Position numbers and translations under genes: made by a program
In this document: positions 1 to 64,000 of the stretch, in pieces
How the letters are laid out: each line of letters opens with the position of its first letter
How positions within the stretch are numbered: position 1 is the stretch's first letter
Notes under the pieces: model-generated
What the model was told of the DNA's origin: nothing
Databases searched by the model: none
What the model saw: the letters and a program-made list of their open reading frames with translations, nothing else
Origin: Ignavibacteriota bacterium
GTDB taxonomy: Bacteria > Bacteroidota > Ignavibacteria > Palsa-1295
Reading direction: 5' to 3'
Assembly (NCBI GenBank): GCA_963787835.1
Contig: CAWBEI010000002.1
Span: 96,001-160,000 of the forward strand
Length of the DNA stretch: 64,000 nucleotides

Positions 1-1
1 G

Positions 2-325
2 CGAGTGGCGTTGGCAATGATCTTAGGCGGCGCAATTGGGAATCTGATCGACCGTGTTTTCTACGGAGTCATCTTCCATGAACAGCCGCTTTTTTATGGC
101 AGGGTCGTCGATTTCATCAACTGCGGCCTTCACCGAAATATGTTCCCAGTTTTCAACGTCGCAGATTCCTCTGTGAGTATCGGCGTCGGTGTTCTTGTCA
201 TCCTGCTTATGCGGCATAAACAAACTGCGCCAGTCCTCGCTGAGAATACATCTCCAGCCGAGCATTCCTCCGATAGTTCGATGGATGCGACCTCCCATGA
301 GGCTGCTGAATCCTCGCTGATATGA
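2..325 (+). CDS. lspA: Lipoprotein signal peptidase II (5' end outside the window)
   Basis: [15 protein letters not shown] and PVFNVADS motifs of peptidase A8; overlaps the start of the next gene. Confidence 0.93.
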
Positions 326-1377
326 TCTCGCTGGAGCAGGCTGCCACCGAATCTTCGCGGCACGTCCTTGACATCTTAGTTCCGAAGGGCGAGCACCCCG
401 AACGGGTCGATCAATACCTTTCGCGCGTGATCGCACATAGCTCTCGCTCGAAAGTTCAGAATGCCATTGCCGCCGGCGCCGTTCTACTTAATGGGAATAT
501 ATTAGATCGACCATCCTATAAAGTCCGAGGCGGCGATGTGTTCCAGATAACGATCCCGCGACCAGCACCAAGCCACGCGGAAGCGGAAAATATTCCGCTC
601 GATATTGTTTTCGAAGACGATGCGCTCATTATCATCAATAAACCCGCAGGGATGGTCGTGCATCCCGCGCACGGGTCTCGCAGTGGGACGCTTGTCAATG
701 CGCTATTGCATCACATTCGCGAATTCCGCGCCGATCATCCCGGCAGCGATCCCGAACGTCCGGGAATTGTTCATCGGCTCGATAAGGACACATCAGGATT
801 GCTTGTTGTTGCTAAAACCGAAGAAGCACATCGTAATCTCGCAAAACAATTTTTCCATCATACGGCACAGCGAATCTATAATGCAATTGTGTGGGGAAAT
901 TTCAAGGAACGATCGGGACATATTGAAACGCTCATTGGTCGCCACCCGCGCGACCGCAAGAAATTTGCCGTTATCAATGAAGCACCACTCTATTTAAAAG
1001 AGAAAGAAGGCGGCGGCGGTAAAATTGCAATTACCGATTACGTTGTCCTGGAAGACTTTCTTGGGTTTTCGCTCGTCGAGTTGCGGTTGCAAACGGGCCG
1101 CACACATCAGATCCGCGTTCACATGCAGCATATCGGACACCCTGTGTTTGGCGACGCAGTATATGGCGGTCGCGCAATGAACGTCATGCGGCAGGATATT
1201 CCGCAATGGAGATCGAAGGCAGAGCATCTTTTAGAGTTGCTTCCGCGTCAGGCGCTACATGCCCGCACGCTGAAGATTCATCATCCTACAACCGGCGATC
1301 TCATGGAGTGGTCGGTACCATTGCCAAAAGATATGGAGCGAGTGCTCGAGGGAATGAAAGAGATAACCAAAGATTAA
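322..1377 (+). CDS. rluD: RluA/RluD-family pseudouridine synthase with N-terminal S4 domain
   Basis: [19 protein letters not shown] (catalytic Asp), [16 protein letters not shown]; usual lspA-rluD adjacency. Confidence 0.92.
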
Positions 1378-1826
1378 TCTAATCCTGTCACGATCTTCCA
1401 CTCTTTCTCTGTCACCGGAGTGATCGAAAAACGGGAGCCTTTTTGAAGGATACCCATTTTTTCGAGACCTTTGGTCTTGCGAAGCTCAGCAAGCGTGATC
1501 GGCCGTTTGAGGTGCTTAACATATTTTACTTCCACGCACATCCAGATCGGATTTGCCGGAGTTGATTTGGGATCGTAGTGGCTGTCCTTGGGATTAAGCG
1601 CGGTTTCATCAGGAATAGGCCCACTGGCAACTTCACAGATGCCGACGATAGCAGGCTCTGCGGTGCTCGAGTGATAGAAAAACCCTTTATCGCCAACTTT
1701 CATTTGATCGCGCATGTAGTTCCGCACCTGGTAGTTGCGAACACCCGTCCAGGCGGTGGTGCCGTCGCGTTTCAGGTCATCGATGGAATACGATTCTGCA
1801 TCCGTTTTTAAAAGCCAGTATTGCAT
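1374..1826 (-). CDS. EVE domain-containing protein
   Basis: YWLLKT..YSIDDL..WTGVRNYQVRN..FFYHS..YDPKS..RFSITPV signature. Confidence 0.92.
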   Translation of the reverse strand: MQYWLLKTDAESYSIDDLKRDGTTAWTGVRNYQVRNYMRDQMKVGDKGFFYHSSTAEPAIVGICEVASGPIPDETALNPKDSHYDPKSTPANPIWMCVEVKYVKHLKRPITLAELRKTKGLEKMGILQKGSRFSITPVTEKEWKIVTGLD

Positions 1827-1841
1827 AGGAGTAAATTAAAA

Positions 1842-1980
1842 GTCATTGCGAGGAGCATCGAACGACTCGCGTGATCGGTCATGCGTGAGGGAGTTCGATG
1901 TGACGAAGCAATCTGTTTCCACGAAGGGATTGCTTCGTCGAACTTCTCCGCTATCGCTCCGAAGTTCTCCTTGCAATGAC
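1842..1980. repeat. Multi-stem palindromic element of the GTCATTGCGAG...GCAATGAC type
   Basis: Terminal IR gtcattgcgaggag/ctccttgcaatgac; internal IRs gacgaagcaatc/gattgcttcgtc, catcgaac/gttcgatg, gaacttc/gaagttc. Confidence 0.8.
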
Positions 1981-2031
1981 ACTTTAGATAGAAGGAACAT
2001 TCCCGAAGTACTTTCACTTTCACGTAAGTTC

Positions 2032-3042
2032 ATGTACATTCCTCGATACCACCATCTCTTTGCCTCCGGTGAGCTTGCTCGCCGAGCGGAGCAGTTGAAC
2101 GCCATGCTTGCTTCATGCAATATTTGCCCACTCGATTGCAATGTGAACCGGCTGGAAGGCGAGATTTCGCGATGTTATTCTGCAAAGCTGCCTATCGTTT
2201 CATCCTATTGCCCTCATTTTGGTGAAGAACCGGCATTGGTTGGTACTCATGGTGTGGGAAATATCTTTTTTGGCAACTGCAATCTAAAGTGTAGTTATTG
2301 CCAGAACTATGAGATCAGCCAGCGATGGAAAGAGGAACGGAAGAACGAAGTTTCTATCGACCGTTTAGCAGAAATGATGATCGAATTGCAGGATGTCCAC
2401 CATTGCCATGCGATCGGTTTTGTTTCTCCAACGCATTTCGTGCCGCAGATGGCCCAAGGAATTCTGGAAGCCTGTAAACTCGGATTGGATGTCCCAATCA
2501 TTTATAATACGAATGCGTATGATTCGGTCGAGGTGTTGCAAATGCTCGATGGCATCGTCGATATTTATTTGCCGGATATTAAATATTCGGAAGATGAGAT
2601 GGGTTACCAGTATTCCGGTGTGAAAGAATATGTGCGGCATTCACGCGCTGCACTTGCGGAGATGTACCGACAGATGGGTGATGAACTTCTGATCGGTGAT
2701 GACTGCCTGGTAAAACGTGGTCTTATCATTCGGCATCTCGTGCTTCCTAACGATCTCGCCGGCAGCCGTGAGACGCTTGAATTTATATCAGATGAGCTCT
2801 CGAACCGGGTAACGCTTTCGGTGATGTCGCAATATTACCCCACGAATAAAGTTACTATTGAGAATGCCGACAAATTCGAATCACTGCAACTACTCAATCG
2901 CCGGATTCGTGAGCGCGAATATGACAAGGTGCTCGACCTGCTCGATGAATTCGGTTTCGAGCATGGCTGGGCACAGGAATTCGAAAGCCAGGATTATTAC
3001 CGGCCGGATTTTTCCAATCGGGTAACGCCATTTTCTTTGTAG
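2032..3042 (+). CDS. PflX-like radical SAM protein
   Basis: CNICPLDC.VNR..G...C, HFGEEP, CNLKCSYCQN (CxxxCxxC), YLPDIKY, IIRHLVLP. Start moved to ATG 2032 (MYIPRY) because the upstream in-frame part is the palindromic element. Confidence 0.88.
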   Translation: MYIPRYHHLFASGELARRAEQLNAMLASCNICPLDCNVNRLEGEISRCYSAKLPIVSSYCPHFGEEPALVGTHGVGNIFFGNCNLKCSYCQNYEISQRWKEERKNEVSIDRLAEMMIELQDVHHCHAIGFVSPTHFVPQMAQGILEACKLGLDVPIIYNTNAYDSVEVLQMLDGIVDIYLPDIKYSEDEMGYQYSGVKEYVRHSRAALAEMYRQMGDELLIGDDCLVKRGLIIRHLVLPNDLAGSRETLEFISDELSNRVTLSVMSQYYPTNKVTIENADKFESLQLLNRRIREREYDKVLDLLDEFGFEHGWAQEFESQDYYRPDFSNRVTPFSL

Positions 3043-3097
3043 CCGTGACCTTTAGGTCACGGTGTATCTCGCACCGTAACCTAAAGGTTACGGCTAC
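3039..3097. repeat. Inverted pair of GTAG-type REP palindromes, likely also a bidirectional terminator
   Basis: gtag-ccgtgacctttaggtcacgg and ccgtaacctaaaggttacgg-ctac between convergent genes. Confidence 0.75.
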
Positions 3098-3726
3098 TTT
3101 CGTATTTCTCCCGTCTCCATGCTCCAGAATAGAAGATCAAGCTCATCCATTGAAATGTCAATACGTTTCGCGAATCGCTTCCATTGCTTTTCGATCTCAA
3201 GATAACGTCTCGTGGTCAGGCTTGCAGGTATCTCCTTAATGACATGCAGGCGAAGCAAATGTTTCAGAATATGCCGGTCGAGAATTGCCAGCCCACGCAC
3301 ACCGATATTGCGTAGAAAATGGGATGATTCTTTCAAGCCTAATCCTTTTACTGAATCGAGCATGATGTCTCGCTTATGTTCTGCGGTAAGCGTTGAATTA
3401 GTGAGGTGTATAAGAAATTCCGGAAAAGACTCTCGTATCACAAGCAACCGTTTCGCTTTTGTGTTGTGGAACCGAATGTAATGTTTGGGATCTCTTAAAT
3501 AGGATGTTGGATCGAACCCTCTTCCGAAAAAATCATCGCGTTCAAGTTCGATGATCGTCTTCTCAGCATTTATTGCGCTTGATTGCGGCGTAAGGATGCA
3601 AAATGCGAGTTCATAAAAATAGTGCGAAGCTGGAACAGCAGCAAAATCTTCGAGCCTGTTACGAATGGCTTCGCTTCGCTCGGCATACGTAGTGTTCCAC
3701 GGCTCGGGGAGTTTAGCCTTTGGCAA
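3094..3726 (-). CDS. ogg: 8-oxoguanine DNA glycosylase/AP lyase (archaeal/Thermotoga Ogg type)
   Basis: ELAFCILTPQSSA, RFHNTKAKR, HhH motif VKGLGLKESSHFLRNIG, AILDRHI, DLLFWSMETGEIRK C-terminus. Confidence 0.9.
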   Translation of the reverse strand: MPKAKLPEPWNTTYAERSEAIRNRLEDFAAVPASHYFYELAFCILTPQSSAINAEKTIIELERDDFFGRGFDPTSYLRDPKHYIRFHNTKAKRLLVIRESFPEFLIHLTNSTLTAEHKRDIMLDSVKGLGLKESSHFLRNIGVRGLAILDRHILKHLLRLHVIKEIPASLTTRRYLEIEKQWKRFAKRIDISMDELDLLFWSMETGEIRK

Positions 3727-4633
3727 GCGTAAACACTCCTTCCTCAGACTGGGTAATGAATCCTTCTTCTGTTAACAAAAATAAGATAGAGGTGACGAAT
3801 GGGACAAAGCCAGGTTCGGAAATTTTATAAATTTTTCTTAACTCTGACAAAAGATTGCGTTTGGTGATGGTTTCACTTTTTGAAATGAGATGAAGAATTC
3901 TCCCACGCCATATCCGGCGAGGTTGTCCAAAATGGCGCCTTTCAGATGAGGTGACGCTTTCGGAAACTTCTGAAGATAGCTTCCCTGCACTTTTGCAAAA
4001 TTTCTGAACGGGACATACGCTGCATTTCGGAGCCTTCTTCGTGCAGACTGTCGATCCAAGATCCATCAGAGCTTCGTGCCATGCAGATGATTTCCCTTTG
4101 GGAAAGATCGAGGCATCCAACTCGTAAATATCGCGCATCGGAAGTTTATCATTGGAATGCTTCATTGGCTTCCACCACCGAGATAGAACGCGTTCGATGT
4201 TGACATCGACGACGGGAACATCCTCATTATAGGCAAATGCAAGAACTGCACTTGCCGTGTAGAGACCAACGCCGGGCAGCGATCGCAATTCCGACAAAGA
4301 TTTCGGGAAGGTTCGTAACGTACTAATAGCTTTGGCTGTTTGATGCAAATTCAAAGCACGGCGATTATACCCAAGTCCTTGCCATGCACGAAGCACATCG
4401 GCGCGAGACGCAGATGCAAGCTGTTTAACGGATGGGAATTTACCAAGAAATTCCGGAAGTTTTTTCTCGACCTGCTTTACGCCTGTTTGTTGCAGCATGA
4501 ACTCGCTTACCAATACCTCGTACGGAGACCGTCGAAGTCCTCGCCAGATGAAGCTGCGTTTGTTTGCGCGATGCCACTCCAAAAGGATCGGCACGGCTCG
4601 ATGCAATCGCGCACGCGTAGCATGGTGAAACAT
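3713..4633 (-). CDS. mutY: A/G-specific adenine glycosylase
   Basis: PYEVLVSEFMLQQT, WQGLGYNRRA, LPGVGLYTA, VDVNIERV, CTKKAPKCSVCP..C Fe-S motif. Confidence 0.93.
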   Translation of the reverse strand: MFHHATRARLHRAVPILLEWHRANKRSFIWRGLRRSPYEVLVSEFMLQQTGVKQVEKKLPEFLGKFPSVKQLASASRADVLRAWQGLGYNRRALNLHQTAKAISTLRTFPKSLSELRSLPGVGLYTASAVLAFAYNEDVPVVDVNIERVLSRWWKPMKHSNDKLPMRDIYELDASIFPKGKSSAWHEALMDLGSTVCTKKAPKCSVCPVQKFCKSAGKLSSEVSESVTSSERRHFGQPRRIWRGRILHLISKSETITKRNLLSELRKIYKISEPGFVPFVTSILFLLTEEGFITQSEEGVFTLAKG

Positions 4634-5040
4634 TAGCTTGGAATTCCTTCGTGAATTAATCGCTCCAATATTGCTTTGTTACCGGAAAGATGCAACAGTG
4701 TGGGAAGAACTTCATTTGAGATCCATTCGACGCGATTAAATTCCATGTTGGAAATTTCTCGGTTCCATTGCCGAACAAGAAAATAGGAGATGCCATAGGT
4801 CATTCCGTTGGAATATGTCGCAATCTCCGAATCCCATAATTCCGCGTCGGACATTTCGATCCCAAGTTCTTCGCGTAATTCGCGCTGAAGCGCATCCTGC
4901 GCGGTTTCACCGGCTTCAATTTTACCTCCAGGAAATTCCCAGTGTAAGGGATAGACTTTGTCTGTCCTTCGCTCCCCCATGAGGACTAAGCCATCCCGAA
5001 CCAACAGCGCAACAGCAACCCTCACTATCGCGTGGCTCAT
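4633..5040 (-). CDS. mutT: NUDIX hydrolase, MutT-like (d)NTP pyrophosphohydrolase
   Basis: WEFPGGKIEAGETAQDALQRELREELG NUDIX box; directly upstream of mutY. Confidence 0.8.
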   Translation of the reverse strand: MSHAIVRVAVALLVRDGLVLMGERRTDKVYPLHWEFPGGKIEAGETAQDALQRELREELGIEMSDAELWDSEIATYSNGMTYGISYFLVRQWNREISNMEFNRVEWISNEVLPTLLHLSGNKAILERLIHEGIPS

Positions 5041-6296
5041 GCGAATCTCAATGCTTCAAGCGGCTGCATCTTTGCAGCGATACGTGCAGGGACCAGTGTC
5101 GCGGAAAGCGCAAGAACGAGCGAAATAACAGATACCAGAGCATAATGCTGCCATTCGATCGAAACCGGAACCGAGGACATAAAATAAATTTCCGAGCGCA
5201 GCTTAAAAAAATGAAAATACGATTCAGCAGAGCAAAGGATCAATCCAAGCAGATCTCCCAACAGAGTTCCGACAAGCGCGATCATCATACCCTGCGTGAT
5301 AAAGATTTGTGAAATTCCGGGAGTGCTTGCGCCCAGCGATTTCAGAATTCCAATAGATCGCGTTTTCTCGATCACGATCAGAAGCAGCGTAGAGATCATA
5401 TTGAATGCCGCGACAAGAATAATAAGTCCTAGAATGATAGGAATAGGTTTCTTTTGGAGGTCGATCCACGCAAAGATAGTGGGGTACACATCATACACGC
5501 TGCGCGCAATGTAAGGATAGAACAGCACGTGATTGAGCGAATCAGCAACCGGGCCCGATGCTTCGAGTGTTGGCGTTCGAATATCATATCCACTCACTTG
5601 CGTCGAACTGAAGCCGTTGAATATCTGAGCTGCGCGGAGGGTGGTATAGGCAAGCATATCATCATATTGAGACATGCCGGTTGCATAGGTTCCAACGATC
5701 CGGAACCGATGCAAATTAGCGAGAATGTCCTCGCGGGTTCGAAGCCGTTCGTTGAAACGGATCGCGGCGATATTCTTTCCTGTCCCCGTAAAGAGCTGCT
5801 TTGCCAACCCTGCACTGATAATAATGGGATCCACAGAATCCGGCAACGATTCAGCAAGCGCCTTGCCGGTGACCATGCGCTTCATCGCCAACACGGTCGT
5901 ATCCGATGGAAGAATACCCCTAAGTTCTACGCCAGCCACGCCACGCGGGGAGCGTAAAATTGCTTCATGTTCTACGAACGGGCTTAGTTGAGTGATTCCG
6001 TGAACTTTCTGCGTTAGGAACCGGGAAGTTCCTTTGTAATCCGGTAGCGGCCGGTTACCGTAGGAAGAGATCTCAACATTCGAGGTGAACCCGAGCACAT
6101 TCTCGGTCAGGGTTTTTTCAAAACCGCTAAGAATGGAAAGCGTGACGACCAACGCAGCGGTGCCAAGCATGATCCCTCCGGCAGAAATAAAAACAATTCC
6201 TGAGATCCATCGGCGTTTTGTTGCGCCATCCGCCCCCTCGCGCTCACTGCGCCGGGAAAGAAGATAACGGGCTGCTATGTAACGTGGGTAACGGAT
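5037..6296 (-). CDS. lolE: LolC/E-family lipoprotein-releasing ABC transporter permease
   Basis: IAARYL N-terminal motif, ALVVTLSILSGF, VAAFNMISTL..IEKTRSIGILKSLGA, P.EALRF. Homology extends upstream of ATG 6170 to ATC 6296, so the start is uncertain. Confidence 0.85.
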   Translation of the reverse strand: MRYPRYIAARYLLSRRSEREGADGATKRRWISGIVFISAGGIMLGTAALVVTLSILSGFEKTLTENVLGFTSNVEISSYGNRPLPDYKGTSRFLTQKVHGITQLSPFVEHEAILRSPRGVAGVELRGILPSDTTVLAMKRMVTGKALAESLPDSVDPIIISAGLAKQLFTGTGKNIAAIRFNERLRTREDILANLHRFRIVGTYATGMSQYDDMLAYTTLRAAQIFNGFSSTQVSGYDIRTPTLEASGPVADSLNHVLFYPYIARSVYDVYPTIFAWIDLQKKPIPIILGLIILVAAFNMISTLLLIVIEKTRSIGILKSLGASTPGISQIFITQGMMIALVGTLLGDLLGLILCSAESYFHFFKLRSEIYFMSSVPVSIEWQHYALVSVISLVLALSATLVPARIAAKMQPLEALRFA

Positions 6297-6323
6297 GGGT
6301 GCGCTAGAGAATATGATCTAAAT

Positions 6324-7082
6324 CTATTCCTGATCGATACCGATAGTTCCGGTGGCCATCGGTCCGGTTGCCCTCAGCGTATAATAGGCGCCACTTTCGC
6401 AAAGCTGCACGGTTTGAAATGGAACTGGTGGCTGTGGGTTCGAGGGATCATCAATTCTCAAATAGAATGTGTGCTCGCCAGCCGGAATCAATGCATAATA
6501 ACTAAAATTGAACGCGGGAATGGATTGTGGTTTACCATTTGCAAAAAAAAGGGAATTACCTACTGCGCCCGTATCGACGAAAAATGGCCCCTCAGCATCG
6601 GCGATCCCATTGATCATCCTGAAATAGCAGTAGCCCGGAGGAGGAGGTGTAAATTTTTCAGAATCATAGCTTCGGACGAGTTCCAAGCTGCTATCGACAC
6701 CATTCGTAAGCAAGAACAGCCCGTAAGTGTTCATCGTCTGTCGAAGCGGAGGAATAGGTACCAATTTATACCCACCTAAGCTCGGAATGTTTGCGTAGAA
6801 AGTCGATGACGTATCCGGACGAATAGGAATGTAGGTGTTCGGGCAGGAATTTCGAGCGGTTGTGAATGGGGTAGAATCCGCCTGATAAAGATTGATCAAG
6901 GTGGCTACATTTCCCGGGAACATCGATACGAACCGAATCCAAGCCCGTCCGACCGTATCACGAACGGAATCCACAACGGTTAAAGAATCTACTTTTGTCG
7001 TCTCAACCGTCTTTGTACAGGAGTTCACCGAGATAATAACGATTATCCCAAATGCAAATGGCCACCAGCGATGAATCTTCAT
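6324..7082 (-). CDS. Putative lipoprotein, DUF4397-like beta-sandwich repeats
   Basis: Lipobox-like SVNSC; two similar modules (WIRFVSMFP and YFRMINGIAD), SYYALIPAG, GAYYTL. Confidence 0.55.
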   Translation of the reverse strand: MKIHRWWPFAFGIIVIISVNSCTKTVETTKVDSLTVVDSVRDTVGRAWIRFVSMFPGNVATLINLYQADSTPFTTARNSCPNTYIPIRPDTSSTFYANIPSLGGYKLVPIPPLRQTMNTYGLFLLTNGVDSSLELVRSYDSEKFTPPPPGYCYFRMINGIADAEGPFFVDTGAVGNSLFFANGKPQSIPAFNFSYYALIPAGEHTFYLRIDDPSNPQPPVPFQTVQLCESGAYYTLRATGPMATGTIGIDQE

Positions 7083-7172
7083 AATTACATAACACCGTTC
7101 TCGTGAAAAGATTTTGATGCTAATAATTATGGGATTTGTTGTGACTTTCTGGCTCTAACCTGTGTCTTATTA

Positions 7173-9272
7173 GTGATGCGTAGTCCAGAAAATCGGTTTT
7201 TGAGGATAGGATTGCTCGGATTCCTGATCGTGTTGAGCGTCCAGGCACTGATCGTGGGCAATGCTTTCGGCAATGTCCGGCTTGCTTTTGATTCGACCAG
7301 CCTGGATTTTGGCAATTTGGCCATCCTTGGCTCTCGAGAACTCGCGCTTGAAGTCTGGGATACGGCTACGGTAGATATCGAGATCGATAAGCTCTCAATA
7401 GCAGGTTCTGCTGCCGGTGATTTTAGTATCGTTTCCCCCACTCAATTTCCGGTCGTTCTGACACCCGGAGCTGTACCTACGCAGATCATCTTGAAATTCA
7501 AGCCTCCGGTGGTAGGGAGCCGGTCGGCACAACTTGCGATCGAAACCACGGATGGTTTGGTGACAATCCCGTTGCTTGGATATGGAGTAGCCGGTGCAAC
7601 GCTTTCGTGGTCCGTTCCAAGTATTGCCTTTGGGGCAATTCCTCCCGGTATTGCGCTCGACACCATTATTGAGCTATACTCTGAAGGCACGGATACTTCC
7701 GAGATCGACGAGCTTTTGGTAGCTTCCTCCGATAATTCCTTCACGGCCCAATTTGCTAATGGCATTACACCACCGATATTTTTAGCACCGGGAGATTCGG
7801 TGGCCGTGCAGATCGATTTTCAGGGACTCCCACTCGAAGGAACAAAGGACGCATCTTTGACAGCAATCGGTACCATGTTAAACAGCCCCACTTGCGATCT
7901 ATCGGGAGATGTTGAATTGGGATCGTTTGAGATCCTTCCATCACCAACCTTCGATTTTGGAGTGATGTATATTGGGCAAGTATTGGATACCACGATCAAG
8001 CTGGTCAACACTGGCAATGTGAGCTTAGAGTTTGAATCACTTAACCTTTCCCCTTCCGGTGAAGATTTCACCATTCGGAACCTTCCTCCACTTCCCTTTA
8101 CACTTCCGGTCGGGGACACATTGTTGATACCTATCGAAGTAAATCCTGGAATTTCAACCGGCCACCGCGCGCAATTGCAGGTGGTCTCGCAACAAGCGTT
8201 ACCCAATTTTATACCGGATAACCTCGTCGTTTCCGTAACAAACCCTCCGATCTCTGAACCATCGGCACAAACATTGTCCTATTATTGTGCAACGCGCGTT
8301 CCCATCTTTGATACCATACCGGTGGTCAACTCCGCATCACAAATCGTTGTACTATCAGGCGTGGAATCGAGCGATTCCTCTATTAGTCTTCATTCCAGTG
8401 TTTCCTTCCCAGATACCATTCCAGCGGGAGCCACACAGCCGATCGTTATACAGTTCGAACCCTCGGCATCCAGTTCGGACACACTTGTTCTTTCGATGCT
8501 CGGAGGATCGCAGGTAATGATCTCTGACTCATTGTTGCTTCAACCGTTGCCTACGAAAGCTAATACAGGCATTATTGGTGCTGCGGCTGCGGGATCGACA
8601 AACCAGCATATCGAAGTGAGCACCGTTAATGGGCTGGCATCCTTCGGTCTGGACTCGATCATCGTTCATATTGCAGTAGAGAATCCGAACGTAGCAACGA
8701 TCGACCCTTCTACAATACTATTGGCCCCTGGAATTGCAAATGCGATCATCGCTTCGATACAACCCGAGCCCGGTGGCTACGCAATTACGATCTCATCGAC
8801 ATCTCCTCTTGCGATCCCCGCAGGGAATTCGATCGTCGTGATGAATCTCAACCGATATGTCTCAAATACAGATTCAACCGGATTCACCGCTATGATCGAA
8901 ACTCCGGCACTTGATGGGTGTTTGGATTGGACAGCAGATACCGTCACAGTGAACGGCCCGATGATCTGTGGCAGCGCTACTCTTCAGGCCTTTCTTTCAC
9001 AGAACCCTCTGAATATCCTTGCATCCCTTCTTGAAAACCCTGTGTCCGGCCAGCGAGCCGATCTTTCCATCACTTCAAGCCAGACTTGCGATACCCACTA
9101 CGACTTGATCAATGCCCTTGGTGAAATTCGGTCCCAAGGCGCTCTTCATCTTGTGTCTGGATCGAACGAGTGCAATATTTCTTTTTCGGGATTTCCCGCT
9201 GGTATTTATACGTTTCGGCTCATCTCAGAACAAGGGCCGACCGTTACACTGCGATTAGTGAAAATCAATTGA
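7173..9272 (+). CDS. Secreted protein with tandem ASH/choice-of-anchor D Ig-like domains and probable T9SS C-terminal sorting domain
   Basis: Repeated xLDFG..L.PG....I...F.P modules; C-terminal ENPV...LINALGE...PAGIYTFRL...LRLVKIN. Confidence 0.75.
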   Translation: MMRSPENRFLRIGLLGFLIVLSVQALIVGNAFGNVRLAFDSTSLDFGNLAILGSRELALEVWDTATVDIEIDKLSIAGSAAGDFSIVSPTQFPVVLTPGAVPTQIILKFKPPVVGSRSAQLAIETTDGLVTIPLLGYGVAGATLSWSVPSIAFGAIPPGIALDTIIELYSEGTDTSEIDELLVASSDNSFTAQFANGITPPIFLAPGDSVAVQIDFQGLPLEGTKDASLTAIGTMLNSPTCDLSGDVELGSFEILPSPTFDFGVMYIGQVLDTTIKLVNTGNVSLEFESLNLSPSGEDFTIRNLPPLPFTLPVGDTLLIPIEVNPGISTGHRAQLQVVSQQALPNFIPDNLVVSVTNPPISEPSAQTLSYYCATRVPIFDTIPVVNSASQIVVLSGVESSDSSISLHSSVSFPDTIPAGATQPIVIQFEPSASSSDTLVLSMLGGSQVMISDSLLLQPLPTKANTGIIGAAAAGSTNQHIEVSTVNGLASFGLDSIIVHIAVENPNVATIDPSTILLAPGIANAIIASIQPEPGGYAITISSTSPLAIPAGNSIVVMNLNRYVSNTDSTGFTAMIETPALDGCLDWTADTVTVNGPMICGSATLQAFLSQNPLNILASLLENPVSGQRADLSITSSQTCDTHYDLINALGEIRSQGALHLVSGSNECNISFSGFPAGIYTFRLISEQGPTVTLRLVKIN

Positions 9273-9311
9273 GCCCTCCTTTACGACCAATAGATAGCCC
9301 CGTTTGAAGGG

Positions 9312-9902
9312 ATGGAACAATTTACCGTTCAGGATATTCGCCGGGATCTTCGTGTGCGTTTACTGCGAGAGCGCGATGCGCTATCTACGGAAATGCGTCA
9401 TCGCCTGAGCCAAACGATCACGGAACGATTGTGGAGCTATCTCCATGAAAAGCACTGCCGATCCTTTCATTGTTATATCAGCTTTCGATCTGAAGTAGAA
9501 ACGCAGCCATTCATTATACGATCGCTGGAAGATGGACTACGTGTAACAGTTCCTATTGTCCAATTGGACGGAGAGAATCGCTCCCTTGCCCATTCGGAAA
9601 TCCACAGCCTTTCTGATCTGGCGGGTGGTGCATTTGGCCTCCAAGAGCCCGTCGAGCGAATTCCAGCGCGGCTCGATCTGTTGGATATGGTGATCGTACC
9701 GTTAGTTGGATTCGATCGAAGAGGAACTCGGCTTGGGTATGGCATGGGTTTCTACGATGCGTTCCTGCGCGAACTACCCCGAACAACCGAACGCATAGGC
9801 CTGGCCTTCGGAATCCAGGAAGCGGATCTCATCCCTCTACTGCCGCACGATGAACCGCTCGATACGATCATCACGGAACACGAAATAATCCACGTTCACT
9901 GA
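9312..9902 (+). CDS. ygfA: 5-formyltetrahydrofolate cyclo-ligase
   Basis: YISFRSEV, FGLQEP, VPLVGFDRRGTRLGYGMGFYD, HDEPLDTIITE. Confidence 0.93.
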   Translation: MEQFTVQDIRRDLRVRLLRERDALSTEMRHRLSQTITERLWSYLHEKHCRSFHCYISFRSEVETQPFIIRSLEDGLRVTVPIVQLDGENRSLAHSEIHSLSDLAGGAFGLQEPVERIPARLDLLDMVIVPLVGFDRRGTRLGYGMGFYDAFLRELPRTTERIGLAFGIQEADLIPLLPHDEPLDTIITEHEIIHVH

Positions 9903-9904
9903 AT

Positions 9905-11173
9905 TTGCGAATTTTATTCAGACCTCGCTCCGGCCGCACGATCTGCGGTGTCGCAACAGGGCTTGCCGAACGCTATGGTGTTCCAACTGCTGCTGTGCGT
10001 GCCGCATTTATTGCGGCGTTCTTCGCTTCCCCATTTGCGATCCTTGCCTATTTACTTCTCACGCTTTCCATGCCATCGGAAATAACTGTGGCAGGAACAC
10101 TGCGGCTCGCGCCATCCGATCGCTCACGCTCACCCCGGGATCGATTTGAGCATCTATCACAATTGCTTGTTGATCGTCTGCTTGAACAATCCCCTTCACG
10201 CTTATTACCCGGCTATCTTCTCTCTATCTGGCTTCTTCTATTTGCGGTGCTTCTCGAACTTCCTCGCATGGGCAGCGGTGGAGCTTATGTTGCCCATTCT
10301 TACGCGGGGACTCTCATCAGCAATCTTTCATTCTATGGAACTCCCCTTTTCTACCTCAGCATAGCAGCGTTGCTCTTATTCGACTGGAAGAGATCGGAAC
10401 ATACCATTGCATTGGAAGTGCCCACTCGTAAAAAATTTACTTGTGAGCAGGGACCTTCGAAAATGATAGGGGGTGTTGCTGTGGGTATCTCGGAGGTACT
10501 TGGTTTAGAACCCGCCTACATTCGAATCCTGTTGATTCTTTTGAATATTCTCACCATGGGTCTTGCCGGGGCTGCATATCTCATGATGTGGTATCTTTAT
10601 CGGCGCAAGAACGAAGCGGATATTGAGTTGGTCGCCATTGATGATTCATACTCACCGGAACGATCGCTTCGCATCTTTCGGATCTGCCTCGGGGTCTTAT
10701 TTATTCTCCTTGCGGGCGCGCATAGTGTAACGCGATCTCGGCTCTTTTTCTTTAATGAGGCGATCCTTCAAGGTTCCATGATGTGCCTGACTGGTATCGC
10801 ACTGGTCTGGAGCGGCCTTCGCACGAACCGCAAACAAGTCAAGCTTTGGGTTGTAGGAGGGGCTTTTGTCTTTTTTTCAGGCGTGTATGAGCTTGTTACT
10901 ACCATTGCACACCTACACATCGCTAACGTCGAGAGCTTCGAAGTTGCGGAGATCCTAATTGCACTATCGCTCATCTACTTCGCCTTGGTATCGCTCCAGG
11001 GATATGCACGGTGGTTAGGGCTTGGACTGGCAGGCGTATTCACCCTTTCGACTACCTTGATCTCGACTCATTTTATCCCATCCATTTACCTCGCGGAACT
11101 CCTGCGGTTCTATGATTTCTTTTACCCCCTGATCTTTGCAGGCCTTGGGATTTGGACCCTGTTTGATCGATGA
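9905..11173 (+). CDS. Polytopic membrane protein with two PspC domains
   Basis: LFRPRSGRTICGVATGLAERYG..VR and KMIGGVAVGISEVLG..IR motifs plus many TM helices. Confidence 0.7.
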   Translation: MRILFRPRSGRTICGVATGLAERYGVPTAAVRAAFIAAFFASPFAILAYLLLTLSMPSEITVAGTLRLAPSDRSRSPRDRFEHLSQLLVDRLLEQSPSRLLPGYLLSIWLLLFAVLLELPRMGSGGAYVAHSYAGTLISNLSFYGTPLFYLSIAALLLFDWKRSEHTIALEVPTRKKFTCEQGPSKMIGGVAVGISEVLGLEPAYIRILLILLNILTMGLAGAAYLMMWYLYRRKNEADIELVAIDDSYSPERSLRIFRICLGVLFILLAGAHSVTRSRLFFFNEAILQGSMMCLTGIALVWSGLRTNRKQVKLWVVGGAFVFFSGVYELVTTIAHLHIANVESFEVAEILIALSLIYFALVSLQGYARWLGLGLAGVFTLSTTLISTHFIPSIYLAELLRFYDFFYPLIFAGLGIWTLFDR

Positions 11174-11174
11174 A

Positions 11175-11981
11175 CTAAATTCCGTAGCCCTCTGGCGGCC
11201 GGTCCGAGATGATGTTGTTGAACACGTTGATCTGTTTATCTTTTGCCTTCGAAAGATCCACATCTACAGTAATAATTTCCTCATCCTGTTCTGAAGCAAC
11301 AGACAGCACCTCCCCGTTCATGCCAATGATAGCGCTCTCGCCTCTGAATTGAAGGGTTTCCCCACTGTTTGTTTCTAAACCCGTCCGGTCGGCAAAGGCA
11401 AGTCCTACTTTATTTTCGAATGCGCGGGTTCGGAGCGTGACATGCAGCAACCCGGTAGTTGTCACGATATTCGATGGGATCGCAATTAACGCTGCGCCAT
11501 TCAGGGCCAGTTTGCGGGCTGCTTCCGGGAAACGCCAATCATAGCAAATTAACATTCCCATATCCACGCTATTCGAACGGGTCGCTAAGGAAAAAATGGG
11601 AAACCCCAAATCGCCTTTTGCGAAGATCTGAGTTTCATAATAAAAAAGATGAACTTTGCGATAATGCCCAACAAGCTGGCCGTTCGCATCGAAGGCGAGA
11701 GCCGTATTATAGAACGTTCCGTTCGATTCTTCGAGGAACCCTGTAACAATAGCCTTTCTCTCCTCATGTGCAAGCCTGCTTAGAGCCGCACAAGTCTGAC
11801 CATGTATCGATTCCGCTAGCGGTGCAATCTCGGTCTTACTTTTAAAGAAATACCCCGTTAAGCAAAGTTCCGGAAATATGACGATGTCGCCCTCAGCATG
11901 TTTTGCGAAAAGACGCATTCGATCCAGGTTACCCTTGACATCGCCATAGGCCGGAGTAAACTGCACACAGGATATCTTCAT
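11175..11981 (-). CDS. Carbon-nitrogen hydrolase (nitrilase superfamily)
   Basis: FPELCLTGY, YRKVHL, ICYDWRFPE (E-K-C triad). Confidence 0.92.
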   Translation of the reverse strand: MKISCVQFTPAYGDVKGNLDRMRLFAKHAEGDIVIFPELCLTGYFFKSKTEIAPLAESIHGQTCAALSRLAHEERKAIVTGFLEESNGTFYNTALAFDANGQLVGHYRKVHLFYYETQIFAKGDLGFPIFSLATRSNSVDMGMLICYDWRFPEAARKLALNGAALIAIPSNIVTTTGLLHVTLRTRAFENKVGLAFADRTGLETNSGETLQFRGESAIIGMNGEVLSVASEQDEEIITVDVDLSKAKDKQINVFNNIISDRPPEGYGI

Positions 11982-11989
11982 AAACTATT

Positions 11990-14086
11990 TTAAAAGGTAA
12001 GCGTCGTCGTCAAGGTGATGTTGATAAGGGTATAGCTATAAAGCGGTTCGGTCGAAACAACGTCCGCTAACTCGAGCTTTGCTTCCAATAAAAGGCCATT
12101 GAATACGCCGATCCATCGGTTCTCAAATGGAAAAAGTTTGGAGAGAGATGCGTTCAAAAATTCACCATTTTCGGTGCGGCTGCTGTCGCCATAGAGTACA
12201 GCTCCCTTTGGTCCTACGGCTGCCCCATAGAGGCGGTGTTCATACGAAAGATCGAGGCCGAAATCGAGATCTGCAAAAATTCGGGCATTCGAAAAAATGG
12301 AGTATCGGCTTAAATTGTAGGTGTATTCATCATCTGCGAGTTGGGCTGCGGCGCGGACTTTCTTGGTAGCAAGTTGGGCATTCGTTACATAGGCTCGAAG
12401 ATTCGGGTTATAATTAAAATCCATGAGAGCGCCAAGCACCCAACGCTCGCCAAGGAATTCCGCGATTCCAAGCCCATACGAATATTGCTGAAAATTAGAG
12501 GCGGCAGTTCGTGTAACTAATTTTTTTATATCTTTGATCACCGGTTTAATGCTAATGATCTTCCCTTTGGCACCTCGAGTAGTATCATAACCCGTGGTAT
12601 CATATCTAACCAATTGAGAGTCCGAGACAATAAGCGGATCAAGATATTGCCGGAATCCAACCGCAGCCTCGCCGATCAGGGCCGTCGTTTTCCCTAACGC
12701 CAGCCGAGGGGTTATGGTAAAACGATTTTCTGTGCTTGCATAGACAGAGTCGAACGGAAAATTGTCCAAGGTATAATCGTAGCTGCCACGAAAACTAAAG
12801 TTCGTGCTGCTTAGTCCCTCGATGGCGCCACCGAACGTCAGCGTCTTATTATCATTAGGGTTCCCGCCATAATTTCCTCCGAACAAGATCGTATCTGCCG
12901 GTGAATAATGTACTCCGGCATGATTGGTGTAGGCCACGGGGATCGTGAGCGCTGCAGCCATCGTGGTTGCTCCAGAATCCTCCACATCCTCGTGAATAAT
13001 TGCATCGTTATATCCGAACATTCTCAACCGGGTGCTCGATGTCAGAAGTGTGACGTTCGAGGCAGAAGGAGTGGCCGGTTCAGCCGCGGGAATGGTGGTT
13101 TGAACAGAGGCAAGTGAATGAATGAGTTGCTTGGACTCAACGCTCGTTCCAGGAGGTGCGCTGGGGGTCGGGGCTGTCGGAAGGAAATCTGTTTCAGGTT
13201 TGGCCTTCTGGAGTGCGTGAATAGCCACATCCAGCAATACAGTATCGGTGTGAAAAGGTTTGGTTTGGGGCATTAGCCCGAGAAGTGGCCCGCGTACCCC
13301 TTGCAACTCTGCAACAACCACTTCCGCCGTACTCTCGCTATACCCTGCCGAATCGAGAAGATCCGCGATCGTGGAAATAACCTCCGAAATGGAATCGCGA
13401 AGGTCTTCAAGCTCCGACACACGGTCTTTCGAGATCCCCTTCGGCGAGATGTCGGTTGAATCAAGCTCTCCACTCAGCGTATAGAGAGCAGTCACCGCAA
13501 CATCGACCAAGGAATCGTTTTTGGATTGTGCGCTCGGTGATGCGGGATGCACAGGAGCAAATTCACGCGTCGAGAACGGCCCCACGGATTCCGCCATTCT
13601 TTCAGCAGCTTGTATCGCCCGCTCCATCCTCATGAGATGCGAAGGATGCGCTATTTTCGGTTCTGCATCGCTGTTTTCTTGTTCTTCCGACGTAATCGCT
13701 TCCTGATTCGAAAGATAAAACACGCCCGTTGCCCCGATCGATGTTTCATTGAAACTCAAGCCCGGATTGAGATTATAAAAATTTGGCGAATAGGAGCCCG
13801 TCAGGGAAATGGTCGAGACGCCCGATAGATGAACGTCATAATTGAGTTGGAACGCCGGAAGGAGAATTTGATCGGGAGCGATGGTGTCGAGGCTTTGCAC
13901 GTTGTTGGTAGCCTGTCCGCCTAAGGAGATCGAACCGCTGAGCATCGTTGGTGAAGACGACTGCGCGCGCGACATGCTCGCGATCCCTAACGCGAAACAT
14001 ATCGTGCCAAGCGATACTACCGCCCGGAAGGATCTTTGAAGCAACGAATTCAACGTCCAGGAAAGAAGGTAATTCGGGGAAACCAA
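11990..14086 (-). CDS. Hypothetical outer-membrane protein (probable beta-barrel with large insertion)
   Basis: Signal peptide-like N-terminus, alternating aromatic beta-strands, terminal Phe (TLTTTLTF). Confidence 0.5.
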   Translation of the reverse strand: MVSPNYLLSWTLNSLLQRSFRAVVSLGTICFALGIASMSRAQSSSPTMLSGSISLGGQATNNVQSLDTIAPDQILLPAFQLNYDVHLSGVSTISLTGSYSPNFYNLNPGLSFNETSIGATGVFYLSNQEAITSEEQENSDAEPKIAHPSHLMRMERAIQAAERMAESVGPFSTREFAPVHPASPSAQSKNDSLVDVAVTALYTLSGELDSTDISPKGISKDRVSELEDLRDSISEVISTIADLLDSAGYSESTAEVVVAELQGVRGPLLGLMPQTKPFHTDTVLLDVAIHALQKAKPETDFLPTAPTPSAPPGTSVESKQLIHSLASVQTTIPAAEPATPSASNVTLLTSSTRLRMFGYNDAIIHEDVEDSGATTMAAALTIPVAYTNHAGVHYSPADTILFGGNYGGNPNDNKTLTFGGAIEGLSSTNFSFRGSYDYTLDNFPFDSVYASTENRFTITPRLALGKTTALIGEAAVGFRQYLDPLIVSDSQLVRYDTTGYDTTRGAKGKIISIKPVIKDIKKLVTRTAASNFQQYSYGLGIAEFLGERWVLGALMDFNYNPNLRAYVTNAQLATKKVRAAAQLADDEYTYNLSRYSIFSNARIFADLDFGLDLSYEHRLYGAAVGPKGAVLYGDSSRTENGEFLNASLSKLFPFENRWIGVFNGLLLEAKLELADVVSTEPLYSYTLINITLTTTLTF

Positions 14087-14089
14087 ACA

Positions 14090-14860
14090 TCAGGAAAAAT
14101 GGAGCAGCGCTTGATAGAGTGGGCCATAACTGGCTGGGTCCACTACGCTGAAGAGCCAGTATAACCCCCACATCGCACCTCCGATGGAAATGGGAACCGC
14201 AAAATTGTCATCTAAATGCAAGGACACGCTCGCGGCCTCTGCAAAACCTCCAACAATGGCGGCTATGCCTCCAATAACATACTCGATCGTGAGCGGTCCT
14301 GCTTTTGGAGTAATCATCACGACGATCCATGCTGTTACAATGAATGCAAAGGTACCCTCCAGGCTCTTATCGAAAAAACGATGCTTACCAAACGCACGAC
14401 CAAACAGCGCGCTCGAACTGTCCGATAGGATCAGGATCGAAAACGCCGTAACAGTGATCAACTTTGGAAAGACCGTTACGCAGATGAGCGCACTCACCAG
14501 CACATATGTAGCCCCGCTCAGCAATCCGGCACGGCGCTCATGCGGGCGGAGGATACGATCGAACAACTGCTCGACCATCCGATGAATAAAGGGAACATAG
14601 TGACGCCCTACATCGATAAAGATCGATAGAAGCGTCATTGGCAAGAGCAACGTTAACGCCATACCACGAGGTACGTAGTAATACATGATCGGGATCGTCA
14701 GCGATCCTAAGTGAATGCTCTTCCGAATGAGTTCGCTGGTAAATGAGATCTGGTCTTCCGAACGTGACTCTATGGCAGCAGACTTTAATGTGCCATTGGG
14801 CCCCGATGGAAATCCCACGGCAAGGTTTTCACGATTTTTTATGGTCGTTTGGGTGTTCAC
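14090..14860 (-). CDS. SEC59/DGK1/VTE5-family (dolichol/phytol kinase-like) membrane protein
   Basis: ELIRKSIHL, LRPHE, SGATY, D..SALFG..FG, KSLEG, LDDNFAVP. Confidence 0.88.
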   Translation of the reverse strand: MNTQTTIKNRENLAVGFPSGPNGTLKSAAIESRSEDQISFTSELIRKSIHLGSLTIPIMYYYVPRGMALTLLLPMTLLSIFIDVGRHYVPFIHRMVEQLFDRILRPHERRAGLLSGATYVLVSALICVTVFPKLITVTAFSILILSDSSSALFGRAFGKHRFFDKSLEGTFAFIVTAWIVVMITPKAGPLTIEYVIGGIAAIVGGFAEAASVSLHLDDNFAVPISIGGAMWGLYWLFSVVDPASYGPLYQALLHFS

Positions 14861-15164
14861 GTTCTACAAAAATACTCCATAAAAGCCTTATAACATACAA
14901 TAACCTAAAATCTTGAGGCACTTTAGGTTCAATTTCTACCAGCCTTTCGCGATTCCAAAGGCTAAAATACGGATTTCGAAAATCAGCATTACAATAAAGT
15001 AACAGCCAAATTCGTCAGTTTATTCGTTTGGCACGCTACATGTCGTTTTTGGCGTAACAAAATTGTTCTTTTCCGTCTAATGTTTCATTCGGCAACCGGT
15101 GCTTAATGGAAATAGGCTTTTCTTCAGTTTCTAAGCTATTTATTCCCGAGAATTGATACGTTTT

Positions 15165-16628
15165 ATGAGATTTCGATTATTCAGCATAGCTGCTTGTTTC
15201 ATTCTGGCCTGTTCATTCACCCCGTCTCTATCATTCGCTCAGCAGCCAGCGAGCCAATCGACCCCGAGCACGGCGAACATCCCGCGTACCATAACGCTCG
15301 ATGATGCCATCAAGGTGGCCATCGCACGAAATTACACGGTTCAAATTGCTCACAATTCCACCCGTACGCAGGAACTGGTAGCTACGGCCGCGAAAGACTA
15401 CATGTGGCTGCCAACCGTGAATGCCAGCGGCTCCTGGGGGTATAGTTACTCATTGAATCCGGTCTCTCAAGAAGTTCCGGTCGATCCCTATATTCCAGTT
15501 GTTGCACCAAATGGAGATACGGCGTATGCTTTTAACCCGAACCCCACGTATGTGCCGGTCACCCCACCAGCCGGAAGTCAATCGCTTTCCTATAGCGTCT
15601 CGGCAGGTTTGTATTTATTCCATGGCGGAGCCGATGCCGCACAAGTCAATGTAGCAGAATCAGCACTCGGTGCAGACAAGAATAATGATACCTGGACCCG
15701 ACAGATGGCAGCCGACAATGTGACACAAGCCTACCTTAATGTCCTCCTCGATAACGAACTCGTCAATGCAGCAAACTCAACCCTTTCGGAGGCATTGGCT
15801 CAGCTTTCTCTCGTGAAAGGGCAGTACGATGCGGGTGTCGTGCCTATCGTTCAGTACTATCAACAGGATGCTGCAGTCGGCCAGGACTCGCTCGCACTTA
15901 TTCAGGCGGTCAACAATTATAAGAATGCAAAGATAGCTTTACTCTTGACGCTCAACATCCCGCCGGAGCAATTCAATTCTTATACGTTCACTGCCGATGG
16001 GATCGATACTTCCACTTCAGCCGCATCGCGTGCCGCAGTCGATACTTCGATCTCTTCGTCGCGCTTCAATGCCGCGATCGATAAACGTCCGGATATTATC
16101 GCGCAACAGCAAACGATCGATGCAAGTAAATATACCGTCGATGCGACTCGGGATGCACTGTATCCTTCGTTAAAAGCCTCGGTTAGCGTCGGAGGTGGTG
16201 GAACCAATCAAACCATTTCCGATATACATTTTGCCAATACCTTTAATGCAGGACTTACGCTAAGCATCCCTATCTTCGATGCAATGCAAACCCGGCTTGC
16301 GATCGAGGAAGATGAGATAACGGTCGAAACCCAGCAATTACAGTTACAATCGGACGTACAGACCGTGCGAAGCCAGGCAGCGACTGCTGTGAATAATCTC
16401 CAGTCAGCAAGCGAAGCACTCGATGCCAGCGATGCTGCACTTCGCAGTGCGCAAGAGGGCTTGCGCCTTGCCGAGGAACAGCTTTCGGTCGGAAGCGGTA
16501 CGGAGGTATCGGTTGTGGTTGCGGAAGCAACGTTGGAAACCGCACGGACCAGCCGCGTCAACGCCAAGTACAATTGGGTATTCGCACAGCGCCAGCTTGA
16601 TTACATCCTCGGTAAATGGAATTATTGA
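15165..16628 (+). CDS. TolC-family outer membrane efflux protein
   Basis: ITLDDAIKVA, V.QAYL.VL, YDAG, RPDI, LSIPIFD, duplicated OEP architecture. Confidence 0.9.
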   Translation: MRFRLFSIAACFILACSFTPSLSFAQQPASQSTPSTANIPRTITLDDAIKVAIARNYTVQIAHNSTRTQELVATAAKDYMWLPTVNASGSWGYSYSLNPVSQEVPVDPYIPVVAPNGDTAYAFNPNPTYVPVTPPAGSQSLSYSVSAGLYLFHGGADAAQVNVAESALGADKNNDTWTRQMAADNVTQAYLNVLLDNELVNAANSTLSEALAQLSLVKGQYDAGVVPIVQYYQQDAAVGQDSLALIQAVNNYKNAKIALLLTLNIPPEQFNSYTFTADGIDTSTSAASRAAVDTSISSSRFNAAIDKRPDIIAQQQTIDASKYTVDATRDALYPSLKASVSVGGGGTNQTISDIHFANTFNAGLTLSIPIFDAMQTRLAIEEDEITVETQQLQLQSDVQTVRSQAATAVNNLQSASEALDASDAALRSAQEGLRLAEEQLSVGSGTEVSVVVAEATLETARTSRVNAKYNWVFAQRQLDYILGKWNY

Positions 16629-16693
16629 CCGCGCCAAATAACGGCTGACCTTCCTTTCTTTTCGGATCTTCTTTCTTTTTCACACACCTCATC

Positions 16694-18043
16694 ATGCCGG
16701 TAGAAAAAACAACTGGGGGTACCACGACCTCCGAAGCCTCGGCGGGATCCAAGTTACAACTTTCGCAAAAAAAGCGAAAGCGAAGAACAAGAACGATCGT
16801 GATCGTGGTCGGCATCTTTGTGCTGCTTATCGTTCTTGCAGCCATTTTTGGCGGAGGTAAGAAAGATGCGATTGTCGTGCAAACGGAAATAGTGGGACGG
16901 CACACCGTTACCGAAGAAGTTCAGGCAACTGGAAAGATCCAGCCGCAGGTGATGGTCAAAGTTTCGCCGGAAGTATCCGGTGAAATTATCGAATTACCAT
17001 TCAAGGAAGGTGACCGCGTGAAAAAAGGCGATCTTGTAGCGAAGATTAAGCCGCTCGTCTTCCAGGAACAATATGACGCTGCAGAAGCCAGCTACAATTC
17101 TGCAAAGGCGGCAGTTGAGCAACAGCGCGCAACCATGATCCAGGCAGAGGCCAATCTTAAGCGCGGAAAAATGCTGAATGCAGAGCACTTGATGTCCGAT
17201 CAAGACTACGATGCCGCAAAAGCTGCATACGGCTCTTCCGTCGCAGCAGTAAATGCTGCAGATTACACCGCCAAAGCGGCCGAAGGGCAAATGAAGCAGT
17301 TGCAAGAATCTCTTAATTGGACGAACGTGCTTTCGCCGATGGATGGCGTCGTGACGTCCCTCATCTCACAACTTGGAGAAAAAGTCGTTGGTACGGCAAG
17401 TTTTGCTGGCACGGAAATGATGGATATTAGCGATCTTTCGCTTATGAATGCCATGGTCGATGTCGATGAGAATGATGTCGTAAACATCAAGCTTGGCGAT
17501 TCCGTAAAAATCTCGATCGACGCGTTTCCCGACCGGATCTTTACCGGAAAAGTGATCGAGATCGCGAACAGCGCAAAGCTTTCTGGAACCGGTACGCAGG
17601 ATCAATCGACCAATTTCACCGTTAAAGTTCGGCTCGATGATTTCGGCGCACAGGATCTTCGACCGGGCATGAGCTGCACGGCACGAATACAAACCCAGAC
17701 AAAAGAGAACGTCATTGCCGTTCCTCTGATGGCTGTAACTCGCAGGGATAATGAGGATACGCAGGCTGCGGACTCCCTCAAAAAAATTCGCGAGGCCAAC
17801 AAAGGGACCTTTCACCAGGAGGATGAATCCTACGCACTCGTCTTTATCGTCAATAAAGATACCGCAAAAAGTGTCACGGTTAAAACGGGACTTTCCGATA
17901 ACAACTATGTAGAAATTTTGGATGGCCTGAAGGGCGGCGAAGAAGTCGTGAAGGGAAATTTTAGAGCAGTCTCAAAGGAGTTGGAAAACGGCAAGATCGT
18001 AACGGTCGATAATTCCGGAAAGACTGGACCAGCAAAAGATTAG
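16694..18043 (+). CDS. MacA-like periplasmic adaptor subunit
   Basis: ATGKIQP..VKVSPEVSGEI, SPMDGVV, VDENDV, LRPGMS, VKTGLSD..VEILDGLK. Confidence 0.92.
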   Translation: MPVEKTTGGTTTSEASAGSKLQLSQKKRKRRTRTIVIVVGIFVLLIVLAAIFGGGKKDAIVVQTEIVGRHTVTEEVQATGKIQPQVMVKVSPEVSGEIIELPFKEGDRVKKGDLVAKIKPLVFQEQYDAAEASYNSAKAAVEQQRATMIQAEANLKRGKMLNAEHLMSDQDYDAAKAAYGSSVAAVNAADYTAKAAEGQMKQLQESLNWTNVLSPMDGVVTSLISQLGEKVVGTASFAGTEMMDISDLSLMNAMVDVDENDVVNIKLGDSVKISIDAFPDRIFTGKVIEIANSAKLSGTGTQDQSTNFTVKVRLDDFGAQDLRPGMSCTARIQTQTKENVIAVPLMAVTRRDNEDTQAADSLKKIREANKGTFHQEDESYALVFIVNKDTAKSVTVKTGLSDNNYVEILDGLKGGEEVVKGNFRAVSKELENGKIVTVDNSGKTGPAKD

Positions 18044-18046
18044 CTT

Positions 18047-18796
18047 ATGGAAACAAATAATTTCATCGCCGAGATGGGGCATTCCGCCGAGAACTCTGTG
18101 ATCTTTATGGAGCAAGTCCAGAAGATCTACAAAATGGGCGAGGAGTATATCTATGCGCTTCGCGGGCTTACGGTAGGGGTCAAAAAGAACGAGTATGTCG
18201 CTATTATGGGCCCATCGGGTTCCGGTAAATCGACCTTGATGAATCTTATTGGCTGCCTGGACTCTCCCACATCCGGAAATTATTTCTTCAATGGCTTGAA
18301 CGTTGCAGGACTCGATGATGATGACCTTGCCGAAATTCGCAACCGCGAGATCGGCTTTGTGTTCCAAACATTTAACCTGCTTCCACGCAGTGACTCCCTC
18401 CGTAATGTCGAACTTCCTCTGATTTACGCTGGCGTAGGAAAAGATGAGCGCCGTGAGCGAGCACTCGAGGCACTCCATCAAGTTGGTTTGGCTGACCGAG
18501 CCGGCCATAAACCGAACGAACTTTCCGGAGGTCAGCGACAACGCGTGGCTGTCGCCCGCGCACTGGTCACGCGGCCATCTATCATTCTTGCTGACGAACC
18601 CACCGGTAATCTCGATTCGAAGACCGGCGAGGACATCATGCGCTTGTTCCGAGAACTGCGCGATCAGGGCAATACGCTGATCGTCGTCACGCACGAAGAA
18701 GATATCGCCCGCCATGCCGAACGCATCGTGCGCATCAAGGACGGCCTTGTCGAGCATGATGATTTTGTCCCACAAAACGAGCGCATCTTAGACTGA
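18047..18796 (+). CDS. ABC transporter ATP-binding protein (MacB/LolD type)
   Basis: [32 protein letters not shown]. Confidence 0.95.
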
Positions 18797-18815
18797 TCTA
18801 CCTTAGCAATCCACC

Positions 18816-20060
18816 GTGCCACGCAGCATTCAAGATACGATCGAAGGCATTGCGATGGCGCGCACGGCGCTCCGCGCTAATCCTCTGCGTTCGGCGCTCA
18901 CGATGCTTGGAATTATCATCGGCATTGTCACCGTCACGCTGATGAGTTCGTTCCTCACTGGACTTACCGATATGTTCCTCAACACCACGAGCTTCATGGG
19001 AACCGACGTCTATTACATTAACAAATTCAATTGGATGGGCGGCGATTGGTTGCAGCAGATGAATAGGCCGAAAGTTACCGTCGAGGATGCCTACCAACTT
19101 CGCCAACGCATGACCACGGCAAAGGCGATCGGACTTTCTGCCCAATTAGATCTCAACATAAAATACAAGCTTGCGGAAGTTGAAGATGTGACGGGCGAAG
19201 GAGTCGATGCCGGCTACGAAACGGCAAACTCCATCGAAATGGATCAGGGGCGATTTTTCGCTACCCAGGAGCTTGCAAGCGCACGTCCTGTTTGTATCAT
19301 AGGACATGATGTCTGGACTAACATTTTTCATAAGGCCGATCCTATAGGAAAAGAGGTTCGGGCGAATGGATATACGCTCCAGGTGATCGGTGTATCGAAG
19401 CAAGTTGGCGGGATGTTCGGCGAATTTGCGGATAACAGGATCTTGATGCCTTTGCAAACGCTTTTCAATGCATACGGGAACCCGGACCAATCGCTTACCA
19501 TCGCAGTCAAGGCGAAAAATCCTCTTGATAAAGAAGATACCAAAGCCGAAGCAGAGTATCAAATGCGAGTGATCCGCAAGCTTAAACCACAAGACCGAGA
19601 TAATTTTGGAATTAACAGCCAGGATCAATTCAACCAGACGTTTGATGCGCTCACAAGCGTTCTTAAAATGATCGGTTTAACGATCACCAGCCTTTCTTTG
19701 CTGGTAGGAGGCATCGGCATCATGAATATCATGTTCGTGAGTGTGAAAGAGCGCACGCGAGAGATAGGCATTCGTAAGGCTATTGGCGCGCGACGCCGTG
19801 TGATCCTCACACAATTTCTTTCCGAGGCATCAATGCTTTGCCTGATCGCGGGCTTCATTGGAATTGTCATTGCTTACACTGCGTCCGCGATCATCAATAG
19901 CTACGTGCTTAATGCAGATTCGGCAGTTCATTTACATTTTACTATCGGGCTGATCTTGATAGGGCTTGGACTTTCTATAGCGATCGGATTAGTGAGCGGA
20001 CTGCTTCCCGCCTGGCGCGCCAGCAAGCTTGATCCGGTGGATGCACTTCGATACGAATAA
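18816..20060 (+). CDS. MacB-like ABC permease
   Basis: RSALTMLGIIIG, VGGIGIMNIMFVSVKERTREIGIRKAIGA, LDPVDALRYE. Confidence 0.93.
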   Translation: MPRSIQDTIEGIAMARTALRANPLRSALTMLGIIIGIVTVTLMSSFLTGLTDMFLNTTSFMGTDVYYINKFNWMGGDWLQQMNRPKVTVEDAYQLRQRMTTAKAIGLSAQLDLNIKYKLAEVEDVTGEGVDAGYETANSIEMDQGRFFATQELASARPVCIIGHDVWTNIFHKADPIGKEVRANGYTLQVIGVSKQVGGMFGEFADNRILMPLQTLFNAYGNPDQSLTIAVKAKNPLDKEDTKAEAEYQMRVIRKLKPQDRDNFGINSQDQFNQTFDALTSVLKMIGLTITSLSLLVGGIGIMNIMFVSVKERTREIGIRKAIGARRRVILTQFLSEASMLCLIAGFIGIVIAYTASAIINSYVLNADSAVHLHFTIGLILIGLGLSIAIGLVSGLLPAWRASKLDPVDALRYE

Positions 20061-21290
20061 ATGTTAGAGAACATTCGTCAGGCGTTCGCTTCCCTTCGCT
20101 CGAACAAGCTTCGGAGCGCGCTCACGCTGCTTGGGATCGTCGTTGGCGTATTTTCTATTATTGGTGTCATGACCGCGCTTGGCGCGCTTACTAATAGCGT
20201 CGATAACTCACTCTCGCAACTCGGCGCGCAAACGTTTACGGTTAAGAAATGGCCATCTATTCAGATCGGCGGCAGCGATTGGAGAAAGTACGCCCGACGC
20301 AAACCGATCACCTACGAACAAATAAAATTCGTTCGGCAAACGGCCGAACTTCCGCTTGCAATCAGCGCAGAAAATATGTACGCGCCGCTCACCGTTGCGT
20401 ATGGGAATGAAAAAAGCGACCCACAATTCCAGCTCTACGGATCGGACGAAAATTATAGCGTTAATCATAGCCGCGACATTGCTAAAGGAAGAATGCTAAC
20501 AGCAGCCGACGTGCAATATGGCCGCGATGTAACGGTGCTGGGGCAGGATATTGTTGATCGGGTTTTTAAGCACGGAGAAGACCCATTAGGAAAGACCGTC
20601 CGCATGAACGATCACAATTATCAGGTGATCGGCGTGTTCGAACGAAAAGGCGGTGGCATGGGACAAAGCGAGGATGGCTTCGCGCTCATTCCCGTTACCA
20701 ATGAAATTAAGTATTTCATTCAGCCGGAATATACTTCCCTTCAGATGACGGTTCGTGCGCGGTCAAAAGCGGCCTTTGATGAAACACAGGATGAGATCAT
20801 CGGCGCGCTCCGCTCGGTGCGCGGCGTTAAACCGGGAGCAGAAAATGATTTCGAACTTGAGAACAACACCAGCCTCACTTTGCAATTGGGTCCATTCATG
20901 GATTACACGAAGCTTATCGGATTTGGAATAAGTGCTATCGCAATGCTTGCGGCCTCCATTGGGATTATGAATATCATGCTTGTTTCTGTGACCGAACGGA
21001 CGAAAGAAATTGGCATTCGAAAAGCATTGGGCGCTACGAAGTTCGATATAGCCGGGCAATTCCTTACGGAGGCCGTTGTGCTTTGCTTAGTTGGTGGACT
21101 GATCGGCATTGCGATCGGCGTTGGTATCGGGAACATACTCGCGGTGTTCATTCATGCGAGCGTCTATATCCCGATTCTCTGGGTCTTTATCGGGCTTGGG
21201 GTTTGCGTGCTCGTAGGAGTGGTTTTCGGACTTATTCCTGCAATCAAAGCTGCGAATATGGATCCTATTGACGCACTGAGATTCGAGTAA
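20061..21290 (+). CDS. MacB-like ABC permease (second paralog)
   Basis: NKLRSALTLLG, IGIMNIMLVSVTERTKEIGIRKALGA, MDPIDALRFE. Confidence 0.93.
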   Translation: MLENIRQAFASLRSNKLRSALTLLGIVVGVFSIIGVMTALGALTNSVDNSLSQLGAQTFTVKKWPSIQIGGSDWRKYARRKPITYEQIKFVRQTAELPLAISAENMYAPLTVAYGNEKSDPQFQLYGSDENYSVNHSRDIAKGRMLTAADVQYGRDVTVLGQDIVDRVFKHGEDPLGKTVRMNDHNYQVIGVFERKGGGMGQSEDGFALIPVTNEIKYFIQPEYTSLQMTVRARSKAAFDETQDEIIGALRSVRGVKPGAENDFELENNTSLTLQLGPFMDYTKLIGFGISAIAMLAASIGIMNIMLVSVTERTKEIGIRKALGATKFDIAGQFLTEAVVLCLVGGLIGIAIGVGIGNILAVFIHASVYIPILWVFIGLGVCVLVGVVFGLIPAIKAANMDPIDALRFE

Positions 21291-21291
21291 A

Positions 21292-21549
21292 ATGAAAAAC
21301 AACATCCTCAAGATATTCAAGTCCCATGCTTCGGATGAAACGCTGAAACGATCCCTTACCAAAACGATTAGTTATCGGGTTATCATTTTAACCCTTGATT
21401 TTACAACGGTCTATCTTTTTACGGGGAAACTAACCATAGCATTAGGCTTTACGATTATCAGTAATACATACACGACCATCGGATACTTTCTGCATGAGCG
21501 GATTTGGGATCGAATTAAATGGGGCAAAATATCGGCTCAAAAGATTTAG
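21292..21549 (+). CDS. DUF2061-like small membrane protein
   Basis: ETLKRSLTKTISYR...YFLHERIWDRIKWG. Confidence 0.8.
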   Translation: MKNNILKIFKSHASDETLKRSLTKTISYRVIILTLDFTTVYLFTGKLTIALGFTIISNTYTTIGYFLHERIWDRIKWGKISAQKI

Positions 21550-21573
21550 CCTGCGATCTTCGAGATTTTTCTA

Positions 21574-22275
21574 ATGACTTCTTCACACTATACTCCGGAA
21601 CGGCATAACACCAACAAAACCGGCTGGCTACGAGCTGCAGTATTAGGAGCGAACGATGGCATCCTTTCGACTGCCAGTTTGGTAGTGGGTGTGGCTGCGG
21701 CACATGCCGCGCACGATAGTATCCTGATCGCGGGTATCGCGGGGCTTGTTGCAGGGGCAATGTCTATGGCAGCCGGCGAATATGTATCCGTCAGTTCCCA
21801 GGCCGATACCGAGAATGCCGATCTGAAAGTCGAGCGTAGGGAACTCGCGACCAACCCGGAGTTCGAGCATCGAGAATTAGCGAAGATCTATGAAGGACGA
21901 GGATTAAATCCGCAACTTGCGCGGCAAGTTGCCGATGAACTGATGGCCCACGATGCCCTTGCCGCACATGCCCGCGACGAACTGGGTATTTCCGAAGCAG
22001 TAAAACCACGTCCTGTTCAGGCAGCGATGGCTTCGGCAGCTTCCTTTTTTGTTGGAGCAGCATTGCCATTGCTGGTCGTTCTTCTTGTGCCGGATGGGAA
22101 CCTCATTCCAGCGGTGTCTATTGCATCGCTTATTTTTCTTGCCACGCTTGGCGCTGTTGCGGCAAAAACCGGTGGCGCGGACATGATGAAAGGTGCGATT
22201 CGCGTTACCTTTTGGGGTGCGCTTGCGCTTGCCGTGACGGCTGGGATCGGTGCGCTATTTGGGACGGTGGTATAG
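21574..22275 (+). CDS. VIT1/CCC1-family Fe/Mn transporter
   Basis: WLRAAVLGANDGI, AGAMSMAAGEYVSVSSQ, AHARDELG. Confidence 0.93.
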   Translation: MTSSHYTPERHNTNKTGWLRAAVLGANDGILSTASLVVGVAAAHAAHDSILIAGIAGLVAGAMSMAAGEYVSVSSQADTENADLKVERRELATNPEFEHRELAKIYEGRGLNPQLARQVADELMAHDALAAHARDELGISEAVKPRPVQAAMASAASFFVGAALPLLVVLLVPDGNLIPAVSIASLIFLATLGAVAAKTGGADMMKGAIRVTFWGALALAVTAGIGALFGTVV

Positions 22276-22281
22276 CTCTCC

Positions 22282-22773
22282 TTAATGTTGAGGGAGCAGT
22301 TTGGGTAGTATCGCTGGATCAGGCGAACTGCCTGGATCCGGAGTTTGCCGCCAATTGACGACGAAATTCTTCTCGAGCGTCACGCCTTTATCCGTCTTGG
22401 GCATCTGCACAAGCGTATCGACGGACTGCACGAACGTCCCCTCGATATGCACCCAATATTTTCTGCCCGGTTTGAGAATAAGCAGATACCGGCCTGATTC
22501 GGAATTTGCACGCCCGGCGGTCATTTCCTGAATAGCGCAGGTGGTGACATCGTTGGAGGTATCTTCATCGGCTGCGCTTTCTCCGGTTTCATGCACGGAA
22601 AGCCGCACAGTCGCGGGTTTCTGATCAGCTGTAAATACGCAGCCTTTTAGCACACAGACCGGCTTTGAAAATTGCGCCTGCGCGAGCGTTGGAATAAGAA
22701 CGATGCACGAAGCTGCAATTGTGAAAACAACGAAAGCAGTAGCGACGAAAGAACTCAAGTAAAAGCGTTTCAT
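22282..22773 (-). CDS. Hypothetical secreted protein
   Basis: Signal peptide ending AQA; GRYLLILKPG beta-sandwich-like segment. Confidence 0.5.
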   Translation of the reverse strand: MKRFYLSSFVATAFVVFTIAASCIVLIPTLAQAQFSKPVCVLKGCVFTADQKPATVRLSVHETGESAADEDTSNDVTTCAIQEMTAGRANSESGRYLLILKPGRKYWVHIEGTFVQSVDTLVQMPKTDKGVTLEKNFVVNWRQTPDPGSSPDPAILPKLLPQH

Positions 22774-22885
22774 TTTAGACAGGAATTAGCACTGATTTAG
22801 TGACATTAATGGTTAACCCATGCCGAAGCTTACGAGTTCACTTCGGTGGTTGGCAGGTTACGTGTTGACCGCCCATTTGCATTCG

Positions 22886-22893
22886 TATTTTTG
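22886..22893 (+). promoter_or_regulatory. Putative Bacteroidota-type -7 promoter element (TAnnTTTG)
   Basis: cgTATTTTTGccatc about 50 bp upstream of ATG 22944; the same 15-mer occurs on the minus strand upstream of the 61596 start. Confidence 0.45.
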
Positions 22894-22943
22894 CCATCAA
22901 TTCATTTCTGGAATTCTTCAATTTTGACTCAGGATCGATCCTT

Positions 22944-25460
22944 ATGAAAGCTATCATCATGGCAGGCGGATTCGGTACGCGGCTCAGGCCGCTGACGATG
23001 AACTTACCCAAACCAATGGTCCCCATGATGAACCGGCCCATGATGGAGCATATCGTCAACCTGCTCAAGCGGCATGGGATGTCGGATATTACAGCGCTCC
23101 TGTATTTTCATCCGGATGCGATCACGTCGCATTTTGGGGATGGCTCGGCGTTCGGGTGTTCGATGAAATACATTCGCGCGGAGGCAGATTTCGGCACTGC
23201 CGGAAGTGTACGTAATGCAACGGGGCAGCTTGGGATGACCGAACCGGTACTTGTCATCTCCGGGGATGTGCTTACGGATTTCGATCTCTCGGCTGCCATC
23301 GCATTTCACAAAGAGAAAAAAGCGCTGGCGACGATCGTTCTGACCCACGCGAAAAATCCGCTTCAGTTCGGCATCGTGATGACAAATCCGGATTCCGAGA
23401 TCACGCGGTTTCTCGAAAAGCCATCCTGGGGCGAAGTGTTTTCAGATACCATCAACACGGGAATTTATATTCTCGAACCCGAAGCGTATGCGGAGATCCC
23501 CTACAAACGCGAATTCGATTTCAGCAAGGACCTCTTCCCTGCCCTTCTGAAAAAACCCGGCGCGCTCGTAGGATATATTGCTGATGGCTACTGGCGCGAT
23601 GTTGGGAATCTTTCGGAATACCATGAGGCGCACATGGATGCCCTGCACGGACTTGTAAATCTCGAAGTTCAGGGTGAGCGGCGAAATGGCGCTATCGTCG
23701 AGGAGGGTTGCGAGGTTGGTGGCGCGCGGTTTCGTGGGCAGAATGCCATTGCGAAGGGAACGAACATTGAAGATGGCGCCATCATTACGAATTCCATTAT
23801 CGGCGCGGGCTGCCACATCGAGGCGGGAGCTATTGTGGAGAATTCCATCCTGTGGGATGGCACTCGCGTAGGGCGCAATGCCAGCATGAGCCACGTCGTG
23901 GCATGCTTCAATGTCCTTGTTGGCGACCGCGCGACCATCGACGAAAATGTATTTATCGGCGAAGGATCGCAAGTTGCGGAGGCCGCGCATATTTTGCCGA
24001 ATGTAAAGCTCTGGCCCGGCAAACGGGTCGAGGCCGGGGCGACGCTGCAAACAAGTCTTGTCTGGGAAGACCGCTGGAACCGCGAGCTGTTTATGAACTC
24101 CCGCATTTCCGGAACTTCGAATATCGAACTCATCCCGGAATTTGCTGCGAAGGTTGGCGCGTCGCTTGGCGCGCAGGTGGGAATGGGTCAGCGGGTGGTC
24201 ATCAGCCGCGATAGCGACCCCGGCTCGCGCGTGCTTTCCCGCGCCCTCGGCACAGGACTGATGAGCGCCGGAATCATTGTGGTCGATATGCAGCAAACGC
24301 CGATACCGCTCACCCGGCATCATCTGCGCGATGCGCGGCAATCCGGCGGGGTGCATGTACGGAAGAATCCGATGGACCGGCACCGGTCGGATATGATCTT
24401 TTTCGATTCCGGCGGGTACGATCTGCCCTCCAGCAAAGGGAAATCCATCGAGCGGTATTTCTTTGGCGAGGATTTCCCACGCGCACCGTTCGATAAGGTG
24501 GGCACGATCGAGTTCCCGGCGCATACTGGTGAAATATACACCAAACGATTCACCGGCGCGCTGGATGTTGCGCTCATCACGCGCGCGCATTTTAAGATCG
24601 CCATCGATTATGCCAATGGTATTGCCTCGACGATCTTCCCGAACATTCTCGGCGCCTTCGGCTGCGAGGTGGTTTCCATGAATGCCTATCTTGAGCCATC
24701 CCGCCTCACGCGCGGGCGTGAAGAATTCGAGCGCTCTCTCCGGCATCTTGCCAATGTGGTGAAATCGTTGAGTTACCAGATCGGATTTATTCTGGACGCC
24801 GGTGGCGAGCGTGTCGGGATCGTCGATGAAACTGGCAACATTTATACGAACAACGATCTGCTGACATTACTGACCAAGCTCTTCCTCGAAAGCGAAGCGA
24901 AGCGCGGACGCACCGTCGGCAAGATCGCGGTTCCCGTCTCGGCCACCAGCGAGATCGAGGAACTCGCCGCACAGCATAACGTCGAAATAGTCTATACGAA
25001 GAATACGCACGCGGATATGATGCGCGCCAGTGGCGATGACGTGAGTTTCGTCGGTGGTACGCTGGGCGGCGCGATCTTCCCGGATTATTTCTTTGCCGTC
25101 GATGGAATGTTCACGGTGGCAAAAACGCTCGAAATGCTGGCGGTGCTCGGCAAGAACTTAGGCGATGTTGCACGCGATATGCCGCACCATGCGCAAACCC
25201 GCGTGCAGGTGCACTGCCCGACCGAGGAACTTGGGCGCGTCATGCGCTACGCGATGGACCACTCGCAGCACATGAAAAAAGTGCTCATCGACGGAATCAA
25301 ATTCTACCCACACCACGATGGCGCGTGGGTGCTGGTGCTGCCCGACAAAGAGCGCCCCTACTGCACCGTCCTAACCGACGCCGCCACGCAGGAGGAAGCT
25401 GATGCACTCTCGAAAGAGTATGCGATGTTGGTTGAAGCATGGCGAAAGGCGGGAGAATGA
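22944..25460 (+). CDS. Mannose-1-phosphate guanylyltransferase-like NTP transferase fused to hexapeptide repeats and a phosphomannomutase-like region
   Basis: MAGGFGTRLRPLT..PKPM, FLEKP, YWRDVG, left-handed beta-helix repeats, then PGM/PMM-like domains. Confidence 0.88.
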   Translation: MKAIIMAGGFGTRLRPLTMNLPKPMVPMMNRPMMEHIVNLLKRHGMSDITALLYFHPDAITSHFGDGSAFGCSMKYIRAEADFGTAGSVRNATGQLGMTEPVLVISGDVLTDFDLSAAIAFHKEKKALATIVLTHAKNPLQFGIVMTNPDSEITRFLEKPSWGEVFSDTINTGIYILEPEAYAEIPYKREFDFSKDLFPALLKKPGALVGYIADGYWRDVGNLSEYHEAHMDALHGLVNLEVQGERRNGAIVEEGCEVGGARFRGQNAIAKGTNIEDGAIITNSIIGAGCHIEAGAIVENSILWDGTRVGRNASMSHVVACFNVLVGDRATIDENVFIGEGSQVAEAAHILPNVKLWPGKRVEAGATLQTSLVWEDRWNRELFMNSRISGTSNIELIPEFAAKVGASLGAQVGMGQRVVISRDSDPGSRVLSRALGTGLMSAGIIVVDMQQTPIPLTRHHLRDARQSGGVHVRKNPMDRHRSDMIFFDSGGYDLPSSKGKSIERYFFGEDFPRAPFDKVGTIEFPAHTGEIYTKRFTGALDVALITRAHFKIAIDYANGIASTIFPNILGAFGCEVVSMNAYLEPSRLTRGREEFERSLRHLANVVKSLSYQIGFILDAGGERVGIVDETGNIYTNNDLLTLLTKLFLESEAKRGRTVGKIAVPVSATSEIEELAAQHNVEIVYTKNTHADMMRASGDDVSFVGGTLGGAIFPDYFFAVDGMFTVAKTLEMLAVLGKNLGDVARDMPHHAQTRVQVHCPTEELGRVMRYAMDHSQHMKKVLIDGIKFYPHHDGAWVLVLPDKERPYCTVLTDAATQEEADALSKEYAMLVEAWRKAGE

Positions 25461-25545
25461 GTCATAGCAGGCGTGAACCGGATAGGACAACTATTGTTCA
25501 TTAGAATGATTTTGCTATGAACACCGCAAATAATAGACAGTATAA

Positions 25546-27141
25546 TTGAATAAACTCTATTTCGGCGACAACCTCGATATTCTCCGCGAGCACATTGCGG
25601 ATGAATCGATTGATCTTATTTATCTAGATCCGCCGTTCAATTCAAAGCGCGATTATTCCGTGCTCTTTAAAACCCCGAAGGGACACGAAAGCGATGCGCA
25701 ACTTCAGGCTTTTCTAGATACTTGGCATTGGACTGAAGAGGCTGAGCGTGAATTTAACGAAATTCTGAATCAGCCTAATACCCAGGTTTCTGAATTGGTT
25801 GTTGCACTTCGAAAATTTCTTGGTGAGAATGACATGATGGCCTATATCACCATGAAGGCGATTCGATTGCTCGAATTGCATCGAGTGCTCAAGCCAACAG
25901 GTTCGATTTATCTCCATTGCGATCCAACCGCAAGCCATTACTTGAGAATTTTACTCGACGCCGTTTTTGGACCAACTCGATTTAGAAATGAAATCACATG
26001 GAAGAGAACGAGCGCGCATAATGACCCCACGCGATATGGGGCGAATACCGATCAAATCCTTTTTTATTCCAAAGGAGATAAGTGGACATGGAATGAAATT
26101 TACATGCCCCACGACGCTGAATATCTGGCAAGGTTTCGTTTCAAAGATCCCGATGGGCGCCGATACATGGACGACAATCTTTCTGCGAAAGGTCTCTCAG
26201 GGGGTGGATACACTTATGAGTATAAAGGAGCAACTTCTCTCTGGCGTGTGCCTTTAACCTCGATGGAAAGGCTCGATGCTGAAAATCGATTACATTTTAC
26301 TAATAAAGGTGGCATACGACTCAAACGATATTTGGATGAGAATAAGGGTGCGCCCCTACAGGCATTATGGGATGACATTTCTCCAATCAATTCCCAAGCT
26401 GCCGAACGACTTGGCTATCCGACGCAAAAACCTCTTGCCTTACTTGAACGAATCATCAAAGCATCATCTAACGAGGGCGATGTGGTACTCGATCCATTCT
26501 GCGGTTGTGGTACAGCGGTTCACGCTGCAGAGAAATTGCATCGGCAATGGATTGGCATAGACATCACGCACCTAGCTATTTCCCTTATCGAGAAGAGGTT
26601 GAAAGACGCATTTCCCGGAATCAAATTCGAAGTTGAGGGCACACCGAAGGATTTGGATGGAGCTAAGGATTTGGCAATTCGAAACAAATACCAATTTCAA
26701 TGGTGGGCTACTTCTCTTGTTAATGCTCAACCGTATCAGGGCAAGAAAAAAGGAGCCGACTCCGGCATTGATGGACTCATCTTTTTCCACGACGATAAAT
26801 CCGGCGCGAAGAAAATCGTGGTATCGGTCAAGGGCGGCGAGAATGTGAATGTTACGATGGTGCGCGATCTGAAAGGTGTCGTTGACCGAGAAAAAGCTTC
26901 GATGGGATTTTTTGTCACGCTGGCCGAACCAACGCGACCGATGCGCGAGGAAGCAGTCTCCGCCGGTTTCTACGACGCGACCCGCTTCGGCTCAGAATAC
27001 CCGAAGCTGCAAATCCTCACCATCGAAGGACTCATGAACGGCACCGAACGCCCCCGATTCCCGGATTTAACGCTGGGCCGCTCCACGTTTAAGCGGGCGG
27101 CCATAGAGGATATGGGGGCGGAGCAGGAGAGGCTGTTGTGA
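25546..27141 (+). CDS. Beta-class N6A/N4C DNA methyltransferase fused to a C-terminal Mrr-like endonuclease domain
   Basis: LIYLDPPFNS, GYPTQKP..LLERII, VLDPFCGCGT; C-terminal DSGIDG..VSVKGG..VRDLKG. Confidence 0.85.
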   Translation: MNKLYFGDNLDILREHIADESIDLIYLDPPFNSKRDYSVLFKTPKGHESDAQLQAFLDTWHWTEEAEREFNEILNQPNTQVSELVVALRKFLGENDMMAYITMKAIRLLELHRVLKPTGSIYLHCDPTASHYLRILLDAVFGPTRFRNEITWKRTSAHNDPTRYGANTDQILFYSKGDKWTWNEIYMPHDAEYLARFRFKDPDGRRYMDDNLSAKGLSGGGYTYEYKGATSLWRVPLTSMERLDAENRLHFTNKGGIRLKRYLDENKGAPLQALWDDISPINSQAAERLGYPTQKPLALLERIIKASSNEGDVVLDPFCGCGTAVHAAEKLHRQWIGIDITHLAISLIEKRLKDAFPGIKFEVEGTPKDLDGAKDLAIRNKYQFQWWATSLVNAQPYQGKKKGADSGIDGLIFFHDDKSGAKKIVVSVKGGENVNVTMVRDLKGVVDREKASMGFFVTLAEPTRPMREEAVSAGFYDATRFGSEYPKLQILTIEGLMNGTERPRFPDLTLGRSTFKRAAIEDMGAEQERLL

Positions 27142-27149
27142 ATGTTTTA

Positions 27150-27284
27150 TTAAGGGCTAAATAGGCGCGATAATGAATGCTCATTGAATCCATCTAAATA
27201 ACAATCCGTATCTTCCCAATTTACGAACGAATATGTAGCTTTATAAGCTGAAATATCTCGTGGAGTCTTTCTATAGTCAATCAT
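27150..27284 (-). CDS. 44-aa ORF (MIDYRKT...SRLFSP), probably the frameshifted C-terminus of the SIR2-like protein
   Basis: Starts in the -1 frame overlapping the SIR2 stop (caaaaATGA) and stays open to TAA at 27150. Confidence 0.45.
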   Translation of the reverse strand: MIDYRKTPRDISAYKATYSFVNWEDTDCYLDGFNEHSLSRLFSP

Positions 27285-28249
27285 TTTTGCTTAGTTTTTG
27301 GACCATGTCGCTCACCTTTTCGGTTCTGAAATTTGTCAACGATATCATATATTACCTGGGTAAGGTAGCGATCATGTGATGCAAGTGAAAAACCAATAAT
27401 ACTAACGCTGTTAGCATAGTACCCTGCGTTAGTGAGTTCTCGCCAAAGCCAACTCAAACGATGAATGTAGCCAAGTTTATGAGTTGATGGGGCTACAATA
27501 ATTGATCCCTCCCAAACGAAATTGTCTGCGCCCAAATACTCCCACATACTGCGTAGCCTCCTAAGCTTAGATAGAGGATTGTCATCTGGTATGGGATCAT
27601 TTGCTAAGCTCGAAAAGACGTAATGACGGTCGTCGCCAAACACAGGGTGCCATTTTGACTCTTGTTGTTCATAATGTGAAATATCAAACCAATCGATAGA
27701 ACCATGCAATTTCAGTACTTCAATTTCAGTCTCGTGTGGTGGATCGTCACTTGAAATACTTTGGTACCAAGGGGCTAACCGGAAAGCCACACCATTTCTT
27801 TCCATTGCTTCTTCAAGGAGCGTGTCATAGTTAAATGTTTCAACAGCGTCGTATTCCTTAAGTTGCTTCACAAAATCATCATAAATCTTCAGGTCGGGTC
27901 TCTCACCATGATCTTGTTTCAATTTTAGGGCAAGGGCAATCAGATTTCTAAGCATTATTTGGGATTCGTTTCCTTCATCCGACCAATGATCTGTTCCCTT
28001 CAGTCTGAGGATATGCTGAACATCTAAATACGAAATGAAATCTTCAAGATTGATCTCGCTCATCTGAGGCTGTCTGCCTGTCGTTTTCCCTATAAATCGA
28101 ATATATAGCTTAAGATCAATACCCAATTTTCCTTCCGTAAGATGCCTAATTTCAGCCAACCGCCAGACTTCGCCAAAAAGCTCATTTCCAAGCGGTAACC
28201 CAGCTGGCTTCGAAAATCCTGCACCAAGAATAAATAGTCTCATTGTCAT
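27281..28249 (-). CDS. SIR2-like (SIR2_2-type) NADase-family protein, possibly truncated
   Basis: FILGAGFSKPAGLP, TFNYDTLLE, VLKLHGSIDW, IIVAPS..K, IIGFSL..D. Confidence 0.85.
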   Translation of the reverse strand: MTMRLFILGAGFSKPAGLPLGNELFGEVWRLAEIRHLTEGKLGIDLKLYIRFIGKTTGRQPQMSEINLEDFISYLDVQHILRLKGTDHWSDEGNESQIMLRNLIALALKLKQDHGERPDLKIYDDFVKQLKEYDAVETFNYDTLLEEAMERNGVAFRLAPWYQSISSDDPPHETEIEVLKLHGSIDWFDISHYEQQESKWHPVFGDDRHYVFSSLANDPIPDDNPLSKLRRLRSMWEYLGADNFVWEGSIIVAPSTHKLGYIHRLSWLWRELTNAGYYANSVSIIGFSLASHDRYLTQVIYDIVDKFQNRKGERHGPKTKQK

Positions 28250-28640
28250 TTATACGATTGCTTTGATCAACTGATTCCTTTTCGTGGCAATTTTTCACAA
28301 CAACTTACCTACCGTCGTGCGGATTGTGCTGTCGCACCAGTGGTCAAAGAAAATTTCGAATTTCGTGGCGGGCGGGAAAAGTGTCGTATATTGCGAGTGA
28401 GATAATAGGCACCTATATCAATTACGAAGTAAGAATTAATAATTAAGAATGGGTGCTCAGTGGCTCATTGAAAATGGAAGCGATGGATTTCTTTATGAAC
28501 GAGTCCTTTGAGAAAACGGATTTCGCTTTTCCTTCAGAACAAACGTCGAAAACAGCTTGGAAACGAGGGTGTGTCGGGAACTCGCAAGAAAAAGAAATGG
28601 CACCTATTGCCTTAGGAAAGGGGTTGCATGACTTTCAAAA

Positions 28641-30296
28641 ATGCTATCACGCCGCAATAGATATTTGCTCGCCGTTCTTTCCGGGCTGTTGCTCGGTCTT
28701 GCCTTTCCGCCTACGGGGCTTGGCGGAGGGTTGCTGGCATTTGTTGCGCTGGTACCGCTTTTGGTCGCGCTGGAGAATGGCACCCGGTTACGGGAGGCAT
28801 TCAAGCTCGGCTGGGTCGCGATGTTCGTGCTTGGCCTGGTCTCGAATTACTGGGTCGGCGGGTGGAAGTCGATGGGTGATGTCGATCCCTTCCTGATGGT
28901 CGGCGGGGTACTGCTGGCGATCGTGCATCCGTTCTTCCTGGTAGTTCCCTGGCTGTTGTATGATTCGGTTCGCCGGCGGTTCGGGCGAAGGGCTGCGCTG
29001 TACTCGCTGCCCATCTTTCAGGGGGGCTTCGAGTATGCGCATTCGTTCGGGGATCTTTCCTATCCCTGGCTGAACCTGTACAACACGCAGACGTACAATC
29101 TGGCGTTCGATCAGTTCATTGAAATTTCGGGGCCGTATTTGCTGAGCATGGTGATTGTGCTGGTGAATGTGGAAGTTTTTCAGATGTTCTTTACCAGTGG
29201 ACTCAATGGACGGGGTGGACGAAAGTGGCATTTGGTGACTTTGGTACTCTTGGTTTGTATTCCCTATCTTTATGGTTTGCACGCCTTGGGTCAAAAAGAA
29301 GATTCGCGTTCCTCGCTTCGGGTGACGATCGTTCAGCCGAACATCGACCCGTGGGCGAAATGGAGTTCCGATGAGGACCGAATACTCGATACAAACTTCG
29401 AAGCCACGGTGACGGCGATCCGCGCTAACCATGATTCGACGGATCTGATCGTATGGCCGGAAACAGCGATCACGTTCTACATTACTTCCCCTGCAAAGGG
29501 ATTTGAAATGGCAGAGCTAAATAAATTTGTATCCTCGATGCACCATGCGCTGCTGACGGGTTTTCCAGACCGGCAGGATTATGTGCAAGGTCAGGATTCC
29601 ATCCCAAGCGATGCGGTTCCCGTTGGGATCGGCGGTATCTACTACCGAAGCTGGAATGCTGCGATGATGCTCTATCAAGCGCCGGATGGAACCATGCACC
29701 GTCAGGCGTATCACAAGCAAAAGCTTGTGCCGCTTGGGGAGCATATTCCATTCGTGCAATACTTCCCAATCCTGGGCAAGTGGTTTCAATGGAGCGTTGG
29801 GATCGGAAGCTGGAATATCGGGGAGGGTTACGAGCCACTTTCGCTTCCGATGCCACAGCAGCATGATACGCTGGAGATTTCGCCGGCGATCTGCTATGAA
29901 TCCGTGTATCCGAGCTTCATACGGAATTTTGTGGATCACGGGGCGAACATGCTGGCGGTTATCACGAACGATGGATGGTATGGCCGAAGCTCGGGGCCGT
30001 ATCAACACGAACAATTTGCAGTGCTGCGCGCCATCGAGAACCGGCGATGGGTAGTGCGATGCGCCAATACGGGAGTCTCCACGATGATCGATGACCGTGG
30101 GCGATATATAAAATCGCTCCCGCTTTTTGTGTCGGGTTCCATCACGGAGCGGGTTCCACTCATCGAGCGCAAAACGCTCTATGTGCAATGGGGGGATTAT
30201 ATTGCGATCCCAGCGATGATCTATTCGATCATTGTTCTTATCGTAGCATTGGCACGTAGGATCATGAGAAGATTTTCAAAACCATCGGCAGGGTGA
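28641..30296 (+). CDS. lnt: Apolipoprotein N-acyltransferase
   Basis: VQPNID, IVWPETA, YHKQKLVPLGEHIP, ICYESVYP, ITNDGWYG, LRAIENRR..RCANTGVS. Confidence 0.95.
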   Translation: MLSRRNRYLLAVLSGLLLGLAFPPTGLGGGLLAFVALVPLLVALENGTRLREAFKLGWVAMFVLGLVSNYWVGGWKSMGDVDPFLMVGGVLLAIVHPFFLVVPWLLYDSVRRRFGRRAALYSLPIFQGGFEYAHSFGDLSYPWLNLYNTQTYNLAFDQFIEISGPYLLSMVIVLVNVEVFQMFFTSGLNGRGGRKWHLVTLVLLVCIPYLYGLHALGQKEDSRSSLRVTIVQPNIDPWAKWSSDEDRILDTNFEATVTAIRANHDSTDLIVWPETAITFYITSPAKGFEMAELNKFVSSMHHALLTGFPDRQDYVQGQDSIPSDAVPVGIGGIYYRSWNAAMMLYQAPDGTMHRQAYHKQKLVPLGEHIPFVQYFPILGKWFQWSVGIGSWNIGEGYEPLSLPMPQQHDTLEISPAICYESVYPSFIRNFVDHGANMLAVITNDGWYGRSSGPYQHEQFAVLRAIENRRWVVRCANTGVSTMIDDRGRYIKSLPLFVSGSITERVPLIERKTLYVQWGDYIAIPAMIYSIIVLIVALARRIMRRFSKPSAG

Positions 30297-31465
30297 GTTC
30301 TACAAACAAACGGCTCGCCATTGTTACGCAGGATCCAGCCAATTATGGCGGTGTGCTTCGGTTGGTGGAATATATCTACCGGCGAGCAGAAGCGGCGGGC
30401 CGTGAACCCACGATCCTTCACTATGCAAAATATACAGATCATCCGGAACTCCATGCTTCCTTAAGCAATCTTTTTCGAGGCGAGTTAAACTTAATGCCAA
30501 AAGAGAAAAAGTATGAATTTCGAGGAATGCGGACACACGCCATTGGCGCGTTTTTTCCGGAATGGGAACCACAACGAATACGATCGAACGCATTATGGCG
30601 GCGGGCTCTTTCTGAATACGATTCCTTTATACTCGTGACCGGTTCGGCACAAACCGGCCTGCCACAGGCGCAGAGCGGGAAAGAATTTATTGCATGGATC
30701 TCAGCTACTGTTGAAGACGATCGTCGGAAACGACTTTCGAATGATCGTGGCATTACGAATTGGATAGAACGGGCTGGGTTATCTGCGATTCTTAAAGCAG
30801 AATCCGGGGTATTAAGATCGGCGACACGGTTGCTGGTGGTAAGTAATGATACTCAGGCGCACGTTGCGAAAACTTCTGGCCGAGCGGCGGAAGTATGGCC
30901 TTTCCCCGTTGATACTAATAAGTTTGGTCAGGGAAATGGGCGAGACAAATCTACAAAACCAAATTTTCTTTTTGTTGGCAGAGCAAATGACCCCCGGAAA
31001 CGTATCGAGCTATTTCTTGCAGCCGCAATCAACCTCAGACGAATGCATCCGGAACTTGATTTTTCCGTAACGATCGTCTCATCGGTTGCACCAGACCTTC
31101 GCAATGTACCGGTTCGTTCTGAATGGCTGGCGAATGTCACAGAGGAAAAATTGATCGACTTATATCGAAGTTCAACTGCTCTGATTCTCACGAGCGAACA
31201 AGAAGGACTCGGCATTGCAGCCATGGAGGCGATGGCTTGTGGCCTGCCAGTCATTTCGACCCGATGCGGAGGACCAGAAACATTTATCGAGGATGGAGCC
31301 AGCGGCTTCTTTGTAGCGGACAATGCGGAAGCCTTTGCAGGGTGCATGTTCGAATTATCAGCGAATGAGTCCCTTCAAACAACGATCAGCGAAGCCGCAA
31401 GAAATCGAATTGTGAATGATTTTAGCGAAAATTTTTGGAACGCCAAATTTGAAGGACTTTTATGA
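30293..31465 (+). CDS. GT4-family glycosyltransferase
   Basis: FLFVGRA, TSEQEGLGIAAMEAMACGLPVIST..GGP (EX7E). Confidence 0.9.
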   Translation: MSSTNKRLAIVTQDPANYGGVLRLVEYIYRRAEAAGREPTILHYAKYTDHPELHASLSNLFRGELNLMPKEKKYEFRGMRTHAIGAFFPEWEPQRIRSNALWRRALSEYDSFILVTGSAQTGLPQAQSGKEFIAWISATVEDDRRKRLSNDRGITNWIERAGLSAILKAESGVLRSATRLLVVSNDTQAHVAKTSGRAAEVWPFPVDTNKFGQGNGRDKSTKPNFLFVGRANDPRKRIELFLAAAINLRRMHPELDFSVTIVSSVAPDLRNVPVRSEWLANVTEEKLIDLYRSSTALILTSEQEGLGIAAMEAMACGLPVISTRCGGPETFIEDGASGFFVADNAEAFAGCMFELSANESLQTTISEAARNRIVNDFSENFWNAKFEGLL

Positions 31466-31546
31466 AATCCGGCAAAGATAATTCATTGATTGTTGAAAAT
31501 CTTTGAACTCTGCCAAGTATTAGACGGTTTTATTGTCAGGTCAGGT

Positions 31547-31571
31547 TATTAAGACGAGATTCGTCTTAATA
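31547..31571. promoter_or_regulatory. Perfect 11-bp inverted repeat (operator or hairpin)
   Basis: tattaagacga-gat-tcgtcttaata in the intergenic region upstream of the esterase. Confidence 0.35.
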
Positions 31572-31691
31572 CAATCGGCGTCCGTCGCCGGTATGGTTCA
31601 GTTCTCTAACAGTTCATGCCAGAGTTGCTCAGTGTAAGGGTCATTAACTGTGCAATTGCAATGCAAACGTCAATTTTGATCGAGAGTCAAA

Positions 31692-32789
31692 ATGTACTTT
31701 AGAAAATGCTTCCCTTTCGTTGCCGTACTTTGTTCCATTTTTCCCGCATCCTCGCGATTGTGCGCACAACCCTCCGAAAATTATGAATTCGTTTGTGTGG
31801 ACTGGCATTTAGCAGGAATCTCAGAATATCAACACAACTGGCACAATGCCATCGATTATTATCAGAAAGTGATCCAGGAAAGCATGCCTTTGCCACTCGA
31901 AATTCGGGAATGGTATCGGGGTACAGCGTTCTATGGCATTGCCCGATGCGACTGTCAATTAGGGAAAGATACATCCATCGTTCGAACGGCACTCGAAAAA
32001 GCATTCTCGCATCATTTCTGGAACTTTGAACTTGCTGCCGCCGACTCTCAACTGATGGTCGGCTGTGGTGGCAGATCCTGGCTTGACTCCCAATCCCAGC
32101 ATTGGAAGGATATATTTCTTGAAGAGAAACCGCTGTGGCAAGACCAACCGCCGATCATTTTCTATCCCGATGGGTACGATTCTTCGGCTCGATGGCCGCT
32201 TATTATTGCTCTTCATGGCGGGAATGGTAATTATGAGAGCTTTGCGGAACATTGGCGAGGCATGTCGAACGATCTGAAAGCAGTGATAGCAATCCCGGCG
32301 GGGGTGCTTCGCGAGTCGCAGATCACTAATTCCTGGGGATCCGATATAGGTTTGGTGGAGAAGCCAATTCTGAATTTGGTGTCAGAAATGACTTCAAAGC
32401 ATTTAGTTGATCCCTCCAAGGTCTATCTTGCCGGGTTCTCTCAAGGAGCTCAGGCTGCTATGGAATTGGCCGTCTTGAGGCCGAAGATATTTAGAGGAGC
32501 AATTGCGATGTCGGGATTTGTCGATCGCTCCATTCCAGACTCGGTACTTCGAATCGCTCACTACTGCAGCGTTCGAATGTATGCCATCACCGGTGAAGAT
32601 GAGGGACTGGCCTTTCGTAATCAGATCGATGCGTTTCACACAATCTGCACAAAAGCTGGAATTCCCTTCGAATTGAAGATACTCCCGGATATGGTGCACG
32701 AAGTCCCGCTGGATTTTCACAACCAATTCCTGCAGGCGTGGGAGTGGATGAGGCCACCACAACAAGCCAATCGGCAACCCGAGAAATAA
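31692..32789 (+). CDS. Secreted alpha/beta-hydrolase (phospholipase/carboxylesterase) with N-terminal TPR-like region
   Basis: PLIIALHGG, YLAGFSQGA (GxSxG), GED, MVHEV; AIDYYQK..FYGIARC helical repeats. Confidence 0.8.
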   Translation: MYFRKCFPFVAVLCSIFPASSRLCAQPSENYEFVCVDWHLAGISEYQHNWHNAIDYYQKVIQESMPLPLEIREWYRGTAFYGIARCDCQLGKDTSIVRTALEKAFSHHFWNFELAAADSQLMVGCGGRSWLDSQSQHWKDIFLEEKPLWQDQPPIIFYPDGYDSSARWPLIIALHGGNGNYESFAEHWRGMSNDLKAVIAIPAGVLRESQITNSWGSDIGLVEKPILNLVSEMTSKHLVDPSKVYLAGFSQGAQAAMELAVLRPKIFRGAIAMSGFVDRSIPDSVLRIAHYCSVRMYAITGEDEGLAFRNQIDAFHTICTKAGIPFELKILPDMVHEVPLDFHNQFLQAWEWMRPPQQANRQPEK

Positions 32790-32871
32790 GCTGAACCCTC
32801 TCGACGATAAGAGCGTTTGACGGTACCGCCAGAAAAAACAGGTACTGGCAACATAGATTTTAGGTTACATT

Positions 32872-33075
32872 ATGGCAAAGCAACAAACATTTGGTGATAA
32901 ATTAAAGAAGCAATCCGTCGAACGCGTAGAGTTCGTACCGCAACTCGGAAAAAAGGCAAAATTGAGCCCCGTTCGTTTGATCGGAGTTTCAAAAAGTGCG
33001 ACGGGTTATAAGTTCGAGGATCGTATTGCTCGCATAGCCGAACCAGAGGGCGGCGGTGAGGCAATTATTGTCTAA
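32872..33075 (+). CDS. Small basic protein, DUF4295/bL38-like
   Basis: MAK.QTFGDK..K and VRLI..SKSATGYKFEDR resemble DUF4295; lies near rpsR-rpmB. Confidence 0.5.
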   Translation: MAKQQTFGDKLKKQSVERVEFVPQLGKKAKLSPVRLIGVSKSATGYKFEDRIARIAEPEGGGEAIIV

Positions 33076-34005
33076 ATGAGAATAGTATCGCTTCTTCCGA
33101 GTGCGACAGAAATATGTTTTGCACTCGGGTTAGGTGATATGGTTGTTGGTGTCACGCATGAGTGTGATTACCCTTCAGAAGCTCTCACCAAGGCGAAAGT
33201 CACGTCCTCGCCGACTCACAAAGGACTTAGCAGCCGCGAGATCGATAACCTCGTTCGTAGTCAATTAGACGCTTCCGGGTCGATCTATGGCCTCGATGTT
33301 GAGAAATTAGAGGAGCTTAGACCCAACCTCATCCTGACACAACGCCTATGCACAGTATGTGCAGTATCGATCGAACAGGTTCAGGAAGTTGCTGCCAATC
33401 TAAGCTCAAAACCAAAAGTAGTAAACCTTGAGCCGCGAACCATGGGCGAGGTTTTTCTTAGCATTAGAACTGTTGCTCAGTTATGTAATAGAACCATCGA
33501 ATCTGCGCCCATTATTGCAGCACTGGAGGCCCGTTACAGAAATGTGAAGCACCTTGTTCGCGGACTTCGGCTACCGGCCCCGAAAGTCATGGTACTGGAA
33601 TGGATCGATCCTCCTTTTGCGAGCGGGCACTGGATTCCTGAAATTGTATCGAAAGCTGGCGGAGAGAACAGTATCTCCTTCAAAGAAAGGCCTTCTCGCG
33701 AGGTTTCCTGGATGGACGTAATAAAATCCAGGGTCGATTTCCTCATTTTTGCTGCTTGCGGGATGGGGGTGGGATGGCAAAAAAAAGAAATCGAAATTAT
33801 CTTGGCCCAACTTCGGTTGAATGGCCTCACGCGTGAAAGCCTGGGCACTTCAAGCATGTGGATCTGCGATGGATCACAGTATTTTTCGAGGCCGGGACCA
33901 CGCTTAGTCGAAACAACAGAATTACTCGCAACCATCCTGCATCCTGAACTTAGAGTCGAATTTGGCTCAAAATTTCGTGCAGGAGTGGATTACGAACAAG
34001 TTTAG
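33076..34005 (+). CDS. BtuF/Fe-siderophore-type helical-backbone binding protein without signal peptide
   Basis: MRIVSLLPSATEI..LG..VGVTHECDYP, LEWIDP...GHWIPE, YFSRPGPRL. Confidence 0.85.
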   Translation: MRIVSLLPSATEICFALGLGDMVVGVTHECDYPSEALTKAKVTSSPTHKGLSSREIDNLVRSQLDASGSIYGLDVEKLEELRPNLILTQRLCTVCAVSIEQVQEVAANLSSKPKVVNLEPRTMGEVFLSIRTVAQLCNRTIESAPIIAALEARYRNVKHLVRGLRLPAPKVMVLEWIDPPFASGHWIPEIVSKAGGENSISFKERPSREVSWMDVIKSRVDFLIFAACGMGVGWQKKEIEIILAQLRLNGLTRESLGTSSMWICDGSQYFSRPGPRLVETTELLATILHPELRVEFGSKFRAGVDYEQV

Positions 34006-34008
34006 AAT

Positions 34009-34359
34009 ATGGCTCAACCACGTACTACAACCATGACCGGCGGCCGCAACGGGCAGTCACGCACTGGCGGCAACAGCCGAGATTCTCGGCAAGGGAATAA
34101 CGCAAACGGCTATGGCAACCGCAACCAAAATCAGCGCGAGCAGCAAAAAAGCAAACCAGATCCGCTGAAGCTCCGGGATATCACGTATCTCGATTATCGA
34201 GATATTCGTATCCTCGAGCGCTTCCTGAACGATCGCGGTAAATTGCTGCCAAATCGCATTACGGCTGTGAGCGCCAAGGGCCAGCGTACCCTCGAAACTG
34301 CCGTGAAGCATGCGCGCCATTTAGCGCTATTGCCCTTCGTTGCAGAAGGAATGAAATAA
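34009..34359 (+). CDS. rpsR: 30S ribosomal protein bS18 (no cysteines; N-terminal G/N/R-rich extension)
   Basis: [26 protein letters not shown]....VK.AR.LALLPF. Confidence 0.93.
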
Positions 34360-34380
34360 TTTTTTAGAGAAAGAAAGATC

Positions 34381-34596
34381 ATGTCACGAATTTGTGAATT
34401 AACGGGTGCAAGAACCCATGCCGGCAACCACGTATCGCACGCGGTTAACCGATCGAAGAAGAGAATCCTTCCCAACCTTCAGACCAAACGTGTATGGGAT
34501 GATTCCGAAGGAAAATTTGTAACGATCCGGGCTACGGCTCGTGCGTTGCGAACGCTCGATAAAAAGGGCCTCCGAGCCATGCGCGCAGCGCAATAG
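34381..34596 (+). CDS. rpmB: 50S ribosomal protein bL28
   Basis: MSRICELTG...GNHVSHA.NRSK...PNLQ..ALRTLDKKG. Confidence 0.95.
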   Translation: MSRICELTGARTHAGNHVSHAVNRSKKRILPNLQTKRVWDDSEGKFVTIRATARALRTLDKKGLRAMRAAQ

Positions 34597-34615
34597 TATC
34601 ATCCCCAATATATCT

Positions 34616-34677
34616 CGGCGGCATGATCTATAGCCGCCGTAATAGCTGGCGCGGCACATCGTCTCGATACCGCGCCA
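34616..34677 (+). terminator. Two GC-rich hairpins after rpmB (possible terminator or REP-like)
   Basis: cggcggc/gccgccg and tggcgcgg/ccgcgcca stems. Confidence 0.4.
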
Positions 34678-34686
34678 CTACTGTTT

Positions 34687-35721
34687 ATGGCTGTTTCCTC
34701 ACTGAAACCCGTTGAATTATTTTTTCGAAGAGCATTTCTTTGGTGCTTGCAAAGAATAGGTGGTTTCCGTCAGCCTCAAAATAGTAAAATTCCTGCTTCT
34801 CCCTCGATCCTGATCCTTCGTCAGGATCGCCTCGGCGATGTGCTCATGAGCACTTTTTTCCTTTCTGCGTTGCACGAACGCTATCCAAACTCTCGAATGG
34901 CAATCTTGCTCGGAAGGAATAATGAAGAAGTCATTCCATTGCTCCCGTTTCCGATCGAGACTTTTGTTTATCGCAAGAATTTTTTCGCGGATATCAGGTT
35001 GCTTAGGAACATCCGGCAAATCCATTTCGATGTCGCGATCGATATGACGGATAAGGCAAGCGTGACTTCTTCCATTTTACTTGCGAAGATCGGAGCAAAA
35101 ATACGAGTCGGCATCCAGAAAGAGAATAGTGTGGTATATGATATTACCGTCCCCAGACCAAGCCAAATGGACGTTCATATCACGGAACGAGTTGCGGAAT
35201 TGCTACGACCCTTCGGCATTGATCCTGCAACGGTTGATCGGCGGCCCCATCTAAAATTAGAGGTTCAACGACAGAATGGAAGAATAGGACTAAATATCTC
35301 TTCCCGAACGCCTGATCGTTCTGCTCCAACTAAGGCAAGCGCAGAAATTGCCTTGGGCGCTTTGGGATTTGGATTTTCTGAAATTCTGGTGTTATGCGCT
35401 CCGCATGACCGCCAGCGAGGTGAAGAAACTGTCCGCTTAGCGAACGATCCGCACATTCATCTTGCTGAACACATGCCAACATTTGCCCAATTTGCACAGC
35501 AAATAGCGAGTTGCGAGTATCTCATCACCGTCGATACATCAGTTATTCAAATTGCGGCCGCTGCCAATATTCCAATGGTCTTAATGTTTAGGCCAATGAA
35601 TGACGAGCATCCCTGGACTCCCGTGGGGGTGCCATTTGAGCTTTATACGCAGTATCCTTCGCTAACGGAGCTCGAACCACAGCCCGTTCTCAACCTGTTC
35701 AAGAAACTTATCGGGCGTTGA
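34687..35721 (+). CDS. GT9-family (heptosyltransferase-like) glycosyltransferase
   Basis: ILILRQDRLGDVLMST, LITVDTSVIQIAAA..P. Confidence 0.88.
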   Translation: MAVSSLKPVELFFRRAFLWCLQRIGGFRQPQNSKIPASPSILILRQDRLGDVLMSTFFLSALHERYPNSRMAILLGRNNEEVIPLLPFPIETFVYRKNFFADIRLLRNIRQIHFDVAIDMTDKASVTSSILLAKIGAKIRVGIQKENSVVYDITVPRPSQMDVHITERVAELLRPFGIDPATVDRRPHLKLEVQRQNGRIGLNISSRTPDRSAPTKASAEIALGALGFGFSEILVLCAPHDRQRGEETVRLANDPHIHLAEHMPTFAQFAQQIASCEYLITVDTSVIQIAAAANIPMVLMFRPMNDEHPWTPVGVPFELYTQYPSLTELEPQPVLNLFKKLIGR

Positions 35722-35751
35722 CACGCTAAAGCCTGTCTTACAAGGAAATTA

Positions 35752-37590
35752 ATGCTCATTCGATTATATAAGAAGCTTCTACCCTTCGCCCGGCCTTATA
35801 CCGGGAAGATCATTGTTGCCTCGATTCTGAATATCCTTAGCAACCTGGTTGGAAGTATCAATCTTTTTGCCATTATACCGATTATTAGCGTCATACTCGG
35901 TGAGTCTAATAAACTGACAGCCTCACCCGCTTTATCACAAACATGGTCTCAGAAAGTGGTAAACACCTTCACAAGTTATTTCATTGGATCGACTGCAGAC
36001 ATTTCTCTTTTTCGAGTTTGTACTTTCATTTTCGTTACCTATCTTTTAAAGAATATCCTTGAATATCTTTACAAGTATATCATGGTGTTGGTCGAGAACG
36101 GAATGGTACGAAGCCTTCGCGATACCGTATTCGAAAAACTTTCGACGTTGTCGCTTGATTATTACTATGATCGCAAATCGGGCCACTTGCTCAGCCGATT
36201 GACAAATGATGTCTCGGTCGTGAATGGCACGTTATCCAGCAGCATCATGACCTATGTGGGACAGCCTGTTTCTATCGCTGTCATTTTGGGTGGTATGTTG
36301 CTGATCAGCCCACGAATGACCTTTGTTTGTTTCGTGATTGCGTTGCTCAGCCTTTGGCTTGTGCGTTTGTTTGGGACGACGATCAAGCGAATGAGTCATA
36401 AGCTCCAAAATCTTTTGGGAGACATTCTTTCCGTCGCTCAGGAAATGATCAGCGGTGTTAAGGTCGTGAAATCGTTCGGAATGGAACGCTACGAAGTTGA
36501 CCGCTTCAAAACCGAAACGAAGAAACACTACGATGGCAGCCGCCGTCTGGCTCGCATTCGTAATCTCACAAGTCCCATCAACGAGACGCTTGCAGTACTC
36601 GGATTCATTGGCATTCTTTGGTTTGGAGGGCACGAAGTACTTGCGCATCAGATGATCGGAGCCGGGCTTATCTTTTTCCTTATTGCCCTCATCTCATTAA
36701 TGCAGCCGATCAAAACATTAAGTGAACTCAATACAAAACTGTATGAGGGCTCTGCTGCAGCCGAAAACCTTTTTTCCATACTTGATGCCGAACCCAGCGT
36801 AAAGCCCGGACTGATCAGTGTGCCTCGCGAGATTTCCGAGCCGATCACCTTTGAGAACGTCTCATTTCACTATCGCTCCACAACGGAAAATGCGATCGAT
36901 GGGATCGAACTCGAAATATATCCGAATGAAGTGCTCGCGCTTGTAGGACCAAGTGGTGCGGGCAAAACCACGCTTGTTGATCTGCTCGTCAGATTTTACG
37001 ATCCAACCCAGGGAAGAATTTTGCTGGGTAAGCAGGACATTCGCGATTTCGATTTTGAAAGTCTTCGCGCACTGTTCGGTATCGTTACTCAGGATACGCT
37101 TCTTTTTCACGATACCATCCTGAACAATATCGCCTACGGCAACCGGGATGCTTCCCAGAAGATGATCTTCGATGCGGCCAAGGCCGCGAACGCTCACGAT
37201 TTTATCTTACAATTGCCCGATGGTTACCAAACTTTAGTGGGCGACCGTGGCGTGAGGCTTTCCGGCGGCCAAAGGCAGCGCATTGCAATTGCCAGAGCAT
37301 TGCTTAAGGATCCTCCCGTTCTGATTTTTGATGAAGCAACAAGCGCACTCGATACTGAAAATGAAATGCTCGTGCAGGAAGCGATCCAGAACTTGCTTCA
37401 TCACCGAACCGCAGTGGTGATCGCGCACCGGCTTTCTACTATTCAGCAAGCTGACCGAATCGTGGTCGTGGACAAAGGCAAGATCGTCGAAATGGGAACT
37501 CATGAGGAACTGCTCATGCAAGAGGATGGGCTCTATCGCCGTCTCTATATGATCCAGTCACCGGTTGGGACTGAAGCGATCACTACGTAG
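35752..37590 (+). CDS. msbA: MsbA-like ABC exporter
   Basis: ABC membrane domain (SRLTNDV), [32 protein letters not shown]; located in an LPS gene cluster. Confidence 0.85.
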   Translation: MLIRLYKKLLPFARPYTGKIIVASILNILSNLVGSINLFAIIPIISVILGESNKLTASPALSQTWSQKVVNTFTSYFIGSTADISLFRVCTFIFVTYLLKNILEYLYKYIMVLVENGMVRSLRDTVFEKLSTLSLDYYYDRKSGHLLSRLTNDVSVVNGTLSSSIMTYVGQPVSIAVILGGMLLISPRMTFVCFVIALLSLWLVRLFGTTIKRMSHKLQNLLGDILSVAQEMISGVKVVKSFGMERYEVDRFKTETKKHYDGSRRLARIRNLTSPINETLAVLGFIGILWFGGHEVLAHQMIGAGLIFFLIALISLMQPIKTLSELNTKLYEGSAAAENLFSILDAEPSVKPGLISVPREISEPITFENVSFHYRSTTENAIDGIELEIYPNEVLALVGPSGAGKTTLVDLLVRFYDPTQGRILLGKQDIRDFDFESLRALFGIVTQDTLLFHDTILNNIAYGNRDASQKMIFDAAKAANAHDFILQLPDGYQTLVGDRGVRLSGGQRQRIAIARALLKDPPVLIFDEATSALDTENEMLVQEAIQNLLHHRTAVVIAHRLSTIQQADRIVVVDKGKIVEMGTHEELLMQEDGLYRRLYMIQSPVGTEAITT

Positions 37591-38464
37591 CAATTCTTCT
37601 CTCAATTTCAACCCTCTTCGAGTTCTTCCCTACTCCAAGGTGATTCGCCGCCTGAAAAACCGCAACGTGGTATCCTCTGATCTGGCATTGTCGTGAGTAG
37701 AACCAGTCCTCGGATGCCAACTCGCTAATGCCTTCAGCAATTGGTGGATAACCTGTTTCATGAAAGAACCCTGTGGGAATGATATTAAACTGACCATTGA
37801 AGGTGGCCCGGATCTTGATCTCCTCAGATAATCCGTCAACCATGACATTCACTTTCTTGATTGTTGGATGATTGCGCTCCTCGATCTCATCATCAGTCAT
37901 ATTTATTACTTTGACCTTCTGATCCCGCAACGCATCGAACAAGCCAATGGCTTCTTTCACAAATGGCCGAATTATTTCGAGATCGTCATCAAGCCACACA
38001 ATATAAGCCGGGAATTCCATAGCGAGAATTTTTAACGCTTGCTTTAAAGCAAATGCTTTTTGCCATTGAGGAACATCGTTATGTCTGTTAAGCAACACCT
38101 TCTGGAGCTTGCCCTCCCTATGCATGTGGGTAAGCATTTCGGCAGTTCCATCCGTACTTCCATTGTCGACGACAAGCAGTGGCAGTTCGGGCTCATGTTC
38201 TCTCAACGTTCTGATTGTGTGAGCGGTCATCTCCTTTCTATCAAACGTAAACATCACACCCCAGGTCGAGCTGCCTCCAGCGATGTTCTCGAAATCAGGC
38301 ACATCGTTAACTAAACGGGACTCGATCCGCCGGAATACACCATCTACCTCCTTCTTCAACTCCCTACGATATTTACTCAGCAATTTTTTCGTGCGAATAT
38401 TATAGAGCAGGAAGGCTGCAACATTCACTGCGGCGAGAATGAGAAAAGCGATGGGCTCTGACAT
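37583..38464 (-). CDS. GT2-family glycosyltransferase with N-terminal TM anchor
   Basis: VVDNGSTDGT, WLDDD, SEDW. Confidence 0.8.
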   Translation of the reverse strand: MSEPIAFLILAAVNVAAFLLYNIRTKKLLSKYRRELKKEVDGVFRRIESRLVNDVPDFENIAGGSSTWGVMFTFDRKEMTAHTIRTLREHEPELPLLVVDNGSTDGTAEMLTHMHREGKLQKVLLNRHNDVPQWQKAFALKQALKILAMEFPAYIVWLDDDLEIIRPFVKEAIGLFDALRDQKVKVINMTDDEIEERNHPTIKKVNVMVDGLSEEIKIRATFNGQFNIIPTGFFHETGYPPIAEGISELASEDWFYSRQCQIRGYHVAVFQAANHLGVGKNSKRVEIERRIAT

Positions 38465-38482
38465 ACGTAGTCCTAAAAAAAA

Positions 38483-39730
38483 TTAATGATTTTCAGAATA
38501 GTTTTGATTTTCCACGCTATTCTCCGTTGACTGCGATGGCATTAATTGCGTGGCTACACGTATAACATCTTCGATAGGGATCGTTGAGACAGGCTCACCT
38601 AATGTGGGAATCAAAACTACATGCGGCACCATGTGGGGCGGCCAGCCATGTTCGAACGGATATAAACCAACAACTGGCCGTTGCTCAGCGGAAGCAATAT
38701 GAATCACAGAGGTATCTGGGGAAATCACCACATCTGCACCGCGGACCACTGCTATTAATTCAAATATCGATTGAGTCCTTTGTAGATGAAGATGTGCAAC
38801 AGGGTTTTTCAACAAAAATTCCTCAGCTTGTCTTGTATTGACGGTGGATGTTGTCCAAATAATCGAATAATCTGGATAGCGCTCGATCAACAGTTTGCAG
38901 AGCGTCAGAGAGTTGGAATACCCAAATTCCTTGAAATTAGTTTTTGCTTCCAAATTGACATGAATATAGCCTTTGGTTCCATCATTTTGAAGATACGTAT
39001 CAATTTGAGAGCTGATGTGACCCACGATTACATCCGGCACAATAAGGGATGGTCTCCATTCTGCATCCGTCACGGAAATGGCAAACGTCTCTTCAAAATG
39101 CCTTCGCATAAACTTCATTATTGGATCGCGCCCTTCTCGAAGAGCTGTCGGAATGCAAATGGAGAAGAGTTTTTCATACCGTTCGCGCGGATCCCTTTCA
39201 GCCAAAACCATGCTGGAGAGCGCAGACGGTGCGAACAGCTTTGAAAGGAGCGCCATCTTCGTTTTTTTGTTATAGATCATTGGCAGGACTACGTCCCACT
39301 TCTGCTTTCTCGTCTCACGCGCGGTCATGAGAACGTGTTTCAGAGTCACAGCACTGCAGTCATAACGATAATCCACATCAGGATCAGATGAGATGATCGG
39401 TAAATTCCGAAAGCTTCCAACCACCCCGATCCTAATAGTGGGGTGCTTACTTTTGAGAATCCTCCAGAACGGCGTTGTTAGCACCATATCTCCAATCGCG
39501 TCATTTCGAATGATCAAAATGTTATGAATGGTATGAGGATCGAGTGGGGAAGTAGCTTTTCGCGGAGCGATCAATCGGCCGAGCGTACCTACAAAGAGAA
39601 CTTTACCCATTTTCTCTACCTTCTTTGCCAGGCGACGTCGCAGGGGAGTACCAAGTATATGGTCGTGATGTCTCCTGCGCTTGCGATACGTCTTCCGGAG
39701 CTTACGTTCGCTGTTTTTATCAGTCTTCAT
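38483..39730 (-). CDS. GT9-family glycosyltransferase
   Basis: IRNDAIGDMVLTTP, SPDTSVIHIASA..PVVGLY. Confidence 0.88.
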   Translation of the reverse strand: MKTDKNSERKLRKTYRKRRRHHDHILGTPLRRRLAKKVEKMGKVLFVGTLGRLIAPRKATSPLDPHTIHNILIIRNDAIGDMVLTTPFWRILKSKHPTIRIGVVGSFRNLPIISSDPDVDYRYDCSAVTLKHVLMTARETRKQKWDVVLPMIYNKKTKMALLSKLFAPSALSSMVLAERDPRERYEKLFSICIPTALREGRDPIMKFMRRHFEETFAISVTDAEWRPSLIVPDVIVGHISSQIDTYLQNDGTKGYIHVNLEAKTNFKEFGYSNSLTLCKLLIERYPDYSIIWTTSTVNTRQAEEFLLKNPVAHLHLQRTQSIFELIAVVRGADVVISPDTSVIHIASAEQRPVVGLYPFEHGWPPHMVPHVVLIPTLGEPVSTIPIEDVIRVATQLMPSQSTENSVENQNYSENH

Positions 39731-40983
39731 TAGGCTTGTTCCGATAAAGTATTTTGCATTCGCTCAATCGGCCGCTCATTACCGTGCTGTCTTCTGTGTT
39801 CGGCCAACAGTTCCAAACACGCTTCGAGCACCGTGCCAACAGGAATGCTCGAAACAGGCTGTTCTCGCTCTGCGATCAACAGACGATTCGGCGTCTTATA
39901 TGGCGGCCATTCATGGCGAACTGGATACAGCGCAACAACAGGACGATTGAATGCTGATGCTATATGCACAATAGAAGTATCCGGTGTAACAACCAAAGCG
40001 GCCCCTTTAACCAGCGCAAGAAGTTCGTGGAGACTGCCGGTCTTGAAATAATGAACGCTTGGAACTCGTTGTTCCTTCAGGAATGCTTCGATCTCCTGTG
40101 CCGCCTGAGGTGAGGATGTCCAAAGGATGGAAACTTCGGGGAATTCTTCGATGAGTTTTCGGGACAATTCGAGCGAAGCATTCATCCCATATTCCTTAAA
40201 AGCCGTCTTCGCTTCAAGATTGATGTGAAAATATTGAGAGGACGTGTCTGATTCAAGCAAATCTTTAATCCGATCATTGACTCGTCGGACTGCATCGGGA
40301 TTGGGATAGAGTGCAGGTTTCCAGTCTTCATGAGCGATCTGCATAGTTAACACTCCCATCAAGTGGACACGCATTTGCTCGATCATTTCAATTTCATTTG
40401 AGCGATAGGGCGATTCTACAACCAAAGAAAACAGTTTACGCCTTTTCTCAACATCCTCGCCAAATGGAACAAGCGTACTCGATATGCTATGCGGGGCAAG
40501 AAACCGTGCAACGACAGCCTGTCTTGTTTGACGATAATACACCATCGGCATCACGAGATCCCATTTTTCCTTCGCAATTTGCTTTTTTGCATTCCACATC
40601 GCTTTCCAATCTCCTTCCGAAGCATCGAATATTCGGTCAACATTGGGGTCATGTTCAAGTAAAGGGAGATTGCGGAAACTGCCTGCCACACCGATGCGAA
40701 TGTGAGGAAATTGCTGCTTCACCGCTCGCCAAACCGGCGTTGTCAAGACCATATCACCGATCGCATCGTTGCGAATAAAAAGCATGCTCTGCACAGAATA
40801 AGGGTCGAGCGGATCAGCAACATGTTTCACGCGAAGCATTTTCCCGAGCAAGCCAGTCCAAAGGAACTTGTTCACTCTTTCGACAACCCTGATAAGTCGC
40901 CTATGGGGCGGGATGCCGAAGAACCTATCCTTGTGCCGACGCCGCTTCGAATAGGTCTTCTCATGCCTTTCTTTCAAAGCCAT
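39730..40983 (-). CDS. GT9-family glycosyltransferase
   Basis: IRNDAIGDMVLTTP, TPDTSIVHIASAF. Start set at ATG 40983 (MALKERH) to match the paralog and avoid overlap. Confidence 0.87.
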   Translation of the reverse strand: MALKERHEKTYSKRRRHKDRFFGIPPHRRLIRVVERVNKFLWTGLLGKMLRVKHVADPLDPYSVQSMLFIRNDAIGDMVLTTPVWRAVKQQFPHIRIGVAGSFRNLPLLEHDPNVDRIFDASEGDWKAMWNAKKQIAKEKWDLVMPMVYYRQTRQAVVARFLAPHSISSTLVPFGEDVEKRRKLFSLVVESPYRSNEIEMIEQMRVHLMGVLTMQIAHEDWKPALYPNPDAVRRVNDRIKDLLESDTSSQYFHINLEAKTAFKEYGMNASLELSRKLIEEFPEVSILWTSSPQAAQEIEAFLKEQRVPSVHYFKTGSLHELLALVKGAALVVTPDTSIVHIASAFNRPVVALYPVRHEWPPYKTPNRLLIAEREQPVSSIPVGTVLEACLELLAEHRRQHGNERPIERMQNTLSEQA

Positions 40984-41070
40984 ATTGAGTTGCGGGTTGT
41001 CACGATGTGGATTCTGCTTCAAGAATAATTGAACGCCAGTGCGAGTATGGAAGTTTGCTTCCAGGCTATC

Positions 41071-42264
41071 ATGAGCATTTTTTCTCACCTTTCGGAAATC
41101 CGCCATCGTCGCAGAACGGTCTCAACACTGGACTCGCGTATTAGGAAAAGCCTTCGTTCGTTTGAAGCACAGATGAAGCTCTCCCTAATTTCCAAAATCA
41201 GTCATATTTTAAGACCGGTAAAATGTACTTTGCCTCTACCTGTCCAAGATGTGAAGTCTGTACTCATCTTACGATACGACGCCCTTGGAGACGCTATTCT
41301 TTCGACGCCGGTTTGGCGAGCGATAAAAGCGTCCAATCCGAATATTCACGTTGGAGTTGCGGGGAGCAGAAGAAATATTGCGCTTCTCGAGTGGGATAAT
41401 ACCGTAGATTCCACCTATCAATTTTCTCGCGGCTTTACGCCCACGTTAATTCGCGACCTCTGGAAGGCGCGAAAAATAAAGTGGGATATTGTAATAAATT
41501 TATACTTTCACGATAAGACGCGCGGTGCCATCCTCGCCAAAATAGCTGCACCCCATGGGGTCAGCGTAACCAGCGTTCGAGAAAAAAAAGATAAATATTT
41601 AGCACTTTATTCTGCAGTAGGAGAAAGGCCTTCAAATTCCACACCCATGGTCCAGCAAAATTTGATGGTGTTAAAAGAAGTGATTGATCTGCCAAGTAAT
41701 ATTCTCAATGGACATCTCTCCATGCCGGATTTTCCTGAGGCAGCTAATGCATACATGCAAACTTTTGATACCGTGCTGCACAGAACTGGAAAATCGGATT
41801 ATATCATCATTAATACAGACGCCTCGCAAATATATAAAGAATGGGGGATAGAAAATTCCACTGCGCTCGCCCGGTTGGTAATTAGCAAATATCCTCAACG
41901 ACATGTTTTTCTTTCCTGTGCACCCTCTCGCTCAGAACCACTTCGAAAGTATCTTGCGAACGAACAAGATGGAATTTCCTTCCTTGATGCACCGACTATT
42001 ATCCATCTTGCGGTAGCCATCCGACACGCGCGAGCCACCGTCAGCCCTGATACCTCCGTGATCCATTTTTCCTCTGCACAACACGTACCTGTCCTTGGTT
42101 TGTACTTAGAACCGAATGAATTCCTTCCCTATGAAACTCCAAATCGTGTGCTGTTTGCTGCAAAAGGAATGCCCGCATCGGATATTCCCCTCAACGATGT
42201 GTTTGGCGCGCTGGAAGATTTACTTGCAGAAACAGATGAAGAGCACAAGCACTCAGTAATATAA
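41071..42264 (+). CDS. GT9-family glycosyltransferase
   Basis: LRYDALGDAILSTP, SPDTSVIHFSSA..PVLGLY; start uncertain. Confidence 0.87.
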   Translation: MSIFSHLSEIRHRRRTVSTLDSRIRKSLRSFEAQMKLSLISKISHILRPVKCTLPLPVQDVKSVLILRYDALGDAILSTPVWRAIKASNPNIHVGVAGSRRNIALLEWDNTVDSTYQFSRGFTPTLIRDLWKARKIKWDIVINLYFHDKTRGAILAKIAAPHGVSVTSVREKKDKYLALYSAVGERPSNSTPMVQQNLMVLKEVIDLPSNILNGHLSMPDFPEAANAYMQTFDTVLHRTGKSDYIIINTDASQIYKEWGIENSTALARLVISKYPQRHVFLSCAPSRSEPLRKYLANEQDGISFLDAPTIIHLAVAIRHARATVSPDTSVIHFSSAQHVPVLGLYLEPNEFLPYETPNRVLFAAKGMPASDIPLNDVFGALEDLLAETDEEHKHSVI

Positions 42265-43857
42265 CGCATAAGAGCGGAACATTCGCTCATGGGAAAAGCT
42301 ATGACGAAGCTTTTGAGTGAGTGTATCCCAATGTGCCATCTCACTCGAAGGTCTGTGATAGAATCGGTCTTCAAAACGAGAGACAATCGCAAACTGCTTC
42401 GACGAATCGGGCATATAATTACTTGTCGCAGCACTATCCCATGTAATCGTTCGTGAATACTTTCCGGAAATCCATCCCAATGTCCATCCGGAAGTATAAT
42501 AGGCAAGTTGGGGTGCGTATGCCTCGTTGGGGAAATCGGGATGAATAATGATAACATCGCTTTTTGCAGGATACGACTGCAATATTCTGGCTATTTGAGA
42601 CGCGCCATTGTCATAGACGGATGCCGATTGGGAAACAAGATGTGTGAGAGCAATACCGAGAAGCAGCGTTGACAATATTACTGCATTTCTGGACTCTTTT
42701 TGGATAAATCTCCAAAAAAGTAAAGCTACGATCATCGTGATAACAATAGTAACGATGCCAGCAATTGGCATTTGTATTTCATCCCATGAGATGCGGTGGG
42801 TTAAAAACATGCGCAATTGTTCACTCGAAGACCATATGAGAGCAACCAATATCAGACAATAAAGAATAGTAACTTTTTTCGAAGATATCCCCCCCACTCT
42901 ATCCCAGATGGCAGCGATCAGAATCGACGCAGGTGCAAGAAGTAGAAAGGCAAAATGTGGCATCCTCGTACCCACTAATTGAAGCACGATCATCAGTAGC
43001 AAAATCCAGATAAATGACGAACGAAACCATGTGCTTGCATTCCAGGCACAAGGTACCATAATAATAAGTGGCATCGAAACGAGCAACTGGTTCAAATAAT
43101 ACCACCAAGCGAGCGATGAAGGCGCGTAGCCACCACCTCGTATCGCGTCAAGTCCGCTATAGACATGGCTCCAATATTCGGGATGTCGCGAAGTCATAAC
43201 CAGGAACCACGGAAACGCAGCAACGAAGGCGGTCGAGAGCGCAAATCCAACAAACAACATTCTCTTCGGCTTGGAAAACGACCATGGCGCAAGGAGTACG
43301 AATGGCAAGATAAAAAGCGCTTCACTAAATTTCGTGAGCAGACCCAATCCGAGAAGAACCCCACTAAGAATTGCGTATATCCATCGATCTTGTTCGATGG
43401 CGATTAGGAGAAGATAGATCGCTGCGAGGCAGAAAAAAAGGAGTAAGCTCTCCATCTGCGCTCGGTGACTGAATTCGAGAAAAAGATCCGCCGCTGAAAG
43501 GGAGACTGCTGCTAGCAACGCGGCATCTTTTGATGCAAACTTGCGGACAATCGCCCAAAGCAAAAGGATGGAACCCGAAGCAGCCATTGCCATGGGCAAA
43601 CGAATTTCAAACGTGGAATCACCGAAAAAATATTTCGAAATGGCAATAAGCCAAACTCCGAGAGGAGGATGTGTACTTGAATATAAATGCCCAACGGCAT
43701 ATTGGGTCTGATCGAGCCATGCGCCGAACTTCAGACACGCATCGGCACGAATGACATACAGCGACTCATCCCACGGTTGAATTTCACCAAGTCCGAGCCG
43801 GATAAACGGCATCAGACATGCTACGATCAGCAACACACCTGGAATACGTCGTTTCAT
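42253..43857 (-). CDS. ArnT/PMT-like (GT-C fold) membrane glycosyltransferase
   Basis: WDESLY, HPPLGVW, FG.STFEIRLP, GLGLLTK, many TM helices. Confidence 0.85.
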   Translation of the reverse strand: MKRRIPGVLLIVACLMPFIRLGLGEIQPWDESLYVIRADACLKFGAWLDQTQYAVGHLYSSTHPPLGVWLIAISKYFFGDSTFEIRLPMAMAASGSILLLWAIVRKFASKDAALLAAVSLSAADLFLEFSHRAQMESLLLFFCLAAIYLLLIAIEQDRWIYAILSGVLLGLGLLTKFSEALFILPFVLLAPWSFSKPKRMLFVGFALSTAFVAAFPWFLVMTSRHPEYWSHVYSGLDAIRGGGYAPSSLAWWYYLNQLLVSMPLIIMVPCAWNASTWFRSSFIWILLLMIVLQLVGTRMPHFAFLLLAPASILIAAIWDRVGGISSKKVTILYCLILVALIWSSSEQLRMFLTHRISWDEIQMPIAGIVTIVITMIVALLFWRFIQKESRNAVILSTLLLGIALTHLVSQSASVYDNGASQIARILQSYPAKSDVIIIHPDFPNEAYAPQLAYYTSGWTLGWISGKYSRTITWDSAATSNYMPDSSKQFAIVSRFEDRFYHRPSSEMAHWDTLTQKLRHSFSHERMFRSYALYY

Positions 43858-44877
43858 TTATTGGATCACAAGCGGCGATGGAGTAAAACAGAGAATAAAG
43901 ATCCCGATCGTAATATAACCGATGATCTTTCTACGAAGATCGAGCGAACTTTCATCCTCACATGGTGGATGACGAAAACGAATCACGAAGGTGATAATAA
44001 GTGCCCACAGCAGCCACGTCTCACCGCCTGGAATAGCCATTGCATGTAACCAACGCGGCGTGTTATCGATATATTGGACGAGCACGGCCGGAATTGAAAT
44101 AACGAAAAGCACGAGAGCCGTAAACTGTCCTAATCGCTTATGAATTATTCGCCCCAGCAGCGTGTAGGTTAAATGCCCGCCGTCGAGCTGGCCGATAGGA
44201 AGTAAATTTAGCGCTGTCACAAACGTGCCAAACCATCCAGCGCACAGCATGGGATAGTGATAAACTTCTGACATCGGCGGCATGTAGCCATTTGGGTTCG
44301 CGAATAACTTTTTCATTCCACTGAAGAAGAGGGTGTTGCCAAACGAGAGCTCCAGCATCCCAGGCTTCATTACTTCATTCGGAAAATCCGGATGGATCTG
44401 CTGAAGGTACTCGATGCCCGGAAGTGTAGCAAAACCGATCGCGAGTATGATGATACAGGCGGTAAATCCAGCGATGGGGCCAGCCACGCCAATATCAAAC
44501 ATGACCTTATTCGACGGCACTTTCGAACGGGTACGAATTACGGCTCCCATCGTTCCAAAGCTTATGGAACCATATTGCGCTCCCGGAAACGGGATATAAA
44601 ACGGCAATGTCGCATCGACCTTATGAATTCTCGCGGCAATGAAATGACCGAACTCATGCGCCGTCAGGAAGAACATAACGAGCGTAGCATACTCCAAGCC
44701 TAAGTGAAGATTCGAAAGATCACCCGGATCTTGAACCCCTCGCCATGCTTCACCTGCCAGCGTCGTCGTGAGATAGGTTACCAGAAAAAGCAGGATGTGG
44801 AGCCACAACCGCTGCTTACCTAGCACACGAGTGAATACACTATCGAGTGGATGTGTGGGATCAGAAATCTCGGACAT
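43858..44877 (-). CDS. Site-2 protease (M50 family)
   Basis: HEFGH, FGTMGAVI, DIGVAGP, LNLLPIGQLDGGH. Confidence 0.93.
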   Translation of the reverse strand: MSEISDPTHPLDSVFTRVLGKQRLWLHILLFLVTYLTTTLAGEAWRGVQDPGDLSNLHLGLEYATLVMFFLTAHEFGHFIAARIHKVDATLPFYIPFPGAQYGSISFGTMGAVIRTRSKVPSNKVMFDIGVAGPIAGFTACIIILAIGFATLPGIEYLQQIHPDFPNEVMKPGMLELSFGNTLFFSGMKKLFANPNGYMPPMSEVYHYPMLCAGWFGTFVTALNLLPIGQLDGGHLTYTLLGRIIHKRLGQFTALVLFVISIPAVLVQYIDNTPRWLHAMAIPGGETWLLWALIITFVIRFRHPPCEDESSLDLRRKIIGYITIGIFILCFTPSPLVIQ

Positions 44878-45727
44878 CTAATTGTAATTTAAGTTGACTC
44901 ACTTTCGCTCCCGCATCGGTGCCCGCCCATGATGAGCCGTAATAATATTCAAGCTGCAGCCCCATTACGCCAAAATCGGATGCCATTTGTTCGATCCGAA
45001 GTCCGCAAGCGATAGATGGCCACACCGGGCCATCGCCACTGGTAACGAACAATGAAACGGGATAAGATTTGCCAATAGGTCCATACGGACCTCTGCCAGC
45101 ATAAGTCGCAATCTCTGCAAATCGCCAAGTGAAGCTTGCTGGAAATGCGACGCATGGTTCGATCTTAGTAACCTGATGGAAATATCCTCGAACTCCAACC
45201 GTCCATGAAATTCCTTCGTCAAACATATCTCTCAATGGAACTTCTCGCATGAGTTCAACGAACTCCCTGCTATACTTGCTGCTCGACCCGCCGGCAATGC
45301 TGTCAGATCCATCGACAAGGTGGGAGGAAATATGGCTGACCCTGAAACGCCACGTCGCATAGTCAGTGTGCCAATCTTCATGCCAATTGGCAAAAACACC
45401 GAAGAAATAATCGGCCGTCTGCACTGGAAATCGAAATTGTGAAAGTGTTTCCAGTCTGCTCCACACTACACCTTCCAACCCGATCCCTACGCCTTTGACC
45501 TGAATAATATCCATCCCATACCCAAGCTTCAGCCACAGGGACGGATCGAGAATTTCTTTTTCAATAGCAAAATTATTTGGTTCCAAAAAGAGCGCGGACT
45601 GTTGTACCCAAACATGCTTATCGTAAGGCGGTGGTAAAACATAATCCACGTATATTCGCCCACCATCTTGCGCGATGCATACGGAGATAGGAACAAAAAG
45701 AAGAATAGTTGTAATCAGCCACTTCAA
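44861..45727 (-). CDS. DUF1207-like outer-membrane protein
   Basis: Signal peptide; ADYFFG and RFRVSHISSHLVDG motifs; terminal Phe. Confidence 0.6.
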   Translation of the reverse strand: MKWLITTILLFVPISVCIAQDGGRIYVDYVLPPPYDKHVWVQQSALFLEPNNFAIEKEILDPSLWLKLGYGMDIIQVKGVGIGLEGVVWSRLETLSQFRFPVQTADYFFGVFANWHEDWHTDYATWRFRVSHISSHLVDGSDSIAGGSSSKYSREFVELMREVPLRDMFDEGISWTVGVRGYFHQVTKIEPCVAFPASFTWRFAEIATYAGRGPYGPIGKSYPVSLFVTSGDGPVWPSIACGLRIEQMASDFGVMGLQLEYYYGSSWAGTDAGAKVSQLKLQLDVRDF

Positions 45728-46848
45728 TGCTTATACACTCTCCCTTTCCACTTCACATTTTTTTGCATGAGCATGATGGGCATGGAAAAAATGAAGAGCG
45801 CAAGATAGATCTCATAGATCGGGAAAAATTTCAGGAGTGATTGTTTGCCCGTCCGGACCAGTACCGGCAAAATGATGAGCAGATCGGCTGCCCATTTGAT
45901 CCCAATGACTGCGAACGCCGTAGCAATTGGAAGAACAAAAAATGCCAGCACCATCGCAAGGTGTGCAAGCATACCAATAATAAAGATCACATAACCAACG
46001 AATTTCAAGCCCTCACCGCCCTTTACCCAGCGGTGTTTCTGCCGCCACCATGCTCGAAAATCGGGGCATGGCTCGCTCATCACCGTAAGATCGCTGTGAA
46101 TAGGAAAACGAACCTTCCACGGTTTCTTTTTCCAGATCGCCTGAAAAAGTGCGTAATCTTCTGTCACGCTGAATAGAATATTACGATAGCCTCCAACATC
46201 TTCATACGCTGCGCGCCTGAGAGAAATGTTATTTCCAATCACGGAGAGCGGGATATTGATATTGGCGCTGGCAGCAGCCATGCCAAGCAAAAATGACCAA
46301 TCGATCGATTGAATGCCATCGAGAAAATATGTCTGATCGAGCAGCGTAATGCTGGCGACCATGCCGGTGTCATCTGAATAGTATTCCAGATATTCCCGTA
46401 CCCAATTCGGCTGTACATGGGAATCGGCATCGGTGATCATTACGAATTCCCCTTGTGCGGCGTCCATACCTTGCGTTAGGGCATTTACTTTTCCGCGCAT
46501 ATGCAGAACTTCTTCCCCGGTACGAAGTACTTGCAGATTCGGCATCCGTTCCTTCCATGCCTCCAGGATTTCTGGCGTGCGGTCAGTGGATTTATCATCC
46601 ACAATAAGAAGCTGGAGTCTATCTTTCGGGTAGTTCAGAGCATTGAGCGATTTCAGGCATTTCTCGATATTCCTTTCCTCGTCGCGAGCGCACACCAGCA
46701 CGGTGCAAAGCGGTAAAGCAGCCGGGTCAACATCCTGAAGCGATCGTTCTGGCTCTCGGGTTGCACGATACACTCCGATCACGTAAATGACATGCTCGAT
46801 GAAATAAAGAAGAACGACGAGAAGGAAAAAACCGGCCAGCGAATTCAA
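45724..46848 (-). CDS. Membrane GT2-family glycosyltransferase
   Basis: ARDEE, VDDKSTD, GKVNAL, TDAD, TEDY, QKHRW (D,D,D,QxxRW). Confidence 0.9.
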   Translation of the reverse strand: MNSLAGFFLLVVLLYFIEHVIYVIGVYRATREPERSLQDVDPAALPLCTVLVCARDEERNIEKCLKSLNALNYPKDRLQLLIVDDKSTDRTPEILEAWKERMPNLQVLRTGEEVLHMRGKVNALTQGMDAAQGEFVMITDADSHVQPNWVREYLEYYSDDTGMVASITLLDQTYFLDGIQSIDWSFLLGMAAASANINIPLSVIGNNISLRRAAYEDVGGYRNILFSVTEDYALFQAIWKKKPWKVRFPIHSDLTVMSEPCPDFRAWWRQKHRWVKGGEGLKFVGYVIFIIGMLAHLAMVLAFFVLPIATAFAVIGIKWAADLLIILPVLVRTGKQSLLKFFPIYEIYLALFIFSMPIMLMQKNVKWKGRVYKH

Positions 46849-46934
46849 TGATAATAAGAAGTTAGAGTTGTCAAAAAAGTATTCACGAAGTAGCGTTCCA
46901 CTTCTTCATTCTTAACTCTTAATTCTTAATTTTC

Positions 46935-47621
46935 CTACTGCCATTCCGTTACTTGAGCATGAAAATCCAGAAGTACTTCGTCCGGATTCAGGGTGTGAAG
47001 CTGCATCACGATCTTATCATCGACATGAAGCGCACCGACCCCTTTCGGTGTGCCAGTGTACAGCAGATCTCCAGGTCGTACCGAGCATATCCTCGAGATG
47101 TAGGGAAGCAGCATCTCCGGTGAAAAGATCATCTGATTCGTGGTGACGCGCTGGCGTAAGTCATCATTGACCCATAGCGAAAAGCCGAGTTCCTCGAACG
47201 GTGGCGCGGATTCGAACGGAATAAAATGGCTGACCTGCGCTGCGCCATCGAATCCTTTGGAGATCGTCCAAGGCAAACCTTTGCGCTTTGCCTCATTCTG
47301 CACATCCCGCATGGTAAGATCGAGGCCAATGGCATACCCAGCGATCACATCGGCGGGCGAATAGGCATGAATATTCCTTCCGCCGCCGCGCAAGAGCAGG
47401 ATGAGTTCCCCCTCGTAATGAAGTTCCTTCGTCAAGGGCGGATACTCGATGAGGTTATACGAGCCATGCCGGAGCGCATTCGCCGGTTTTACGAAAATGA
47501 TCGGATCCTGAGGGACCTCCTGCCCAAGTTCCTGGGCATGCTCCACATAATTACGACCGACGCAGAACACGGTTCCCGCCTCGTACTCATCCTCGCTGTA
47601 CCCATCGAATAGCAGCTTCAT
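46935..47621 (-). CDS. Fumarylacetoacetate hydrolase-family protein
   Basis: CVGRNYVEHA, LHYEGEL, DLTMRDVQ..K..PW..KGFD, GDLLYTGTP.GVG. Confidence 0.93.
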   Translation of the reverse strand: MKLLFDGYSEDEYEAGTVFCVGRNYVEHAQELGQEVPQDPIIFVKPANALRHGSYNLIEYPPLTKELHYEGELILLLRGGGRNIHAYSPADVIAGYAIGLDLTMRDVQNEAKRKGLPWTISKGFDGAAQVSHFIPFESAPPFEELGFSLWVNDDLRQRVTTNQMIFSPEMLLPYISRICSVRPGDLLYTGTPKGVGALHVDDKIVMQLHTLNPDEVLLDFHAQVTEWQ

Positions 47622-47660
47622 AGTCTATGATATTAAATAGTTACCTCACCAAAATCTCGA

Positions 47661-49025
47661 TCATTGCCGCTCCTGCTCGGCGAGCTTGTCACGGAGCGCG
47701 GCCAGGGAATCCGATAGCGAGTAGCGCGATGCTTTGCTCGTGGCGCGGTAATCCTTGAGGGCGGTCTGCTCAGTTTCGCGTTCGGCCGCCGAGAGCGAAA
47801 GTGTGATGCGTGGCTTTGCATCGGAATCCGATCGGCCTTTACGTTCGAACTCAATAACGCGCAAACCCTCGATGGGCTTGCCTACTTTAAATACATCTTC
47901 TAATCGCATGGGCGCCGGATCGTTCGTGACCTCGCCACGCGGTACAAAACCCTCCGCGCCATGGTCCAGCGCGATCACTAATCCGCCGCGCGTAATTTCC
48001 TTGATCGTCCCGTTGTGATCCGTGCCGCGCCGAAAGGTATTCTCGATCACACGCATCGGGTCTTCAATAAGCTGCTTGCGGCTCACAGTGATCCGTCGGT
48101 CGCGCGAATCAACGGTCAGCACTTTTACCTCGAACTCATCTCCCATAGCAACAGCGTCCGCAGCGCTGCCGATGCGCTGCCATGCAATTTCCGAGATCGG
48201 CAAAAATGCGTGAAGACCGTTCGGGAGTTCGATCTCCGCTCCGAAATTATCGGCGGAAACCACTTTCGCCATATGGATCTGTCCGGGGGCATATTCGGCA
48301 TAAAGCGCAAGTTCAGGATCGGGCGTGAGCTGCCGAATGCCAAGGCGAACTTCTCTGCGCCCTCGGTCGAGTGCTAAAATTTTCGCAGTGACGGTGTCAC
48401 CACGCTTCAGAATTTCATACGGTTGATCCACCTTCTTCCAGGAAAGATCTCGCAGAAGAATAACCGCGTCAATGCCATTGCCAAGATCGACCTTCACGTT
48501 GCTGTGGTCGAAATTCTTTACTTTGACTTCGAGAATATCGCCTACATTCAAATTCTTGATCGCCTCGTGGCCTGCAGCGCGCGCCTCCTCATCGAGCACG
48601 GCACGATGGCTTAGGCTGATCTCGGGATTATCCGATCCCGGCTTCGCCTTGATGTTCGTAATTTTTACGGCAAGCGTCTTACCAAAATAATGCGCAATGT
48701 TACGATTCGGGTCATGATCGATATTATCATTCGGCAGGAATGCCTTGATGGCCGATTGTCCCTCGATAATAGGATCGACGATCTCCATTTCGAGGCCGTT
48801 CTTCTGCCACTTGACCACCCGCGCATTGACCGACTCCCGATGGCGCATTTTCGCTCGCAGCGGTTCCCATTCATCCGTTGGACGGGGTTTGCGTTCTTTG
48901 GCCGGTTCGGAGAGTGCGGGGGCTCCTTCAGCAGTGGCTTCCGGAGGGGTTTCTGCCTCCGTTTCCGGCGAGGCGGCAAGGGATTCTGGCACTATTATTT
49001 CGTGAGTGAGTTCGGGGTTCGTCAT
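47661..49025 (-). CDS. bS1-like protein with four S1 domains
   Basis: Four OB-fold repeats (e.g. FGAEIEL..GLHAFLPISEIAW, ITVSRKQL) and an RpsA-like tail SLSDSLAALRDKL; start set at ATG 49025. Confidence 0.8.
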   Translation of the reverse strand: MTNPELTHEIIVPESLAASPETEAETPPEATAEGAPALSEPAKERKPRPTDEWEPLRAKMRHRESVNARVVKWQKNGLEMEIVDPIIEGQSAIKAFLPNDNIDHDPNRNIAHYFGKTLAVKITNIKAKPGSDNPEISLSHRAVLDEEARAAGHEAIKNLNVGDILEVKVKNFDHSNVKVDLGNGIDAVILLRDLSWKKVDQPYEILKRGDTVTAKILALDRGRREVRLGIRQLTPDPELALYAEYAPGQIHMAKVVSADNFGAEIELPNGLHAFLPISEIAWQRIGSAADAVAMGDEFEVKVLTVDSRDRRITVSRKQLIEDPMRVIENTFRRGTDHNGTIKEITRGGLVIALDHGAEGFVPRGEVTNDPAPMRLEDVFKVGKPIEGLRVIEFERKGRSDSDAKPRITLSLSAAERETEQTALKDYRATSKASRYSLSDSLAALRDKLAEQERQ

Positions 49026-49236
49026 ATATATTATTGTACAACGGCGAATAAGGGAATACGGTTGCCCGAAAAGTAACAATCAAGCCCTTTCCGGCAGGGT
49101 TGAAGAAGGGAGCGGATTATTGCTTATTCAGCTTTCTCATCGCTTCAAGCAGGGCTGGTGATTTTACGATTTCTGGCTGATTGAAAAGCCGTTTTTACTG
49201 GGACGGAGCGATTTCATTATTAAAAGCCTAAACGGA

Positions 49237-51330
49237 TCATGCAGGAATATAAATATCGAATCGAGCCCCTTTATGAAGTTCGCTGGTTGCGGTAATAATG
49301 CCATTATGATTCTCCACGATCTTTTTTACGATGGCGAGACCTATGCCTGTGCCGGCATATTCTTCTTTATCGTGAAGTTTTTGGAATACTTCAAAAATGC
49401 GATCGTTGAATTTGGGTTCAAAGCCGATGCCGTTATCGCTAACGGTGATGTGGCAATATTTTTTGTCGGGGGAAAGCTTTTCGTTGTTCAGATGACTACC
49501 CGTTTCGATGGTACTTGTGATAATGATATGCGGCGACACCTGAGGAACCGAAAACTTGAGTGCGTTGCCGATCAGATTTAGCATTAATTGCCGGAACTGA
49601 AACCGAATGACGTTGACCGGGCAAAGATCGATGGCCTCGATGACCGCGTGTTTCTCCTCGATGCTTTCCCTCAATTCTGTCTTTACTTCTTCGATAATGA
49701 TATTCAGATCCGTATTGACGAATATTCTTTCCGCCGTATTGACACGAGAAAATGCAAGAAGATCCTCGATCAGGGTTTGCATCCGTTTCGCGGATTCCTG
49801 TATTCGGCGGAAAAACTCTTTGCCTTTCTCGGATAGGTTCGCATTTTCATTTTCGCTGATCCGGCTTACAAAAGTTTGAATTTTGCGGAGTGGCTCCTGT
49901 AGATCGTGGCTCGATACATAAGTGAATGCGAGAAGCTCTTTATTGGCAATGCTTAATTCCTCGGCTCGTTTTTCCTTTTCGTCATTTTGAAAGGCGAGTT
50001 CTTTGTTGGCAATGATGAGCTCGGCGGCCCTCTTTTCTTTTTCATCGTTTTGGAACGCAAGTTCCTCGTTAGCGATGATCAGTTCAGCCGCGCGTTTTTC
50101 CTTTTCTGCGGCTCGCTTCTCTTTTTCATTGCTTTGAAAAGCAAGCTCCTCGTTGGCAATGATAAGCTCTGCGGCCCGCTTCTCTTTCTCATCGTTTTGA
50201 TAGGCCAGCTCGATGTTCGCAATATTTAGCTCTGCGGCGCGCTTTTCTTTCTCATGGTTTTGAAAGGCAAGTTCGATATTCGCGATATTTAGCTCTGCTG
50301 CACGTTTTTCTTTTACTTGATTTTGGACAGCGAGCTCTTTGTTGGCAACGACCAATTCTTCAGCCCGCTTTTCCTTCTGATCGTTTTGAAAAGCGAGTTC
50401 TTTGTTCGCTATACTTAGTTCCGCAGCTCGCTTTTCTTTCTCTTTATTCTGAAATGCGAGTTCCTTGTTGGCGATCCTCAGCTCCTCGGCGCGTTTCTCC
50501 TTTTCCTCATTTTGGAACGCAAGTTCCTTGTTGGCGACACCTAACTCCGCTGCACGTTTTTCCTTTTCATCGTTTTGATAGGCAAGCTCGATGTTTGCAA
50601 TGTTCAGCTCTGCAGCGCGCTTTTCTTTTTCTTTATTTTGGAAGGCAAGTTCATCGTTGGCAACAACAAGTTCAGCGGCGCGTTTTTCCTTCACCTGATT
50701 TTGATAGGCCAGCTCTTTGTTGGCAATGACCAATTCTTCGGCGCGTTTTTCTTTCTGATCGTTCTGAAATGCAAGCTCTTTATTCGCAATGCTTAACTCG
50801 GCTGCTCGCTTTTCTTTTTCTTTATTTTGAAATGCAAGTTCTTTGTTGGCGATGCCTAACTCGGCAGCGCGTTTCTCTTTTTCTCCATCTTGGTAAGCGA
50901 GTTCTTTATTAGCGATACCTAACTCTGCCGCTCGTTTTTCTTTCTCATCGTTTTGGAATGCAAGCTCCTTGTTAGCGATATTTAGTTCTGCCGCTCGTTT
51001 TGCCTTCTCTTTATTTTGAAACGCAAGTTCCTTGTTCGCGATGATAAGCTCTGCCGCGCGTTTTTCCTTCTCGTCGTTTTGGAAGGCGAGTTCTTTATTG
51101 GCAATGATCAACTTATCCGATTTCTTACTCTTTGACCCATTTTTTTTGCTCGTGGCGACAATTGCAGCATCAGCCACTGCTTCGGCAACCGCCGCTTTGG
51201 CGACATCTGCTTTAGCTACCGCATCTTTGGCAACTATTGCTGTTGCGATCGCTGCTTTGGCTACCGCTGCCGTGGCTGCGGCCGCTGTGGGAAGTCGGTA
51301 CGCGAATTTCGTTAATTTTGCTGTTTTCAT
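49237..51330 (-). CDS. Cytoplasmic histidine kinase with a long coiled-coil repeat region and no recognisable sensor domain
   Basis: H-box SHDLQEPLRKI, NLIGNALKF, DNGIGF, GTGIGLAIVKKIV; no TM/PAS/GAF seen. Confidence 0.92.
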   Translation of the reverse strand: MKTAKLTKFAYRLPTAAAATAAVAKAAIATAIVAKDAVAKADVAKAAVAEAVADAAIVATSKKNGSKSKKSDKLIIANKELAFQNDEKEKRAAELIIANKELAFQNKEKAKRAAELNIANKELAFQNDEKEKRAAELGIANKELAYQDGEKEKRAAELGIANKELAFQNKEKEKRAAELSIANKELAFQNDQKEKRAEELVIANKELAYQNQVKEKRAAELVVANDELAFQNKEKEKRAAELNIANIELAYQNDEKEKRAAELGVANKELAFQNEEKEKRAEELRIANKELAFQNKEKEKRAAELSIANKELAFQNDQKEKRAEELVVANKELAVQNQVKEKRAAELNIANIELAFQNHEKEKRAAELNIANIELAYQNDEKEKRAAELIIANEELAFQSNEKEKRAAEKEKRAAELIIANEELAFQNDEKEKRAAELIIANKELAFQNDEKEKRAEELSIANKELLAFTYVSSHDLQEPLRKIQTFVSRISENENANLSEKGKEFFRRIQESAKRMQTLIEDLLAFSRVNTAERIFVNTDLNIIIEEVKTELRESIEEKHAVIEAIDLCPVNVIRFQFRQLMLNLIGNALKFSVPQVSPHIIITSTIETGSHLNNEKLSPDKKYCHITVSDNGIGFEPKFNDRIFEVFQKLHDKEEYAGTGIGLAIVKKIVENHNGIITATSELHKGARFDIYIPA
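49957..51111 (-). repeat. 18 tandem 63-bp (21-aa) repeats plus one 21-bp (7-aa) insertion inside the kinase
   Basis: Consensus LxIANKELAFQNxEKEKRAAE counted in the translation; extra KEKRAAE after unit 16. Confidence 0.95.
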
Positions 51331-51800
51331 AATGGTATATTCTCCAGATCGCCTTTGATAACAAAGTTTTCTGTTGCCGGCTGGGTCAAATTATCTTCCG
51401 TCGCAAGCAGGAGAGCTTGGTAAATTACTTTCTTAAGTTGCGAAAATTCAGCGGGCTTGCGGATGTAATAATTCGCCCCTTTTTTGTACAGCAAGTTCAC
51501 CACGTCTTGTTCGAACGACGTCGAGAAAATGATCACAGGAAGATGTTTCAATTTTTCATCAAGCTTTAATTCCGCTAAGACCTCGAACCCGTTTTTGCGA
51601 GGCATGTTGAGATCGAGGAAAAGCACATGTGGAGGCGGAGGCTCGAGTTTGTCTTCTTCAAGCAATCGCATGAGCTGCTCGCCATCATGCACGGTGGTAA
51701 GTTTTGCCGTGATCGGCAGTTCGTCTAATGCATCTTTGAAAAAGAGGCAATCGTCTTTGTCATCATCGGCCAGAAGTAGGATCACTGGATTCGGCATCAT
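51327..51800 (-). CDS. Single-domain response regulator (Rcp1-like receiver)
   Basis: LADDDKDD, FLDLNMPRKNG, IFSTS, GANYYIRKP; 4-bp overlap with the kinase start. Confidence 0.93.
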   Translation of the reverse strand: MMPNPVILLLADDDKDDCLFFKDALDELPITAKLTTVHDGEQLMRLLEEDKLEPPPPHVLFLDLNMPRKNGFEVLAELKLDEKLKHLPVIIFSTSFEQDVVNLLYKKGANYYIRKPAEFSQLKKVIYQALLLATEDNLTQPATENFVIKGDLENIPL

Positions 51801-51841
51801 CTTTAGAAAATAAAAAAAAATCGTTATGACTATGAGATCGG

Positions 51842-53125
51842 TCAGCTTTTGTTATAGGGATCAAGTAATTGTGCGAGTGCCGGATTCCTCCGAATTTCCG
51901 GTTGTTCGTTGAGCCATGCCTGGGGGATGGGCGCTAACCCATCGGCGACATCTTTTTCTAATTTACTTCCCGAGGAATTCCTTACATACCGTGCAAACAA
52001 TGTTTTATATTTGTCTTTGACTTCATCTTCCTGTCGGATACGAATCTGCTCTTCGTCTCGGAGTAGTTGCTGCTTCTCTCGTGCTTCGTTTCGTTCTTCC
52101 TGAATGCGTAATCGGTTATCAAGTGCAGCCCATCGCTTTTCTTCTTTTTCCTCTTTGATATGCCGAGCTTCCAGATCGTCAGAGACCAATCCCTTTCGCA
52201 TCACTTCCCCTTCTTCTTTCGTCTCTTTTACCTGTTGTGCAACAAGAATTCTTTCTTCGGATGCTGATTCCACCGTTTCCTTCTGAAGCCGGAGTGACTC
52301 ATTCAACAATTCCCACCGTTCGTCTTCTTTTCTATCTTTCACTTCGCGGGCTTTCAGATCGTCTAAGGCTAATCCGATGCGAAGCACTTCACGTTCATCC
52401 TTAACATCCTTAAATTGTTGAGCGATGAATTGTCGTTCTTCGGAAGCTATTGCCCCCGTTTCCTTCTGAAGCCTGAGCGATTCATTTAGTGAGTCCCATC
52501 GCTTATCTTCTTTTAGATCTTTCACATGTCGAGCTTCCAGATCGTCAGAAACTAATCCTTTTCGAATCACTTCACCTTCCTCTTTGATCTCTTTTACTTG
52601 CTGAGCAACGAGAAGCCGTTCTTCGGTTGCTAATTCCACCGTTTCGTTCTGAAGTCGGAGCGATTCATTCAATAGCTCCCATCGCTTATCTTCTTCTTTC
52701 GCTTTAATTCCTCGCGCCTTCAGGTCCCCAGACGCCACTTCTTGAAGCCTTACGACTTCCTGCTGTTCCTTTTGTTCTTTTGCTTTCTGAGCTTTTAGAT
52801 TGCCGAAGGCAAGGTCTTTTTGATGCGCTGCTTCAATTTCTTCACGCCTTCGTATCCGTGGAGCACGAGCGAGCGTGATGAGGTAGAGCGCGACCGTCGG
52901 TGCCACGACCACAATTGCGGCAGTGACCAGCCCTCGCATGAGGATAGAATCGATCCCGGTGTTATTGAGAAGGTAATTATAGATGAAGAGCGATGACGTT
53001 AGAGTTATACCGATACCTTTCACTAAAAAGGCGGTAGGGAAAAACTTATGGGCGATCGTGAACAAGCTGTGGCGTTTGCCCGGTGTGAGCGTCGGAAGTG
53101 GCCGTTCCTGCCATTTAAGTGACAT
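51842..53125 (-). CDS. Hypothetical membrane-anchored coiled-coil protein with 61-aa tandem repeats
   Basis: Two N-terminal hydrophobic segments, then repeats whose Trp codons lie at 52679, 52496, 52313 and 52130 (183-bp period). Confidence 0.75.
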   Translation of the reverse strand: MSLKWQERPLPTLTPGKRHSLFTIAHKFFPTAFLVKGIGITLTSSLFIYNYLLNNTGIDSILMRGLVTAAIVVVAPTVALYLITLARAPRIRRREEIEAAHQKDLAFGNLKAQKAKEQKEQQEVVRLQEVASGDLKARGIKAKEEDKRWELLNESLRLQNETVELATEERLLVAQQVKEIKEEGEVIRKGLVSDDLEARHVKDLKEDKRWDSLNESLRLQKETGAIASEERQFIAQQFKDVKDEREVLRIGLALDDLKAREVKDRKEDERWELLNESLRLQKETVESASEERILVAQQVKETKEEGEVMRKGLVSDDLEARHIKEEKEEKRWAALDNRLRIQEERNEAREKQQLLRDEEQIRIRQEDEVKDKYKTLFARYVRNSSGSKLEKDVADGLAPIPQAWLNEQPEIRRNPALAQLLDPYNKS

Positions 53126-53182
53126 GATTTTTTACTATTATTGTTCGGAATGTGGCGCAAATAATTTTGGGTCTATTCCGAT

Positions 53183-54406
53183 TTATTTTGTAATCTTATT
53201 GGATAGGCCCATTTGTTTATCCCGTTCCCCCAAGCCCGTAATCCATGCAATAATTGTTTGCAGGCTGAGTTCTACATTGCCCACCTGGCAATGATTTTGC
53301 GCCTGTTCTTTTTCGGTGAATAACCGCGCTGTCAGCGAGCGCGCATTTTTAAGTATTTCTATCTGGCCGTAAAACTGTTGCATGGGAACGTAATGGTCTT
53401 TGCTCCCTGCGAAAAGTAAAACATCCTGTTTTACCAGGCGCGAGACGCTGCGGGTTTCAAATGCACCGGTCTTCGTAAAAAATTCGTAGGGGCTTTTTGC
53501 GCCCAAGGTTTGCATTCCCTGTTTAACACCCCACTCAATTGCCAGGCTTTTTTTCATCTTTTGCTGAATAATGGCATTAAGTATAGGAGATGCACCCAAC
53601 TTCATTAAGGTTGAGACAATGGTTTGTGCAGAAGGCTCCATTGTTCTATAAGGGAACTCCCGGAAATCCAAAACTATATCATCACACACTACCCTGCTTA
53701 TTCTTGATTCAAAAGCGGCAGCTCGGATTGCAAGACACCCCCCAAGCGAATACCGCAACAGTGTAACATCTTCCAGATTGAAGTAATCTATAACAGCTTT
53801 GCATGGCTTATGCCATTCATGCGTCATGGGCAAATGGCCTTCTTCCAGTGTTGCTCCCTGCCCCGGACCTTCAAACGTAATTATATCAAAACCATGTTCA
53901 AAAAAATATAGCTGATGCCCAAACAACTCCTCAATATAACTGTCGAAACCTCCGAAGAAAATAATAGTTCCGATGGGCGATTCCGGCGTGAACCGGTATG
54001 CACTCATGGTGATTTTCTCATACGGGATGTTGAAATGCTGCGTATCCTGTATTTGGTAATACTCCTTCATCCACTGTATGTAACGAAGGCGGCTTGCATC
54101 TTTCCTGCCGTCGTCGGGAAACATAAAAAATTCGGCTGAACGCAGATAACATGCAGCATGTAGCAGGCGGTTTTGCACGTATGCTTTTTCGGAAAGAGCC
54201 AAAAATTCACGGGTATAATCGGCATAGTTGTGGATAAGTGGGGTTACTTCCCTCATCTCATCAAGCATCTGTTCCGAACCGTCAGAGAACCGGTTCATTT
54301 GATAATTGAGACTAATATCGGGGTGGATGGTATAATACCCAATATTAAATCCTTCTTTAACTCTAACTACGGTCGTTTTTTTAGGATCTAAAGTTTCCGT
54401 TTTCAT
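53183..54406 (-). CDS. Alpha/beta-hydrolase (FrsA/DUF1100-like)
   Basis: GGFDSYIEE, FEGPGQG, RYSLGG elbow, DHYVP, NHCQVGN. Confidence 0.82.
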   Translation of the reverse strand: MKTETLDPKKTTVVRVKEGFNIGYYTIHPDISLNYQMNRFSDGSEQMLDEMREVTPLIHNYADYTREFLALSEKAYVQNRLLHAACYLRSAEFFMFPDDGRKDASRLRYIQWMKEYYQIQDTQHFNIPYEKITMSAYRFTPESPIGTIIFFGGFDSYIEELFGHQLYFFEHGFDIITFEGPGQGATLEEGHLPMTHEWHKPCKAVIDYFNLEDVTLLRYSLGGCLAIRAAAFESRISRVVCDDIVLDFREFPYRTMEPSAQTIVSTLMKLGASPILNAIIQQKMKKSLAIEWGVKQGMQTLGAKSPYEFFTKTGAFETRSVSRLVKQDVLLFAGSKDHYVPMQQFYGQIEILKNARSLTARLFTEKEQAQNHCQVGNVELSLQTIIAWITGLGERDKQMGLSNKITK

Positions 54407-54428
54407 TTTATTTTGTTTTACCTGTGTG

Positions 54429-55097
54429 TTAATAACATACTTCTACCCTGGCCTTAAAAGTTTTTTCGTCGTTCAAATGAGTTACCATGTAATCGGCAAG
54501 GTCGGCGCGCGAAATACTAGATGGGTTGCGTAAATGTTCATTGATGGCTATTCTATATTTTCCGGTTCGCTTATTATTAGTGAGCCGTGGAGCACGAATA
54601 ACGGTCCAATCCAAATCAGATTTGCTAAGCACTTTTTCCATCCGTAACATGTCAGCATAAATATATTTGAATAACCGTTGTAAAATATATTTTACGACAA
54701 ACTTCATTATGAAAGAACTTTTTGGGGGAATGATTACCGCGCCAGCCGTTATACAAACGATACGCTTAATCCCTGCTTTTTCCATGACCGTAACGATGTT
54801 ACTTACTCCTTGTGAATAAACGGTGGTGGGCTTTTTTCTAGGGCTTCCTAAACACGAAATAATAGCATCTTTCCCTTTCACTGCATCTTCAAAAGTAGCT
54901 GGCTGAAGTACATCTCCTTTAATAATTTCCAGATCCTTATTAGTGAGGGGAAAAGCATCGGGATTCCGAACAATAACGGTAACCCGATAACCTGCTTCGA
55001 GTGCTTGCCGTGCAATAAGTTTGCCTGTTCCGCCCGTGGACCCGAATACCATTATGGTTTTCATCGTTGTTTTGTTTAGCGCCGATGTTTCAGTCAT
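54429..55097 (-). CDS. NAD(P)-binding flavin reductase/atypical SDR (BVR-B-like)
   Basis: VFGSTGGTG, GDVL, DWTVIRAPRL, ISRADLA. Confidence 0.88.
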   Translation of the reverse strand: MTETSALNKTTMKTIMVFGSTGGTGKLIARQALEAGYRVTVIVRNPDAFPLTNKDLEIIKGDVLQPATFEDAVKGKDAIISCLGSPRKKPTTVYSQGVSNIVTVMEKAGIKRIVCITAGAVIIPPKSSFIMKFVVKYILQRLFKYIYADMLRMEKVLSKSDLDWTVIRAPRLTNNKRTGKYRIAINEHLRNPSSISRADLADYMVTHLNDEKTFKARVEVCY

Positions 55098-55139
55098 CCT
55101 TTTGTGTTAAATTTTAATCTTCACCGCTTGAAGAAAGGA

Positions 55140-55580
55140 TTAGGAATATAGATGGTGAGCTGTACCAGCTTCCGTAAGGGTCAATAAATCAAAGTATTCT
55201 CTAACTTCAACTAACTTACCTTCGTGAACTTCACACATTAGCATAATTGGCAGTTCGAATTTTGTGCCCGGAGCAGGCCTCTGGGATGAAGTCGATGGCC
55301 ACTTATCGGTAACGATTCCCGTATGCACATATTCCCAGCAGAGCTTTGTTCCTTCGGCATTGGTGAAAACGTTTGTTGGCTTAATGCCCAGACCGTCACC
55401 GTGTTTCCTTGCCGCTACTGAACGGTTTGCGAGTTCCAGCATTTTATCAATTCCGATGAATGTTTCTCCGGTTGCCATTATTTTCCACTTGCCATCCGAG
55501 GCAAGAAGTTTTTTCCATCCTTCAATGTCATCGGAAGTAAATGCGGCAGTAAAAGCTTTTGCTAATTCGTCAGTGTTCAT
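55140..55580 (-). CDS. SnoaL/NTF2-like protein
   Basis: WEYVHTG, GTKFELP, EGKLVEVREYFD. Confidence 0.82.
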   Translation of the reverse strand: MNTDELAKAFTAAFTSDDIEGWKKLLASDGKWKIMATGETFIGIDKMLELANRSVAARKHGDGLGIKPTNVFTNAEGTKLCWEYVHTGIVTDKWPSTSSQRPAPGTKFELPIMLMCEVHEGKLVEVREYFDLLTLTEAGTAHHLYS

Positions 55581-55620
55581 TGGTTTTATAGTCCTTTTTA
55601 TAGGATTAAGTGTAAAAGTA

Positions 55621-55659
55621 ATTGCAAAAGCCCCGCCATAGGGCGGAGCTTATTGCAAT
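55621..55659 (-). terminator. Probable intrinsic terminator hairpin
   Basis: attgcaa.aagc.ccgcc / ggcgg.gctt.ttgcaat, followed by T-rich sequence on the minus strand. Confidence 0.5.
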
Positions 55660-55783
55660 GCGATTTTCACCCCCTCGGAATAATCCGAGAAGGAGAAATT
55701 GGAAATGGTCAAATATGAATTCATAGCATTTCCAATTTCCTCGATACGTTGAGTGATTAAAAATAGTAGTCTGCTACGCTAAT

Positions 55784-55996
55784 TTAGCGAGCTGTGACAT
55801 CTTTATTTTCTTTCACGACCTCTTTGTTTTGTGTCCCAACTGGTTGATCTCCACCGACGCTTTTGGGTGCCGAATTGCTGCTTCCTGCCGAGCTGGTTTG
55901 CCCGACTGGAGTGGTGGCTTTCTGCTCCGTGCTGGATGTGGATGTGCTCGGAGTCGATGATGCGCTGGCGATAGGAGTTGATGTTGAATTATTCAT
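55784..55996 (-). CDS. Small Ser/Thr-rich disordered protein
   Basis: ATG after an A-rich leader; low-complexity 70-aa ORF co-oriented with its neighbours. Confidence 0.5.
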   Translation of the reverse strand: MNNSTSTPIASASSTPSTSTSSTEQKATTPVGQTSSAGSSNSAPKSVGGDQPVGTQNKEVVKENKDVTAR

Positions 55997-56110
55997 TGTA
56001 TATTTTTATTGTTTAAAGAGAGCATACAATATTGTGTGCCCTAAAAGTTGTAGTTGAATTGTGGCTAGAACCGTATCCCGCTGCAATATCGAGTGATCCC
56101 ATACGTTTTA

Positions 56111-56179
56111 TCAGATGTGGCAGCTACCCACGACGAACAACGTGGCTAAAACGACTAAAACGATTACAACGATATACAT
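56111..56179 (-). CDS. 22-aa hydrophobic peptide MYIVVIVLVVLATLFVVGSCHI
   Basis: Manual translation; leader agaagggtaactattATG; paralog of 56303-56374. Confidence 0.55.
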   Translation of the reverse strand: MYIVVIVLVVLATLFVVGSCHI

Positions 56180-56302
56180 AATAGTTACCCTTCTTAAATT
56201 AATGTTATTGTGATATTATTGGTATTTCATTTATGGATAAAAACCGAATTCCCGCTGCAATATCGAATCTTCATCGTCTTGCACCGATATGATCCATAAC
56301 CT

Positions 56303-56374
56303 TTAACAGGCGTGGCAGCTACCGACGACGAACAACGTGGCCAAAACGACTATAACGATCCAGAGTATATTCAT
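56303..56374 (-). CDS. 23-aa hydrophobic peptide MNILWIVIVVLATLFVVGSCHAC
   Basis: Manual translation; leader agaaaggtaactattATG; paralog of 56111-56179. Confidence 0.55.
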   Translation of the reverse strand: MNILWIVIVVLATLFVVGSCHAC

Positions 56375-56422
56375 AATAGTTACCTTTCTTCGCGTAATGC
56401 TTATATGATTCCGGTATTTTAT

Positions 56423-56932
56423 TTAAGGATAAAACCGGATACCTGCTGCAGCATCAAGCCCTGCTCCCGTTGGCGAAAGCCCGATGATCGGACCAAGCTC
56501 GAAAAATATTTCAATCGGCGATCGTTCTGGAATGATGTTCAATCCGAACATCACGCGGGCTGCGATGCCCATACTATTATCGCTGCTATAAAATTCGCGG
56601 CCACCATAGATACCGTTCCCATCGCCGAAGGCAAGGCAAAGCCCCGGTCCGGCGAACATTTTGACCACACGACTATTGAAGACATCGAAATGCCAAAGAT
56701 AGTCGCCATCGAGGCGAGTCGGACCGAAGTCCGACTCGCCGATGTCGAATGTGAACGCATTGACGGGGTTCGTCCATATTTTAATGGTAGCCCCCAGAGG
56801 ATCGAACACGACCAGGCCGAATCCGAAGGTTCGACCATCGGGCCCCTGAGCACGGCTTTCGCTCGAGCCGAGCATCAGGGTTAATAACCCGACGGCCAAA
56901 ATCTTTGCGCTTATTTTATTGAATGTTCTCAT
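56423..56932 (-). CDS. Small outer-membrane beta-barrel protein (DUF3996-like)
   Basis: Signal peptide; FGFGLVVFDPLGATIK, DYLWHF, PIEIFFELGP, AGIRFYP C-terminus. Confidence 0.75.
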   Translation of the reverse strand: MRTFNKISAKILAVGLLTLMLGSSESRAQGPDGRTFGFGLVVFDPLGATIKIWTNPVNAFTFDIGESDFGPTRLDGDYLWHFDVFNSRVVKMFAGPGLCLAFGDGNGIYGGREFYSSDNSMGIAARVMFGLNIIPERSPIEIFFELGPIIGLSPTGAGLDAAAGIRFYP

Positions 56933-56959
56933 GCGATTCCTTGCGTGTTTCAGGTGTGA

Positions 56960-58198
56960 TTATTGACACGCCTGAACGACCATCACCGAAATGCGGCGGT
57001 TCTGCGTGCGTTCTGCTTCGAGGTCCGAAGCCGATACGTCCGTTCGTTCGCGAACGGCTGGACGTGTGTCGCCATAGCCGATCGTGCGGGTGATCTTGTC
57101 CGGACTTACCCCTTGCGCGATCAGCCAGTCATGAATGCGCGTTGCACGACGCTCGGAGAGTTCCTGGTTATGCTCATGAGTCCCTTCCTCGCTTGCATAC
57201 CCTTGAATCTCGACCTTGAGGTTCGGGCATTGATCGACCAAGGCTTTGATGTGGTAGAGATGACCCATATTATTTGGCTCCGCATTGTTGAACTGATCGC
57301 TGTTCACAATAAATAACGTCCCCGGGAAGTTAAATACAGTGTTGATCTTCGGATTCGTCAAATAGACGGTATCAGTCGGGTTCTGAATATACAGCGTATC
57401 GGTGTGATAGATGTTGTTATCCGTGCGGTAGTTATTCGTGTTATAGTTATTTGTTGTGTTTCCCTGGTATGGGGCGGGCGCAACCGGCACATCGGGCGAG
57501 AAGAGAACCACGCTGAACCCGAGACCCATGCTTAGGTATGCATCCTGGCTGTAAGCGGCTGGATTCGAGTAATCGTCAAGCCAATCGGTTCCTGTTAAGT
57601 GTATAAGTCCCTTGCCAACAAAAGCAACCTTGGGAGTAATGTAGTATTCAAAACCTACGCCCAGGACACCGCCAACGACGTTTTTGCTATATGCATTGAT
57701 GGCATTGTTTCTCAACGGGGTCGGAGATCCATCATCCGGTTGGAAGTTGAGTAGCTCTAATCCACCTACGAAATAGGGAACGAACGTTTGCGATGGAAAG
57801 ACGTTGCCTGACAACATAAGATCCCATCCGCCAACGCGAGTTTGGTTTGTTGAGCCGACCGGACCACCATCCGCGCCAGCGTTACCACTGCCTACGCCAG
57901 TTCCGGGGAGTAGATACTCGTTAGCAATGCTTTGTGTGGTGGATTTATAATGCAACACACCGCCATTATAGGCAGCATGAAGCGATAGCCAATCAAGGAT
58001 GTTCCATCGGATGAATGCGTCGCCCTGCAAGGAAAACAGGTCGCCCGTATAATTACCGTAGTATTTATCACCTCCGGCATCGAAGCCGAAGGAAAGACTG
58101 CCAGGGATGACCTGTGCATGAGCCTTGGTGCCCATGAGGCCGAGCACACCGATTACAAGCAGCGCAAAGCTGCGATTCTTTAGATTTAGATTTTTCAC
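56960..58198 (-). CDS. OmpA-family protein (N-terminal beta-barrel plus C-terminal peptidoglycan-binding domain)
   Basis: TGTDWLD barrel motif; IQGYASEEG..NQELSERRA, GYGDTRP, NRRI. Confidence 0.9.
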   Translation of the reverse strand: MKNLNLKNRSFALLVIGVLGLMGTKAHAQVIPGSLSFGFDAGGDKYYGNYTGDLFSLQGDAFIRWNILDWLSLHAAYNGGVLHYKSTTQSIANEYLLPGTGVGSGNAGADGGPVGSTNQTRVGGWDLMLSGNVFPSQTFVPYFVGGLELLNFQPDDGSPTPLRNNAINAYSKNVVGGVLGVGFEYYITPKVAFVGKGLIHLTGTDWLDDYSNPAAYSQDAYLSMGLGFSVVLFSPDVPVAPAPYQGNTTNNYNTNNYRTDNNIYHTDTLYIQNPTDTVYLTNPKINTVFNFPGTLFIVNSDQFNNAEPNNMGHLYHIKALVDQCPNLKVEIQGYASEEGTHEHNQELSERRATRIHDWLIAQGVSPDKITRTIGYGDTRPAVRERTDVSASDLEAERTQNRRISVMVVQACQ

Positions 58199-58301
58199 GA
58201 TTTTTTACTGTTTATGATAAAATGAGTTGAGTGAGCATTGCGCGTTCGAAGACGCAAGTGAAGAACCGACCCTTAGAGGTCTGGCTACTTACAAATAAGG
58301 C

Positions 58302-58433
58302 TTAGTAGAAGACGAATTGATTAGAGTCTGAATGATCGATCATCCAGATAGTTCCAATCCGTTCTGCTCGAACAGGGTCTTGTGAGTAAGGAACAAACAC
58401 CGTCGGCGATGGGCCTTCAATAGTTGTTCTCAT
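58302..58433 (-). CDS. Putative 43-aa small protein MRTTIEGPS...NQFVFY
   Basis: ATG 12 bp downstream of the TAACTTTG element; open to TAA at 58302. Confidence 0.4.
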   Translation of the reverse strand: MRTTIEGPSPTVFVPYSQDPVRAERIGTIWMIDHSDSNQFVFY

Positions 58434-58445
58434 AATTCTCTGATA

Positions 58446-58514
58446 CAAAGTTACGGAAAGGGGCGTTGGAATGTGTTACAAAATTTTAGAAATAAGTTAC
58501 ATAATTCACACATT
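58446..58514 (-). promoter_or_regulatory. Operator/promoter module, copy 1
   Basis: 45-bp aatgtgttacaaaattttagaaataagttacataattcacacatt (58470-58514) plus TAACTTTG on the minus strand (58446-58453). Confidence 0.8.
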
Positions 58515-58515
58515 C

Positions 58516-58575
58516 CGGTCGTTAGTTCGGCGCATGGGTTTCTCCTATCCCCATACGCCGAGGAATAACGATCGT
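58516..58575 (-). terminator. Long imperfect hairpin downstream of the His/Arg-rich ORF
   Basis: cggtcgtta/taacgatcg, tcggcg/cgccga and atggg/cccat stems. Confidence 0.45.
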
Positions 58576-58587
58576 TGGGTGTTATCC

Positions 58588-58791
58588 TTATCGGATATGA
58601 ACCCCCAAGACGACTTTAGCGTGGTGACGACGGCGACGGCGGCGATGATGACGATAATGAGGTGCAACCCTGACGCCTACGCCTACTCGGACTTGGCTTG
58701 CACTTGCGCTCGTAGTCCCAGAAGCGGTGAACTGCACCATTCCGAAGGCTAAAGCACAGAAAACGATCAGCCTGATTGTTAGATGTTTCAT
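58588..58791 (-). CDS. Small secreted His/Arg-rich protein
   Basis: Signal peptide ending ASA, then QVRVGVGVRVAPHYRHHRRRRRRHHAKVVLGVHIR. Confidence 0.65.
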   Translation of the reverse strand: MKHLTIRLIVFCALAFGMVQFTASGTTSASASQVRVGVGVRVAPHYRHHRRRRRRHHAKVVLGVHIR

Positions 58792-58876
58792 TGTGTAGTT
58801 ATGATTTAGATATATAAAGATAATATTTGTATGTGGAAGAATGTTTTCAATGAATTCCTCTCATATTTCTCTGGTA

Positions 58877-58945
58877 CAAACTTACGGATTGAAGACATAA
58901 AATGTGTTACAAAATTTTAGAAATAAGTTACATAATTCACACATT
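58877..58945 (-). promoter_or_regulatory. Operator/promoter module, copy 2
   Basis: Identical 45-mer at 58901-58945 plus TAAGTTTG on the minus strand (58877-58884). Confidence 0.8.
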
Positions 58946-59010
58946 GAAGACCCCGCCGGTAAGGTGGGACCCCATGCCCCACCTCTTGTGAAATACAATA
59001 CAATAAGTTA

Positions 59011-59730
59011 CTATCGTTTTCCGCCGCCCTTGGGCGCTCCGCCGCCTCTCGAAGCACCACCACCTTTAGGGGCTGCGGCAGGCTTCACGTATCCTCTCCC
59101 ATAATTTAAATTCTTGCTCGCAGCCGGCATGGAAGGAGTGATGGACTTCATTGGCACTTCATGTGCTACACGATGATATGTCGCAGGCGCATGATCGTTC
59201 TGGACCGGCCGCTGCATGAACGTCACGCGGTTACTATTCTCATTGAATGCTCGAGGAACGAGCCGGTGACCTGGCGCAGTGTTCGTGACGATCCGGTTGC
59301 GAACGACAATGTCCGTGTAATTATCGTACCCATGCGATGGATAATTTCTGCGATAATACCCCTCGTTCATCCACGGGCGAGAAATATTGCGGTCGATGAG
59401 CACCATAAACGCACCGCCCAGGTCAATACCTGCATATTGAGGTGGCAAGCCCTCGCTGTAGATCCACTCGCCGTTGGGGCCAGCGTACCAGAACTGACCA
59501 TCCCACACGTCATAATACATATCGTAATCGGGAAGGTAATAATAACGCACGGAACTGGTATTGTCGTACGGTGGCGCCCATGATGGCGGTACATAGTTCT
59601 GAACATCGATGGAGGCGCCGATGCGGATCTGAGCCTCGCTTGAGTTTGTATAGAATGCGAGTGCGAATGTGAGCGCCAGAAAAACGGACGTTCTTCGTAA
59701 CCGTAGGGATAGAATAGAATGTATTTTCAT
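59011..59730 (-). CDS. Secreted Tyr/Pro-rich hypothetical protein
   Basis: Signal peptide ending SEA-Q; PPSWAPPY..RYYYLPD.DMYYDV; basic Gly-rich tail. Confidence 0.7.
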   Translation of the reverse strand: MKIHSILSLRLRRTSVFLALTFALAFYTNSSEAQIRIGASIDVQNYVPPSWAPPYDNTSSVRYYYLPDYDMYYDVWDGQFWYAGPNGEWIYSEGLPPQYAGIDLGGAFMVLIDRNISRPWMNEGYYRRNYPSHGYDNYTDIVVRNRIVTNTAPGHRLVPRAFNENSNRVTFMQRPVQNDHAPATYHRVAHEVPMKSITPSMPAASKNLNYGRGYVKPAAAPKGGGASRGGGAPKGGGKR

Positions 59731-59801
59731 AAGTATTATGTATTGTAACTGTTATAATAGCGTTGGGGATATGATTTTTGATTGATTAACGACGTGTTCT
59801 G

Positions 59802-60044
59802 TCAGAAGAATAACTCTGGAATGTTGTCGTCATAATGCTTATCTACAAAGATTTGTCGTTGGGATTCAGATAGTGCAGCATCATCGGATGATGTCGCTGC
59901 ACTCTTTTCAAATTCTGAATCTGTCGGAGGGTTCAAATTACTTGGAAGGTTTCCAAGAATCTCGGATCTGGAATTCCGATGCTGGACCTCGTGATAACCA
60001 AGAAGCTGCATGAGACTGCGATTTCTTGAAGTACTATTTTTCAT
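59802..60044 (-). CDS. Hypothetical protein (80 aa)
   Basis: Co-oriented ORF starting 16 bp downstream of the YtxH stop. Confidence 0.55.
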   Translation of the reverse strand: MKNSTSRNRSLMQLLGYHEVQHRNSRSEILGNLPSNLNPPTDSEFEKSAATSSDDAALSESQRQIFVDKHYDDNIPELFF

Positions 60045-60060
60045 AATTTTCTATATATTA

Positions 60061-60363
60061 TTAATCAATAGAGAAATCGGTCGCCGAACTGATCCTGGAT
60101 TTTATCTCACTTTTCAGCGATTCAAGCTTTTCCGTGAAGGCATCGCTCAGTTGCCCGATACGATCTTCGATTGTTTCGGCTACATCATCAATAACGCCTT
60201 CCCCTTTGCGGCGAATAACTCTCCGCAACACGCTCCCCTTATAGGGAGAATAAAGCATTCCCGCCGCAGCACCGATGGCCGCACCGGCTAAAAGACCGAG
60301 CAGGAGATTTCCACCGCTGTTCATGGAGTTCGAGTTGTGTCCGCAATGTTTGCATTGTTCCAT
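60061..60363 (-). CDS. YtxH domain-containing protein
   Basis: LLGLLAGAAIGAAAGMLYSPYKGS..RR.I. Confidence 0.85.
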   Translation of the reverse strand: MEQCKHCGHNSNSMNSGGNLLLGLLAGAAIGAAAGMLYSPYKGSVLRRVIRRKGEGVIDDVAETIEDRIGQLSDAFTEKLESLKSEIKSRISSATDFSID

Positions 60364-60518
60364 TAGAGCACCCTCCTTCCGCTGATAACTCTCATAATAA
60401 TCGCAATGATCGCGATGACCAGGAGGATGTGGATCAGCGCACCTGCGCCATACACGAGGAACCCGAGTGCCCAGGCAATAATTAGGATTACTGCAACCAA
60501 GTATAATAAACTTCCCAT
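60363..60518 (-). CDS. lmo0937-family small membrane protein (51 aa; below the ORF-track cutoff)
   Basis: MGSLLYLVAVILIIAWALGFLVYGAGALIHILLVIAIIAIIMRVISGRRVL; TAATG coupling to the YtxH gene. Confidence 0.88.
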   Translation of the reverse strand: MGSLLYLVAVILIIAWALGFLVYGAGALIHILLVIAIIAIIMRVISGRRVL

Positions 60519-60561
60519 AATGATTGTTTTAAATAAGTGAATAAAAATGTATTGAAATGGC

Positions 60562-60975
60562 TCATTCGTAGCCGCTTTTGATGACCGTGAGGATCATTTT
60601 GAACCGCTCGTTGGCTCGAAAAATATTGGATTTGTGCGCAGGCAGAACGATACCCTCGCCCGTTTCAAGTAAATTCGATACGCCATCAATGACGATCTCG
60701 GCCTTGCCATCGATGATCTGAGCGAAGCTATCGAACGGTGAGGTTTTTTCCGTCAGGCCTTCACCCGTATCCAGCGACATGACGCTGATATTGCCCGTAG
60801 ATTTCTTGATAATTGTTTTGCTAAGTACTGCATTCGGCACATACTCGATAATTTCCACTATAATTACTCCTTTCGATTTTTCTAATTCATACGAATTTTT
60901 ACTAATGGCCAGGTCTATCATGGGACTACTGACAACTTTTTTGCTTTCTAATTTTATGGGTTCGCTTTTTTTCAT
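60562..60975 (-). CDS. Cupin domain protein
   Basis: SLDTGEGLTEKTSPFD..QIIDGKAEI..G...LPAH..A.ERFKMIL. Confidence 0.85.
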   Translation of the reverse strand: MKKSEPIKLESKKVVSSPMIDLAISKNSYELEKSKGVIIVEIIEYVPNAVLSKTIIKKSTGNISVMSLDTGEGLTEKTSPFDSFAQIIDGKAEIVIDGVSNLLETGEGIVLPAHKSNIFRANERFKMILTVIKSGYE

Positions 60976-60993
60976 TTTAATAGGAGCAATGCA

Positions 60994-61596
60994 TTATTTA
61001 ACGAAGAGCAAATTGTAATTCAAAACCAGCACATCGCCAACCTTCATCGTGCCCAAAAGGAAAGATGGTCGCTGGATATTATAATCTGAGAGATAGAGCG
61101 GCAGCGAGCCGGTGCATAAGATCGTGCCATCCTTATTGATGCACGCCGACGTTTTTAGTGTAGTAGGCTGGGTCACACCAGCCATCGTAAGATTACCATG
61201 AAGTAAGATCAGATAATGCTCGCTTCCACTTTTTATGAACATAGCAGAAGTCAGTTCAAAAACGATGTCCTTGAATTTATCCTCTTTTAGAGCTTTATAA
61301 GCACTCTTTTCCATTCCACGGTCTTCACTCATGAGATTGTGTACCGGCAAATTCAAGGAAAATTCCGAAACCGCACGTAGCTCATTATTCTCGCCGAAGC
61401 TAAATTTCGCAGAACCCGTGAACGCATGAGCAGTCATGCCCCAGTTATGCAACGGAGCAGTTCCTTTGATATTGATGACCGAATTGCTATCGACCGTGTA
61501 ATTCGTTTGAGCATTTGTTGCATGAGGAAATGCAAAGCAAATCGTAAAACCGATGAGGAGGATAACTTTAAGTCTTACGATAGTGTCCGTTTTCAT
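60994..61596 (-). CDS. YceI-family protein
   Basis: Signal peptide; IKGTAPLHNW, LPVHNL, GNLTMAGVT, SDYNIQRPSF. Confidence 0.85.
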   Translation of the reverse strand: MKTDTIVRLKVILLIGFTICFAFPHATNAQTNYTVDSNSVINIKGTAPLHNWGMTAHAFTGSAKFSFGENNELRAVSEFSLNLPVHNLMSEDRGMEKSAYKALKEDKFKDIVFELTSAMFIKSGSEHYLILLHGNLTMAGVTQPTTLKTSACINKDGTILCTGSLPLYLSDYNIQRPSFLLGTMKVGDVLVLNYNLLFVK

Positions 61597-61603
61597 TAGA
61601 TGG

Positions 61604-61672
61604 CAAAAATACGGAGATCATCATCTGAAAGTGTTACAAAATTTTAGAAAAAAGTTACATAATTCACACATT
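61604..61672 (-). promoter_or_regulatory. Operator/promoter module, copy 3
   Basis: aaagtgttacaaaattttagaaaaaagttacataattcacacatt (2 mismatches) plus TATTTTTG on the minus strand (61604-61611), 7 bp from the YceI ATG. Confidence 0.8.
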
Positions 61673-61685
61673 TTTCAAATTACGA

Positions 61686-62459
61686 TCACTTTGGTGACGG
61701 TTCAGGATTCTTCCCATAAATAATGACCTCTGTTTCGACAGGAGTTGTGCGAAACAACTCGTCAGCAGCAAACATCGGAAGCCGGATGCAACCGTGGCTC
61801 CCTGGTATCGAAGGGACGCTGGGTTCGCCGTGTACGGCAAAACCGCCCGTAATGTACATTGGGTCGAACATAATCCCCAGTGGACTTTTTTTCCAGCCCG
61901 TCACTTTGTGATAGATCTTAAATTTCCCGCGCGGCGTCCTGGCATATTCATTACCTTTTCCGGGATAATGGAATCGCTGTCCCGTGCCGGTCGAAACCGG
62001 CAGAACATGTACGACTCGATCGGTCGAATCCACAACGAGCAGGACTTGATCGTCGAGATCGACTTCAAGATGATACGCATGGATAGAATCGTTTGGAACC
62101 GGAATAGATGAGCACATTATTTCCGCGATCGTCGAATCCGTAAGTGTCCCCGTTCGCGATAGGCCGGAAAGCTTCTGAAATGCTACAATTGCCTGACGGT
62201 TTGCATCTTCCTTAGGCGAATAGGTCTTGCCGGCCCAGAAGTGAAGTTCGTAAAGCTGTGCGATAGCATAATCAATCCTCTCGTTTTGCAGAATGTTCGC
62301 AAATTGTCTTGCTACTGTTGACGATGCTGAATCAGCATGCGATGACTGTTGAGCAATCGCAGGATAGCTGCAAAGTACAAAAGAGAGTAAAAGAACATAC
62401 CGCGTAGTTCTCAGCATTAATTCGTGGATATACTGGAAGGAGATTGATGGCAGCATCAT
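61686..62459 (-). CDS. L,D-transpeptidase (YkuD) with peptidoglycan-binding domain
   Basis: AIVAFQK..GL..TG; VSTG, TPRG.F, AVHG, SHGCIRL. Confidence 0.88.
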   Translation of the reverse strand: MMLPSISFQYIHELMLRTTRYVLLLSFVLCSYPAIAQQSSHADSASSTVARQFANILQNERIDYAIAQLYELHFWAGKTYSPKEDANRQAIVAFQKLSGLSRTGTLTDSTIAEIMCSSIPVPNDSIHAYHLEVDLDDQVLLVVDSTDRVVHVLPVSTGTGQRFHYPGKGNEYARTPRGKFKIYHKVTGWKKSPLGIMFDPMYITGGFAVHGEPSVPSIPGSHGCIRLPMFAADELFRTTPVETEVIIYGKNPEPSPK

Positions 62460-62483
62460 GGATGATGTGCATCATGGTTGATG

Positions 62484-62708
62484 CTATGGCGCGACATTTT
62501 CTGGGACAGGCTGGCGCCGCTGACCACGCGGGCCTACCGACAGATCTTCACTCGCGATATAGATCACCATGGCAGTAACCATAAGGACTAAGAATACCCA
62601 AAAGCGCCAATCATGGTGAATGCGTCTCCATCGAGGCCGATGTGCTTCGATGGTGCTGTCGGTGCTTGGCCTTCCGGACTCGTTGTGATGATGTTTCGAA
62701 TTTTTCAT
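62484..62708 (-). CDS. Small single-TM protein
   Basis: HHDWRFWVFLVLMVTAMVIYI hydrophobic segment; co-oriented. Confidence 0.65.
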   Translation of the reverse strand: MKNSKHHHNESGRPSTDSTIEAHRPRWRRIHHDWRFWVFLVLMVTAMVIYIASEDLSVGPRGQRRQPVPENVAP

Positions 62709-62727
62709 TGATTGATCCGATGGAGTT

Positions 62728-63327
62728 TTATTGAACGAAAATCAAACTATATGTCAAGGTAAGAGCATCGCCAACCTTCATCGTGCCAAGCATAAATGAT
62801 GGGCGCTCGATACCATAATTCGAAAGTAATATCGGCACCGTACCGCTGCATGAAATAGAGCCATTCGAATTTACCGTCGCTAATACGATCAATGTGACCG
62901 GTTTCGTGACACCCGCAATCATAAGATTACCCAGCGCAGTTATTTTATACTTGCTTCCACCCGATGAAGTGACCGTAGCGGATGTGAGCCTGAATGTAAT
63001 GTTTGGGTTCCTATCTGCTTTGAGCGATTCATAAGCGTTGGAGTTCATTCCGTCGCTTTCGCTCTTGAGGTTATGGACCGGCAAACTGAGAGAAAGCGCG
63101 CTTATCGAGCTCAGTTGCTTGCTCGATGAAAGGCTCATCGTTGCATTGGCCGTGAACGAATTAGCTGTCATGGTCCAATTGTGCAGGGTCGAGGTCCCTG
63201 CGAGCGTCATTGCCGAATTGGAACCTATTTTATAGCTTGTTTGCGCATTCGATACGTTTGAATATACAATGCAAAGTATAAGAATAACGAGAAGGATCAC
63301 CGCCTGTATTAAATTTCGGTCTTTCAT
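62728..63327 (-). CDS. YceI-family protein (paralog of 60994-61596)
   Basis: LAGTSTLHNW, LPVHNLKSE, GNLMIAGVT, YGIERPSFMLGTMKVGD. Confidence 0.87.
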   Translation of the reverse strand: MKDRNLIQAVILLVILILCIVYSNVSNAQTSYKIGSNSAMTLAGTSTLHNWTMTANSFTANATMSLSSSKQLSSISALSLSLPVHNLKSESDGMNSNAYESLKADRNPNITFRLTSATVTSSGGSKYKITALGNLMIAGVTKPVTLIVLATVNSNGSISCSGTVPILLSNYGIERPSFMLGTMKVGDALTLTYSLIFVQ

Positions 63328-63384
63328 AATTTATTATTAGTTGTAATATTGAAGTGGAGTTTTAATACCTATTGAAATACTATT

Positions 63385-63999
63385 TTAACGTGCGGCATAT
63401 CCGCCATCGATCACTAACTCCGAACCGGTCACGAACTTCGATTCGTCGGAGGCGAGGTAGAGGATCCCGAAGGCAATATCGTCCGGTTCGCCCAAATGAC
63501 CGAGCGGATGCAATGCCACCAATGCCGCGCGGACTTCTTCCGCTTTGCCGTCTGTCTTAGCGAAATTCTCCACCATTGGCGTCCAAATAAATCCCGGATG
63601 CACCGAATTTACCCGAATTTTTTTCTTGGCGTAGGTCAGAGCATCGTTCTTGGTCATGATCATAACAGCTCCTTTTGATGCATGATACGGCGGGACATCT
63701 GCGGCACCCACGAGACCGTAGATCGAGGAAAGATTGATAATGCTGCCACTACCCACCTTCAGCATATATGGGATGGTATGCTTTGTGCAAAAGAACACGC
63801 CTTTGACGTTCACATTCATAACCTTATCCCATTCTTGCTCCGTAAGCTCGTGGGTTGGTTTGTCCACACCGATAATTCCCGCGTTATTCACGAGTACATC
63901 TATTCGTCCCCACTTTGCAGCAATTTCCCCAATTACTTTGGCAACTTGGCTTTCATTCGTGACATCCAAATGCCAAAAGGCCGCTTCACCACCAGCATT
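63385..63999 (-). CDS. Classical SDR oxidoreductase (5' end outside the window)
   Basis: LVNNAG, NLSSIYG, YHASKG (YxxxK), IRVNSVHPG, GSELVIDGG. Confidence 0.93.
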   Translation of the reverse strand, partial: NAGGEAAFWHLDVTNESQVAKVIGEIAAKWGRIDVLVNNAGIIGVDKPTHELTEQEWDKVMNVNVKGVFFCTKHTIPYMLKVGSGSIINLSSIYGLVGAADVPPYHASKGAVMIMTKNDALTYAKKKIRVNSVHPGFIWTPMVENFAKTDGKAEEVRAALVALHPLGHLGEPDDIAFGILYLASDESKFVTGSELVIDGGYAAR

Positions 64000-64000
64000 A

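Follow-up and report, generated by a model that had tools for sequence, protein, structure and literature searches.

A conserved cassette of a repeat-rod histidine kinase, a lone receiver and a repeat-bearing membrane protein in an Ignavibacteriota bacterium

Three co-oriented genes in the window (the whole stretch of DNA analysed, 64,000 nucleotides of an Ignavibacteriota bacterium) form a conserved cassette whose linkage is beyond chance. They code for a membrane protein, M, a single-domain receiver, R, and a soluble histidine kinase, K, which carries a long repeat rod ahead of its catalytic core. The reading we prefer, although we put it somewhat short of even, is that the rod of K acts as its own sensor of physical stress, that K phosphorylates R, and that M tethers or tunes K and does not drive it. 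To our knowledge, little is understood of how Bacteroidota sense cold, freezing or drying and turn on their general stress genes. A rod which is more constrained than the kinase core and which tracks ice-binding-like genes represents a directly testable candidate sensor. The features of the cassette are:

51842..53125, minus strand: M, membrane protein of 427 aa, family-restricted, without known domain
52865..53044, minus strand: predicted membrane hairpin of M (residues about 28-52 weak, 61-87 strong; a basic stretch follows; topology by the positive-inside rule)
52094..52684, minus strand: 61-residue repeats of M, with W-anchored motifs at 148, 209, 270 and 331
51845..52033, minus strand: C-terminal domain of M, small, conserved, pLDDT about 90
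51327..51800, minus strand: R, single-domain Rcp1-like receiver of 157 aa
49237..51330, minus strand: K, soluble histidine kinase of 697 aa (Ala-rich start, 21-aa repeat rod, HisKA, HATPase_c)
51157..51291, minus strand: Ala-rich stretch at the N-terminus of K, without conservation among orthologs
49933..51111, minus strand: repeat rod of K, 19 copies of a 21-residue (three-heptad) unit, predicted to form a single helix into the DHp helix
49738..49926, minus strand: HisKA (DHp), residues 469-531, SHDLQEPLR H-box (PF00512, E 2.9e-12)
49243..49599, minus strand: HATPase_c, residues 578-696 (PF02518, E 4.5e-20)

M and R are separated by 41 nt, and R and K overlap by 4 nt, as expected from the tight, co-oriented arrangement described in the initial annotation. 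The connection between the genes, which at that stage rested on adjacency, was confirmed: the genes are real and linked, and seven relatives keep the order M-R-K, as do 9 of the 15 metagenome loci. Within the family, 25 genomes were searched; eight contained K-R, in each case with M directly upstream, seven contained M alone, none K alone, and ten neither (Fisher p 0.008 for co-occurrence, in related genomes which are not independent). The trio was also found among unrelated flanking genes. Neither the repeat, nor M, nor the cassette is described in the literature searched, which comprised texts mostly outside subscription journals, without supplements.

K has the features of a class I histidine kinase, with the phospho-accepting His475 in the H-box of HisKA and all catalytic motifs of the HATPase_c domain (N-box 585, G1 632, F 645, G2 660). 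R, classified as receiver-only by Pfam in agreement with its earlier description as lacking an output domain, possesses Asp12-14, Asp63, Ser93/Thr94 and Lys115 and shows the features of Rcp1-like single-domain receivers. Its closest solved relatives are phytochrome receivers (6xvu, RcpA 1k68 and Rcp1 1i3c; E 1e-19 to 4e-18), and the core of K likewise matches 8f71 and the bacteriophytochrome kinases 9ys3 and 8uph. K likely phosphorylates the adjacent R. In contrast to Cph1/Rcp1 and bacteriophytochrome pairs, however, K lacks PAS-GAF-PHY or any other sensor domain (no PAS, GAF or CHASE match in Pfam at E<=0.1), its input side is the 19-copy repeat, and a gene for a membrane rod is attached. The description of the kinase as sensorless was supported in that it has no conserved sensor domain. 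The statement that its N-terminus comprises only about 385 aa of repeat was accurate for the rod (about 393 aa) but overlooked a 73-aa Ala-rich segment at the start. Most orthologs have only a short version of this segment or none, and it was rejected as a sensor because it is not conserved.

The rod extends over residues about 74-466, with 19 repeat anchors at 21-aa spacing except for one spacing of 28. Repeat spacings were multiples of seven in 2923 of 2925 cases, and the near-invariant positions among 2793 units, counted only where the search pattern left them free, were E1 (98%), L2 (100%), K16 (100%), R19 (99%), A20 (99%) and I/V4 (95%). The DNA copies of the repeat in K are mutually only 66-78% alike. 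In all seven ortholog pairs, dN was lower in the rod (0.006-0.067) than in the core (0.043-0.133), while pS amounted to 0.37-0.99, which means that the rod is not a neutral spacer. The hydrophobicity of the rod has periods of 7 and 2.33 rather than 3.5, as expected for two stripes. AlphaFold confidence for K was low (pLDDT 62); the rod is predicted to be a long helix of about 58 nm, at 0.148 nm per residue, and runs directly into the DHp helix at fixed spacing. The best repeat lag was six units in 14 of 14 M-linked arrays, representing one inherited duplication. Matches of the rod to PF24081 (PH_SLA1) and PF21628 were treated as spurious, since no stretch passes, and its matches in the Atlas were unnamed Bacteroidota clusters only. 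The 21-residue repeat, for which there is no family model, is widespread, occurring in thousands of signalling proteins, among others in cultured glacier Flavobacterium strains; in the order around G333, taken from a second phylum, it was present in 1 of 13 genomes, too few for a comparison with ice-binding-like genes.

In the preferred reading, the 19 x 21-residue rod would itself sense a physical stress, for instance cold or freezing. K would form a parallel coiled-coil dimer whose core is unusually polar, with Asn, Asn and Ala at a and Leu, Leu and Lys at d. Its helices would zip only marginally, to an extent that may shift with temperature or with the concentration of solutes and loss of water that freezing brings. 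Zipping of the rod would then switch the DHp/CA core, by analogy with the alphaS helix, which acts as a switch in LvrB (PMC13269768). Along the outer face, a further conserved stripe, made up of Ile, Phe/Tyr and Lys at f and of Glu at c, would offer a lateral binding surface; in one family only, the repeats of M may use this stripe, holding K near the membrane or shifting its threshold. The weakest step is the last, in which R would relay the signal to an AraC regulon of the island at whose end the cassette lies.

An S-helix lies immediately ahead of a catalytic domain and forms a parallel coiled coil; the rod has this position and is predicted to be helical, and its pairing into a dimer is putative. 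Compared with the excerpted accounts of the S-helix (PMC1592074) and of LvrB alphaS (PMC13269768), it shares polar core residues with Asn at a, a conserved Arg, and the direct run into the DHp helix at fixed spacing; it differs in its length of about 390 versus about 40 residues, and in that the K chain has no upstream sensor or receiver. The S-helix carries an ERT signature in its central heptad, with non-polar residues disfavoured at the T position (PMC1592074, in part), whereas the K unit has K-R-A, with Ala in 99%, and so lacks the signature. TlpA (PMC2814129) resembles K in that a long coiled coil is proposed as the sensing element of a thermometer; it is a DNA-binding repressor, thermosensors of its type set their output by reversible unzipping with temperature, and for K temperature sensing is a candidate role. 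The RsbK-RsbM-RsbY system of Bacillus cereus, as outlined in parts of PMC4574943, also comprises a kinase with a regulatory helix heading a general-stress gene cluster, but the cassette loci contain no CheR-type gene, K lacks CHASE3, HAMP and GAF domains, and the output is likely an AraC regulon instead of sigma B.

These comparisons bear on the proposal that the rod serves as transmitter or docking platform and not as sensor, with K receiving its input from a soluble partner (by receiver binding or by CheR-type methylation as in RsbK) or acting mainly as a phosphatase of R, which we consider improbable. The last ten residues of the unit fit the S-helix pattern, with K-R-A-x-E-L for E-R-T-x-E-L (PMC1592074, excerpt), the RsbK receiver is reported to bind the methylated S-helix (PMC4574943), rod kinases often have one or two lone receivers in front of them, and CheR matches occurred in 17 of the best 80 repeat loci. 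Moreover, the K protein of genome G020 and most long-array relatives carry PAS domains, so the rod can also act as a transmitter. However, CheR or CheB matches were absent from the 20 loci compared, the CheR/CheB homologs of the source genome are 1.7 Mb away and 26-34% identical, K is the sole SHDLQEP-type kinase and sole repeat protein found in that genome, and a mere linker would have no use for 19 copies under stronger constraint than the core.

Among the best 80 repeat loci, 17 sensorless rod-only kinases without M in their locus were detected, nine of which have a lone receiver directly upstream. The nearest of them form the sister group of the K clade (SH-aLRT 99 for the K clade in a quick tree of 45 cores, which omitted 51 proteins whose cores were short or which did not show the H-box pattern). 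M is therefore not a required input, and the idea in the initial annotation that it supplies a necessary signal in trans was not upheld; its interpretation overall was partly supported. A survey of repeat-kinase neighbourhoods, which had been suggested there, showed M to be conserved beside K inside the family but present in only 4 of the best 80 repeat loci. M is likely an optional helper and not the sensor, and rod-only kinases with and without M provide a natural two-way comparison. Since all M-linked kinases belong to one clade and hence represent one evolutionary event, we counted this against the preferred reading.

M gave no Pfam match at E<=0.1, and no described family was found for it in Pfam, NCBIfam, the Atlas or PDB folds, one match at E 0.047 being far under the cut-off. 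Foldseek returned nothing at E<=0.001, and a profile search yielded 33 representatives (best E 1e-174 to 3e-8), none of them named. The four W-anchored motifs 61 aa apart agree with the repeats noticed previously. The description of M as a protein with two TM helices fits a single strong hydrophobic segment (windows starting at 56-73) and the N-terminal helical hairpin modelled by AlphaFold, which is followed by helices 61-230 and 245-383; the second segment is weak (windows starting 28-31), and two TM helices are likely only. The rod of M is predicted to be a long helix of about 44 nm, at 0.148 nm per residue.

In all seven K-linked loci compared, the M repeat was 85-92% identical to that of the source M, while TM identity in six of these was 34-47%. 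In four of four distant K-less genomes the repeat was 38-59% identical or collapsed; three housekeeping proteins show 46-62% identity both in K-linked G020 and in K-less G015, G019 and G024. Preservation beside K and collapse in distant K-less genomes hint at a functional link. M is likely an accessory tether or tuner of K. Should M bind the rod, it would represent a new type of accessory acting in trans on a histidine kinase. That M is instead the true sensor, its membrane-anchored rod binding that of K in an obligatory two-rod device with input in trans, appears quite unlikely to us. The conservation of the M repeat relative to the TM part would suit this proposal, as would the invariable presence of M upstream of K-R in the eight family genomes, the movement of the trio between unrelated neighbourhoods and the hydrophobic period of 2.33 residues common to both rods. 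It is opposed by the sister rod-only kinases, whose loci in 16 of 17 cases contain neither M nor, by a crude filter, a similar charged membrane protein (the 17th has a 146-aa protein), and by the seven of 15 M genomes in which M persists without R-K. In addition, homology of the M and K repeats, noticed by eye, was rejected, since shuffling gave p values of 0.085 and 0.115 and M ranked 128th and 97th among 4276 reading frames. A 63-residue super-period in K that would match the 61 residues of M was likewise rejected (p 0.2-1.0). No clear covariation of repeat numbers was seen, four M motifs occurring with 16-22 K units.

Alternatively, M could be a separate stress effector belonging to the same regulon, namely a hydrophilic rod or scaffold anchored in the membrane, behind which R-K was inserted once to share the transcript without contact; we regard this as somewhat unlikely. 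Whether or not R-K is present, M follows a Ser/Thr-rich ORF, a structured RNA, OmpA or PF11999 genes, and duplicate islands lacking R-K at loci L012 and L023 hold truncated second copies of M. Its first repeat is kept at 85-93% in K-less G007, G011 and G013 and is still under purifying selection there (pN 0.035-0.07 among themselves), suggesting a K-independent constraint or recent loss of K. The C-terminal domain, whose presence was read from sequence ends and not by pattern, has been lost from 2 of 16 K-linked copies and from 3 of the 7 K-less ones, the other four K-less copies keeping it, which also makes it an unlikely kinase dock. On the other hand, all seven K-less copies have a shortened or remodelled array, the family has no K-R without M, and the trio is intact apart from the rest of the island at loci L136, L141, L144, L146, L057 and L058.

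The cassette ends a co-oriented island with six copies of one operator-like motif, consistent with the stress-type setting proposed initially. Three of these copies, together with the AraC gene, are situated just outside the window (C2:160254-164218); the elements inside it are:

58428..58514, minus strand: operator-like motif, first copy, the one closest to the cassette on its upstream side
58859..58945, minus strand: operator-like motif, second copy
61586..61672, minus strand: operator-like motif, third copy
53183..55580, minus strand: genes for an alpha/beta hydrolase, an NAD(P)-binding and a SnoaL protein, which separate M from the structured leader as a lineage-specific insertion
55600..55800, minus strand: conserved multi-hairpin RNA element with a terminator-like hairpin at its end
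55784..55996, minus strand: Ser/Thr-rich ORF of 70 aa, ends conserved, stop codon inside the first hairpin

An AraC gene lies directly upstream of a repeat protein in 23 of the best 80 repeat loci. In a phylum sample of 300 genomes AraC was commoner than the repeat (49 versus 10), indicating that AraC does not need K. In the same sample the ice-binding-like family PF11999 occurred in 6 of 10 repeat genomes versus 27 of 290 others, the ten positives remaining after four weak matches (E 4e-8 to 6e-6; G061, G199, G278, G290) were left out. In genus g79, PF11999 was found in 48 of 81 repeat genomes (33 being without it) versus 18 of 170, and within 30 kb in 30 of 47. PF11999 is absent from the source genome and from G002, although both have the cassette, and near-identical DNA pieces were found in two DNA runs, both from soil and from one study, with no RNA run among the matches listed; cold is thus not specific. 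A bolder reading, which we think unlikely, holds that the 61-residue repeats of M clamp the outer stripe of the K coil in a two-rod membrane-tethered sensor, which would read freeze-dehydration or shrinkage as rod packing without a ligand-binding domain, and that the 21-residue repeat would be a widespread unnamed cold or water-activity module in thousands of kinases, cyclases and phosphatases.

A promoter and terminator scan gave counts close to those of shuffled sequence. The multi-hairpin RNA element had no credible match in Rfam, one at E 0.91 being disregarded; its folding is well beyond that of shuffled sequences (z -7.98, 0 of 200 shuffles), and in several relatives it is located about 30-40 nt upstream of M.

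The three genes of the initial annotation, a membrane protein (M), a lone receiver (R) and a soluble histidine kinase (K), were confirmed as open reading frames on the minus strand of the window:

49237–51330, minus strand: K, 19 anchors of a 21-residue repeat, followed by HisKA and HATPase_c domains
51327–51800, minus strand: R, receiver domain alone
51842–53125, minus strand: M, four W-anchored motifs spaced 61 residues and a small C-terminal domain

All catalytic boxes are present in the HisKA and HATPase_c domains of K. A Pfam domain search detected no sensor domain in this protein, in agreement with its description as a kinase whose N-terminal content is a repeat rod; R likewise proved to be a receiver devoid of an output domain, its closest relatives being phytochrome-associated receivers. 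The 21-residue repeat was not found elsewhere in this genome. No family match was obtained for M, the N-terminal part of which is predicted to be a likely membrane hairpin. AlphaFold modelled M as nearly one long helix (mean pLDDT 77, pTM 0.27) and K, at low confidence, as a long helix continuing into the DHp. Beyond K, after 157 nt, comes a gene that matches the S1 RNA-binding domain three times (47661–49079, minus strand), a neighbour kept by none but the nearest relatives (L010, L135).

M has 79 homologues, the named ones being Kapabacteria or Bacteroidota MAG proteins, and a profile search yielded 33 representatives. Searches recovered it from 14 of 24 further family genomes and from none of 16 genomes representing other families within the class; the R–K pair was detected in seven of the 24, directly behind M every time. 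Counting this genome, eight family members encode M and K, seven M only, none K only and ten neither (p 0.008, for kin that are not independent and several incomplete genomes). Among 15 metagenome loci, some of which duplicate family genomes already counted, M–R is followed by K or a K start in nine, R–K is clearly absent from two, and four are uninformative. The association, proposed from adjacency in one genome, thus extends beyond it. Shorter repeat proteins without an R-type receiver occur in three further family genomes. The M–R–K cassette moves as a unit, since it sits among unrelated neighbours at six loci (L136, L141, L144, L146, L057, L058). It is real and conserved, with an ordinary kinase–receiver core, and is apparently undescribed so far, a literature search having returned no description of it.

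In G006, the K ortholog is split into an ORF of 559 aa and a second one of 126 aa with catalytic sequence (L009:6577–8656), through either gene disruption or misassembly. Second, truncated M copies of 109 and 144 aa (L012:5715–6044, L023:9040–9474) lie in duplicate islands with OmpA, without R–K. In some relatives the island is flanked by paralogous soluble kinases, two or three in number and about 360–400 aa long (L014:419–2697, L015:13467–16979, L138:97–2418); they have a short N-terminal domain in common, without a Pfam sensor match in the two scanned.

The 21-residue repeat has a wide distribution (of 8000 candidates, 7843 scored) and is joined to PAS, receiver, CHASE3, GGDEF/HD-GYP or SpoIIE domains. 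The best 80 of 561 GTDB repeat loci, a set biased to close matches, include only four with M; 17 others encode rod-only kinases (repeat rod without sensor domain), nine of these with a lone receiver just upstream. These loci speak against the proposal that M supplies a needed input in trans. A quick tree places the 12 M-linked kinase cores in a single clade (SH-aLRT 99), next to 12 cores of M-free loci. Because of the M-free rod-only kinases and this single M-linked clade, the wider unit appears to be receiver plus rod kinase, which M joined once. One M-linked K ortholog contains a PAS domain, and the Ala-rich start of K is not conserved among orthologs. Among 72,556 plasmids, the only match to the repeat was in kinases on a plasmid of Clostridium estertheticum, a cold-growing species (L150:20013–22363). 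No kinase H-box was detected in four PAS-like plus repeat proteins (L068, L070, L073, L098; 693–721 aa), which terminate in a short helical tail; those of L070, L073 and L098 are encoded directly behind a PF11999-like gene.

Whether M works with K was assessed from its repeats. In all seven K-linked loci compared, M repeat 1 is 85–92% identical to that of this genome, with a TM identity of just 34–47% in six of them; four distant K-less genomes show 38–59% identity or a collapsed repeat. Judged by three housekeeping proteins, G015, G019, G020 and G024 are equally distant (46–62%). Retention beside K and degradation in distant K-less genomes count for cooperation. That M is an obligatory sensor we consider improbable, given the M-free rod-only kinases. 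Counting against cooperation are the K-less G007, G011 and G013, where repeat 1 is retained at 85–93% and under selection, although M has lost its C-terminal domain there and its last units have been remodelled. Also against it count the rejected homology of the M and K repeats (sequence test not significant), the failure to find a K super-period matching the M repeat, and the lack of clear length covariation between the two. M could, with lower probability than the reading we favour, be a co-regulated effector. Our tentative preference is that the rod is self-sensing and M an accessory tether or tuner.

In all seven ortholog pairs, purifying selection was stronger on the rod (dN 0.006–0.067) than on the core (dN 0.043–0.133), with one core of just 64 codons and synonymous sites near saturation. 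Many positions hardly vary among the 2793 units, including E1, L2, K16, R19 and A20, none of them among the six fixed in the search pattern. With d occupied by Leu and a by Asn, the core would be polar and the opposite face would display Ile, Phe/Tyr and Lys; hydrophobicity along the rod peaks at periods of 7 and 2.33 residues, with no peak at 3.5. Two-seamed coiled coils are an existing idea, for which our literature search found no paper. The end of the repeat unit is similar to the S-helix, whose ERT signature it does not have (PMC1592074); zipping of the helix just before the DHp of LvrB switches the kinase, the outcome being set by coil stability (PMC13269768); and the coiled coil of TlpA can itself sense temperature (PMC2814129). 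That the rod is instead passive, or read by a partner, seems unlikely.

As to the type of stress, in a phylum sample of 300 genomes the ice-binding-like family PF11999 was detected in 6 of the 10 that matched the repeat strongly and in 27 of the other 290, within about 2–23 kb of the repeat in five of those six. In genus g79 (251 genomes) it occurred in 48 of 81 with the repeat versus 18 of 170 without (odds ratio 12) and lay ≤30 kb from the repeat in 30 of 47 genomes with listed places; relatedness of the genomes inflates these association tests. Within the best 80 of 561 loci, six come from named strains that are glacier isolates according to abstracts (PMC12117939, PMC12799291, PMC11865497), all of one genus and from biased sampling; the main text of PMC12799291 gave no match for histidine kinases or ice binding. 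PF11999 genes adjoin M in G003, G005, G006, G009, G011 and G024. Several observations count against a cold-specific role: PF11999 had no match in this genome or G002, near-identical DNA was found in soil runs (all of one study), and PF11999 proteins do not all necessarily bind ice.

The island upstream of the cassette comprises YtxH, YceI, YkuD, OmpA and SDR genes and an AraC gene. Six operator-like copies, found only there, span window positions 58428–61672 and, on the same contig, G000:C2:160254–164218. The N-terminus of the conserved AraC regulator presumably resembles a metal-binding motif in which Ser has taken the place of one Cys. At 23 of the best 80 of 561 loci, such an AraC gene immediately precedes the gene for a repeat protein; this AraC type is, however, commoner than the repeat (49 versus 10 of 300 genomes). 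Conceivably, R controls the island AraC.

Expression of M may involve a leader RNA:

55600–55996, minus strand: Ser/Thr-rich 70-aa ORF and structured RNA, the stop lying within the first hairpin

The ORF (70–115 aa in relatives) is conserved at both termini and variable between them. Behind it stands a conserved multi-hairpin element closed by a terminator-like hairpin, past which M starts after about 30–40 nt in several relatives; in this genome, three genes are inserted between element and M. The 57-nt gap before M resembles a remnant of the SnoaL-like gene end seen in G006, and M therefore likely lacks a promoter of its own. The element, without an Rfam match, has a folding z of –7.98; for 7 of the 12 copies aligned, pairing holds in 92% of cells (1 of 500 shuffles) and 6 of 47 pairs changed on both sides (62 of 500 shuffles), statistics inflated by related sequences. 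The geometry is attenuator-like, and read-through may be regulated. Between a 169-aa gene and the Ser/Thr-rich ORF lie two 116-nt direct repeats, 78% alike (56099–56409, minus strand), each of which seems to contain a very short ORF for a hydrophobic peptide.
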